A stretch of DNA of 64,000 nt from Mytilus californianus. Taxonomy: Eukaryota. The stretch lies in NCBI RefSeq assembly GCF_021869535.1, contig NW_026262679.1, forward strand, positions 15,438,001 to 15,502,000. The letters run 5' to 3'. The translations under genes were made by a program, and so were the position numbers. This document shows positions 1-64,000 of the stretch, piece after piece. A model generated the notes under the pieces. The model saw nothing but the letters and a program-made list of their open reading frames with translations, was not told the origin of the DNA and made no database searches. How positions within the stretch are numbered: position 1 is the first letter of the stretch; every line of letters starts with the position of its first letter.

Positions 1-1626
1 AGTATATCTTGTTGAGTCACAGTTATTGTCTCCAATTCAGACATGTACATTTGTAATTCATCATATTGAAAAGAGCAACATTTTTTCCTCTCTGATCAAC
101 GTCTAAATATCATTGTTTAATTCACTAGACATGTACAATACTTTTTCTCTGTTACAGTTCTCTCCAGTATTAGTTTACCACACCAATAAAACAGTTTTGA
201 TATTATACTAAAGAAGAAATGTACAATATTCTGTTGACACAAATATGTGTCTTGCCTTTGTAACATGAAAACATCAAAATAAATGGACCATAACTGAAGG
301 GGCAAGGCTAAATAATCTTCCTGAAAATGAGAAGTCCCAATATCCCAATCGTAATAAAGCTTCCTAATTAAGAATTGACTTTATAGTTAATACCATCAGT
401 AGTTCGTTCCCCTTAAACTGACCGAATCAAAATCTATAAAAATTGTTGACAACCATGACTAATGACGTAACCATAAGAAACAGAACACGTCTCCACTTAA
501 TGACTTAGTTGAGGCAAACATAAAATAATGTGTAACAATCATCTAGTAATAACTGATATTGGGTGGTAAGTTATGAATAAGTTGCGACAAAGCAATCTTA
601 GTATTATCTTACCCATCGGCATGGTCATCAGTGGCACATTTTTCAATGATCAAAGCCCATAAATAAAAGTCAAATAAAAAATCTATTTTTACTTAAACTG
701 GGCAATTTTTATAAAAATTGTCATTAAACAATGATTGACAATAAGAAATTTCATCTTTTCCCCACAAGGTACTTCTTAAATCATTGTAAATGTAACAGAA
801 TAAGTGTAAAAAAGATAGAATTTCTTACATCATTAGAGGAAGATAACCCATCTACAGTTTTGCACAACTTTTAACTACCATCATTTGAGCTGTGTCGGAT
901 AGAAAGTGCACATATACATGTATAAGACTTTGGTTGATTTTAGAACATTTAAATACGAAATAAAAGAGGAATTTTGGTCTGTTTTGTAGGGTTTTTATAA
1001 CAACTCAATTTTCAAACAGTTACAGACTTTCTGTAGAGATTTTTAAACCCGAAATAGGTGAACAGATGTCAATGGATGTATTGATATTCATTTGCATAAG
1101 GTTGATTTCTATCTGACGTAGCTCATTTCTTATTTGGGTAAAAAATCCTCAAATATACCAGGCTTAATAGTTATAATTTTGTACGCCAGACTTGAATTTT
1201 GTCTACAAAAGACTCATTAGAGACTCTTGATTCAAAAATTTAAAAAGGCCAAATAAAACACATACAAATGTATCAAAATTTCATACACCATGTATTCAAA
1301 AGAATAAAGTATTGAAATATTTCATTCATCAATGATTCTAGATACCATGGTAGATGTACATGTAGTAAGACTTATGATTGATCAATAAACCAATAAGTTA
1401 AAATGCATGCACTCATCCTCTTTGAATCATGATCATTGTTTACATTGTAAGAGTGATAAACTATTGTTTACATTTTAACTTGTAAGAGCGATAAACAATT
1501 GTTTATAAGTTGAGCAATAAACTATTGTTTACAAGTTGTAAAATTTCAGCATGAATTACTTAAACATCACTGCAAACATGATACATACATTTATAAACAA
1601 GCTCATTATATAATTAAATTGCTTAC

Positions 1627-3944
1627 CTGCTGAGCAGTGTATGGATATAAAGAACGAAAAACTTTGACCTGACCTGAAAATAAACAAATATGATGTAATA
1701 CATTGTAATATGAAAAGTAAGACATGTTTTAATAACTATAAAGGTGTAAATTCTATAAGAGATTTTGGCTATTATGTATGCAACTACCTTAAGCACTTCC
1801 CCAGGCTGTGTCACTGGACTATTAGACCAACTCCAGTGGGATACCCTACAGCAAAGGCAAATGAACCAGCGACTCTTCTTAAGCTATAAGATCCAGAGCC
1901 AACTAGTGGAGATCCAACCAGCTATCTACTATACACCTGGGGACAGCAGAACAAGGGTGCCATAGAATAAGACATATCAGAGCCACAAAGGAAGTCTACA
2001 GCAACTCCTTTTTCCTGTGCTGTATAAGAGACTGGAACCCACCGCCAGACACAGTAGCAGCTGCACCAACACTTGAAGAGTTCAGGGACTGATTAGCCAG
2101 TGTGACCTGGGCCCAGATGAAGCCTCACTAGACACCAACTTGTCAATTTGTAGTGTAAATAGTTTTAATTATTTGGTTATTATTTACTTATATTCAATGG
2201 AGAAGGCTCCTGTTTTACCAAGCGGAGTTATTAAATCACTCAAGTACAAAAAAAATGTATGAGGTCAACTCCTTACCGGAAGAAAAAGATGCAAGCTTGA
2301 TAATATTTGATATATTAGAAAATTTTGACTGTTCTGTTTTCATGGTTTTAACCCTTTTGGTTTTGATACCAAACATGATAGTATTTGACTTTCCAAACTT
2401 CTGGACTGAAATATATCTGTGTCACATGCACTGACATGTCTCTGTAAACAATTTAGATGTTGTTTTTTTTTACAAACAAAATTTATCAACCTCAACTTAC
2501 TCTTACTTGTCTTACTAAATCAAGCATCAACAGTGACCAATGTCTTTTTTAAAACTTGTTAATATTATGCACTGTGCAGGTTTTTTATTGTGCGTTTTAG
2601 AATCTGGTCAAAACTTTTACTAAATTTCATCACAGTTGGTTGGAATCCGAGTTTATTCGCCCAAAAACATGTTCGCCCCCTTTCACTTTCGCACCCAAAG
2701 TCAGTTTGCACCCTACACGTTCGCACTCTTTTTATTGGTTTTGTGTTTAATTATTTTGTAATCAAGTTTTGGTAAGTGTATTGCTGTAAATATTTTTTTT
2801 TTTTATTGTTTCAAAATAAAGTGAGATTCTGACAACATTTTTTTGTGTTGAATAAATCTTAATCATGTTTTGGTTAGTGTATTTCTATAAAAAAAAAATT
2901 TCATTGTTTCTAAATAAAGTGAGATTCTGACAACGTTTGTTTTTTGTGTTGAATAAATCTTAATCATCTTTTGGTTAGTGTATTGCTATAAATTTATGTT
3001 TTCATTGTTTCAAAATAAAGTGAGATTCTCACGGTTTTTTTTTGTGCTAATTTAATCTTAAACTATGTTTTGGTTAGTGTTGTGATATAATTTATTTTTT
3101 TCATTGTTTCAAAATAAAGTGAGATCAAAGGGGCCAAGCTGTTAAAATCAATTATCTTTCTTGTTTTTCTTTTAAAATCTTCAATGTTTTACTCATACCA
3201 AGCTAAATGCATGCAGTATTTACATCAAAGCAAGTTAAAACAACAATCATGATTTTCAAACACACAACAATAATACCAGATTTAGCTGTGTATAAATACC
3301 AATTAGCAGTAATCATACATTCGTACATAATTAACATTTAATAATTAATCATCAAATTGATGAAAAAAATAACCAAAAAACATTCATATAATAATTCCCC
3401 AATTTTTATTCGGGAAGATATATATTTTTTGGTATATACATATAAAAAAATATCTAATAATTCAACTTGAATTTGAATAAAAATTGGGTGCGAACAGACC
3501 TAGGGGGCAAACGTGTGGGGTGTGAACGTGTAGGGTGCGAAAGTGTATTGGGCACGAACGGACCTGATACCAGTTGGTTGCAACTATTTAACCCCCCGAC
3601 TTTTGTGATTCTGAGTCTGGAGCAATTTTCTGATTCGACCCTCACAGAAAAGCACTCTGGACATAGAATTATGAAAGTTATTTAGGACTACTCTGATCAG
3701 TCATTTGTCAGAAGAACCAAAAGTTCAGTAGTTGTTTTTTTCGGACACCTGAAAGTCTCTGCCTTTGGAATCGTAAGAGCTATAAAATTCAGAAAACCCC
3801 CTCAACATTAGATCAGTTAAATTTAGCAAATTAACTAGGCTGATCAAGTATTTTAATTGAAAATTTTGGCTTTCGGTTGAAGACAGTATCTGTACCGGGT
3901 TTTGGGACGGGTGGTGGAGGTCTTCCTGGTCGTGGTTTCGACAT
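1627..3944 (-). CDS. OSTF1: Osteoclast-stimulating factor 1 (SH3-ankyrin adaptor), first two coding exons; gene continues left of the window
   Basis: Exon 1 CDS 3944-3896 (MSKPRPGRPPPPVPKP, G|gtacag) and exon 2 1673-1627 (ttttcag|GQVKVFRSLYPYTAQQ|gtaagc) join in phase 1. They match the vertebrate OSTF1 N-terminus [21 protein letters not shown] as I recall it. The next expected exon (PDEL..EEGD) was not found in 1-1626. Confidence 0.88.
1765..2170 (+). mobile_element. 3' fragment of a non-LTR retrotransposon (CR1/L2-like LINE), in an OSTF1 intron
   Basis: Translates (with a frameshift) as SPGCVTGLLDQLQWDTLQQR..YKIQSQLV..YSNSFF..IRDWN..PDTVAAAPTLEEF, the typical C-terminal region after a LINE RT. 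Confidence 0.75.
2642..3571. mobile_element. Non-autonomous TIR DNA transposon (MITE-like) with an 8-bp TSD and an internal ~99-bp tandem repeat
   Basis: Termini GGAATC...GATACC; identical flanks agttggtt at 2634-2641 and 3572-3579; degenerate inverted subterminal arms with ttcgc(a/c)cc motifs; ~3.6 internal units at 2767-3125 (gtgagat at 2821, 2919, 3020, 3119). Confidence 0.75.
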
Positions 3945-3989
3945 TCCTGTGAAGTTTCTATCTGCTCTAGTCCTCCTAAGGAAACAACA

Positions 3990-4003
3990 CGGAAGTCGGA
4001 AGT
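3990..4003. promoter_or_regulatory. Tandem ETS/GABP-type motifs (CGGAAGT x2) just upstream of the OSTF1 start
   Basis: cggaagtcggaagt lies about 45 bp upstream of the ATG at 3944; tandem CGGAAGT is typical of housekeeping-gene start regions. Confidence 0.55.
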
Positions 4004-5194
4004 TTACAATAAAATCGTCCCGGTCATGCGCTTTAGAAGCCACGCCTATTCAAATAGAAACTCCGAAACTGAAAGTACAAATTGAACCTTTTATGAGGGT
4101 CTGGATTGGGGGATTTAATTATGTATTCTTTTATTATCTATGCCGTTTTTCTCTATTCGTAATTTGTCTGGTTTTTAGATCTATTTTTTTTTAAATTTTA
4201 CCAAGTTTCTTTTCTTAATAGGCCCCGTCCCGACCATAATGAGGTCCGAAGACACAATTATCGTCCTTAGGTTTTCCTGGGAACAGTATATCTAACATAT
4301 ATATGTTCCTGGGTTTTCGTTGTCTAGTGTGGACAGTGTATAACTTTCAAATTTTTTTTCATACACTTTCCAAATTTATTTCTTTATATTTTATGCATGA
4401 AATATTAAGTAAGGGGATGAAATTACATGTTAAAACAATTTGGGTGCCGAATCTTTATGTTAAGTAGTGATTTGGTCCAGTTAAAAAAAGGTCAAAAACT
4501 AGTATGTCTGAAGCTGTCAGACTGAATTTTAGACCCCCTTAACATAGAATTGTCAATATTTTGAGTTAGAGCTGGTAGACTTTTCTATAATTTTGATATT
4601 ATTTGTCCCCGAATAGTAGTACACCACACTGTAAAAATCTTTTTGAGAAAGAGCAGGTTCGATTTTTTTAATTGACTTTATTGTCTAAAAGAAATGCACT
4701 AAGAAATAACTGCATGTGTTCTCGGACCATGATAGAAATTTATCTGATATATGTGTATAAAACAAATTTGAAACAATCTATAGTTAATGGAATAGTCGGC
4801 TTTTATAATGACTAATGTCTATCGTCTTTGCATAAGTGAAAACTGAACTTTGTGACTGAGAATCTATATATATAGTAACATTAACTCAATACTCTTTCTA
4901 GTTTTTCCAGAGACATACATGTAAAATACAGTTTACAATGTCTAATTGTATTATATGCCTCTGGTTTGTCATAATGACATTGCTATTCAGGAATGAACAA
5001 ATTTACAGACTATAATTTACTATATATAAATTATATCAAGTGTTCTCCACTCACTCGTGGATCGTTTATTATTTTCTAAAATAAGTCAAAGTACTAATAT
5101 TTGCAAAAAAGTCCAGGGCGACAGCTAAAGTCCAATTTGCATCATTCCAAAAAAAGTCAGGTGGGTTTCGTAAAAATGGTGGAAACAATATAGT

Positions 5195-6550
5195 TTCTGT
5201 ATCTGTATCTATATCTATATGAATACGTTGTGGATGCCAATACTGGCTTTAATCCAACGGTAGAGAGAGCGCTGAGTCGATTTATTGACTGTGCGGTAGA
5301 GCAGTCTTGAAGCTCTCAACGCTTGGTGCGCGCACTACAGTGTCTTCAAGGTGGTTCCACTCGATCATGTCTTCAAGGTGGTTCCACTCGATCATGTCTT
5401 CAAGGGCGTTCCACTCGATCACTGTTTTTACGAAAAATGAGTTAGAATATTGTGGTGATTTGCTCGTTGGAATCTCAAAACACTTTGTGTTGTTCATGAC
5501 TTGTTTTTATACGTCCGTCAAAATTTTGACGGGACGTATTATGGTATACAAATGTCCGGCGTCCGACTGTCTGTCTGTCCGTCTGTCCGTCTGTCCGTCT
5601 GTCCGTCCGTCCGTATGTCCGTCTGTCCGGCGTCCACATGTCGCACCGTAACTTGAGAATGACTTATCCAATTACATGAAACTTCAAATAGTTGTTTCTT
5701 ATGATGGTCAAACGATCTGTATACTTTTTGGTGAAAATAAGATTAAAACTTTTTGAGTTACGGGACTTTGTAACTAAAACAGGGGGGTGTTTTTTCACAT
5801 GTCGCGCCGTATCTCAAAAACAATTTATGATTATTGCTTAAAACTTTACACACTTTTTAGTTATATTAATCTAAAGATCTGTATACTTTTTGGTGATGAT
5901 TCAAAATTTTATTTAAGAGTTATTGATTTTTTTATAAAAAAGGGGGGGTTTTCACATGTCGCGCCGTATCTCAGAAACGATTTATGATTATTGCATAAAA
6001 CCTCACACACAAGACGACGGGCGTATCATGCGCTCCTGGCGCAGCTGTTTATTCCACAATATTTTTTGTCTTGTAATTGTCAAATTTCTTGGCAGTTATT
6101 GTTCTTTTTGGACGTGCTTTTTTTTTTAAATATTCGTCTGGTTCTATATAGCAGGAACCAGCCCCTCAACCACCTTGTACAGAAATATTAGCATCTGGCT
6201 TGAGCGTCTTGTCTGTAGATCTTGTAGTTCCAGTTTTGCGATCATATTTGAGACGCAACCATCTTCTCTGGATTTGTAGTCTCCCGTTATAAATCTCGCA
6301 GCTTGTCGCTGTATTCTTTCAAGCTTGTTGATGTTCGTAGATGTGTAGGGGTCTCATACTATTGCTCCATACTCCATTGTTGACCTGACCAGTGAAATAT
6401 ATGCTTTTTTCTTGCATTTTGGTGGGCTGTATCTCAAATTCCTTCTCAGCCTAGTGTTGAGATTGCCGTTTTTGCTACGTTGGAAATATGCGTAGTCCAT
6501 TTTAGGTCCTCTGAAATTTACAGGCCCAAGTATGGGTTATGTTGGACTTG
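5195..6550 (-). mobile_element. Degraded 3' part of a CR1/L2-like LINE, split by a nested insertion
   Basis: Minus strand reads PYLGL*ISEDLKWTTHI..AYISLVRSTMEYGAIV*DPY..KLERIQRQAARF (6530-6150), then resumes after the insertion with YSNSFFVKTVIEWNALED..SVESFKTAL (5497-5282). It ends in an (AGATAC/AGATAT)n tail near 5195-5220. Confidence 0.8.
5504..6050 (+). mobile_element. Non-autonomous Helentron-associated (HINE/DINE-like) element nested in the LINE
   Basis: Starts ttttatacg; palindrome ccgtcaaaattttgacgg at 5515-5532; (GTCT/GTCC)n microsatellite 5563-5628; two ~160-bp internal repeats; ends gacgggcgtatcatgcgctcctggcgcagctgttt. Family assignment is by architecture only. Confidence 0.65.
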
Positions 6551-6949
6551 TTGTAGAATATGTCCGTTTAAAATTTAGAATTGTTGGCTTTTGTTTTTTA
6601 TGCTTAGAATTTAACATAGTTAAATATGTTTAAGCAAGGATTTGTATAGTGACACTATGCAAATCCTTGGTTTAAGTCCCAGAAAAATGTCATTCTGTTA
6701 ATAGAAGTTCCATTTTAATATTAGTTCAAATGGAAGAAGTATTGTGGAACATTATTTGCAGTTGAAAAATTTACAGTATTTGTTCCTTACGGAATAAAGG
6801 ATTAAAAAAAATGTGTTCCAACAAGAACAGATAATGCATTCTTGTTTAGAATTAAAAAACATTCCAGAGAAATTGCTGTTGGGAGGAAAAAATATACGTT
6901 TGACTATGGCCCTGTGTACTATATCATATATATGTTTTCAATTTAGACT

Positions 6950-6951
<2 letters not shown>

Positions 6952-7033
<82 letters not shown>
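6952..7033. repeat. (TA)n microsatellite, about 40 units
   Basis: Read directly; preceded by a 20-bp 3'-end stub of the hammerhead repeat family (6933-6952). Confidence 0.97.
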
Positions 7034-7036
<3 letters not shown>

Positions 7037-7410
7037 GCCTAAAAAGTGTACAAAACAACACCAAAAACAAAAAAAAGGAAACATTAAATGTAATTATCTA
7101 TAAATATTTCGGATAACAGATATCCTTCATCAGTATGATTATGATGTAAAATGAATCATATCAATCTATTCTGATTAAACTATAACAATCTTGAAATTTA
7201 TACAATAAAATTTAACAGTTACAAGTGTCTCTATGTTGTTCGGTTTTATAGAATTGTACAAGTATCTCTATGTTGTTCGGTTTTAACTGTTTTATTGTAT
7301 AAATTTCAAGATTGTTATAGTAATATATCAATTTAATATCAAAGTGAAACAGAAAACAATAAACTTGCGGAAAAGATGGTATACCGCAAACAAAAGGTGC
7401 AAAAATTAGT

Positions 7411-7454
7411 ACACCATATCCGGATTTCGACAATTAATGTCTCTTCAGTGATGT
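7411..7454 (-). ncRNA. Minimal type I hammerhead ribozyme motif
   Basis: Minus strand: ACAUCA CUGAAGA GAC AUUAAUU GUC GAAA U CCGG A UA^UGGUGU; intact core, 6-bp stem I, palindromic stem III. Confidence 0.85.
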
Positions 7455-7805
7455 TAGGAATCGAAACCGTATTTGGAAGGCCATATAATTTACCTCAATT
7501 TAGGATAGACCCTTGAATTTTGAAGAGTCGAAATAGGATGAACGGATCATATAAACCCGAAAGCAAATATAATATACAAGCCCAAACGAAAAAATATAAA
7601 CAAGTCTAAATTGAAAACAACTAATTTTTGCGACTTTTGTTTGCGGTATACCATCATTTCCGCAAGTTTATTGTTTTCTGTTTGATATTAAATTAATATT
7701 TAAGATCCATTTTGTTACATCTGGTGATCATTTTATTTGGAAATCGCCAATGGCAGTCAGCAGGGTTTAAGAACATCCGTTGTTCGACCTGCTAGTCAAA
7801 TGCGT

Positions 7806-8470
7806 TTTTCACAAGGTCATGTTTTCTCTGACTTTTTATGACGTCTTAACACTAAATCCATTGGATGTTGGATGTGTACGGATTGATAGTTTAGTCTTAG
7901 ATGCATGATTTTTTTTATTAGTTGTCAGTGGCTTTGAACTAGCTGTCAGTAACTGCGAGTACTCTCAGATCTGTACTTAGTGTCTTTTTGTTGTTTGGAT
8001 GGACAAGTACCCGGCCACGTCCACTTGTATTTGTAGTATTTGTATTTTTATCCATCTGATGAGTTAAGCCTCTGTCTAATGATTTTTATAGTTCGTTCTT
8101 ATGTTGTACTGTTACACCACTGTCCCAGGTTAGGGGGAGGGTTGGGATCCCGCTAACATGTTTAACCCCGCCACATTCTGTATGTATGTGCCTGTCCCAA
8201 GTCAGGAGCCTGTAATTCAGTGGTTGTCGTTTGTTTATGTGTTACATATTTGTTTTTCGTTCATTTTCTATACCTAAATTAGGCCGTTAGTTTTCTCGTT
8301 TGAATTGTTTTACATTGTCATTTCTGGGCCTTTTATAGCTGACTGTGCGGTATGGGCTTTGCTCATTGTTGAAGGCCGTACGGTGACCTATAGTTGTTAA
8401 TTTCTGTGTCATTTGGCCTCTTGTGGAGAGTTGTCTCTTTGGCAATCATACCACATCTTCTTTTTTATAT
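7806..8470 (+). mobile_element. Abundant non-autonomous interspersed repeat (probably Penelope-associated)
   Basis: Contains aactagctgtcagtaactgcgagtactctcagatc and ends ttggcaatcataccacatcttctttttt. Related copies at about 12850-13290, 23510-23580, 25150-25380, 27685-28080(-), 31130-31430(-), 34190-34630, 42990-43090(-), 55730-55960(-), 63880-64000(-). Confidence 0.75.
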
Positions 8471-9784
8471 TTGTCACTTTTTTGGTCTTCTGGAAAATGT
8501 TGTTTGTGCTGTATTTAGACCCCTTTACCAAGAAATTTGTTTTGCATGCACACGTATAAAAATTATGGTTTTTATCCAACGCAATCATAGGTTTGAACGT
8601 TGTTTTCAATTTAGACTTGTATATATATATATCAAGATACTGTAGTAAATGCATATAAATCTGTCATTGTATTTATGCGAATTGTTACAATTGTGTGCAT
8701 GTAATTATCAGTTTGTAAAATTTTGCTGTATTTATTCATAATCACATTTCCCATTGGCTTATAAGGTTTGGATCTATTAGATTGACAGAAATATGTAACG
8801 ACTGACATGTTAAGATTTAAAAAATAGAATTTTGCAAGAGCACATCTGGTCATACTGATCACCGGCTTTTGTCACTTGTTCCACTTGTCCGACCATCCTC
8901 CGTCTCGCTAAACTTATTTCTTTCCAATCTCTGGAACCTTAGACAGGATAATTTACACATTGACCAAAAAGGGGAAAACCAAAACCTGTCACGGGTGAAT
9001 TATTGCTTCGATTTGCATAAAATGGCCACTGTTACTTAACATGTCAAGAGTAGCTCCATTAAATTATCCAATATCAGTTCAAAACCCACTGTGGGTGCCG
9101 AATACGACAGTTTTGATAATTAATTCTTATATCACAGATGTACATTTATGTTTCTATATCAACAAAGTTTTAATTTAAGAAGCAATTAAATGGATATTAT
9201 GCAATATCGAATCATTTGCCAATGACTTCAGATATTAGCGATAACACCTCATGTCATTCAGTATTATAACAAAGAATATTTAAAAGACATGGACAATACC
9301 AGATCTCGAATCCAAGGAGTTTTGTTTTGCAACCAAGTAGTACCAGGAATTGTTTTAGAAGCTCGTAGATATTTTTTTTCCATTAAACACTTTCTCCAAG
9401 TCATATACACAAATTAAATTCTTTATCTGTATAACGGAACTTTAATTGGATTTAAATTATAAAGTATTTTTATTTTAAACAAACGTTTTGGTCTGTTTAA
9501 CACTAGATCTATCGTATGGTATTTAAATTGCTCTTTTAAACATTGACAATAGTAGAAATACATACCAAACGTAAATATGAATTATTTCTTATTGTTCGAT
9601 TTCATTGATATGAAGGTTTAAATGTGTTTTCTCAATAACGTTGATGACATAAAAGTGAATTCGTTCAGGTAGCTCTGTAATATTAACAAAATAATTAACA
9701 CTTTGGACTAAAAGGCGAATAAACGGAATGGTTACAGGTAAGATTTGGACTTTTTGATCATTTTTTTTTTCGTTTTGAAATACA

Positions 9785-9825
9785 AGTAGTTATAAACTGC
9801 CTGTTACAGGCAGTTTATAACTACT
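9785..9825. repeat. Perfect 41-bp palindrome (20-bp arms, 1-nt spacer)
   Basis: agtagttataaactgcctgt-t-acaggcagtttataactact; all 20 pairs checked by hand. Confidence 0.97.
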
Positions 9826-9926
9826 AATACAGAAATTAAGTTAGACTAGACATAACAATACTGTTCATATATTATAGTTTTCTCATTTATCGTTTAGGTT
9901 TTGAGACATGTTTAGATTTCTGTGTA

Positions 9927-10020
9927 GTGTTTTGCGGACTGTTATTTGCCTGTTCGTGTTTTGCTGACTGTTACTTGCCTGTTCGTGTTTTGCGGACTGT
10001 TATTTGCCTGTTCGTGTTTT
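9927..10020. repeat. 29-bp tandem repeat, about 3 copies
   Basis: Unit gtgttttgcggactgttatttgcctgttc. Confidence 0.9.
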
Positions 10021-13000
10021 CTTTTGGGTATGGTGTTATCTGTCTTTTTTTCAACCTTTAGTTTTGGATTGTCCCCTCGGTATCTTCTCTCCCTTTAAAC
10101 ACGTAATGTCTCAGGAACTGCTCTAATTATTAAACATGTCCAATATAACCTTGCTTCAGAAGGGCACATGAACATGTGGCAGGGTTAAAATAATTTAAGA
10201 TCTCAGATCCCCCTCACTAAATCGCGATCGGTGGAATAGCAATATGTTTACTCAAGAACGTATAATAAAAATCAGTATAATTACGATAGAATCAGAGAAA
10301 ACAAACATACAAGTGAAAAAACAACAATAAACAATATCATATCAAAGATTGCTGGTTAAAAGTGAAATCCAGCTCAAAATATATGACCTGTTGTTACGCT
10401 TTCTAGCAGCATTATACTCTAATATCGGCGACTGTACCTCATTGTCTGATTTCATAAGGCAATGTCATAAACAAGCGACCATGCGCAATATCCAGAATAC
10501 TTTTTACAAAATTTCAGTGCAGAAAAGACACACATTTTAGTCTTGCATTAAACTGTAGATTGGCGAATGATGTAGATATCTAATAAATAAACCAACCGGA
10601 ATGATTCAATAACAACAGTATATTTTATACTTATAACCTTTATCAATAAGCCTACATTCTGAACATTTCATCAAAGCAGATAAATACTCCCAAACAATTA
10701 CCTCTGATAATAGAAAGGCTGAACAGTGAAATATTATAATATCGAATTTGGAAATTTTGAGATGAAACTTGTCAGATTACATATGATCCCGACCTTCTTC
10801 CATGGCCCTACTATACATTAAATTTGAAAATATCAGAGGATTTCGTTGAACGTAGATTTGGTATTTACCAATCGTTTTTAAATTTAGCAGTTCAATACTT
10901 ATCTATTGAAAGTACTATGAAACTTAATAGCCATATAAAGCATAGTATTTCAACACACAGTGATGAAAAAATGTTGTACTTTGCACAGCGTGACAACGAG
11001 TCTTATGGTTATATAACTGTCAAAAGAAATGCACCACTTCAATATTCGTCCCTACAATAGAGGTATTTTATCAAACACATCATTATTATAAAAGAAATAT
11101 CATTCAATTAAAACATCTGATCAAGGTAAGACAATTTAAAAAGCGTAACTCTATAATTCACAAATATCATTTAATATTTTTTTGATAAACTTTGTTTAGT
11201 TTCTAGTTTTATAAATAAAAAGAAAATACAAGTAGCCAAATCATCAAGACGAATAAGAGAAAGACATTTAATATACAGATGATTGTTCTTGTATAGATGC
11301 ATGAGTTTATAAATATTTTGAAACTTCATAAGTTTTCCAAACGTTTATTTATATATCAAGTAATACTTCTGTTGGTATTTTAAATGACCATATGTATTTG
11401 GGTATTATTCTTATGTACTGTTTGGTCATATACCTCTTCGAGTGTTTCGGTTCTTATACATTGGCTTTCATTTTTAGCTTTGCACGTTCCTGATGAAGAT
11501 AAATCCAGAAATGCTCTTCGAAAAATATACACCATTGTTTATAAAGTGTTATTTTCATGTCTTTTAATCCAAAGATTTTGAAAAGTTATAATCTGGTCTT
11601 ACATTAAGCATCACGATTTCGATAAAGAGAACAAAACATATCTATAAATAAAGATAAGTATGATACCTTAATACTTACGGTTGTCACTATAATGTAACAG
11701 GAACTGCTGACAATGGTGTTCTCCATATTTCTTCGACTCCTGGATTTTGCATTGCTCTTTTGATATCTTCTTTTTAAGCTAATAAGACCTGTTATAGAGT
11801 TCGTGATTATTCTGTAAGGATTTGATTACAATTACCATTAACTCTTCTTGTAAACGGGAAATGGTAAATGTCTTACCAGACTTCAATCTGATAATACTTA
11901 TAGATCTACTACCGCTTATATTGAATCTACTACATCAAATATTCATTACTTTCAGATTTAAATGTCGGCTTCTATTAATTCTTTTCGTTGTTCTCTTTCT
12001 ATGCATGGTAATATGGTTCCTGAATTATCATTGGCGCGATGACTTTCAGTCTTACATGTTTTCAGCTTGCTCAATAATGTCGATAGGTCAGACTTTTGAT
12101 GTCGAGGAGCATGCATCGACTTTTTTTATTGATATCTCTAAAATGTTGAATTTAGAAATTATTTTTCTTTGTGTTTTTTTCTTTCTTTTTTTGGGAGGGG
12201 TGGGGAGAGGGGGGGGGGGGGGGGGGTGGGGGGTATTTTTGCTGTTGGTTTAGGTCACTGTCACATTGAACGTACACACCACATAGTCCTTCATTTATAT
12301 TGTCAATGGTTAACAGTTTCAATCATTATATTCTCGATAATTAGATTCTCGAAAATGTGTAAACATACTACTCGTATAGGTTTTTAAGTATGAATTCCGC
12401 AAACTTTAATAAAGTTGAACATGATCTACTCTCACAGTGTGTTAAGGTAATATTGAAGGTTTATTGACAACTTAAACAACGCATTACATAATTTATCAAT
12501 AGACCTGCACTACTTACAAATATAAATCTTTACAATTTAGGCATGTAATCAATACATATCATTAATAATGAAAGAAATCTCAATTAAATCAGTTATCTGA
12601 AAATCAAGGTAAGATGTCTTAAACTTTCAATATTTACGAAATCTAGAAATACAAGTTATATTTGACGTATTTAATAAAAAAAATTAAACTGTTTTTATAT
12701 ATTGAAGCAAAATACGATCTGTTGCTATATCCTCTCAGGTTTATGACATATTTATCAAATGTATGAATATGGTATATTAATTCAAACACAACATGGTTGA
12801 TATATTAGTCATGGAAAACCATGGTTTGTTTATTGTTGAAATTGAGCCTTGAACTAGGTTTTAGTAATTGCGAGTACTCTTAGATCGGCACTTTTTGTCT
12901 GTTGTCTTTATTCGTTAGTTGTTTTTGTGCTAAGTACTATTCTGATGATTTAAGCCCTTGCCAACAAACAACATTTTTAGTTTGTTTTTATGTCGTGTTG

Positions 13001-13693
13001 TTAAACCACTGTCTCATTTGAAGGGGTTGAACGTCTACAAAAACGTTTACCCGCCAGTGTTTTTCGTTGGTTGCTGTCTGTCATAACTGTGATTATTGTT
13101 TTAGCATACATCTGACTGTTAGTTTTCGCTTTTGAAGGTTGACATTTGGCATACCTGTTATTATAGCTTACTGTGATACGTTATTGGTTTTGATCATGCT
13201 TGTTGAATGCCGTACAATGACATTTAGTTGTTTACATCTTCGTCCTTTGGTCTCTTGTGAATAGTTGCCACATCTCATAATATTTACATAAAAGATCACA
13301 AGAGACGAAATAGACATACAATGGTGTTCATGTCAGGTCTCTATAAAAATAAGGAGATGTGATATGATCGTCAATGAGACAACTATCTGATTGTTTCTTT
13401 CTGTATAATTCATTTACAACTTCTGTGCCTTTTTTATGTGCGGATTTAGGTTGTTTTATGTATTCGTTTTTATTCTGTAGTTAGTCACCACATCGGTGTT
13501 AACATGTATATCTATTATATAGTCATTTTTATAAATTTACTGTTTGCAAAAGTATGAATTATTCTAAATACTAAGGATTTTCTTATCCCAGGCATATAAC
13601 CTTAGCCGTATTTGGCACAACTTTTTGGAACTTTTGGTCCTCAATGCTCTTCAACTTTGTACTTGTTTTGGCTTTCAAACTTTTTTGATCTGA

Positions 13694-13737
13694 GCGTCAC
13701 TGATGGGTCGTATGTAGACGAAACGCGCGTCTTGCGT
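13694..13737 (+). ncRNA. Degenerate type I hammerhead motif (GUC/GAC stem II family), probably inactive
   Basis: GCGUCA CUGAUGG GUC GUAUGUA GAC GAAA C GCGC G UC^UUGCGU; A9 changed to G and a mismatch next to the cleavage site in stem I. Confidence 0.7.
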
Positions 13738-14385
13738 ATTAAATTATAAGCCTGGTACCTTTTGATAGCTATTATTTGTGCGTGTCTCTGTCCTGTATGT
13801 TCTCCTATTTATTTGTATTGTAGTCCTGTCATATAATCTTGCCATTTCAATGTTATATTTAACATTGCCATAAAAGCGGGAGGTTTGGCTAGCCACAAAA
13901 CCAGGTTCAACCCACCATTTTTTCTTAAAATGTCCTGTACCAAGTTAGGAAAATGGCCATTGTTATATTATAGTTCGTTTCTGTGTGTGTTGCATTTTAG
14001 TGTTGAGTTTCTGTTGTGTCGTTGTTCTCCTCTTATATTTGATGTGTTTCCCTCAGTTTTAGTTTGTAACCCGGATTTGTTTTTTTCTCAATCGATTTAT
14101 GAATTTCGAATAGCAATATACTACTGTTGCCTTTATTTATCGACTCTTGATGATTTATAAAGAACATAAAGCGGTCGAGTTATTTAGCAACTGCAGTCGT
14201 AAGTATAGGACAGGACTTTCATTTTTCGGCACATGGCAAATTCGTACCGGAACCTGCAGAGGTTTAACGGCTGATGTTATATCCAAAATCCATGTACATT
14301 GCACTTGTTCTAATTTTTGAAATACAGTTTAGCATAAACATCTCATATAATTCCGTTTACATTTCAGTGACGGACATTAGATGAA

Positions 14386-17300
14386 ATGCCGAAGATCAAA
14401 GTTATATCATCTTTGGAAACATCAGAGAAAGTTGTAAAATCTCTTCTTTGTTTGGACAAACCTGTCATTGGAGTGAACTGTAAAGGTGCTGATTTAGGAC
14501 CACAGGGTAAATGTTGTTACTACTAGAAGGAAATCATACATATTAATGATCTAGGAAGTTCTTAAACGATCAGTCGAAGCGCTTGCAAAATGCATCTTGA
14601 TATCTCTACACAACATTTGTTAGTGATAGGTTCTGTTTTGGGACTTCATGAAACTCTTCATTTAAGTTTAATTCATGATGATGATGTTTAAATCAACATT
14701 TAATCGTTTCAGATAATATCTAAAATGTACAATAATCACCAAAATCTTGTAATATCATAGAAATAGGGAAAAAAAAACAGCACACTAATCAAATATACCA
14801 CATGTTTTTGTCTTCTGGTAGTAATAATAAGTGTATGTACCATTTATTTGTATCTTTCTTATAGGTAGGATAACGCAGGTAACAATTAGTACCTGTTATG
14901 ATGATGTTTACATCTTTGACGTTAGACGCCAACCTAACATAATTCTAGACGGAGCTATAATAAGACTTTTCCAATCCCGAGAACTAGTGAAGGTAAAATA
15001 AAGCAATAGCTTTCCATCTATAATAAAACGAATACTTGAAAAACAATAACGTAATTGCCTACAATTTCTACCTTTATCTTTAAACATGAAGAAGATACCA
15101 ATTGGATAATCAAAACCACAAGTCAAAGAAAACCAGACAACACCAGTCTCTTACAAAAAGAAAAGACAAACAGACAAACAAAGTCCACAAAACACAAACC
15201 AAAAATAAAAATTGAACATCACAAACCAAGACCAGGTATTCTAGAAGGATAAGCAGTTCCCTCTCTAACAGCGCCACCCGTCGTATTGCTCATGGAAAGT
15301 ACGTGGGACATATCCGTGGATCGACGGAGTCGGTCAACTAAATCACAATAGCGTCCGTTAAGTTTTCGAAGAGATATTGTAAAATGCTTGCTTCAATAGC
15401 TTAGTTGTATACGCATCAAACCTCTATCACAGAAACCATGATAAGAAAGGAAACGCACACGATTTGGTTTATTTCCTAGCTTAATTTGTTTGACACATAA
15501 AGTGGCAAGGATGTCCTAAGTGTTTTAAATGTATGTGTGTTTGTTTTTTTTTTTGTTTTAATTATTATTTCGATGCCTAGTATTGCGTTTTGCTAGTATT
15601 TACTGTTATTTTGCTTTGTTTTCATTTCGGGAATTTTTGTTTTGTTTTGTTTTTTTTCGGGGGCGGGGGGAGGGAGGTAGTGGTTTTATTTTTTTTTATT
15701 GTTTGCCACTGTGCGTATTTATTATTAGCTTGTTTTATTCCCTGTAATTGTGATCTAAAAGTGATTTGTTTATAGTCATTAATTCAAATTCCAATTGGAA
15801 CACATCGTTAGAAAACTGTTACTCAAACATATGTGTGCAAATTCAGGTTTCTAACTAATAATAATAATGCTCTTAATTGTTTTTTTCTTATTTTTTTTAA
15901 TGACCAGCTGGTTGTTGTAGCAATTTCTTTTGTTTCAAAAGATTTTCAGTAATTCATGTTATTTTCATATTTTATCCATATCACACAAATGTCGATTATT
16001 TCTATAAAGTAGAGGATTTGAGGTACTCTATATTGACTATATTTGGTGTATGAAATGCTTGTGTGGTGTACATGCCTGTCTGGTAGAGTTTATCTGACCA
16101 TGACCTCATGTTATTGGTCTACAGGTTGAAGTTAAGTTTTCTGGGTTAGGCCTGTTTCTCAGAAACTATAAGCAATATGTTAACTATATTTTAGTTTATG
16201 GAATGATTGTAAAACAAACATTTCTGTCTGACAGGGTTCATCTGACCTTGAACTGATTAACATGGATCGTTAAAAATGGTAATTTTATGTAATATTTGTA
16301 GTATAAACCTTTTCTTAAAGACTTTCAACATAAATTCAATCATGATCATTAAAGCAGGCAAGACATTCCAGCGTGCGCACTCATTTTTTATTATGCGTCA
16401 ATACTTATTCTGCCCTTTTCACTCCCACAGCCCATTATTGGTATTTTATTTTACAAATGCTTCATTTAATATGTGTTCCAATGTAATCTAATCTTATTCA
16501 TTCATGTTTCATGGCAATTTCCTTTTTCCTTTCAGGTCTTCCATGATTGCAAGGCAGACAGTTCTGCATTAAAGAAAATTTACGGTGTTGATATCAATAA
16601 TTATTTTGATATACAGGTATGAATTGCAAACCATAACAAATTCATGATATTAACTTAAATGATTCATCACAGGACAATTGCTCAAGGTGATTTGTTGTCC
16701 TTAAACAAATTTGTTGTGACCCAACCCAATGAAAAAAGAAAGAGAAAAAGAAAATTACTAGTATGAAATAAAAGCTTCAAAGACGCCATAAAGGTCTCGT
16801 ATGTCTTCCTAATGTATTTATAACCATTTTAATATTTTTCAACAAATTCAGTCGCCAAATTACAGATTTAAACAGACAACGATCGGGGCGGAAATAAACG
16901 GAATCGAATGAACAAACGAATTGGGAACAGTTGAGTCTGAAGGGTAGGCATACTTATCCAACTGCAATTTACTGCGTATGTATGTCACATAATGAAGTAG
17001 ATTATTGTCAGATTAATATCAGAATGACAGGTTTGATTCATGACATATTTAAATGTATCTATTGAGATGAGATATTCCAACACAGCACGGATAAACAAAT
17101 TCATGCATGGTGGTGACCAGAGAACGTTAGATTTGACCATTTCATGTGCTCTTCTTCATAACTGCAGTTTTTTTACTTAAGAGTATATCCTTTTAAGGAA
17201 ATCACTAGAATGAAAAGTAACCTCTAGAACATCTTGTTGACTGAGAAACATAAACTTCATAGGCGAAAGTTAGATAAATGATAAATCTTTAAGAAAAACA

Positions 17301-20022
17301 CAACGGACATGTTGTTTGAGATTTAGTAGGTAGAACCTCAAAAGACTCTTTGCATGCTCAGAAATATAACAAATAATCGTTATACATCTTATTCCATTTG
17401 TTAATATACTAATCACTGACATTTCCCCAATTTTGCAGACAAATTAGAACTTAGGTATCCGAATTTGCATTTGAGTGTTCAGTTAAATGTTCAAAATAAA
17501 TTTTACTATTTAACTGACTGTTTCTGTATATTGATGCGATGTTAATTGCATGTTACGGTCATGGTCTTTGTATCATGTGAAAGACTCTTATATTGTGAAG
17601 TTCGGACAATTACTACAGTACATGAAGAATATGTCAGTCATTCACCATGTGTTCCATCAGTTTATATGTTGCCATCAGTTTATATGTATGAATTCACTTT
17701 TTTGTTTACTCTTTTAAACGTAATGATATCTTAAATTGGCTTGTATTCGAAGGTATTTGTCAGTCTCTATTCTAAAACTAGTACAAAAACAACATTTTAT
17801 TTAGTATGCATAAATCAACTGAGTTATCTATAATTACTTTACAAAGTATACACTTGGTTTTAAAATGTAAGGTATATTTGCAGTTAGCATTTTCCACTAT
17901 ATTGGAACAACACGGCTTTCCACCAAGAAAAGTATCATTGTCGTATCTTTGTGATAGATTTGAAATTGATAGATTTACGGCAGATCGTGCACAACAGGTA
18001 TGTAAATTAGGGATACAGTAGTTTACCGATGTTCATATTAATCCTTTAAAAAGAGACAAGTCAAAGTAACAAACAAGTTCTGACGGACTCGCAAAAACTC
18101 CAAAAGGAGTGGGACTGGTAGCGTCGACAAGGTAATTGTCTACTGCTATGTATGCATCACCCGAGTCAACACATCATAATCGTTAAAATAACATATCAAA
18201 CGACTATTCAGGTATCTATAGATCTTAGACTGCGAAAACATGTAGCTAGTTAGAGACGTCTTATCAGTCAACCAATTCGTGATGGTGACCGTAAAACTTG
18301 TGTTGTGTCGGTTTCAGTCGTTCTTCCTCATAACTCTGTTGAATTAGTTTTGTGTTAGGCGCACACCTTGTTGATGAAGTCCGTATAGCAAGAACATGTA
18401 CTAACGTAACGGATTAATTGAAATAAGTAATCGTCATACGATGAAAAAAAGGTTTTAAACTTTTCTATTTCTTATTAAAAAATTAAAGTTTCTTTTATGT
18501 ATTAATGCCACTTTACATTTATTTGTGTTAAAATTAATTTTGTTTTGTTAATGATGGCGATAACAGTGACCTATGTGGCAATTGAACTTTGTGAATATAC
18601 TATACCCGATAGATTTTACACTATCATGCATTATCAGTTGCCGTTTTGTTGTCCGGGGGTGGGGGATGAGGGTGTACTTTTCACAAAAGCAAACTCTAGG
18701 CAAAGTTGGGTCTTAAATTGTCTTCTTTTCTTCCTAGGATTTTTTAAAATACAAAATAGTTTACGATGTATTTACGTTCCACTTTGATTTGACTCAGCAA
18801 CTGACAGACACTCATTGTATGTTACATGTAGGTAAGAAATGAAGCAAGATTTTTCTAATTTCTTTCAGTATATGTCACAACATCTGTTAAAAACAATTGT
18901 TCTGTAGTTCTTATGAAAGGTACTATATACAATATAGATCTCTTTAATGATTTTTATTTACTGTAAAATAGTTTTAAAGTAACAGAATTATTTTTAGATG
19001 AAAATGACCGACATCAATTATTGGGCATTAAGACCACTGACCAGTGAAATGATTGATGTATCTGCTGCTGATGTGTTACCTTTAATACCCGTGTACCACT
19101 GCCTGACACAGTAAGTTAGAAAAAAAAACTGCTATTCAAAATATATTGCAAGGTTAAAAACGTCAAACATAGGCCTAGTATATCCTTTATAATACGTTTT
19201 ACGAGATTAAGATAATGCAATAAGTATTAATTATATTAAATTAAGTTGATATTTTTAATCTTTAAATAGTTACAGTATGAATAGAATCAAGTGACCCCAA
19301 AGGATTGTTCCATAATGCCAAAAGTTATGTTAAAGTGTCAAAATAAAGTAAATGCAATAAATAACAAGGTCTGACGTAACAAATCCATATACAAAAACTA
19401 TTTTGACAATTTGATTTCAATTCAATCTGAAAAAGGACCGATAGACAGCAGATCAAGACGAGAATCGTTAAGATTAACAAAACAGATTCAATAAAAGAAC
19501 AACAAAGATTAACAAACAATCAATTATAACGATCTGCGTACAAATGAATAACAAAATCACTAAAACATAATTTATGAGCTGTTATAAAATCATAGAGTGA
19601 AATCGTTTGCTCCAATAAGAAAGGTGTATAATGAACAGATTCATTGGATTTCATGTTGCTACATCATTAGTTTAATAGTGCTATGATTTTTTTCTCAGCT
19701 TTGGTGTTATCCCTCATTTGATTTACGACGTTTAATTGCTATCCTTAGTATTTGTCTTTCTTTTTTAAACCCGTATGCAGCACTGACTCGTGATAATGCC
19801 TCTTTTTATACGTTTGTCTTGTTCATTAAAAATACTTTTTAAAATAAGCAGACATAAAAGTAAAACACATTCTATTTTCAATTGTGTACTTTCAGGGATT
19901 TATCTCCAGATATGTTCAGTTGGTTTGATTGTCAAAGTATCGATAGTAAATTTAATAACCCTAACAATGCCAAGAGATCAGTTCCAGTGTGTAAGAGATT
20001 GAAGAAGATAAAACATCCATGA
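14386..20022 (+). CDS. EXD1/Egalitarian-like 3'-5' exonuclease-domain protein (227 aa, 6 coding exons), predicted catalytically dead
   Basis: Exons 14386-14506, 14865-14992, 16536-16616, 17884-17997, 18998-19110, 19896-20022; all GT-AG with compatible phases; in-frame TGA just before the ATG. Motifs VIGVNCKGADLGPQGRIT, VYIFDV, KVFHDCKADSSAL..YFDIQ, WALRPLTSEMIDVSAADV match the EXD1-type DEDDy domain. Confidence 0.88.
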
Positions 20023-20081
20023 ATTGTGTTATGTTCAAAATTTTGCAGACCTGTAGATTTAGTGACAAAGAGACTCGAATT

Positions 20082-20460
20082 GAAATATTTCGGACAGTTT
20101 TATACTTTCTATTTTCGGACCAACCACAGATCATAAGAACTACGTCATCCAGACCCGAAGTGAAATATTTCGGACAGTTTTATACTTTCTATTTTCGGAA
20201 CAACCAAAGATCATAAGAACTGCATCATCCAGACCCTAAGTAAAATATTTCTATTTTCAGACCAATCACTGATTGATCATAAGAACTACATCATCCAGAC
20301 CCGAAGTGAAATATTCGGACAGTTTTATACTCTCTATTTTCGGACCAATCACAGATCATAAGAACAACGTCATCCATACCCGAAGTGAAATACTTCAGAC
20401 AGTTTTAGACTTTCTACATATTGGTAATAATCGCAAATCATAAGAACTACATCATCAATC
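20082..20460 (+). repeat. ~80-bp tandem repeat (about 5 degenerate copies) immediately after the stop codon, likely 3' UTR
   Basis: Unit gaaatatttcggacagttttatactttctattttcggaccaaccacagatcataagaactacgtcatccagacccgaagt at 20082 and 20162, then decaying. Confidence 0.9.
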
Positions 20461-21592
20461 AAAACATTTGACAATCAGTTTTGTCATTGTATTTTTAAAC
20501 TAGGAAACGGAACATTATGTGCTATAGTTTATTGTGCTTACTTTAAAAAGAAAAATTGTTTTTAATTTATTTCCTTTTTGCAATAAATGTTGAAAATAAA
20601 ATGTGTTTTTTTGTTCGTTTTGGACGATCTCAGAAGCGGGCACATATTGATATTTTAATTTCATTTGTTATGATATCTTTATATTGATAATTTTTTGTGT
20701 ATTATAGATTTACTTAACCTGTATTTCACCTGGTCAATAAAAATTATCCATTACCATCTAAGAATCAATGAAGAAACATAAATGGTCGAACAGCGTATCT
20801 GGTGCCGAAAATTAGTACTGTTAATGTTATTACTACCACTGGGGCGATATCTCTGCTAGTGGACTGTTAGTTCCTGAGGGTATCACAAACCCAATAACCA
20901 GTTCTTCGGTACCGATACGAAAATACGGATATTGTATTATTTAGATTTGTTAGAAAATTTCGAAATCATTTTAAAGTAAGGGATGTAACTCCCTCCTGTA
21001 CAACTCTGATTCCTGACCGAATTTAGCCTACTTTTGTTTGTTTTTGGTTATATCAGCGCTTCAACGTTTGTATTATATTTGGACCTTTAAAGATTTTGTC
21101 CTCGAGAATAACTGAAAAGACAATAATTGTCGAAATACGCATCTGCCGTAGAAAAATTGGTACTGTTCATGTAAATAACGTGATGCTCAAGCGAGGATAT
21201 ATTGGTTCTCCTCAACAAAACAAAGTAAACAAGACAGATACCAATCATGTAGCATACTGATAGGAGAAACTAGCACGGACACATACAATGAGTTTATCCT
21301 TAAATAAAGAACTGGATTCTAAAGCTTTGATTGCTTCAGGTAAAGTATTCTAGGCTTAAATAGTAACTTGGAAAAGAATAACAAGAAAAAAGATATATGA
21401 ACAATGCAAAAGTTCACAGCAAAACATATCTACAGTATACATATTCATTTTTAGAATACAGTCAACTGCAGTTGGGAAACTTTACCAACATCAATATATC
21501 TATCTCCAACTGTGTGTCAAATTTTTGCCGAAATTATTAAAAAAAATCATTGTATGATATGTGAGATTTTAAAATTTTGTAGTAAAATCATG

Positions 21593-24500
21593 TTATTTAT
21601 TTTCTGTAAATCTTTCAACAGATTTTTTCAAAAAGTCTACAATTACATCTAAAATTTTGCGAATAAAACTTTCCATTATTTCACCAAGGTTTTGATCTAC
21701 ATCATTATGTGTTTCTATGACCTTTTCTATCCACGGTAAGTATGAAGCCACTTTTGTGTAAATGTCAGGAAATCCTATCGCTTTGCATGACCTATCTCCC
21801 CAAGATGTCACTCCATACAGAACGAACTGTCCATTGATATTGCATACTAGTGGTCCTCCGGAATCTCCCTAGAAATAATACAAATTACATAAAATGTTTT
21901 GATGTTTGAGTGTCAGTATGCACTGAGGAAAATCGAATGCCAACCAAAACTAAAACTATGTACTGTATTTATGTAAGCTTGTGTATACTAAACGAAATAC
22001 GAGCTTTTATATTCCAGATTTGGACGTTTTATATTTTGGGTTATTGTATATACGCCATGTAAAATATAATAGTAGAATTACTTTTGCTGTTGGTTGTTTT
22101 TATGTATTTCAAAAATTAAGAACTTAAAGAGAGGGGAAAGATACCAAAGAGATATTCAAACTCATAAGCCAAAAACATGCCATGACAAAAAAAAAAAAGA
22201 AAAACGACGAGAAGACAATAAAAGCACACAAAACATAACATCGAAATTTAAAGACTGAGAAACACAATCCCCACAACAATTCGGAGGTGATCTCAGATGC
22301 TTCGGAAGGGTAAGCAGATCCTGCTTCACATGTGACACCCGTCGTACCATGCAATTTCAAACCCGGTGATAAGTCTAATTCGGTAGGTCACAATCGACGA
22401 AAAGAGGGCGGGAACTGAATCTGAGATACCGACAAAATCATGGTAAAAAAACGACTAACAACAGTCCTTAAACTACCTCACTAAAAGCTGATTTAAAGAT
22501 TGGGCAACACGAACTCCACCAAAACTCGGGGTTGAACTCAGATGTTCCGGAAGGGTAAACTGATACGTCATTACTTGGTAAACGTCTGCTCTTCTCGGCA
22601 AAACGTATACGAACTACCAGGTAAACTGATCGTAATATTTCATCAACAAAAATTATCATCTTAAATATAGAACATCACTTGCAATATGTTTGCATAATCT
22701 AAATATTTGATATGCACATGAAAAAGGATAAAATTATGAAGAAAAAAAAAACAATTTATGTAAAACACTACATGGTTGTACCTGGCATGATCCGGTATTG
22801 CCGTTTCCTGCACAAATGTGACTATCTAGTATATCTCCTTCCCATGATTGATTACAGCTGGCGGTAGACATAATAGATACATTTAAATGTTGAAGATGGC
22901 GTCTATCAGCGATACCTACAATAAAACACTCAATTGGCAAGTGTATGCGTATTTTTTTCGATTCAGTTTAATGATACCAAATCCAAAACATAAGCCTGAC
23001 AAACAATACATATATAATACAGATTTCAGTGCGCATATGACAAATGTTTCCGAAAATGACGTCTTGACGAAAGGGTTTTAAAACCAATACTACAAAATGT
23101 TTTGGGCATCAAAACAAAACCAAAAAAGGTCTAAACTTTGCACGAGGAAATTACAAACTAAGTTTAAGAACTTCTACATAATTTATTACCTGAGACTTTG
23201 TTCCAATATAACATTCAGTAATGTTAATGCCAACGGCCTAGCTACTGAGCGTTTGGTAACCTCGGAGAAAAACCATGGATTAAATAAAATGCAATGCCAT
23301 CGATAAAACTAAGAAATAATTGAGTGTCTTTTCGAATTTGCATTAAATATTCAACTAGTATAAAGATTTGTCTTACGTAAAATTAAGCATCGCGAGGAAA
23401 CGTCCAAAAACACTGTGTTTCAAGATTAAATTGCAGACTGTTTGAATCCTTCACCGACAATGAACTACGATTCATAAATTGATCTCCTTTATCAGTAAAT
23501 GTACATATATAAACATCTATGTCATTTGGTCTCCGGTGGAGAGTTGTCTAATTGGCAATCATACCACATCTTCTTATTTTTATATAGTACAGACATTTGT
23601 TTGTTGTTTAATACGGTAATGTGACCTCTAAATTTGATTTTCTGTTTGTAATATTACTATCTTATTGCGGTAGAATCCACATCACCTTATCTTATATAAG
23701 TGATCCTTTGACTTTCCATTCAGTCAGCAATCGGATATCTTTCAGTTACATAATAAAAAGATGTTTATTGTTAAAACAATCCTTGTTTGAGACGTAAGAA
23801 GTTAATTTTCTTCTTCTTCGTATTGATGTGTAAACAAACGACTATTATTTTTTTCCAATTCACATACGTTGCAAAACAAAACAAAGGAACATCTTACATA
23901 ATAATAATTACCTTTTGTGGATCCCCATCCGCTGATGTAACAATCAGAATTGATGTCATCTATATTGGTGAGGTTACTGATCGGAAGACAGGCAGTTCTT
24001 ATGTAATGATCAGAAATGTCGACAGGATGGACTAGTCGTATCAAGGCGATATCGTAAGGTATACCAGGAACATTTGCAATGTAGTCTGGATGCTGTATGT
24101 TTGGTTGTTAGAGATAAAAATAAATGGAAATGGTAAGCATCCATATTTTATTTTAATTTTAATATGTTTCACTTAAATATCTCTTTGTATGACGTTTCAA
24201 ACGACAATTGGCATAAAACAAAACGATTTTTAAGTTATTGTACCCATTTTTTGTGTTATTCGTTATCAAGTACCAAAAGCTGCAAGTGAAAAAAAAAATG
24301 GAATATATCAACTGATTTTTGGAATTAAATTAACTAATTGAAATATCTTGATAACTATTAGTAATTATGATAGACCGTAAGCCCAACAGTGTCTACTAAA
24401 TATAGTACAACATGACGAAAAAGTTATATTAATATTCGAATTTATTCCTTTAAATATCATTAATTCAATGGTATCCGGGGTAGAGAAACATGGCTGCCTG

Positions 24501-27500
24501 GTCCTCCTCCATCTGACCGGAGGACACCTGTTGGATTTTCAAATATCCAACGTGTCCGCTTTGATTAACTGAAAGTTATGTATGGGAACGCTCTTTGCAT
24601 TTTAAAAATCCATAACAACAACACTTCTGAAGTTTACCGTGCGGGATCTGTTGTAAGGCAGAAACATTTATGATAATATCCCTTGAATTATAATGTCCCG
24701 TCGCAGTCAGACTTGTATGTCCCCTGTCCAGATCAATATCCTTTTCGTATATCTGATATCGTTAACATGTTCGCGTCTTAAATATGAACGTCATACTACA
24801 TGAAAACCAACTAGCGTCCATCAATTTAAACAAATAGGTTCAAAATTACCACAATAGCATTGTACCGTGCTACCGTTTGTACTGCACATTTGAATGTATT
24901 TAACTAAGGTATCCAAAGCAAAACAGCAACAGGGAATGCATTTTAATTGAAATTATTTCAAAACATTTTGAACAAAAGTAGTACTTGCCACAATCCAGGT
25001 GTCTATCTGTACTAGTTCCTCGTTACCTGTCATAACGACTTTGTGGTGTTCACCAAGTGTTAGGTTCACTTCTGGTATGATTTTCCTGCAGTACAAAAAG
25101 ATTCATCAAACAAAAACAAATATCTTTACATTATATGACCCTGCCCAAAGACAGGACGTCTAGTTGACTGTCGTCTGTCGTAATTGCTTTTATTAGGCCG
25201 TTGGTTCTTCTGTTGTATTGTTTCAAATTGTGTTACATATATCTTAGGTATTTTATAGCTTATTAGACGTTATGGGTTCTAATCATTGTTGAATGTTGTA
25301 TGGTGACTTTAAGTTGTGTACAGCCTTGGTCTTTTGTTGGATAGTTGTCTCATTGGCAATCATACACAATCTATGTCTATATAAATTTCAAACCAGAAGT
25401 TTTTTGTAACATTTGTAACTAGTGGTGTTTAGAAAAGGTTTAAGATTTTAAGAAGCAATAACATGCGCTTTGGGAATGATCACCATCTTTTAGTATGTTT
25501 TGTGTAGCTAAGATAATGGAAAAGAGTAGAGAAGCGGCATATGTGAACTTTGATTGCTTTGGTATGAGCAATATCATGTTAAATACAGGAAATTGAGCTA
25601 AAATAACAAAGAAACTGTGTTGAAAATATATATAGCACAGAAATTATTCAAAGGAGGTTCATTGATCAAGCATCTGTTGAAGCAATTAAATAATTAAGAC
25701 ATGTAATAGATTTATAATAAAGGGAAACTATACCGTTCCAAGCAATGCGCAGCTGTAACGATCCATTGATTAGATATAAGGGTCCCACCACAAAAATGTC
25801 CATCTGCATCATCTATACTGACCATCCAAGGCCATTCCCCTTCTTCCGCAAACTGACCACCTACTATTCTAGATGTTTGATGAAAATGTTTAAGTTTTAT
25901 TCTTGTGACTTTACCACAAATATCTGTTTCTGAAAGACATAAAGTGTATTCTGAGTGCAATAAAATCTTAATATTTAAAGCATTAAATTAATAAATCATA
26001 TTCTGGTATCTTTTTGGGCTTGTATTATATTTGCCTTTGGGTTTATATGATCCGTTCATCCTATTTCGACTCTTCAAAATTCAAGAGTCTATCCTAAATT
26101 GAGGTAAATTATATGGCCTTCCAAATACCGTTTCGATTCCTAACATCACTGAAGAGACAATAATTGTCGAAATCCGGATATGGTGTACTAATTTTGGCAC
26201 CTTTTGTTTGCGATATATCATCTTTTCCGCAAGTTTTTTGTTTTCTTTTTGGTATCAAATTAATAGTTAAGATCCATTTTGTTACATCTGGTGATCCGTT
26301 TATTTGGCAATCGCCAATGGCAGTCAGCAGGGTTTAAGAACATCCGTTGTTCTACCTGCTAGTCAAATGCGTTTTGTTAAAATATACTTTTTCACTCATT
26401 TGGTCTTTTGGAAAATGTTGTTTGTGCTGTATTTAGACCCCTCTACCAAGAAATTTGTTTTGCATGCACACGTATAAAAATTGCGGTTTTTATCCAACGA
26501 AATCATAGGTTTGAACGTTTGTTTTCAATTTAGACTTGTTTATATTTTTTCGTTTGGGCTTGTATTATATTTGCCTTCGGGTTTATATGATCCGTTCATC
26601 CTATTTCGACTCTTCAAAATTCAAGAGTCAATTCCAAATTGAGGTAAATTATATGGCCTTCCAAATACCGTTTCGATTCCTAACATCACTGAAGAGACAT
26701 TAATTGTCGAAATCCGGAAATCCGGATATGGTGTACAAATTTTTTCACCTCATGTTTGCGGTATACCATCTTTTCCGCAAGTTTATTGTTTTCTGTTTGG
26801 TATTAAATTAATATAATTAAGATCCATTGTGTTATATCTGTGATCTGTTTATTTGGCAATCGCCATGGCAGTCAGCAGAGTTTAAGAACATCCGTTGTTC
26901 GACCTGCTAGTCAAATGCGTTTTGTTAAAATATACTTTTTCACTTTTTTGGTCTTTTGGAAATTGTTGTTTGTGCTGTATTTAGACCCCTCTACAAAGAA
27001 ATTTGTTTTGCATGCACACGTATAAAAATTGCGGTTTTTATCCAACGAAATCATAGGTTTGAACGTTTGTTTTCAATTTAGACTTGTTTATATTTTTTCG
27101 TTTGGGCTTGTATTATATTTGCCTTCGGGTGTATATGATCCGTTCATCCTATTTCGACTCTTCAAAATTCAAGAGTCAATTCCAAATTGAGGTAAATTAT
27201 ATGACCTTCCAAATACCGTTTCGATTCCTAACATCACTGAAGAGACATTAATTGTCGAAATCCGGATATGGTGTACAAATTTTTGCACCTCATGTTTGCG
27301 GTATACCATCTTTTCCGCAAGTTTATTGTTTTCTGTTTGGTATTAAATTAATATAATCAAGATCCATTGTGTTATATCTGTGATCCGTTTATTTGGCAAT
27401 CGCCATGGCAGTCAGCAGGGTTTAAGAACATCCGTTGTTCGACCTGCTAGTCAAATGCGTTTTGTTAAAATATACTTTTTCACTTTTTTGGTCTTTTGGA

Positions 27501-27624
27501 AATTGTTGTTTGTGCTGTATTTAGACCCCAATACAAAGAAATTTGTTTTGCATGCACACGTATAAAAATTGCGGTTTTTATCCAACGAAATCATAGGTTT
27601 GAACGTTTGTTTTCAATTTAGATT

Positions 27625-27677
<53 letters not shown>

Positions 27678-29511
27678 GTAGATATAAGAAGATGTGGTAT
27701 GAGTGCTAATGAGACAACTCTCCATCCAAGTCAAACTTTATAAAAGTAAACCATTATAGGTCAAAGTACGGTCTTCAACACGGAGCCTTGGCTCACACCG
27801 AACAGCAAGCTATAAAGGGCCCCAAAAATTACTAGTGTAAAACCATTCAAACGGGAAAACCAACGGTCTAATCTATATAAAAAACGAGAAACGAGGAACA
27901 CTTATGAACCACATCAACAAACGACAACTACTGAACATCAGATTCCTGACTTAGGACAGGTGCAAACAATTGCAGCGGGTTTAAACGTTTTAATGGTACC
28001 AAACCTTCACCCTTATCTGAAACAATAGTGTAACATCACAACATAGAAAGACACACTATAAAATATCAATTGAAATGGCTTAACTCAATCAAAAGATATA
28101 TTAACACCAGTGAACATACACTGAACAAAAAAATTTGATCTATAATACAATGTAAATACAAAATAAATAAACTAAGGGAAGAATATTATAATTAAAGTAA
28201 CATGTTATACCGCTGTGAAATGTTAAACAATTTAAGAAAAACAATATGATTGAACAAAAATATTAGCCATTTGCAATTCCTTTAAACACAGGTAAATGAA
28301 AATAATTTTGTTGTTAGGTATACGTGTACAGTTCAATTGGAGAAAGGAAATATTTTTACAAAATAAATAATTTTAATATTCATAGTACGAAGAAGAGAAA
28401 AATTATAGTAATACCAAACACCTATCAAAGCTGGTATATAGACCAGATATAACCCTGAATAAGTAAACATTAAATAACAAAAAAGCATTACAATTAGTAT
28501 CTACAGGTCAAATAAACAAGAAAGTACGATTTGAGAGTACTCGCAGTTACTGACAGCTAGTTAAAAGCCAAACACAATTAATAATAAAAAATCATGCATC
28601 AGACACTAAAAACAACTAAAACACATCCCAGGGACTTAGTATTTTAACGTCATGGACAGTCAAAGAAGACAAGACTTGTGCAATGCCAAAAATAAATGTA
28701 TCGACAGGCAGTAGGATAGTTAGGAGTTAACCTCTTTATAGATGAAAATGAACGTGGGTGTGTCATTATACATCCCGTTTGAAAAGAATACAAATTTAGT
28801 AATGTTTTAATTTGCTGATGACAAAATCGATATTAGTGCCAATGTAAACTATATTCAAAGATCTAATTACATCATTGGTAAGATAACTTTTACTAATAAG
28901 TTTGTTTAAAGGTTCGATTAGTTTACACGGATCACATAGTGATTTCCGCGCTTTAAGTACAATATTACCGTAACATTTAGGATGTGAAATACCGTTTTTA
29001 ATCAGTTTTCTACAGGTACAGCAAGATTTACTAATCAAATCTTTGTATCTATGAAAGAATTTAGTAAATTCAAGATTTATTCCTTTGGTTTTTGGCTCTT
29101 GAACCTGATGTACTGAATGAGAGAGATGAAAAACAGTTTTATCAAAAACCAAAGGAATAAAATTGAACTTCTTACTATTTAACTCACACAATTACTTGTT
29201 TTGATTTAATAATCGCTATGTACAATAAGCTGCAAAAATATATTTAAAAGACATGTACAATAAGCTGCAAAAATTTCTTTACAGCATCTGTTTTTACCTG
29301 GATGGCCGCACGCGCCTGATGAAGCTAATTTGTTTAGCGAATTATCGCGTGAATATATAAAATATAATAACTATTTTTATAACACTCATTAGTGTGTTAA
29401 AGTTACATTATTAGGTATTTATATAATTTAATTTAGTAACTGCATCAGTTTATTTTCAAACTGATCCACGCCTAGATAGATTGAATGTTGATTGTTGCTA
29501 TTTTTAGACAC

Positions 29512-29547
<36 letters not shown>

Positions 29548-31698
29548 TTCTTACATTGATACCAGTGGATTATCGGATTTATGCAATCGAGATAGTTAAA
29601 ATTTATAATTTAACTATCGAGATTGGATAAATCCGATAATCCACGAGTAACTATGTAAGAATCTGTTTCTCTAATGATTAAAAAATAAATTTTCCTTTTT
29701 TGCTAAACTAAAATCACCTTTGAGTGCCTTCCACTTTCCATAAAGTTGTCAATTTCATTAACACCTGTTAGCATATTTTGATGCATCCAGTGCGCTGAGA
29801 AAGGTTATGACCCTTAAACTCATCCAATCATCATCTGAGATCACTGGCAACCACACGTTGATTAAATTTTTTTATACAATGGGTTCGGAAAGGGATAAAT
29901 TTCCATAGAATTAGAGAAATATATATATATATATATATATGTTTATATCGAGTCACGTGACCATCGGCATTATTATGAGGTCATCTTGATAGTAGATAAG
30001 ATGGCGTATAGTCTAAAATACGTACGAAATGCTGATACATTATAACAAGTGCATGCATTGTTAAATGTTTCTTTTTTACTTTTCATAACTTGCATAAACG
30101 TTTTAGTATGTTATAAATCAAATATAAGAATTTAAGCCAAATCGATGAACATGAATTTGACAGCTAATGCACCTTTAATGCACACAATTATCTCGATTTT
30201 AGAAAAACAAAACATAATAAATAACAAGCCATTTATAGATGTCACATGCTGGTAACAGCAATTACCAATAATTCGAATCTGTTGACTGCAAAAATGATAT
30301 AGAAAGCACTGAACGGATAAACTTTTAGCTTTGTAGTGAAGGGATATAATTGTTTTTGTATATGAACGACACAGAGTTGTAACTGCCAACAATACTACAT
30401 TGTGATCTGTATAAATTGTAAATACTAGATATTGTAACGTCTAATAACATAAACGGTACCAATTTTTCTGCACCAGATGCGCATTTCGACAATCAATGCC
30501 TCTTCAGTGATGCTAGAGGCCAAAATATTTGAAAATCCAAAGCTTATTAAAAAGATGAAGAGCTATAAACCAAAAAAAGGACAAAAAAGTATAACCAAAG
30601 CCGGGCAAGGAATCAGAGCTTTGCATTACACAGAGATCAGATTTTCTATGTGACGGTTGATATTCCAGGTATTAGTTGTATAAATTATACTGAATGTGAA
30701 GCAGAAGGAAATATCTACAATGTACTGGCTAGGTATCTGTATCTGTAAGACACTTCATAAATACTATCGCGACATTTTGCATAATTACCTGGCTGTGGTG
30801 GTTCCGGGTGTGTCGTAGATGGAGCTGGTTTACAACATGTCTGACTGTTACGACAAAGAGCCCACGTATCTGTAAATCCTACACATACTGATGTATCATT
30901 TACACAAGTACCTCCCTTAGGTGTACAGGTATCAATATCTGGTAATGGAGGTCCTGGAAAACTCGTTCCTGAGGAATACATCGTGCTAGTTATATCAGAT
31001 TTTCCTTCGTCAATACATATAAAAGGAATGTTTTCTTAGGTTAAGAAAGATGGAATCAAGGCAGCAAAGAGGGGTCGCATATAATTAATTACACGATATA
31101 ATTTAACCATAAAGAGTTGTTGAGACCAGAAACCATATGAAGTGGAGGAACCAACTATAGGTCACCGTCCGGCATTACACAAAGAACAAACACATTCCGC
31201 ATATTCTGCTATAAAAGGCATGACAAAATGCTAAGCAATTTAAATCAGAAAACCAACGGCCGGATTTATGATAAAACAATAAACGTAAAACAACGACAAC
31301 TACTCAGTCTGAATCACAGGCTCCTGACTTGGGACATGCACATATAGCATGCAGCTGTGGTAAACCCTCATCTGGAACAGTGGTGTAACAGCATAAGATA
31401 TGAAAACAAACTGTAAAATTCAGTTGGAAAAAGTTTGCCCAATAAGACTGACACGAAGCACAAAAATTAACATTTTGTAAAGCATGACTACTTTAAAGCG
31501 TTCGCTGTTTGTATTCGTATTTTCTTTTTGCCATTAAACCCGTCTGATTGCATTTATCTTGATCGTTTTTGTATTGTGTCTCTGGTTGTCCATTTAACAG
31601 ACTCTGTACGGTATTTTAGGGAGACCATGATATTTTTTTTGTTTGTTTTTGTTTGTTTTGTTATTTGTTTTTATGTTTTTTATACGGGTGAGGGGTTT

Positions 31699-31729
<31 letters not shown>

Positions 31730-33514
31730 GGGGGGGGTCGAGAATCCCTTTCATTGATCATTGGGGAAAATGCAGTATTCAAGTAATTGTTTTTGTATTT
31801 CTATATCTAGTATTCATTATTACACCAAAATTCTTGATTTTATTTCTTTATTTTTAAAATTGCAGTATTTAAACATATTTCACTTGTCTGGTAAAATAAA
31901 AAAAAAAAACCATATAATTTGATTAGCAGGGTTGCAACTCCTTCAGACAAGGGGTGTACTTCTCAATATTGCATGTTCTTTTAAGGCAATTTTATGTATA
32001 TTTGGATTCCATAACTTTTTGTATGAAACGCACCTACAACATTATATTTCAGATACACGTATTTTGTGCATTAAGACCTATATGATGGAGTTCCTGTTGC
32101 TGAATCTTTGGTTTTCTATGTTGTGTTTTGTAGAGTGTTATTTGTCTTTTGGTCGTTTTCCGTTGTTGCCATGACATTTTCAGTTCGTTTTCGACTTATG
32201 AGTTTGAATATCTCTTTGATATCTTCCGCGTCTCTTTTATATCAATCGTTTAAAATTTAGTTTTGAAATTTCAAATCTTAAGTTTTCATCTAAATGTCGA
32301 AAAAAAAATTTTAGAATGCGCAATTTGATTTGTTTTGTTCTGTTCCGTTCCGTTCCGTTCTGTTGTTATTGTTTATCTTTATTGATAAAATAAATGTCTT
32401 GCAAAATAATTACATTGAAAGACATCAAAGAAAGTTGCATTTTGTAGTTTTCTGCATCTGCAATACGAATAGTAGAAACTGCATTCTGAGAAGAAAAGGT
32501 TGAATGCATGGCAGACTCTTTGTTATAGGTTTCAAAATACCTAATTCATTATCGGAATGGATGTAAATATATCTGAAACCAATATTTCTTCGAAAAAAGG
32601 ATTGACATCTATCATCAGTAATATTTAAATTTTAAATCATGTTGAAATTGCCATTTATCATAAGATTTTTATTAAATCGGACACGTGAAGTGATTAAATT
32701 ATATTCTGTAAGCATTGGTAAGATATCCTGATGTTGTCATATAAGCGTTACGATTATACTTTGGAAAATAGAATTGCCTTGAATCAAGTAAAACTTTGAA
32801 AACAGAGAGGAAAAAGACAGTAGTTGCATTGTTTTTTTTTTTTGAAAGACCAGCTTTAATCACAAAAAAATAAATATAGGTATGACTGACCTTCTGTTAT
32901 AAGATGAAGGAGAACCAAACATACAATACGACTATATCGCATTTTTCTGCTTTATTTAGTTCTATCTTTCAATCTTACATATACTGTAATGCTTTTATGA
33001 TATGTAAATAAGTGTGAGCATATATAGTAATAAACAGTTGTTGATTTGAATTTGTCATAAATGTATAAGTATTTGTATGGTAGATAAGTATTGTATATTA
33101 TGTTTGCTTTATTAAGTATTATTTTGATTTAGTGCCTAATAGGTGCAATTGTGAAATATTCAAACATAAATTATACCAGTAGAGATATTTTCTTTTATAT
33201 TTTTATCATGTGTGCACATGAGGTGCTGTTTGTTTTTTTTACATGCTTACATTTTCTGCTCTACTTTTTTTCTTTTCTTCTCCCATGGTTTCTAGAATAC
33301 AAATGCATGTATTTCTAGGTTGTTTTTTTTTTTTGGGGGGGGGGGGGGGGGGTTAAAAAATTTGTTTTATGACATTTCAAAATTGGAATGAAAAGTAATC
33401 TTACGTCCCTTGAAGGTCTTCTGTTACACTGAGACTAAAAGATGTGGAGTAGGAAGATGCTTTGATATATTGATGGAAAAGGATCAATGGGAAGAAGACA
33501 AAGAGGATATACAT
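21593..33514 (-). CDS. Secreted S1 (chymotrypsin-fold) serine protease with an N-terminal six-Cys beta-defensin-like module (about 396 aa, 7 exons)
   Basis: Exons 33514-33405 (signal peptide [19 protein letters not shown]; least certain), 30985-30789 (5' edge uncertain), 25929-25734 (R|IVGG, TAAHC), 25085-24989, 24092-23912 (YDIAL), 22915-22782, 21868-21593 (GDSGGP). Total 1191 nt in frame; all canonical S1 cysteine pairs present. Confidence 0.88.
22124..22660 (-). mobile_element. Non-autonomous fragments of a Penelope-like element 3' region
   Basis: gcaggatctgcttacccttccgaagcatctgagatcacc motif, the same as the sequence following the RT relic at 50330-50400; other copies at about 15100-15430, 32060-32240 and 51300-51870. 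Confidence 0.65.
26143..26186 (+). ncRNA. Minimal type I hammerhead ribozyme motif (array unit 1)
   Basis: ACAUCA CUGAAGA GAC AAUAAUU GUC GAAA U CCGG A UA^UGGUGU; predicted cleavage after 26180. Confidence 0.85.
26683..26734 (+). ncRNA. Type I hammerhead motif with an 8-nt duplication extending stem III (array unit 2)
   Basis: ACAUCA CUGAAGA GAC AUUAAUU GUC GAAA UCCGG AAAU CCGGA UA^UGGUGU; predicted cleavage after 26728. Confidence 0.85.
27231..27274 (+). ncRNA. Minimal type I hammerhead ribozyme motif (array unit 3)
   Basis: Same motif as unit 1; predicted cleavage after 27268. Confidence 0.85.
27627..27671. repeat. (TA)n microsatellite at the 3' end of the hammerhead array
   Basis: Read directly; the 3' end of an opposite-strand repeat (agaagatgtggtatgag) begins about 15 bp later. 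Confidence 0.95.
28500..29200 (-). mobile_element. 3' fragment of a Penelope-like retroelement (RT thumb region and downstream non-coding part)
   Basis: ORF 29191-28796: [58 protein letters not shown] resembles the C-terminal region of invertebrate PLE RTs; followed by the aactagctgtcagtaactgcgagtactc motif. Confidence 0.65.
29545..29664. repeat. Imperfect 120-bp palindrome at one end of a ~375-bp unclassified element flanked by microsatellites
   Basis: agattcttacat..gtggattatcggattta..gatagttaaa / tttaactatc..taaatccgataatccac..atgtaagaatct; (TA)n(GA)n on the left and (TA)n at about 29920-29940 on the right. Confidence 0.8.
30470..30513 (-). ncRNA. Minimal type I hammerhead motif of a second family, in sense orientation in the protease intron
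   Basis: Minus strand: GCAUCA CUGAAGA GGC AUUGAUU GUC GAAA U GCGC A UC^UGGUGC; intact core, 6-bp stem I. Confidence 0.8.
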
Positions 33515-35039
33515 ATGTGTATGTTGACGTTTGAAAATGATTGTTCATCTCCCGCCCTGTAATATATTGACCGTATTTGACTCTATACCCTGATTACCCG
33601 TTTTGAACTAGATAAACATCCTAACACGGCAATTTTACGTACTATCTCACAGGGTAACAGTCCATATAATGACATACTATGCATATTAAGAAGTATTCTA
33701 CCCGTAAGTCCACCAACAGTTGCTTTATATCTTTTTTGAGTAAGCATAGGCATGCTACCACAATGACCATTGATGCTTTTTGACATTGAGGTCAGAATAT
33801 TGCAGAAACACGTGTTCTACGCAATACACAAGTCTTCTCCAAATTCAGTCTGATGATTGATATTATTCTGGGGGGGGGGGGACTTTGTTACTAATGTATT
33901 TCAGTTGAAGCACTTGAAATGTTAATTTGAAATTGAAAATTTTACTCTATGCTGACATTTAAGAAAAGAGGTCGCTTGATAGCATGTATGTAACAAATTT
34001 ATTTATTGTGAAAAAATGTTTCCGTACGTACTCCTAACAACAAAATTATTATATTTAAATTTACATGTGTACGTTATTTTATTTAACGTCATTTTGTCCC
34101 AGGTTAGAGTTGTATTTTTGACATTGTTCCTATACATCTTTTTTTATTAATATTGTATCTATATTGTGTCATAGATCAAACTTATTCGTTCAGTGTATGT
34201 TTAGTTGTTTTTGTTTATATGTCTTTTTGATCGAGTTTAGCCATTTCAATTGATATTTTATAATATATCTTTTCATGTTGTAATCTTACACTGCTGTTTC
34301 ATGTTACGGTGAAGATTGGCGCCTGTTAAAACGTTTAAACCCGCTACATTTGTATGCACCTGTCTTAAGTCAGGAGCCAGTTGTTCAGTGGTTGTCGTTT
34401 GTTGGTGTTGTTCATAAGTGTTTCTCGTTTTTATATAGATTAGACCGTTGGTTTTCCTGTTTGAATTGTTTTACACTAGTCATTTTGGGGGCCTTAATAG
34501 CTTGCTGTTCGGTGTGAGCCAAGGCTCCGTGTTGAAGGCCGTATTGTGACCTATAATTGTTTACTTTTTATACATTGTGATTTGAATGGAGAGTTGTCTC
34601 ATTGGCACTCATACCACATCTACTTATTTTTATGTAAACAAATCATTGTATTTTCTTTAATGTATCTGTTTTATGAATTTATGCATTTATTAGATTTGTT
34701 AATTGTGGGCGCTTCATGGGATGAGGAAATAAAGTATCTGTATATTGTAAATAAATTACACTAACCATTGTGATTGTGAATCTCCGCAGTCACGCTGTTG
34801 AAACTTTTACGTTAGTTACCGACAAAGCTTTCGTGGGTATTTTTGTTTACCTCAATGGACGAATAACTTAGATGCGCAAAATTTTAAACAACATTTCCTT
34901 TTAAGTACAAATAAGAAATTGATTTTACCATTTAATAAATTACCGCAGACGACTTCGAATCGACCTGATATGAATAGAACACCCGGACGTGGATATGTTG
35001 TACCTTACGTTTCCGATTTATGTTGAAGATAAATTTCTT

Positions 35040-35046
35040 TATAAAA
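35040..35046 (+). promoter_or_regulatory. Candidate TATA box of the MAM-domain gene
   Basis: TATAAAA about 80 bp upstream of the ATG at 35122. Confidence 0.4.
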
Positions 35047-38000
35047 TCTAAAGTCTTTATTTGTAAGAACCTGATAACAGGAGTACTGTTTAAACCATGA
35101 ATATATCTAATCGTAAACATTATGGAATATACTTTACATGGAAATATTTTTTGTTTTTGTTTCATTTTGGCCTGCGTGCGAGGTAAGATATGGATACAGA
35201 AATATCATTTTTTTTGTACATTAACTTTTTTGTATACGTTTTTTTTTTTAATTGTTCGTAGGGTACATGTACCTATTTGCGTAGATTTTGTTTTTCCCTC
35301 CTACCTTCTTTAGTAACCGGAATAAATACGTTCCATTGCACGAACGTGATAATCATAAAACTATAAATTTAAACCTCTCGACCTAAAAAATTTGTTCACA
35401 AAGCTAGAACTTCTACATAACATGAAAGCATTTAGAACCAACTGCAAGATTCAATTGTAAAATTTCATGCCAAACAAATTGATTTTTCACAAGAATTCAG
35501 ACCAATTAGATTTGTTATCAAGTGTAATTATTTCATTATAGACACAATGAAGGCATCTAGCACAAGTAAATATGCTGCATTTGAGATATATATATACAAA
35601 ATTTTTATTTATTTTACCTCAAACAGTTGTTTTTAATACCATCAATACAGAATCTTATAATATTGCGGACACTTTTTTTTTGAATTAATAGAAAAATTAG
35701 TGAATAACAAATACATTACAATATACCACATCCACTCCCATTACGTGGCATGTTCAGGACGAGAACAAATTAGCAATTAATACAATAGATAGGTCCTGTT
35801 ATAAGGGGTCGACCGGGATGATAGGCGGGAAATTTGGAATGAAAACTGAATGTGAGGTTTATTTCATAGGGATTGAAATTTGGCCTTGCAACAGGCTACC
35901 AACGGACCCATCAAAGAGTTGTTGCAAGGGTTCTTAACTCTCTCGTGTAACTTATACAAAGACAAACAACAACGTATAACACATGGTCCAGATAGCCTGG
36001 CTTGGTTCCGACACACACACTGTGGTGGGTTTAACCAGTTTAACTTGCAACCCCCGCTTTTTTACCGATATAGACCACATACCGTAAATGTAGTGCATGA
36101 TTAATTTTTCAGTTTAGGATGGTTATTGTTAGCTGTTTGCTATCGCTCATAGTTAGATGTAATCAATAACCAGGTGGAGACTAGCTGCCAAAAAAATTGT
36201 GTTTTTTTTATTTTATAGTAAAAAGATCGCATGGTGAAATCAGTTGTGACTTTAATGAGGGTAGTATGTGTCCCGGTTGGAACTTCGAACAAAACTCCAC
36301 AATATATGCTGCTAACTGGACGATCTGGAAAGGCGCAACCTTGACAGCGAACACTGGACCACAGAGGGACCATTTAAAGAAAGGTTGCATTATAAAACGT
36401 GTTTAACAATTTCTGAATAAAGTGCACTGCATAAGAGCCCCTATGATAACAGAATACGGAAACTAGAAGTAGGACTAATTTTCTGCATATTCAATTCAAC
36501 AGGAAGGCGAGTTTCAAGAATATCCGAATCTTAACAATTTTTTAGATTACCACATATTCACACGTGTACATATGGGTTCTGTCAACTTTAAGCAGTAATT
36601 AATTAATCAAATAAAAAAGTCTTAACGTTGGTAAAAACTGTAAGTTTGAGAGATTATGGGTATTATTGAGTATTTAAACATAAAAGGGAAGAAAATCCTA
36701 AACAATTCTTTTTTGATTATACCTATGCATTGTCTGTCCCGATAGAATTTGTATTTTTCTGTTGGCAACAGTTGTTAAACAATAGGATGTGTAGCAGAGG
36801 AAAAAGAACATTCAATCTGCAAACAATCCTCCTGCAGCACAACCCCCTATAGTACAAAATGGTTCTTGCCTAATATAGCGTTGTTTGTTGCGTAAAGGAG
36901 GAGGCATGACAAACGCCATTATATGACCCTGGAATGGCAAAACAAAATTGAAATTAGTAACGCCTCTCAAAATTGATGTTATATTTATTGATAAAAAAAA
37001 CAGGTTAATACGATATGATATGGACGCGCTAGTGGAAAAAGGTCACTTATGATGTCACTATGACGTCATAAACATATTTTTGAAATTGTCAAACTTAAAG
37101 TAAAAAAGGCCATTTTACACGTAGTGTTGATCAAACTAGATATGAGACAAGGCCTAAAATCTAAAGTCTTTATTTGTAAGAACCTGATAACAGGAGTACT
37201 GTTAAACCATGAATATATCTAATCGTAAACATTATGGAATATACTTTACATGGAAATATTTTTTGTTTTTGTTTCATTTTGGCCTGCATGCGAGGTAAGA
37301 TATGGATACAGAAATATCATTTTTTTTATACATCAATTTTTTTGTATACGTTTTTTTTTTTAATTGTTCGTAGGGTACATGTACCTATTTGCGTAGATTT
37401 TGTTTTTCCCTCCTACCTTCTTTAGTAACCGGAATAAATACGTTCCATTACCCGAACGTGATAAACATAAACCTCTCGACCTAAAAAAATTGTTCACAAA
37501 GCTAGAACTTCTACATAACATGAAAGCATTTAGAACCAACTGCAAAATACAATTGTAAAATGTCATGCCAAACAAATTGATTTTTCACTAGAATTTAGAA
37601 CAATGAGATTTGTTATCAAGTGTAATTATTTCATTATAGAGACAATGAAGGCAGAGCACAAGTAAATATGCTGCATTTGAGATATATATACTTTTTTATT
37701 CATTTTACCTCAAATAGTTGTTTTTAATACCCTCAATACAGAATCCTATAACATTGCGGATACTTTTTTTATTTTGAATTAATAGAAAAATTAGTGAATA
37801 ACAAATACATTACAATATACCACATCCACTCCCATTACGTGGCATGTTCAGGACGAGAACAAATTAGCAATAAATACAATAGATAGGTCCTGTTATAAAG
37901 GGTCCACTGTAACTGTAAGTTTGAGAGATTATGGGTATTATTGAGTATTTAAACATAAAAGGGAAGAAAATCATAAACAATTCTTTTTTGATTATACCTA

Positions 38001-38957
38001 TGCATTGTCTGTCCCGATAGAATTTGTATTTTTCTGTTGGCAACAGTTGTAAAACAATAGCATGTGTAGCAGAGGAAAAAGAACATTCAATCTGCAAACA
38101 ATCCTCCTGCAGCACAACCCCCTATAGTACAAAATGGTTCTCTATGGAAAGCCTCAGCTGTCATATATTAGAGATTTACAAAACGTTATGCTGAAGCTTA
38201 AAATGTAAAGTTAAGACAGCGTGATGTTGAATTGAGTCATCAAAATGCTAACTCTAAATTACAATATGCTAAGTTGAATCTGCGCAATGTTGACTTGTAA
38301 TGACAAGTGCTTTAGTCGTGATAGTATAATGATAAGTCACGATGTTGTGATGATATGCCAAACACACGTAACGTTTGGTTTAATGTAAATGATGTGAAGT
38401 TGACGTTGCATGATGTTAGCTTGCAGATGGATATTGCTCAGTCATCCACTTCGATAGCTATGATAACAAATAAAACGAATAGCTAAACTGTATGGTGCTG
38501 ACTTGTTATTAATAAATGTTGAGCTGAGATAGTACGATGTTATATCATTGTGATATTGCGATAGGTCTATCGTACAATCTGTTGATTTAAAATACCATGA
38601 TGTACAGTTGAAAGTACATGATGTTAAGTTGAGATAACACGATGCTACACCACTATATTAAAACGAAAGGCCTACCATACAATGTGTTGACTTAAAACAA
38701 CACGATGCAACGTTGAAAGTACATGATGTTAAGCTAAGATATCAAGATGGTTTATCAGTATAATGCTTTCAAAATTGATGTTGTATTTATTGATAAAAAA
38801 AACAGGTTAATATAATATGATATGGACGCGTTAGTGGAAAAAGGTCACTTATGATGTCACTATGACGTCATAAACATATTTTTGAAATTGTCAAACTTAA
38901 AGTAAAAAAGGCCATTTTACACGTAGTGTTGGTCAAACTAGATATGAGACAAGGCCT
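35043..38957 (+). repeat. Local tandem duplication (35043-37155 and 37156-38957); the second copy lacks about 0.83 kb including MAM exon 2
   Basis: Blocks A 35043-35810 = 37156-37905, B 36638-36866 = 37907-38140, C 36967-37155 = ~38710-38957, all nearly identical. Confidence 0.9.
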
Positions 38958-41900
38958 TACCCATACATAGATATTTTATTCACATTAGCATCATTGAAAA
39001 ATACATCTCGTAGCAAAATATTTATTTGAATAAAGCCTTGGCTCACACCTTAATATTAATGACGAGATCTCAAAAAGAGACTACTTTTACAGCTTTTTCA
39101 GGTTAGCGTTAAATACAAGAAGTTATTAGCCAAAATAAATATATTTAAGACAATTGAAAGTTTAAAAGTATAAATACTATAAGGAGCTCAGAATATGATT
39201 TCTTCGGCTAATGAATAATTTGTAAGTTTAACTGTTTTATGTAACATTTTCATTTTACAGTCCTTATTCTTGACCCTCAGAACAAATCCGGGTCCGTTCG
39301 CCCAAATTCACATTGGCTCCCTTTCACGTTACCCCTTTGTACGCTCGAACCCCGCACGTGTATAGGGTTCATACGTGTTAAGGGAGCAAACGAACCCGAT
39401 ATGCTCACAACGGAGCCTATCTCCTTTTAGGTCGCATTTTGTATCTTATTACAAATAATAATAAAATATTGTAATATATAGTAAAGAAACAAAAAACTCG
39501 TTTTCTCTAAACATTACCAAAAATACACAAAAAAGCAAAAGCTGATGTTAATCTATGACACGTCAGATCAGTTTCAGACCTAGATACACATCGAAAACAT
39601 CACGATCTCGTTCTGTGTTACTCATTATTTGTTTTATCTATTTTGTAGATGGCTTCTACATCTTTATGGAAACTACAAAGCAGAAACATCGAGACATTGC
39701 CATGTTTTATTCTCCTGTAATAGAACAAACAGATCAGGTTGTCAATGTCACATTTTGGTACCACATGCATGGAATATTTATCCAGAGTCTCAAAGTATAT
39801 GTCTTTCCGGGTAATGAAGACCAACAGCTTGTTATGGCTATAAATTATGAACATGGAAAGCAATGGAAATTAGCTGTTGCATATTTGGAACATATTGGGC
39901 CTTTCAAAGTAATTAAAAATATTAGTTCATAAGTGAAAGTTGTTGTGTTGAAACATAAGTTCACCATATCAATTTTCGACTTATTACATGGAATGATGAT
40001 GATGATAATGATAATAATGATGGATGACTGCTTAACGTCCAGCGGCAAATTAATATGCATATTCAGGACGAAAACATGTTAATGTAATATGAAATTTAGC
40101 CCTGCTTTGTACTAGACCGACACGCTGAGCCGGATTTTTAACGTGCTAGTTCACAAGGTAACAGTCCGCAGGAAGACATGTCATCTTACCCGGACACATT
40201 ATTCTGACTCCGAGCTAACCAGTCTTTGCTATTACTTCTTAATGCCGCGTGCTTTGCGAAGAAGCAGCAAATACCAATTTTAAAGTCTTTGGTTTGACCC
40301 GGCCGGGGTTCGAACCCACGACCTCCCGCATTCGAGGCGAACACGAGACCACCGAGGCGGTTACATGAAATGAATTTGACTTTTAAAACATTCACGGCAT
40401 CTAGATGTATGTGTGTTGTTACCCTTTCGACGTAGATTTTCGACGTATACACGACATCTTTTTTCATTCATTCATATGAAATAATTTAGGGAATAACGTA
40501 ATTTTATCCATAAAAGAAGCATTAAAATATCTTTTCTGTACATTTGGTACTTGTATTTAAGAATTTTAGAAGCTATTTGGTTTATTGATTGTTTGTTGTT
40601 TGGTTTACGCTCAGTGGCTTATGTTTCATTCATTTTTGTAACGAGAACAAATAAAAATAAAAGAAGATTGTGTCTGAGGACACGAATGTCCATACTCAAG
40701 CTTTGCAAATTTCCTAGTTAAAAAGGGGCATAACTCTAGAACTGCATGTGAATCACCGCCCAAATTTAAACTCTGTCTGCAAGTATTAATTCTTAGCATT
40801 GTATATGAGTTTCATAAAATTAAGATGAGGAAAACTTATGTTAGAGTGTGGAAACGAAAATGGGACGGATGGAAGGACGGAAAGACTGAAAGACGGAAGG
40901 ACGGAAGGTCAAGGGTAAAACTTAATGGCCCTTTTGCCCACGGCGGTGACATAAAAATGAAACCAATAGACCGACTTTGCAAAGTGTAATGAGATTGCAC
41001 GGAACTTTCGGACGGGAAAAGAGAAATTATGGTATGTTGGACAGGCGTAGAATTTATGCCGTGCAACAACTATCGACGGAACCCTAAAAGTTGATGCGAA
41101 TTCCTTAAGTTTTCAAACCACCCATTCACTAGCTCACATTCTGAACAATTGTTATAGAAGCTCTACTTTGACAAAAAAATTGTGCTTTTAAGTTTTGGTT
41201 TACTTAAACTAGCAAAGGAATTTACACGAATGAAACTTTTTTTTATTGAGAAATATGTTTTTACCATTTTGAACACTAATTTATTTTTTTATGAACTTGC
41301 ATACACATTTTTTAGTAGCGGGGGACTTCCGGAAAACCATGTGTCACTAAAAGACTATAAACTTTGCTTGAAAGCTGGCATGTAAAAAGTTGACACATGT
41401 ATAATTCAGAATATATACGGTTTTCTTAAGATAAAATATTTAGGGAGCTGTGAAACAGCGGTTGAATATAAAGTGATTTTGAATTGGCGGTGTGACACCT
41501 TAATTTGCAAAGAGTGTATCACTTTCCCTTTACACGGCATTGGTTTTAACGTTCCTATTCCGAATGGGTGTGACTGCTGGTTCCTTACACCGCTGACGAG
41601 AACCCCTCGGACCGCGTAAACTGGTTACGATTTTTATAACTCGAATACTCTCAGTAATAAAATTATTTTTGAGATATTGCTAAACTAATGTGGGACAAAC
41701 GTCAGAAACACAGTAACCTAGATCCATCATCCCATATACTGATTGTTCATCTAGAGGTAACAAAACAACCTTCAATAAAACAAAGAACGAGATGACAGGA
41801 ACTATCAAGAATACCACACAATAAAACCGACCACATTTACCATCAATAACCGAATCCTCAAAAAAAAACTGTCACAAAGACAAACAACATGGAACAAAAC

Positions 41901-44900
41901 ATGCTCCAGATATCCTACTTGACAACACAGTCGCGAATTAAAGAACGTGTTCATTTTCTGAAAAAAAGATGAAAGTATATGTTTAAAAGCTGTTGATTAT
42001 AAAATATATATTTTCTTGTTCTCTAATATCAACCAAAAGACTTTAAAATAGCTTTCATACAAGACAAATGAGCACGATGAAATAAAATTGTCATATTTTA
42101 GTACAAAAATTATATGTTTATTATATATATTCTTTATCGATGCATTTTAAAGATAGGTTTCCAAGCAATGGTAGGAAGTACTGCTTCGGATATTGCTGTT
42201 GATGATATCACAATAACAGGAGCAGGTATTATTGCTAATCATTTTGCAAAATGATATTACTAACATTCAAAGATCGTGACAAATATGCATAAATAAAGTT
42301 TTCATTCAACCATTTGACTTTGCATAACCGGTTAAACTAAAGAAAATGATAATCATAAAACTTTTCTGTGTAGAGCTTTAAATGAAGGTAGATTTTCGGT
42401 AGTCTTTATACACATTTTATGCCCTTTAAAGTATTGAATAGTTTGAAAATAGAAAACAAGATTAATATGTTAATAAAAATGTGAGTACATATAGAGTAAA
42501 AAATAATGTAAATATGCTGTTATTTAGAAGAATGGGATGTTTTCATTCTATCTCTAAGATGTTGAATTTTGTTTTTTGTTTTGCAGAAATATATCATAGT
42601 TCCACTACCTTTGGTAAGTTTGTTTTCTATATCAGTCTTCCTCTTGCCTCGGCATATTATTATTGTAGAAATATATTATCACTCTACTCCCTTGGTAAAT
42701 GTTGATTATACAAATATATAGTTCTGCCTTGCATTTAAAATGTTCTTGTAGATTATGATTCTTTTAATTGTCTTTTTTTAAGTATAAGTTTTTTTGATAA
42801 AATTAAACCATCCTTCCTCTTCCTTTTTGTAATTGTATAAAGATATCACATCTCATCCTATTATTCTTATTAACGGTAGAAAAACATGTATATTATCATC
42901 CGTCTATTCCTCTTTGTAATTTGTTAATTTAAGATTTATATCATCTGTTTACTCCTCAATTGATTTCTTCTCCTTCCTTTAGTAATATGACAATAAAGAG
43001 ATCTGGTATGATTGCCAATGTGACAACTGTCCACCAGAGACCAAAGGACGGGGATGTGAGCAACTATAATAGGTCACCATACGGTCTTTAGCAATGCACA
43101 TAAAACCTGTCAATCACGTGCAGCCCATGTTTTATTGGAATTAGAACAAAGCGAAAGAAGAACTTCATAATAGAATTGAAAGTTAGGGAAATTGTGACAA
43201 TATTTTATATAGCAACTTTTATTGCTGTTTAAAAATATTTGATTTCCAGTCAAAGTGTTAAGTACGCGTCAGGTCATACCTAAGTAATAGAACACAGCAG
43301 GTAAACATTTGCAATGTTAATTCTGATAAAAAAGATGTGAAATTTGATGTCCTCCAAGGATCTATACTAGGTCCTCTATTATGTGTCTTATTAATAAATG
43401 ACCTTCCCCTTGCATTAAAAATTGTAAAACAGACTTGTATGCTGATGATACTACTCTTCATAAATCCGGGAAAAACATAGAAAATTTACGTGATGATGTA
43501 CAAGAAGATTTATGCAGAGTTGAAGAAAGGTGCAAAATGAATAAAATGTTCATCAATACTAAAAAGCAAAATATTTGGTTACTGGAACAAGTCAGAAGTT
43601 ATCAAATCAATCTTTTCAACCAAATTTACAAATAAATTCAGAAACACTACATCATGTGAAAAATTATTAGGTGTTAAAATTGACAGCATACTTAGCTGGA
43701 CAAATCAAATTAATCAAATTTGTGCTTGCATTTCATCAAGAATATACTTTCTTTCTAAATGAAAGAAATCTTTAGATATTAATGCCAGGAAAGCATATTA
43801 TAATGGGTAAATGCTGTCGCTCATCGATTACTGCTGTATTGTTTGGGGAGAATGTAAAAATGAAGGGATAATAAGAATATTAAAACTTCAAAAAAGAGCA
43901 GCAAGATTAATTCTTGGTGCAGACCCTTTATCCCCATCAGCCCCCTTATTTAAAGAACTTGGATGGATGACAGTAGAAAATAGAATCAAATACCACAAAT
44001 ATTTACTGCTATATAAATGTATGCGGAAAGAAGCACCACAGTACCTACTTCAAAAGTTTCAACTTTTCTCTGTTAATAATCATTATGCTTTAAGGGGTGT
44101 TACTCAATGTAATTTGATAGTTCCTAAACCAAAACACTGAACTGTTTAAACAATCTTCGCTTATTCTGGATCAGTTTTATGGAACGGACTACCATATGAA
44201 ATGCGTAAAGTGCAAAACACTTTTTGTTTTAAACAAATTATAAAACGATACTTGAGGCAGTCCCAATATTCAGTCTTGAAATGATTGCAACTATTACTTT
44301 TTTGGAATGTATGATTTTGATTTGTATATAATATCTATTTACTACATGCACTCTGTAACTGTTTTATATGTTCTAATGGTACATGTACACTGAACTATCA
44401 TGACTATACGATTGTGAACTGACTATGTGTTAATATGTTGTATGTTTGCTTTTTTTTCTCTTATTATTATTTTTTTACTTGTATTGTATATGAGGGCCTC
44501 AGGGAAGATTAGTAATTGTAACTAACTGCGTTTACCGCTTAAAATAAAGAATTTATTATTATTATTAAAAGAAACATTTAATACAATACCATTTCTCATC
44601 TTAATATCTAAAGTTCATAGTCTCGGTTATTTTATTGTAGAAAAACTATCGCCTGCTTCTTTGTGTACCAATATAATTATGCATTTTGTCCCCTGTTTTT
44701 TGTTTAGTTGGTGTTTCATTGACGTTTACCGAACATCTCTTTTTATTGACCCTAACGCACATAAAACAGTGTATATAAAGTGCGAATCCAGTTAGTTCAT
44801 TTTCACTGTTGTATGCGAGTATGTCTATTGTAGAATAAAGGATGATGGGAAAAACTGCGTTTGTTTACTTTTTGAAAATACAAAATAATAGATTTGAATG

Positions 44901-47602
44901 TATGTTTTAACAGAATTTCATTAGAATATAACTTTTTAATGTATAATAATAGGATTAAAGTCCAAAAAAGTGTTATTTAAGCAGCAGAATCCATAATATT
45001 GATTACTGAATGCGATTCATTTTAACTGTAGATGCGATGAATTATCACTGTAAGTGCAATCATTTCTGATGTGGAATTTTTGGAAGTGCGATGAATTTTC
45101 ATTGTCGTTTTATATGATTATTCGACATACAACAACTGAAAATAGTTTTTAAATGACTTAAATATTGATGATATTTACAATTTGAAATGCAAGCTAGTCG
45201 TAGATGCTTACTTGAATATACACGGGTATAACCACGTTCATATCATGAATATTCAAATAGCGTTGGTGAGTTTGCTATTAGCTTGTCATGGATCCGAAAA
45301 TTTACTGGAGCAGAACATCCATGAATATATGAATCGTACAGTGTCAAAATTCTGAGGTCAGTTTTTCAAGTAAATTTCTTCAAATAAAATTAAAACAACG
45401 GGTTTCTCATTCGTATTATGTATTTTAACAACAACAAAACACAAAATACACGGTCGCATTTAGTGAAAGAGCCAACCAACTATGCTCTATTTGTAGTTTA
45501 ATCAAGTTTGAGTTACACATAGTGTTTGTTTCGCGATGTTTACAAGTAATTCACACACCTGTCTATTTAAAATAGTCACATGGTGTTCATGTAATATAAA
45601 TGATATACAATGCTGCCAGGAGCAGTAAACTTTGTTTTCATAAACATTGAATACTTAACTGAACAGTTAGTCAATTAGTCTTTGGTGTAAATATAAGAAC
45701 TGAATATCTACCAACATTGCTTCGCGATGTAGCGATTAACGTCCGGAATCAACTGTACGGCGGTTATGCCCCGTGGTATAGAACCTTTTAAATATGTAAC
45801 AATAAACTGTTTTCAATTTTTCTTTGTATTCTCACAATTGCGTATTGGCTTATTTGTAACACCGACTTATAAGAAATTCACGCATATTTAAGGTGACTCG
45901 ACTGTTGCTCGAACTTTCTTTACTGTATAAGATTTATACACAATGGCATGATAAATATCAATTATCCAGTCATTCAAGCGTAAATTGTTTGTACAAGATG
46001 AAAACGTTTCCACTCATTCAATCGTAACATGAAGATCGTTTTGTGAATGCATCCATTAGAGATATTTTCCTAACGCTTGTAGTTTAAAGGTTTGGTTGGC
46101 TTGCTTGCTTGCTTTGTTTGTATAAACGTTTGCTCAATCTTGATTACAATGATTAGGCAACATTTACACAATCAAGGCCAACCACACCTTTTAACTACAA
46201 GCATTAGGAAATTAGCTCTAATGACCTTTAATTTATTAGTATGCGATGTAGATTTAGACCGAAACAGAAACTTTGCTTTTCCGGTGACGTGGATTGGCTT
46301 AACTGTCCAAGATATATGTATAAGATGATGACGTGTCATAGGAAAGAATAAATTTTATCCTACATATAGATCAGGACAAATTATTTGAGAAAATAGAATT
46401 GATTATATTAGCAATAAATACCATGTTTAAGGAATTTATTGATATATTACCTCAGACTTTCACTCATTAAGTATGCATATATAATCAATCCTTCTGACTT
46501 CATAAATTTTGTTAGAGAGTCGGCTGAATTAAGACTTTATATAATGAAAATTAATTAATTTCTTTCTGTGAAAATGCATTGCATTTACAATAGAAATGAA
46601 TCGCCCTACAGTGAAAATGAAAGTCTAGTATCATTATTCAACAGTAAACATGAATCGCATAACGAAAACAGCAAAAATTTGATTCAATATCAACAAGCTG
46701 AATAACAAAACCTGTTTTAAGTTAAATAACATTAATAATTATGTTAAAAAGTACATTTTTCTGCAAATGAAACTTAACTGCTACTTTTAAATCCCTTGCA
46801 CGCTCTGTTCGTGAACTATTCTTAATATTTATCTATTTGTGTATCAATTTTGCACCTGGATGGCTGTAGGCGCGATGAAAACCCGTCAGCATCTCATACC
46901 TATATCATGAATTTATAAAAACAGTACACATTATATATTATTTCTTATTTTATTCAAAAATCTTGAATTTGTCGTCTGTTTATTTATCATTCTACATCAG
47001 AAATTCATCACGGATACAGTAAAAATGACATTTTAGGATTCGCACATTACATACACTGTAAAATTTAATTACCAACCTAATCCTTTTTAAGATCCTAGCA
47101 ATTAATTATTATAATACATGAATATGTCTGCTCCTTTCTATTGTCTAAGTCAGATTTTCCATATTGGAGGGAGCACTTTAATTTTTGGAGCATGTATATA
47201 CAAATATTCCCTTAAAGAATTTACAATGTAACTTAACCATTTTCAGAAACCACAACAAGTTTGAATAAAGAAAAGAGATTAAATGAGAATGAGACAGAAG
47301 ACTTTATTCCTTTACCATATATAATCATATGTGCCATAGGTGGTGTAATGTGGGCAGTTATTCTCTTTCTTTTATGTTGTTGTGTACGTCAAGCAAGTCG
47401 AATTCAGAATTCCAAAAGGACTGTTGGGTGTAACACTTCACAAATTATTTATAGTAATGACGAAGTGGGAGGCGAACAGAATAATTTACTAGAGGACAAT
47501 GAAGTCATCACAGTAGATAAAGTGGAGCTGACATTAGATCCTCTACAATTAGAGAGTAACCACTACGAAATTATCTTAGACAATTGTGCGACAAAATTCT
47601 GA
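35122..47602 (+). CDS. Single-MAM-domain type I transmembrane protein (about 313 aa, 6 exons)
   Basis: Exons 35122-35182 (signal peptide), 36219-36383 (ISCDFNEGSMCPGW..NWTIWKG..TGPQRDH), 39649-39908 (GFYIFME..FWYHMHG..GKQW), 42153-42225 (DIAVDDITI), 42587-42613 (27-nt microexon), 47247-47602 (TM YIIICAIGGVMWAVILFLLCCC, tail ending NHYEII..KF). Phases 1,1,0,1,1 are compatible; 942 nt. Confidence 0.85.
39284..39403. mobile_element. Short degenerate MITE related to the 2642-3571 element
   Basis: Inverted arms atccgggtccgttcgccc / gggagcaaacgaacccgatat; near-identical 8-bp flanks ctcagaac and ctcacaac. Confidence 0.55.
39990..40362 (-). mobile_element. tRNA-derived SINE
   Basis: Minus strand: tRNA-like head with B box GGTTCGAACCCC, conserved body ggtatttgctgcttc..gactggttagctcggagtcagaataatgtgtcc, (CAT)n tail at 39990-40025. 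Confidence 0.8.
40660..40957 (-). mobile_element. Non-autonomous HINE-like element
   Basis: (GACG/GAAG)n microsatellite at 40864-40905, terminus cccacggcggtgacataaaaa; same architecture as 5504-6050 but inverted. Confidence 0.55.
43240..44566 (+). mobile_element. 5'-truncated, degraded CR1/L2-like LINE in a MAM-gene intron
   Basis: VLQGSILGPLL..INDLP..LYADDTTL RT motifs; SLIDYCCIVWG..LQKRAARLIL; several frameshifts; AATAAA followed by a (TTA)n tail at 44542-44566. Confidence 0.88.
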
Positions 47603-49068
47603 TTGGTAAACCATAAATTGGAACATCCACATATTCATAGGTATTACAGATTACAATTTCATCACTAGTGTATGCACAGATTTATGTAAAGGTTTTACTG
47701 ACTAATTAACTCTAGGCTATTCAAAAAGATTCAATACATTTATCTGATTCCTTTTGCATCATCAATTTAACTCACATGTTATCATCAGATGAAGTTTGCA
47801 TGTCCATTTATTTTATTTTTAGTATATTGAAAGTTTTGCAAATTATTATGTTGATACTAGCGTGATTAGCTGTCGATTGTATGTATCAAAAATAAAATCA
47901 CCCTTCTCAATGAATACTTGTAATGTAGATTTATTCGCAGATGTTGTGAATCTGTCACAAAGCGTATGATTGTTAGTATCAGAAAAAGATTAAAAGAATA
48001 TAGTATTTCTTTAAAGCTTGACTAGTCCAAATGCAATTTTGAGCTCTTTTCGTCACTTTGGATCGTTATCAATCAGTCAATATGTATGAAATTCTTTCTT
48101 CTAAAACATTTCAAATATTGGAACCGATTTTCAAGTTGTCCACTTTTTTCCTCAATCATAGTAGAGGAGCTTTTGTGTTAGTAGCAAACCACTGCTTAAT
48201 GTAACCAAGCACATGCGTGTTAATATCAATTAAGACACGTAAATGAGATACGTTTGGGCAAAGAGTATGTTACCACATAGAAATGGGATGTTGAAAATGT
48301 GAAAACTGAAATCATGTGGAAGATACTAGCTTAATGTCATCCATCGATGTAAATTTCAAAAAGGAAAACCGTCTAAGAATACCAAATTTTCTTCGACATA
48401 TGAGTTGCAAGCTTTATCTGAAATGCGGGTTTAATATAATATTTCTGCATGATATAGTTTGGATGATGTCAATTGTTCTTACGTTAGGCCCGTGTCTATT
48501 TTTATCACAGTTTGTTTCCTAAACAACCACATTTTACATATTTTGATAAGCCCTGTCTAACACAAATTGCACAGAAACGTAATGGATTGGAACAATTTGG
48601 AATCAACTTTTCGTTCCTATGTAGCAAAATTACGGAAACCCCTGCATATGACGTTTTGTATCTCACAACTCATACTTTACTAGAGAGCCTGTTGCCATTA
48701 CAGAATCATTTGGACAGGGCTGACTCAAACAGGGGCGTGCTGTCCAACGATTAGCAACTAATCTCTAAGTATGTTATGGTCGTCTTCGTCATCACGGACT
48801 GATTGGCCGTTGGTCAGAATGATGCCCAATAATCCTTTTGATGCAGCAATTTGGTAGATATGGTCCGCTATATTTACCTGAAGACTATGTCTCTTTGGAG
48901 ATCCTATATATTCAAACTGGTAACACCATTTACGGCACCCAGAATGAACCGTAAGTTGGAATATTTAAAACGAAAGGGTCGAAAATTTAATCGTATTATT
49001 ACTGACTACAGAATTAAGTTGAACAACAAATTGGTGAATAAATAAAACTATAAAGTAATTAGTACATT

Positions 49069-50520
49069 ATGGAGCATGTCAGGCTAAAATTAACATTTGA
49101 GAGACACTTGCTGTCCTTGTCAATTGACGTAAAACATTGTTTGATAACATTTACAATTTTATCAGCAAGCAAAGCCGGGCTTCAAGGATATTGGGAAATT
49201 ACCCATTCTAGAGGCCGCGTGAATCAGATGTGGATACAAAAGAAATCCGAAGATCTGTTACTGTACATACGATCTAAGACCCTTTCATCTTGCAATTGTA
49301 ATACAACATTTGATTTTTCTACACTTTACACAAGTATTCCCCATTCCAGGCTAAAAGACAAATTGAAAGAGTTGGTCCTGCTTTGTTTCATAAAACAGAA
49401 TGGCAAACGTAGATACAAGTATCTTATCTTAGTTAGGGATAAATCGTACTTTGTAAAAAATCACTGTGATTCAAACCAAAAATTCTCTGAAACTGACATT
49501 ATCAAGATACTTGATTTCTTGATTGACAACATATTTGTTATGTTTGGAGGACGTGTTTTTCAACAAGCAATCGTCATTCCCATGGGAAACAACTGTGCTC
49601 CTCTTCTTGTTAACTTGTTATTTCAATCGTATATAACTGACTTCATACAAGAACTTCTTAGGAAGAATGAAAAGAAGCTAGCTTTATCCTTTAACTTCAC
49701 TTTCCGCTATAAAGATGATGTCCTCTCATTAAATAATTCAAAGTTAAGTGACTATGTTAAACGCATCTATCCCATCGAACTTGAAATAAATGATAAAATA
49801 GATGTCTGTCTCATATCTCGACTTACATCCACATATACAAATTGACAACGAGGGTCGGTTGAGAAAAAAACTTTACGACAAAAGAGATTATTTCAGCTTT
49901 CCAATTGTGAACTTTCCAATTCTATGTAGCAACATTCCAGTAGCGCCTGCATATGGAGTATATGTCTCCCAGTTGATACGATATACCAGTGCTTGCATTT
50001 CCTATCATGATTTCTTTGATTCCTTTTTGATTTGAGCAAGTAAAATATTTTTAAACTAAATTAAATTTCCAAAAAAAAAATGGTAGAGGGCTGCTGCCCA
50101 CAAGGAAGTTATTAAACCAAGAAATCCAAGTGGTGAAGTTGAAATCGTCCCTTCGAAAATTTTACGGACGCCATCACGAGTTGGTTGGCCGTTATGGAAT
50201 ATCTGTTTCACAGATGACGACGGATATGTTCAAATCGTCGTAACCGCAGTTCTGTCGTCCTTTCCCCGAATGTGAACTACCGAATTAGACATATCACCGG
50301 GTCTCTACTTACAAGAGCAACATTACGGGTGCCACATATGGAGCAGGATCTGCTTACCCTTCCGAAGCACCTGAGATCACTCCCGGTTTTTTGTGAGGTT
50401 CGTGTTACTCAGTCTTCAGTCTTCTATGTTGGCCTTTTTCATGTTTTGCCATGGCGTTGTCAGTTAATTTTCAACTTATGAGTTTGAATTTCCCTTTGGT
50501 ATCTTTCGCCTCCCTTTTAC
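49069..50520 (+). mobile_element. Degraded Penelope-like retroelement RT (Naiad-like by motif resemblance)
   Basis: TFDFSTLYTSIPH, IPMGNNCAPLL, FRYKDDVLSLNN, YLDL, LYDKRD.F.FPIVNFP..SNIP..PAYGVYVSQLIRY, LRKFYGRHHEL. Frameshift near 49800 and a ~64-bp A-tailed insertion at 50021-50084; no endonuclease domain seen. Confidence 0.85.
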
Positions 50521-51135
50521 TACTAACTTAAAAGTAAAGTTTTTTTTTGTTTTGATTTTTTTTGTTTTTTTTTTTATTTCCCCAATTTTATCACGGAAGC
50601 TAGCAGCTCATTGTCTTAAAATATGAAATAAGATATTGAAGCCCTTCCTTTTCTTCACATTAAATTAAAAGATAAAAGTGAATTTTAACTACCCGTTGTG
50701 GTAAATATTACGGATATTACGGGCAATGCAGGCAAACATTTTTCCAAGCAAGTAAACCACAAAAGATCATTTCTAATTTTGAGACGACCCCTTACATTTC
50801 AACTGTCGTTGTCGAAGACAGTTGTTGAAAAGGTCTCATGGGATTGACGGGATTTATTCAGACTTATTAAGCTTTAATTGTTTGAATCAATATAGTTTCA
50901 AAACGTATACTTGAATACCTTTGTCGTTTTAAGCTGACACATTAGTCAACTTGCTGGGTCATATTTTTGAGACAATTTTGCTAGAAAGACAAACACTTAC
51001 GTTCATCTATTTAGGGAATTGTTCTGTAAACACAATCTAGTTTATCAAATTACTCTACTTTACTTATCTTTGTTGGCAAAATTATTTTTCATTAAATAAA
51101 CTCATCATAGATACCAGGATTGAAATTTTGTATTT

Positions 51136-51179
51136 GCGTCAGACGCGCGTTTCGTCTACAAAAGACTCATCAGTGACGC
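51136..51179 (-). ncRNA. Minimal type I hammerhead motif, third family, intact
   Basis: Minus strand: GCGUCA CUGAUGA GUC UUUUGUA GAC GAAA C GCGC G UC^UGACGC; perfect 6-bp Watson-Crick stem I, GUC cleavage triplet. Confidence 0.85.
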
Positions 51180-51870
51180 TCGAATAAAAAAAAGTTAAAA
51201 AGGCCAAATAAACATGCTCCAGCGTGTTACTCATTGAAGTCGGTGATAAGTCGCAATCGGTGATCACAATCGAGAAAAAGATTGAATATAAAAAATGACA
51301 TAAAATGACAAAAGGACAATCAAAAGGCTCAAGTCGAGAAAAACAACCGACAACATCATAATTTGAAACTAAATACGAATAAAAGAAAAATAAGTCCACA
51401 AAACACTACATAGAAACTAAAGACTGAGCAGCATAAACCCCACAAAAACTGGAGGTTCTCAGGTATCCCGGAAGGGTCAACAGACCCTGCTCCACATGTG
51501 GCATCTTTCGTGTTGTTCATGTCAAGTCCAATTCGATGATGAGTCTCATTTAGGAATGTCAAAGTTGAGAAAAAGCGGACGGAATTGGAACATATCCTAG
51601 GTCATCTGCAACACAGATATTCATTAACGGTCATCCAAATCATGATAGCGTCCGTAAAACTTTGGAAGGAGTACTTTAACTTTACCATTAGTAATCCTTT
51701 GTTCAATAGCTTCACTATAAGTAGAAATCCTCAAAGAAATCATGGCACAAACTGCAAGCTCTGGAATATCGTATCACATTTGAAATATATACTCCATATG
51801 TGCCTGTCCCGAAAGGCAATGCTTATTTACTGCCATTTCCCTCTCGATTATCAACGAATAATAGTCATGA

Positions 51871-53387
51871 GTGTGGCTCTATGTTCTAGTTAGTGGAATG
51901 AATGTGGCTCTATGTCCTACTTTGTGGAATGAATGTGGCTCTATGTCCTAATTAGTGGAATGAATGTGGTTCTATGTCCTAGTTAGTGGAATGAATGTGA
52001 CTCTATGTCCTAGTTAGTGGAATGAATGTGACTCTATGTCCTAGTTAGTGGAATGAATGTGGCTCTATGTCCTAGTTAGTGGAATGAATGTGACTCTGTG
52101 TCCTAGTTAGTGGAATGAATGTGGTTCTGTGTCCTAGTTAGTGGAATGAATGTGACTCTATGTCCTAATTAGTGGAATGAATGTGGCTCTATGTCCTAGT
52201 TAGTGGAATGAATGTGACTCTATGTCCTAGTTAGTGGAATGAATGTGGTTCTGTGTCCTAGTTAGTGGAATGAATGTGACTCTATGTCCTAGTTAGTGGA
52301 ATGAATGTGACTCTATGTCCTAGTTAGTGGAATGAATGTGACTCTATGTCCTAGTTAGTGGAATGAATGTGGCTCTATGTCCTAGTTTGTGGAATGAATG
52401 TGACTCTGTGTCCTAGTTAGTGGAATGAATGTGACTCTATGTTCTAGTTAGTGGAATGAATGTGACTCTATGTCCTAGTTTGTGGAATGAATGTGACTCT
52501 ATGTCCTAGTTAGTGGAATGAATGTGGTTCTATGTCCTAGTTAGTGGAATGAATGTGGCTCTATGTCCTAGTTAGTGGAATGAATGTGACTCTATGTCCT
52601 AGTTAGTGGAATGAATGTGACTCTATGTCCTAGTTTGTGGAATGAATGTGACTCTATGTCCTAGTTAGTGGAATGAATGTGGTTCTATGTCCTAGTTAGT
52701 GGAATGAATGTGGCTCTATGTCCTAGTTAGTGGAATGAATGTGGCTCTATGTCCTAGTTAGTAGAATGAATGTGACTCTATGTCCTAGTTAGAGGAAGGA
52801 ATGAGACTCTATGTCCTAGTTAGAGGAATGAATGTGACTCTATGTCCTAGTTAGTGGAATGAATGTGACTCTATGTCCTAGTTAGTGGAATGAATGTGAC
52901 TCTATGTCCTAGTTAGACGAAGGAATGAGACTCTATGTCCTAGTTTGTGGAATGAATGTGACTCTATGTCCTAGTTAGTGGAATGAATGTGACTCTATGT
53001 CCTAGTTAGAGGAAGGAATGACACTCTATGTCCTAGTTTGTGGAATGAATGTGACTCTATGTCCTAGTTTGTGGAATGAATGTGACTCTGTGTCCTAGTT
53101 AGTGGAATGAATGTGACTCTGTGTCCTAGTTAGTGGAATGAATGTGACTCTATGTCCTAGTTAGTGAAATGAATGTGACTCTATGTCCTAGTTTGTGGAA
53201 TGAATGTGGTTCTATGTCCTAGTTAGTGGAATGAATGTGACTCTATGTCCTAGTTAGTGGAATGAATGTGACTCTATGTCCTAGTTAGTGGAATGAATGT
53301 GGTTCTATGTCCTAGTTAGTGGAATGAATGTGGCTCTATGTCCTAGTTAGTGGAATGAATGTGACTCTATGTCCTTGTTAGTGGAAT
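51871..53387. repeat. 31-bp minisatellite, about 49 copies
   Basis: Unit gtggaatgaatgtgactctatgtcctagtta; contiguous units with no spacers. Confidence 0.97.
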
Positions 53388-54248
53388 TTGAAGCGTTATC
53401 AACCACATATGTTACTCATTATAAGTTATATGCATGGTACTTTCGTGGATATTTCATATATGATATAGTTGTTTTCGCTGTCTTTGTACGTTTTCGTCTT
53501 TGGAGAATTTCGTATAAGGATTAGAAATTATAGTTTTGATTATTTTCATCTTCTGAATGACTAATGATAACGAGAAGTTGGTACAATTATTTTCCCGCCT
53601 TTTAATGGTGAAATATTTATTAAAATAAATCAAGTTTAAAAAAATATTTACCAATGTTTCTCCATGAGAATTCAATAGAATATGCATTGTTTGTTATTAA
53701 ACAAAATAAGAAAATAAAAACGTAGGGGCACATGTAAGATAGATTCTAGCTTTCAATATACTTTTAATTTTGATTTAAAATGTCCTTCCTTTTCATTTTG
53801 ACGATACTTACTCCAAATTAACCGAAATCTTACATAAATTCTGTTTTAGGTCATCTGTAGACATTTATGATTTGATTACGGTTTCGAAATACGCCGTAAT
53901 GTTGCTAGAGCCTAAGCCTAAGTACACACATTCAGCTGTCGTACTGTGAATATCATTAGACTTTTTTTAATGACCATAGCGTCAAATTAATTTCATGGGA
54001 ATTTGGTTCGACCGCTTTCCTTCCATATGAAATCGTGTGAAAGGATTTTATTGATATATATTCCTCTTTAACTCTTCATTCCGACAACTAATGAACTATG
54101 ACACGTTTATGTTTTACACACAAAAAGTTTGCACCATGTACCTGAAAATGTCGATGTGCCATTTCACAAGCATTGAAACTTTTGTTTAAAAAAATGATTT
54201 TATAAAAAAATCCATATGTTTACATCTAGAGATGTACTTTTTTCACAG

Positions 54249-55203
54249 GTATGCGTCGGTGGGATATTGTATTGTTGGTGTTAAGACGGAATCTATTATC
54301 ATATGCGCGCAGAAATGCAAACACATTCAAAATACTTCAGTGCAATTTTAAATATCCATACATACCGACTGCTAACGATATCCTGATTTAGATCACAGGA
54401 TTAATGATTTACTTCCTTAATTATTATATTATAATTTGAGTGACCAATCTTTTTGATGAATTTCCTGTTTTTTTGTGTGTTTTTTGTTGGATTGCTCAGT
54501 GTATAGTTTACGTATACCCCTCGTCTCCTTTTGTTCATATAAAAAGGAAGAACCATTCCATTAGCACTTCTTCTGAAACCTTCACACAGAAAAGAACCAC
54601 CTCCTCTAGAGTATTTGTTTGGTTGCATATATGTACTTTTCCTCCTTTTTATTTTTCTTTTTTTCATTGTATACTTCTTTTTCATGTACATATTTTTTTC
54701 AAACCAAACTGTTTTGCTATGTTGTTACTCAATAACGAAAACAAACAAAATGTTTTCCCATTTTTCCGAAATCAGTATCCTGAATTGAAGTCGCATAAAC
54801 AAGAAGTGCTAGTTTCCACCTTTTTAAAAAAGAATTACAGTGCTCATAATGCATCCGCTGATGTACAAATACTGAAAGAATTAGTTGAGTTTATCAAATG
54901 CAGTATCAATGAGTTAAGTCCATACTCATTTACCACCACTTCGTGTGCTATATGCTTGAAACAAAACATGGTATCAAAGGAACGACTAGTAATCCTAAAG
55001 CCTTTAACAGAAAGAAGCGCGATTTCGACATCAACGGCAAAAAGATATCGGATAGTGGTTTGGACTTATTTTAACTGCAAATGGCTAAAAGACGAGATAC
55101 GGACAACGGCATTAGACTAGTGCTGGCTGAGAAGAATAATAGAAAACCTCGCGTTACTGCTTGCAGAAGAGTAGCTTCTAAGATTTCGGATTACTTTAAT
55201 TGA
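54249..55203 (+). pseudogene. Pseudogene of a DEDDh (TREX1/PML-like, 'DPD1-like') 3'-5' exonuclease
   Basis: GMRRWDIVLL..RRNLL (ExoII-like, from 54249); FPFFRNQYPELKSHKQEVLV..YSAHNASADV (ExoIII HxAxxD). After a 1-nt loss near 55040 the frame continues KISDSGLDLF*LQMAKRR..GIRLVLAEKNNRKPRVTAC..KISDYFN* with a premature TAA at 55072. Confidence 0.75.
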
Positions 55204-57486
55204 TAAAATAAATAGACATTATCTTTTAAATTGTGTCTGTTTCTGTAAGAAGGGCAACCTCTCATGCATTTAGAATTAATAAATGGCTATCCCCTCCCCC
55301 CGCCCCCTACTAAAGACCGATCTTTTAACAGAAAAGATGACTCCTGAACGTGGGTATATTTGCTAAGCTCTTTCTTGTTGTTGTTATAAAATATTCTTAT
55401 TTATTTAGTTCCTTGTGTTGTATGACTTCATCTACTTCCATCTATTTTTGTATCGCATTCTTGTGGCTTTGATAGTTGTTGGGTAAATGCACCCGAGTTG
55501 AAGCAGTAAACCTGGTCATTTTACTGAAAATGTAACTTGATGATATAGTACGGATCTTTTACTTCCAAACTATGTTAGTATCATAATTTGACAGTACTAG
55601 ATTTGTACTTCAAATTTGACATACCACTTTAGTACCTCCGTAGTGTAGTTCTATGGATGTACAATAAATATATAGTACTACTGTTTAACTATAATTTGTT
55701 AGGATATTTTACTGAAAGTGTTATAATTTTAGGTCATCGCACGGCATTGAACAATGAGCAAATCCATACCGTATAGTAAGCTGTAATTTAAGGCTCGGCA
55801 TGACAAAATGTAAAACAATTGATTCAAACGAGAAAAATAAAAAACGAAAACAAAATATGACAGACAACAACCAACAACAACGACAGGCACATACAGGATG
55901 AGGCTGGATTAGACATGATTGCGAGCGCTCAACCCTTCCCATTCACTTGGAAAGTTGTGTAAAAGCACACCAAAAGATCAAACTGGAAAAATCAGTTGAA
56001 AAGGACGACTCATTAGATCGACACGAAACACAAATATTAATTAGCAAAAAATCACTAATTGAGATATTAGTTGATCGCATATATTGCTTTACGCCACTTT
56101 TAGATTGTAAACATGTCTGTGCTTAAACTAACTGCTGTGTGTACATTAATAACATTTGTTTATTGTAATTAAAAAAACAACAACATTTACAACGGAAAAA
56201 AATGACGGGCATATTATTGGTCCCTAACCCGTGAAATTCATCAACAACTCTATATAACGTTTAAAAACGTTGCTTTCCGAATTGGCGTGATTTGTTCCCG
56301 CCATTTCATTTTTTTAAATCTTATTTCGAAATATCTTTTTATCCGGTACAGTGCCCCTACTTTTTTTCTTTTATTTTGATTTATAAATAAAAATGAATAT
56401 TGTATTGAATTCTTCTGGAAAAAACATTGGCCAATCTTTTTTTAAATTATTGGATTCAACATAGATATTTCACAATAAAAAGACGGGAAAATTGTTCAAG
56501 CAACTTATCGCTATCTTTTGTTCCTAAAAAGATGACATTATCAATAATGTAGTTTCTACAAACAATAAGGTTAACAAAAGAAGCAATTTTCAAGTGATTC
56601 GGACTTTTTACAGAAATGTAATGGCAAAGAACTGCAAGTTCCGATTTCCAAATTCTTCGAAAAAGATGGCGTTTTAAATCGAAAACGAGGTCGGTGACCC
56701 TATTTTTTTATTGGCTTATTTTAAAGCTTTCAATAAGACTAAAGTTGAAATATAATTTTAAAGAAGATAATATTGGTAGATCTGAATAGAATGATTTGTC
56801 TTTGATTTGTTGCAGGATACATATTTAAGCGCAATTGAAGTAATACAGTTACGAAATTGTCAAATATGATTTTATAACAAAATGTAAAGTCTATTAATGA
56901 ACTTTCAAGTACAAATTTGTCTCTATGTATTAGAGTATTGTTCACAATACAATTAAAGATCTTAAGTCAATTCAGTGGTAATGAATTTGCCAGCTTATGC
57001 TCATCTAATATATGAATACACTTATGAAAAGGTCTTTTTGCTGTAAATACTGTATACAGAAATCATTCAACTTAAATACACATTGAATGCTAAAACAGTT
57101 GCATTCGCTCAAGGATATTTTAAATGAATTTTTGAAAAATGTTTTTGAACATGAAGTAAAAACATTGGCTTACTCGTCATTAGTTTTGGGTGTCCGTGAT
57201 GTATAAAAACGCAGCAACGTCCTTTTGGAATGGGACATTAAATCCAATGTCTTATGTACTGCGAGTACAAGCACTCCGCTTTCTGCACCTTGCAACAACT
57301 TTAAGAAGGGTTCGTAGTTGACCTGTTACAATTCAAAATGTCTGTCCCTTTCTACTATATCATCATTCCGGTTGATCTTCCTTGTAGACCCTACCTATTT
57401 TATGAATTATTAATTTGTTCTCGACCTTAAACATCAGCATTAAAAATTTGCCACTGGAGTTGATCCCTCAACATTCAATTTATTAT

Positions 57487-59235
57487 TCAAATGTTTCGTT
57501 CAAATATGAAAACAGTACGTCCATTGTTATTTAATATAACCAGTTCATTCGATTCGCTGTCAAAGTCAACACTAAGCGGATTATCAATTCTTTCATTTCC
57601 ATTCAACAATAATACACAACTCTCCTGTGAAATATTAACTACACCAATTTTGTTTTGATTGCAGGACGAAACAAAAAGGCTCCCACTTGAATCAGATGTG
57701 ACACAGTTAATGTTTCTAAAAGTTTCCATCTTGCTGGTTTTGATATCTGAGGAGTTAATATTAAGATAAATTAATTTGGACGAGTAAAGCTGAACTGCTG
57801 CTATTGTTTCAGTGGTTATTGAACAAAATAGCATAGCACCTTTTATTAGTGAAAATGTTTTACTTATTTTTCCTTTCAGGTCCATAATTAGTATTCCTCG
57901 ATCTTCACAATTAACAACAAGAAATCCGTTAATAAATGCTATACCAATACATATGTCTCTAAGTGGGATTAGTCCTTTGAACTTGTACGAGGTTGTATCA
58001 ACAATTACGACGGCTTTGTGTGCCGTTACGGCTGCTGTGTTTCTGTCGATAATAACAGCCGAAGTTGCCGGAAATTCCATATGAATTTCACCTTTTCTAC
58101 CTCCAGATTTATTGTACACTAATAACTTCTTCATGGCATTTCCACCAATAAGAACACGATTTCTATGAATGACTTTGATAAATTGAATATCACTTTCTGC
58201 CACACTATCGTTTTTTTTTATTTTGAAATGATTTTTGTAACTTAACGCTTTGTTTTTGCGAATTTCACTGCAAGGAGGTAAAGGGAGAACTCTATATCCT
58301 GGGGAATTTTTCATCTTAGTTAGATTTTCCTCTGATTCTATGCTTGAAGAGGTTTCCAGATCACTGTCATTATCAACAATTTGATGAAATGGTTTCGTCT
58401 TAAATTCAAACATTTTTGTCATCTTCATGGAATAATTTCCCTCTTCAATTTCAGTATCGATTATGCAGTTGCAATCTAGTTTTGATGACGAAGCTATGAA
58501 TGTTTCGATTACAGACTCGTCGTCGTGTAGTTCTCTTCCTAATTTCTGTTGTAGTAAAAATAGCTTTTCATTTGGAATTATGTTTATACCAAATATATCT
58601 TCAATAATGTTTCGACGTTTTTCAATTTCTTTAGTTTTTTCTAAAAAGTCACCTCGTTGCCTAAGAACGTCGTCTTCTTGTGCTTGAAATAACTTCTCAA
58701 TTTCTCTTTTTGTCTCCGATTCGAAATTGTCTAAGGCCTTTTCAATACGCTCCCTGTTAGTCTGCAAATTTTCATAACACATTTGCTTCTTCATAGCAAG
58801 TTCTGAAATGTTTGTGTTTGCATTTACTGTAAGCATTTTCAGATTGTTTAAGTTCTTCTCTATTCGGACAGAAAAATTGTCACACACTTCCTTTATATTA
58901 CCGATTTCTATAACATCTTTTATCTGCACAACACTTTGGCATAACTGATGACGATAATCTTTACATAAAACACAACAAGGACAATTATGAGACTTGCAAA
59001 AGTATTGCAGATCTTTTTCTTGATGTTCATTACATGTGAATTGTATTTCAGCAAGTGTTCGCAAAACACATTTATATTTCTCAATAGAAATCATGTTATG
59101 TTCTTTTGTTGCAGTAAGGGCGTTGTGATAGTTAAAGCATGTTTTGCACAAAGGTTCTTGGCACGATATACACCAATATTCTCCAATTCTATATCTTTTT
59201 AACTGGCTACACGGCTCGCATTTAAACCTTTCCAT
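57487..59235 (-). CDS. RING-less TRIM-like protein: B-box1, B-box2, coiled coil and C-terminal beta-propeller-like region (582 aa, single coding exon)
   Basis: CEPC..WCISCQEPLCKTC..H..H and CNEH..FCKSHNCPCCVLC..H B-box patterns; helical E/K/L-rich segment; repeated beta-strand blades. Splice acceptor directly upstream of the ATG suggests a non-coding first exon. Confidence 0.88.
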   Translation of the reverse strand: MERFKCEPCSQLKRYRIGEYWCISCQEPLCKTCFNYHNALTATKEHNMISIEKYKCVLRTLAEIQFTCNEHQEKDLQYFCKSHNCPCCVLCKDYRHQLCQSVVQIKDVIEIGNIKEVCDNFSVRIEKNLNNLKMLTVNANTNISELAMKKQMCYENLQTNRERIEKALDNFESETKREIEKLFQAQEDDVLRQRGDFLEKTKEIEKRRNIIEDIFGINIIPNEKLFLLQQKLGRELHDDESVIETFIASSSKLDCNCIIDTEIEEGNYSMKMTKMFEFKTKPFHQIVDNDSDLETSSSIESEENLTKMKNSPGYRVLPLPPCSEIRKNKALSYKNHFKIKKNDSVAESDIQFIKVIHRNRVLIGGNAMKKLLVYNKSGGRKGEIHMEFPATSAVIIDRNTAAVTAHKAVVIVDTTSYKFKGLIPLRDICIGIAFINGFLVVNCEDRGILIMDLKGKISKTFSLIKGAMLFCSITTETIAAVQLYSSKLIYLNINSSDIKTSKMETFRNINCVTSDSSGSLFVSSCNQNKIGVVNISQESCVLLLNGNERIDNPLSVDFDSESNELVILNNNGRTVFIFERNI

Positions 59236-59814
59236 CGTTAACTGAAACTAAAGAGAAATACTGAAAAATTAGCATCAATATATATATATATATATAAACA
59301 AGTCTAAATTGAAAACAACGTTCAAACCTATGATTGCGTTGGATAAAAACTGCAATTTTTATACGTGTGCATGCAAAACAAATTTCTTGATAGAGGGGTC
59401 TAAAAACAGCACAAATAACATTTTCCAAAAGACTAAAAAAATGAAAAAGTATATTTTAACAAAGAACATCTGTTGCTCGACCTGTTAGTCAAATGCGTTT
59501 TGTTAAAATATAATTTTTCACTTTTTTGGTCTTTTGGAAAATGTTGTTTGTGCTGTTTTTAGACCCCTCTATCAAGAAATTTGTTTTGCATGCACACGTA
59601 TAAAAATTGCGGTTTTTATCCAACGCAATCATAGGTTTGAACGTTGTTTTCAATTTAGACTTGTTTATATTTTGCGTTTGGGCTTGTATTATATTTTCCT
59701 TCGGGTTTATATGATCCGTTCATCCTATTTCTAATATTTCGACTCTTCAAAATTCAGAGTCTTTCCTAAATGGAGGTAAATTATATGGCCTTCCAAATAC
59801 CGTTTCGATCCTTA

Positions 59815-59858
59815 ACATCACTGAAGAGACATTAATTGTCGAAATCCGGATATGGTGT
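59815..59858 (+). ncRNA. Minimal type I hammerhead ribozyme motif
   Basis: ACAUCA CUGAAGA GAC AUUAAUU GUC GAAA U CCGG A UA^UGGUGU; predicted cleavage after 59852. Confidence 0.85.
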
Positions 59859-60120
59859 ACTAATTTTTGCACCTTTTGTTTGCGGTATACCATCTTTTTC
59901 GCAAGTTTATTGTTTTCTATTTGGTATTAAATTTATAAATTTCAAAAGATCCATTTTGTAACATCTTGTAATCCGTTTATTTGGCAATCGCCAATGGCAG
60001 TCAGCAGGGTTTAAGAACATCTGTTGTTCGACCTGTTAGTCAAATGCGTTTTGTTAAAATATACTTTTTCACTTTTTTGGTCTTTTGGAAAATGTTGTTT
60101 GTGCTGTTTTTAGACCCCTC

Positions 60121-60151
<31 letters not shown>

Positions 60152-60412
60152 TCTGTGCTGTATTTAGACCCCTCTACCAAGAAATTTTTTTTGCATGCAC
60201 ACGTATAAAAATTGCGGTTTTTATCCAACGCAATCATAGGTTTGAACGTTGTTTTCAATTTAGACTTGTTTATATTTTTTCGTTTGGGCTTGTATTATAT
60301 TTGCCTTCGGGTTTATATAATCCGTTCATCCTATTTTGACTCTTCAAAATTCTAGAGTCAATCCTAAATTGAGGTAAATTATATGGGCTTCCAAATACCG
60401 TTTCGATTCCTA

Positions 60413-60456
60413 ACATCACTGAAGAGACATTTATTGTCGAAATCCGGATATGGTGT
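60413..60456 (+). ncRNA. Minimal type I hammerhead ribozyme motif
   Basis: ACAUCA CUGAAGA GAC AUUUAUU GUC GAAA U CCGG A UA^UGGUGU; predicted cleavage after 60450. Confidence 0.85.
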
Positions 60457-60944
60457 ACAAATTTTTTGCACCTTATGTTTGCGGTATACCATCTTTTCCG
60501 CAAGTTTATTGTTTTCTGTTTGGTATTAAATTAATAATCAAGATCCATTTTGTTACATCTGGTGATCCGTTTATTTGGCAATCGCCATGGCAGTCAGCAG
60601 GGTTTAAGAACATCCGTTGTTCGACCTGCTAGTCAAATGCGTTTTGTTAAAATATACTTTTCCACTTTTTTGGTCTTTTGGAAAATGTTGTTTGTGCTGT
60701 ATTTAGACCCCTCTACCAAGAAATTTGTTTTCCATGCACACGTATAAAAATTGCGGTTTTTATCCAACGCAATCATAGGTTTGAACGTTGTTTTCAGTTT
60801 AGACTTGTATATAAATATATTTATACTCGACGTCATTTCGAATCTGCTGGACGATCATACCACATCTCCTTATTTTTACGAGGATGAAATCCGAAGTTTT
60901 ATGCTACCAATTAGAATTTTTTTTATTTCAATGCCGTTTACAAC

Positions 60945-62100
60945 AGGAATCATGGAACCTTGTAACAAAAAAATTTGTTCCGGCGTGACATTTGTTCTTA
61001 AAGTTTATACCCGGAATATATAGTATAAGGAAATATGTTCCAGCACTGTAAAATTTGCTCAGGAACTATTTTTTGACCAAAATTTCCAGAACAAAAATCA
61101 CAGCTCCATGAATTGTGTTCCAATATTTTAAAAATGTTTAAAAAAGGTGAAATAAGTTCCTGTGACACATAGGTTCCCAAGGAATTATATATTTCATAGA
61201 AATTAATGAATAAGTTCCGCTCGAAACTATTTCACAGAAAATAAGTTCCTTTGCAACATATTTCACAGCGGAACATTTTCTTGTTACACTTAAATAAAAA
61301 TGCAAGCTGGATGCTGTACTGAGCTTGCATGTGGGTACATTTGCAATTGAAGGCATGACTGCAACTCTAGGATGAAGAATAGAAATAAAAGCGATGGTAA
61401 TATATTATAATTTGTATTTGTTTACGTTTTATGTGGTATTCCTCCTTTTTTCCTGTTAACTGTCAATGGTGTTATAGTTTAACGTGATATTAACCTTATA
61501 TTAAGCAAAACATTCTATAGTTGTACCTGATAAATTTAATACTCATCATTGAAGTCTTTAAACAACACGAGAACATTCAAAATATGGTTAATCTTTTAGA
61601 AATTCAAATTAAGTCAGCATGTATATTGTACGCAGATAATATGATTAAAAAACAAATGCACAACTAAGATTAACAACTGTGATAAATATTTTAAACATAC
61701 TATTTCAATTTTCTACAAATTAACATATGTTTAATTGCAATATTCACTCCACAGGATCCGTATTGGATGTTCACACTTTTTAGTTATTATTACATTATCA
61801 ATATAATACATGTTTTTATAATGTACATGAATGATAACTTTAAACTCAATGATGACAATGCTCAGTATTAAGGATAACTTGTATAACAAGTGGAACATAT
61901 TTCACAGACAAGGAACTTATTTCACCAGGTAAGGAACAAATTTCACAAACCCAGAACTTATTTCACCAGGTAAATTGTGGAACTTATTTTATAGAAGTGG
62001 AAAAAATTATATAGAAATTATCTGTGTAAAAAGTTCTCTCAGAATATGTTTCCTGTGATATTTAATCCACTAGATTTTTTTTCACAGGAACAAATTGTGG
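60945..62100. mobile_element. Degenerate foldback-like element with multi-copy subterminal motifs
   Basis: Left arm (to ~61280) has repeated (gtg)aaataagttcc and tgttcc; right arm (from ~61890) has their reverse complements ggaacttatttcac and ggaaca. Exact termini and TSD not resolved. Confidence 0.5.
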
Positions 62101-62199
62101 CTCACATATGCACGGTAATTTTCATGCTACATCATTGATCGATCAAATATCACTTACTGCTAGACTTAAGCTAAAGATTCACATATGAACTGTCGTTTA

Positions 62200-62810
62200 A
62201 AATCGGGACTACCCTCCGTGTTTCCGGCACAGAAGACGTCTCATCCCCTGAAAAGGACGTCGGTGTTTAATTTGAGGGAACTTCTGCCATTCCTGTACGA
62301 AAGAAGGCTCATTTCAGCGAGTGTTGTACATCATGATTCTCTCTGTTTAACTTTTCGCCACATGTGTTCAATGGGATGCATGTATTGTGATATGGATGGA
62401 CATGGTATAGTGTCAATTGATTCAAGTTCTTCATGAAAAAATGTTTTATAATCCAAACACGATGAGGTCGAACATTTGTATCCTGAAAGATAGGTTAATC
62501 AGCCAAAGCATGACCAACAAAATGTGGTGAAACAATTCTATCAAGAATGTCATCATGGTTCTTTTGACCAGTCAGGATACCGTCAAGAATATAAAGATCC
62601 AACTTTCAGCCATGTTCAAAGCACCGAATAGTGTTACGCTACCGTCTCCAAACGTTCATGTTCCAAGAACATCATTGTTTTATTGGCCGTGTTTTATCTC
62701 TCCAAACTCGAATTCTACCCTTAACCGGTTTCTCTTCTGGCCAATGGATTCTTCTCCAATGGTGAATTTTTCATTGTTGATGATTCCTAGCGCCTAAAGA
62801 TTTGTTCCTT
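62200..62810 (-). pseudogene. Tc1/mariner transposase relic
   Basis: Frame-shifted minus-strand motifs GRIRVWR, FGDGSVTLFGAL, ILDGILTGQK..DDILDRIVSPHF, IFQDTNVRPHR, PCPSISQYMHPIEHMW correspond to the Tc1 DDE domain. Confidence 0.85.
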
Positions 62811-64000
62811 ACAATGCCTTATAGAAATTCTATGCCTTACAGTAAGTTCTGGTCGTTTGATTTGTCAGTGAGCCAGAATACAGAAACTATGCAGCCTGCG
62901 TAGGACAGTTCTCATATTCTAAAAAAAATCAGTAACACGAAAATTGCCCAACAAGTGTTTTAAAAACCCATTTTGGACAATCAAAATCGATTCAATTAAA
63001 AGTTCATCTCTATCTTTCAGTTACCTTTATTTTACAATTTGCAGATGAGACAACCTGATTTTTATAATTTTTATTGTGAAAGAAATATTTTAAATATTAA
63101 AATTGGTGGTGATTAACTTTTGTCCGAGTGTTTATAATAGACGTGTTATGAAAGGGATTTAAATACTGCGCTGATGTTAAATACCAATACCGATACAAGA
63201 TTTAAGTGTGGACTTTCTCAAAATGCAATTGCATTGAAAAGTATCCCGGCTTAGTGACTAGTCTAGTTTAGCTTTGTGGTGTGTTTAATACAACATGAAG
63301 CGAACGGTTAACGTCGACTCTAAATTTTAAGACGTGCATTGGCCTTACGTAGATCTTCATACATTCATTTGTATGTGTTTGATTAAGGAGTGCAAAACAA
63401 AACTTAAAAAAAATATATGTAAGAGTCAAGAATGGGAATGACGGATTTTACGGCCACAAGTCCAAATACATGCATTAAGTTATATGGTTAGAATATGTTT
63501 AATAGTTAAATAACTCAGTTTGTCTCTCCACATGCAATATAAGAAAAAAAAAACAACTTCCGACCCTTCACCGAAACGTAAATTTAACATGCTTGATAAT
63601 GTCCAAACGTTGTAATCTTTTAAAACTGAATTCGATAACCTCTCTTTTCCGAAAAACTAACTGATAAAAGTTCATAGAAAGAAAATGTCAGGGAAAATGT
63701 GAATAAGAATAATTAATTCACACATTTTAACGTTTTTTAGGTATTGTCGCTTTTCAACATTACATTAAAGATATAAAGATAATCAAATGTCAAGTACATA
63801 AATTTCTAGTTTTGTTTATTTTTAGAATTTTACGCTACTGTGTAACTCATTTCTCTATTCTAGAAAATGATATAAAATAAGATGTGGTATGTTTGCCAAA
63901 ATAGACAACTATCTACCAAAGACCAAATGACGTAAATGTTTGCAACTATATGTCACTGTATGACCCCCAACATGCAGCAAAACCCATTCCGTATAAAAGA

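What the first reader, a model, noticed from the sequence alone, without database searches (positions are those of the whole stretch)
26683..26734. An 8-nt duplication converts a dimer-dependent hammerhead into one with a full stem III
The other five copies have only A-U and U-A pairs capped by CCGG in stem III. This copy reads GAAA UCCGG AAAU CCGGA UA. Because UCCGGA is self-complementary, the duplicate folds back into a 6-bp stem (A12-U27, U13-A26, C14-G25, C15-G24, G16-C23, G17-C22; last two digits of 267xx) with an AAAU loop, leaving the core and cleavage site unchanged. It mimics in cis the helix normally formed by dimerisation: a possible one-step route from minimal to monomer-competent ribozymes.
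Basis: partly seen in the sequence, partly recalled or inferred. Interest (0 to 1): 0.8.

Follow-up and report, generated by a model that had tools for sequence, protein, structure and literature searches.

The report
Hammerhead copy with duplicated stem III
One copy out of about 15,000 of a self-cleaving hammerhead RNA repeat in this animal genome carries an 8-base tandem duplication that should give it a stable third stem by itself, but it is a one-off mutation that never spread, and the principle behind it has been known since the 1980s.

Summary
Window 26710-26725 is a perfect tandem duplication (AAATCCGG twice) inside a type I hammerhead. The five other canonical copies in the window lack it.

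**Folding.**
- For the isolated motif, the hammerhead junction with a 6-bp helix III and an AAAU loop is the minimum-energy structure (-15.8 kcal/mol, P 0.53).
- The canonical monomer misfolds; its hammerhead fold has P about 2e-5. It forms a double hammerhead only as a dimer.
- With 20 or more flanking bases, an upstream antisense stretch beats the hammerhead in both versions. "Monomer-competent" is therefore plausible but unproven.

**Frequency.**
- The genome (1.65 Gb) holds about 15,500 copies of this hammerhead and 2,525 of a sister subfamily. Both have an 8-nt palindromic helix III.
- The exact duplication occurs once.
- Eight other independent small insertions that allow the same kind of extended pairing occur across the two subfamilies. 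None has spread beyond three adjacent units.

**Reads.** Read support could not be settled: the public contigs are too short and no listed piece bridges the site.

**Known background.** The elements match published metazoan retrozymes. Dimer-dependent hammerheads, and engineered cis helix III extensions that rescue monomers, are also published.

**Verdict.** A real but ordinary singleton slippage mutation that illustrates a known principle. First-reader notes elsewhere in this genome report similar retrozyme hammerheads.

The parts
26013..27627 (+). Array of about three 540-bp retrozyme-like repeat units with three hammerheads, ending in a (TA)n run; 34% G+C
   Evidence: Distances between cleavage sites are 548 and 540 bp. 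Adjacent units are 95.7% identical.
26683..26734 (+). The variant type I hammerhead. Helix I 5' strand 26683-88; core CUGAAGA 26689-95; helix II 26696-26708; G12A13A14 26709-11; helix III 26712-27; A17 at 26728; helix I 3' strand 26729-34
26710..26725 (+). Perfect 8-nt tandem duplication (AAATCCGG twice), probably from replication slippage
   Evidence: Alignment A1; identity check; unique in the genome at up to 1 mismatch
26712..26727 (+). Predicted 6-bp helix III with an AAAU loop
   Evidence: Pair probabilities of 0.74-1.0 in every context tested, from 62 to 552 nt
26728..26729 (+). Predicted self-cleavage site (AUA|U)
   Evidence: Position relative to the conserved core; cleavage itself was not tested
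26665..26677 (+). Upstream stretch complementary to 26706-26711 and 26728-26734. It sequesters GAA and the helix I 3' strand in the predicted minimum-energy fold of longer transcripts
   Evidence: -19.0 kcal/mol against -15.8 for the hammerhead fold in a 92-nt context. The same competitor is present in the canonical copy.
26143..26186 (+). Canonical hammerhead of the upstream unit (2-bp helix III, CCGG loop)
27231..27274 (+). Canonical hammerhead of the downstream unit, used as the control in folding

Best explanation
**What it is.** This is one genomic copy of a very abundant, roughly 540-bp tandem repeat that carries a minimal type I hammerhead ribozyme. The repeat matches the published metazoan non-LTR retrozyme type. 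The family's helix III is only A-U and U-A, closed by CCGG. AUCCGGAU is therefore an 8-nt palindrome that can pair between two ribozymes to form a double hammerhead.

**What happened.** In this copy, an 8-bp tandem duplication (most simply replication slippage) repeated the palindrome half-site. The RNA can now fold back on itself into a 6-bp helix III with an AAAU loop, and all catalytic-core nucleotides and the cleavage site are unchanged.

**What is shown.** The sequence, its uniqueness in the genome, and the predicted fold.

**What is inferred.** The variant ribozyme would cleave better as a single motif than its neighbours.

**How to read it.** It is a private mutation of one old, diverged array, not a propagating lineage. 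Insertions that allow the same extended pairing arise recurrently in this family because any short duplication across a palindromic loop makes a hairpin. None has been amplified by the element's copying mechanism.
For: - **Sequence and alignment:**
- **Copy numbers:** 9,801 exact 37-mer canonical hammerheads and 12,493 with relaxed variable positions; 15,486 copies of the 15-mer around helix III. The duplicated form occurs once at up to 1 mismatch.
- **Other insertions that allow extended helix III pairing:** six independent events (eight copies) in the CCGG subfamily, counting this one, and three events in the GCGC subfamily. Only one event is present in more than one unit: three adjacent units at C154:83.81 Mb. 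When the CCGG-subfamily motifs with exact flanks were folded, the hammerhead was the minimum-energy structure for this copy and for two others, +5 nt at C46:16.55 Mb and a 4-bp version at C88:62.71 Mb. The GCGC-subfamily insertions were not folded.
- **Folding of the isolated motif:**
  - variant: minimum-energy fold is the hammerhead, -15.8 kcal/mol, P 0.53;
  - canonical monomer: hammerhead fold -3.1 against a minimum-energy fold of -9.1;
  - canonical dimer: minimum-energy fold is a double hammerhead with an 8-bp helix III, -26.7.
- **Age of the array:** adjacent units are only 95.7% identical, so the array is old.
- **Expression:** the family is transcribed, with 2,728 RNA-seq reads laid from 6% of one run.
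- **Literature:**
  - short palindromic helix III and dimeric action, and a helix III mimicking the dimer restoring cleavage in a single motif (PMC4209133);
  - metazoan retrozymes (PMC7229834).
Against: - No read or contig was shown to span the duplication, so an assembly error is not excluded.
- With 20 or more flanking bases, the thermodynamic model prefers a non-hammerhead fold for both the variant and the canonical copies. The gain in activity may therefore be small.
- Rfam's Hammerhead_1 model does not score any of these copies, even at E up to 10.
- No cleavage data exist for this family. The oligo-dT RNA reads showed no pile-up of ends at the canonical site 27268|27269.
Confidence: 0.75

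Rival explanations
1. The 8 extra bases are an assembly or consensus error in a highly repeated sequence, and the real locus is canonical.
For: - No run held all 4 sampled words of the 104-nt query.
- Depth dips in the bin 26716-26742 in all three DNA runs, and no listed contig bridges the site.
- The 30-mer has no hit in metagenome contigs.
Against: - The insertion is an exact tandem copy in non-homopolymer sequence, which is not the usual error type of long-read assemblies (general knowledge, not tested).
- Comparable clean duplications of 2 to 19 nt occur at eight other loci. One is identical in three adjacent units, which argues that this is a real mutation class.
- The depth dip is expected anyway. 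The contigs laid on this stretch come overwhelmingly from the family's many other copies, which lack the insert.
- Logan contigs drop rare variants, so they cannot show absence.
Confidence: 0.1
2. The duplication is a functional innovation. It makes a monomer-active ribozyme that is used or selected, and it is a first step toward a new hammerhead lineage with a full stem III.
For: - The isolated motif folds into the hammerhead as its minimum-energy structure, and the helix III hairpin is stable in all contexts.
- Engineered equivalents restore some cleavage in single motifs (PMC4209133).
Against: - It is a singleton among about 15,500 copies.
- Eight other independent events of the same kind also failed to spread.
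- It sits in an old array whose units differ by 4%.
- A competing fold still wins when flanks are included.
- Published reasoning holds that a weak helix III is the selected state, because it spares the circular monomer from re-cleavage (PMC4209133).
Confidence: 0.05
3. The stabilised helix III is harmful to the element. A ribozyme that is active as a monomer would re-cut its own circular RNA, so such variants are removed from the pool of copies that retrotranspose. That would explain why they stay singletons.
For: - Both large subfamilies retain the minimal palindromic helix III.
- Nine independent lengthening events, this one included, show no dispersal.
- The regulatory idea is published for viroids and tandem hammerheads (PMC4209133; PMC6466107).
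Against: - Failure to spread is also what is expected of any neutral mutation that arises in a non-master genomic copy, so the counts do not discriminate between the two.
- Nothing here measures the stability of the circle.
Confidence: 0.2

Closest known systems
Metazoan non-LTR retrozymes with type I hammerheads (Cervera and de la Pena 2020, PMC7229834)
   Same: - Short, low-GC tandem repeats (34% G+C here), each with a type I hammerhead.
- Thousands of copies, which are transcribed.
- Helix III of 2 bp capped by a tetraloop, described there as typical of invertebrate hammerheads.
- The second subfamily here has hits spaced 350-366 bp apart in places, like the 350-390 bp repeats reported for the mussel.
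   Different: - The unit is about 540 bp, longer than the published 170-400 nt RNAs.
- The hammerhead sequence was not found in the searchable paper library.
- Circular RNA was not examined here.
Double-hammerhead self-cleavage of newt satellite 2 and avocado sunblotch viroid RNAs (Forster et al. 1988, as cited in PMC4209133 and PMC6466107)
   Same: - Helix III is too weak in a single motif, and a palindromic loop lets two motifs share one long helix III.
- Cofolding predicts exactly this for the canonical copies.
   Different: Dimer dependence has not been measured for this family. The amphibian motifs have a 1-bp stem, whereas this family has 2 bp.
Engineered single hammerheads given a helix III that mimics the dimer (Cervera and de la Pena 2014, PMC4209133, its fig. 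S6B-C)
   Same: The same structural change, a cis helix III replacing the intermolecular one, and it restored detectable self-cleavage.
   Different: - Those constructs were made in the laboratory in Schistosoma and Drosophila virilis motifs, and they cleaved mostly at non-physiological Mg2+.
- Here the change arose naturally through an 8-nt duplication.
Rfam Hammerhead_1 (RF00163)
   Same: Same core (CUGANGA ... GAAA ... UH), same type I topology, palindromic helix III.
   Different: None of these copies reaches the model's threshold, even at E up to 10. A different hammerhead at 51136-51179(-) does reach it, at 34.8 bits.

Membership tests
Hammerhead ribozyme, type I | Conserved core: C3 U4 G5 A6 N7 G8 A9, then G12 A13 A14, with an A15.1-U16.1 pair and a non-G nucleotide at position 17 | tested here: met
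   CUGAAGA at 26689-95, GAA at 26709-11, A26712-U26727, A17 at 26728
Hammerhead ribozyme, type I | Three helices around the core, with the open ends at helix I | tested here: met
   Helix I 6 bp, helix II 4 bp, helix III 6 bp. This is the minimum-energy fold of the isolated 62-nt motif. It is not the minimum-energy fold once 20 or more flanking bases are added.
Hammerhead ribozyme, type I | Score at or above the Rfam RF00163 gathering threshold | tested here: not met
   No Hammerhead_1 match at 20000-34000 even at E up to 10. The model expects a GUC site and a CG-rich helix III.
Hammerhead ribozyme, type I | Site-specific self-cleavage | not testable with these tools
   The RNA reads showed no pile-up of ends at the canonical site. 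The library was oligo-dT and the reads come from the whole family.
Metazoan non-LTR retrozyme | Head-to-tail repeats of a few hundred bp, low G+C, one type I hammerhead per unit, many copies | tested here: met
   Units of 540/548 bp, 34% G+C, about 15,500 copies, arrays with a period of about 539 bp. The unit is longer than the published 150-450 bp.
Metazoan non-LTR retrozyme | Expressed as linear and circular monomer RNAs | tested here: inconclusive
   Family-level RNA-seq reads are present in both orientations. Circularity and unit-length RNA cannot be assessed.
Dimer-dependent (double) hammerhead | Helix III of 1-2 bp with a palindromic loop, and motifs in tandem | tested here: met
   AUCCGGAU is an 8-nt palindrome in a tandem array. 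The sister subfamily has AUGCGCAU. Counts are 15,486 and 2,525, against 77 and 219 for the half-changed loops.
Dimer-dependent (double) hammerhead | Little cleavage as a monomer, efficient cleavage as a dimer | not testable with these tools
   Only thermodynamic predictions are available. The literature reports monomer activity for invertebrate 2-bp motifs (PMC7229834).

The most novel reading that the evidence does not exclude
Slippage duplications across the palindromic loop III are a recurrent natural source of monomer-active hammerheads in retrozyme families. This copy, together with the eight other independent events found here, would be a ready-made natural allelic series (about 3 to 8 bp of cis helix III). 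With it one could measure how helix III stability trades ribozyme activity against circular-RNA survival, and so why metazoan retrozymes keep a crippled helix III.
Probability: 0.12. Interest if true: 0.5.

Novelty: new member of a known kind. Interest (0 to 1): 0.25.

Why it matters
It is a clear natural illustration of a principle already shown with engineered RNAs: a palindromic loop III lets one short duplication replace an intermolecular helix with an intramolecular one.

The genome-wide counts add a modest point. Such variants arise repeatedly (nine independent events, this one included, among roughly 18,000 hammerheads), yet none has founded a dispersed lineage. Both large subfamilies keep the minimal palindromic helix III. 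That is compatible with the published idea that a weak helix III is the maintained state in circular-RNA retroelements, but it does not prove it.

The finding does not open a new question and does not reveal a new kind of element.

Tried and rejected
- **Read support.** The run index gave only 4 sampled words, and no run held all of them. Three DNA runs and one RNA run were laid on 26500-27300. They gave tens of thousands of short contigs from the whole family, and no listed piece bridged the duplication. The read starts and ends at 26716/26717 are canonical reads clipped at the duplication junction, not cleavage ends. The result is inconclusive and both caps are used.
- **Rfam.** The gathering and E up to 10 scans do not detect this hammerhead family.
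- **Metagenome contigs.** A scan for the duplicated 30-mer found 0 hits.
- **Papers.** A search for the hammerhead sequence in the paper library and in the supplement of PMC7229834 found 0 hits.
- **Within-family conservation of the palindrome.** In the first 100 listed copies, the five helix III positions vary at least as much as the other free positions (18 against 10 variant copies). Decaying genomic copies therefore say nothing about selection, and only the comparison between subfamilies was used.
- **Failure to spread as evidence of harm.** I considered reading it this way and rejected it as not decisive. It is also the null expectation for a mutation in a non-master copy.

Full report
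**1. The observation**

- Window 26689-26733 holds the hammerhead core CUGAAGA, a 4-bp helix II, GAA, then AAATCCGG written twice in tandem (26710-26717 and 26718-26725, identical by script). ATA and TGGTGT follow.
- A pattern scan finds six copies of this hammerhead in the window with an intact CCGG loop: 7420(-), 26149, 26689, 27237, 59821 and 60419. It also finds one divergent copy at 30479(-). The scan gave 7 matches against 0 in 100 shuffles.
- In the alignment, only the copy at 26689 has the 8 extra bases (A1).
The core, the A15.1-U16.1 pair, A17 (26728) and the helix I strands (26683-88 and 26729-34) are unchanged.

**2. What the element is**

- The copy sits in an array of three hammerheads (about 26013-27627) that ends in a (TA)n run.
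- The cleavage-site to cleavage-site distances are 548 and 540 bp. The two full units are 95.7% identical, with 23 mismatches. G+C is 34%.
- The genome is 1.65 Gb in 175 contigs. It holds 9,801 exact copies of the 37-nt canonical hammerhead, commonly in arrays with a period of about 539 bp. With the variable positions freed there are 12,493 copies. The 15-mer around helix III occurs 15,486 times.
- A sister subfamily, to which the copy at 30479(-) belongs, has GCGC instead of CCGG in loop III. It has 2,525 copies, and in places adjacent hits are 350-366 bp apart.
- This is the anatomy of the metazoan non-LTR retrozymes described by Cervera and de la Pena (PMC7229834):
  - each with a type I hammerhead;
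- That paper describes a 2-bp helix III capped by a tetraloop as typical of invertebrate hammerheads. For a mussel it reports about 5,000 hammerheads in repeats of 350-390 bp.
- Family-level transcription is visible here: 2,728 reads from 6% of an oligo-dT RNA-seq run lay on the stretch, in both orientations.
- Rfam's Hammerhead_1 model does not detect these copies even at E up to 10. Its only hit in the window is a different hammerhead at 51136-51179(-).

**3. Folding**

Isolated motifs:

| Motif | Minimum-energy fold | Hammerhead fold |
|---|---|---|
| Canonical monomer, 54 nt | -9.1 kcal/mol; a misfold in which CUG of the core pairs with CGG of loop III | -3.1 kcal/mol, P about 2e-5 |
| Variant, 62 nt | -15.8 kcal/mol; the three-way hammerhead junction with a 6-bp helix III and an AAAU loop | same structure, P 0.53; helix III pairs 0.90-1.0 |
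| Two canonical motifs cofolded | -26.7 kcal/mol; a double hammerhead sharing an 8-bp helix III (AUCCGGAU with itself) | same structure |

Context weakens it.

- With 20, 100 or 250 flanking bases, helix I has a probability of about 0 in all three hammerheads of the array. Helix II is also weak: at most 0.08 in the canonical copies and 0.10-0.48 in the variant.
- The reason is an upstream stretch (26665-26677) that pairs with 26706-26711 and 26728-26734.
- In the variant this competitor wins by only 3.2 kcal/mol (-19.0 against -15.8). In the canonical copy it wins by about 13 kcal/mol. For two canonical motifs with flanks, it also beats the double hammerhead (-40.8 against -26.7).
- The new helix III hairpin itself stays at P 0.74-1.0 in every context.
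- Nearest-neighbour energies ignore the tertiary contacts of the hammerhead and the order of transcription.
- The fair statement is this: the duplication removes most of the predicted penalty for the active fold, but these tools cannot show monomer competence.

**4. Is the canonical form dimer-dependent?**

- Published work states that most metazoan type I hammerheads have a helix III of 1-2 bp capped by a small palindromic loop. It states that this impedes cleavage as a monomer and that two motifs in tandem form an active dimer. It suggests this spares the circular monomer from re-cleavage (PMC4209133, citing Forster et al. 1988; see also PMC6466107).
- The genome adds one piece of evidence. 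The two large subfamilies differ by a double change at loop positions 1 and 4 (CCGG to GCGC), and that change keeps the 8-mer self-complementary.
- The half-changed loops are rare. GCGG has 77 copies. CCGC has 219, most of them in one local array on C24.
- Loop nucleotides that covary to preserve a palindrome make sense only if they pair between molecules.
- This is one compensatory event, not a statistic.
- Against strict dependence, PMC7229834 reports efficient monomeric cleavage for most invertebrate retrozyme hammerheads and kobs of about 0.1/min for a mussel repeat.

**5. How often does this happen?**

- The exact duplication occurs once in the genome at up to 1 mismatch.
- With exact flanks, 16 copies have an insertion of 3-19 nt between GAAA and the cleavage site.
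- Searching for any insertion that leaves AUCCG ... CGGAU able to pair in cis finds eight copies from six independent events:

| Locus | Insertion |
|---|---|
| C1:84.99 Mb | +2 nt |
| C46:16.55 Mb | +5 nt |
| This copy | +8 nt |
| C46:28.15 Mb | +13 nt |
| C154:83.81 Mb | +16 nt, in three adjacent units |
| C1:99.19 Mb | +18 nt; core also mutated |

- The GCGC subfamily has three analogous events: +2, +4 and +19 nt. These three were not folded.
- When the CCGG-subfamily motifs were folded, the hammerhead is the minimum-energy structure for three: this copy, the +5 variant (5 bp with an AUC loop, -11.2) and a 4-bp variant at C88:62.71 Mb (-9.1). The +16 variant forms an 8-bp helix III with a shifted helix I.
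- The class is therefore recurrent, as expected: any short duplication across a palindrome makes a hairpin.
- Every event is confined to one locus. No dispersed lineage with a lengthened helix III derives from these families.
- This shows no advantage. It does not show a disadvantage, because a neutral mutation in a non-master copy would not spread either.

**6. Is the duplication real?**

- The run index sampled only 4 words of the 104-nt query, and no run held all 4.
- The laid contigs of the three DNA runs are short pieces from the whole family. Depth dips in bin 26716-26742, and no listed piece bridges the site.
- The RNA read starts and ends at 26716/26717 are clipped canonical reads.
- The question stays open. 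I consider the duplication probably real, because it is an exact tandem copy in non-homopolymer sequence and the same class of change occurs at eight other loci. That is an inference.

**7. Verdict**

- It is unsupported as an evolutionary route actually taken.
- The principle is known: double hammerheads date from 1988, and engineered cis helix III mimics of the dimer are in PMC4209133.
- The element belongs to a known kind.
- Interest is low to moderate. Its main value is as one member of a small natural allelic series for testing why retrozymes keep a weak helix III.

Noticed in passing
window 51136-51179 (-): A different type I hammerhead (GUC site, CGCG-type helix III) reaches the Rfam Hammerhead_1 threshold at 34.8 bits. 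It lies about 700 bp from a 31-bp repeat of 49 copies at 51867-53387. The genome has other such hits.
   Followed up: partly
window 30479-30507 (-): A copy of a sister hammerhead subfamily with loop GCGC (AUGCGCAU palindrome) and an AUC cleavage triplet. There are 2,525 copies genome-wide, with adjacent hits 350-366 bp apart in places.
   Followed up: partly
window 26665-26677 (and the same offset in the other units): A stretch just upstream of every hammerhead is complementary to GUCGAA of the core and to the helix I 3' strand. In predicted folds it blocks the hammerhead in transcripts with flanks. It could be a built-in off-switch or part of the rod-like fold of the circle.
   Followed up: partly
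G000:C24:13178176-13308709: A large one-strand array holds most of the 219 copies with the non-palindromic loop CCGC. Hits are irregularly spaced, from a few hundred bp to about 3 kb, which looks like DNA-level satellite amplification of a mutated unit.
   Followed up: no
G000:C154:83810753-83811912 (L013-L015): Three adjacent units share a 16-nt duplication that would give an 8-bp cis helix III with an 8-nt loop. It is the only lengthened variant present in more than one unit.
   Followed up: partly
window 29530-29680: A long, near-perfect inverted repeat gives spurious microRNA-family matches far below their thresholds (MIR869 at 42 bits against 330). It is probably a foldback or MITE-like element.
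   Followed up: no
window 59853-60450: The unit between the two hammerheads at 59821 and 60419 is 598 bp. It carries an internal insertion of about 53 bp that includes a (TA)n run, relative to the 540-bp units.
   Followed up: no
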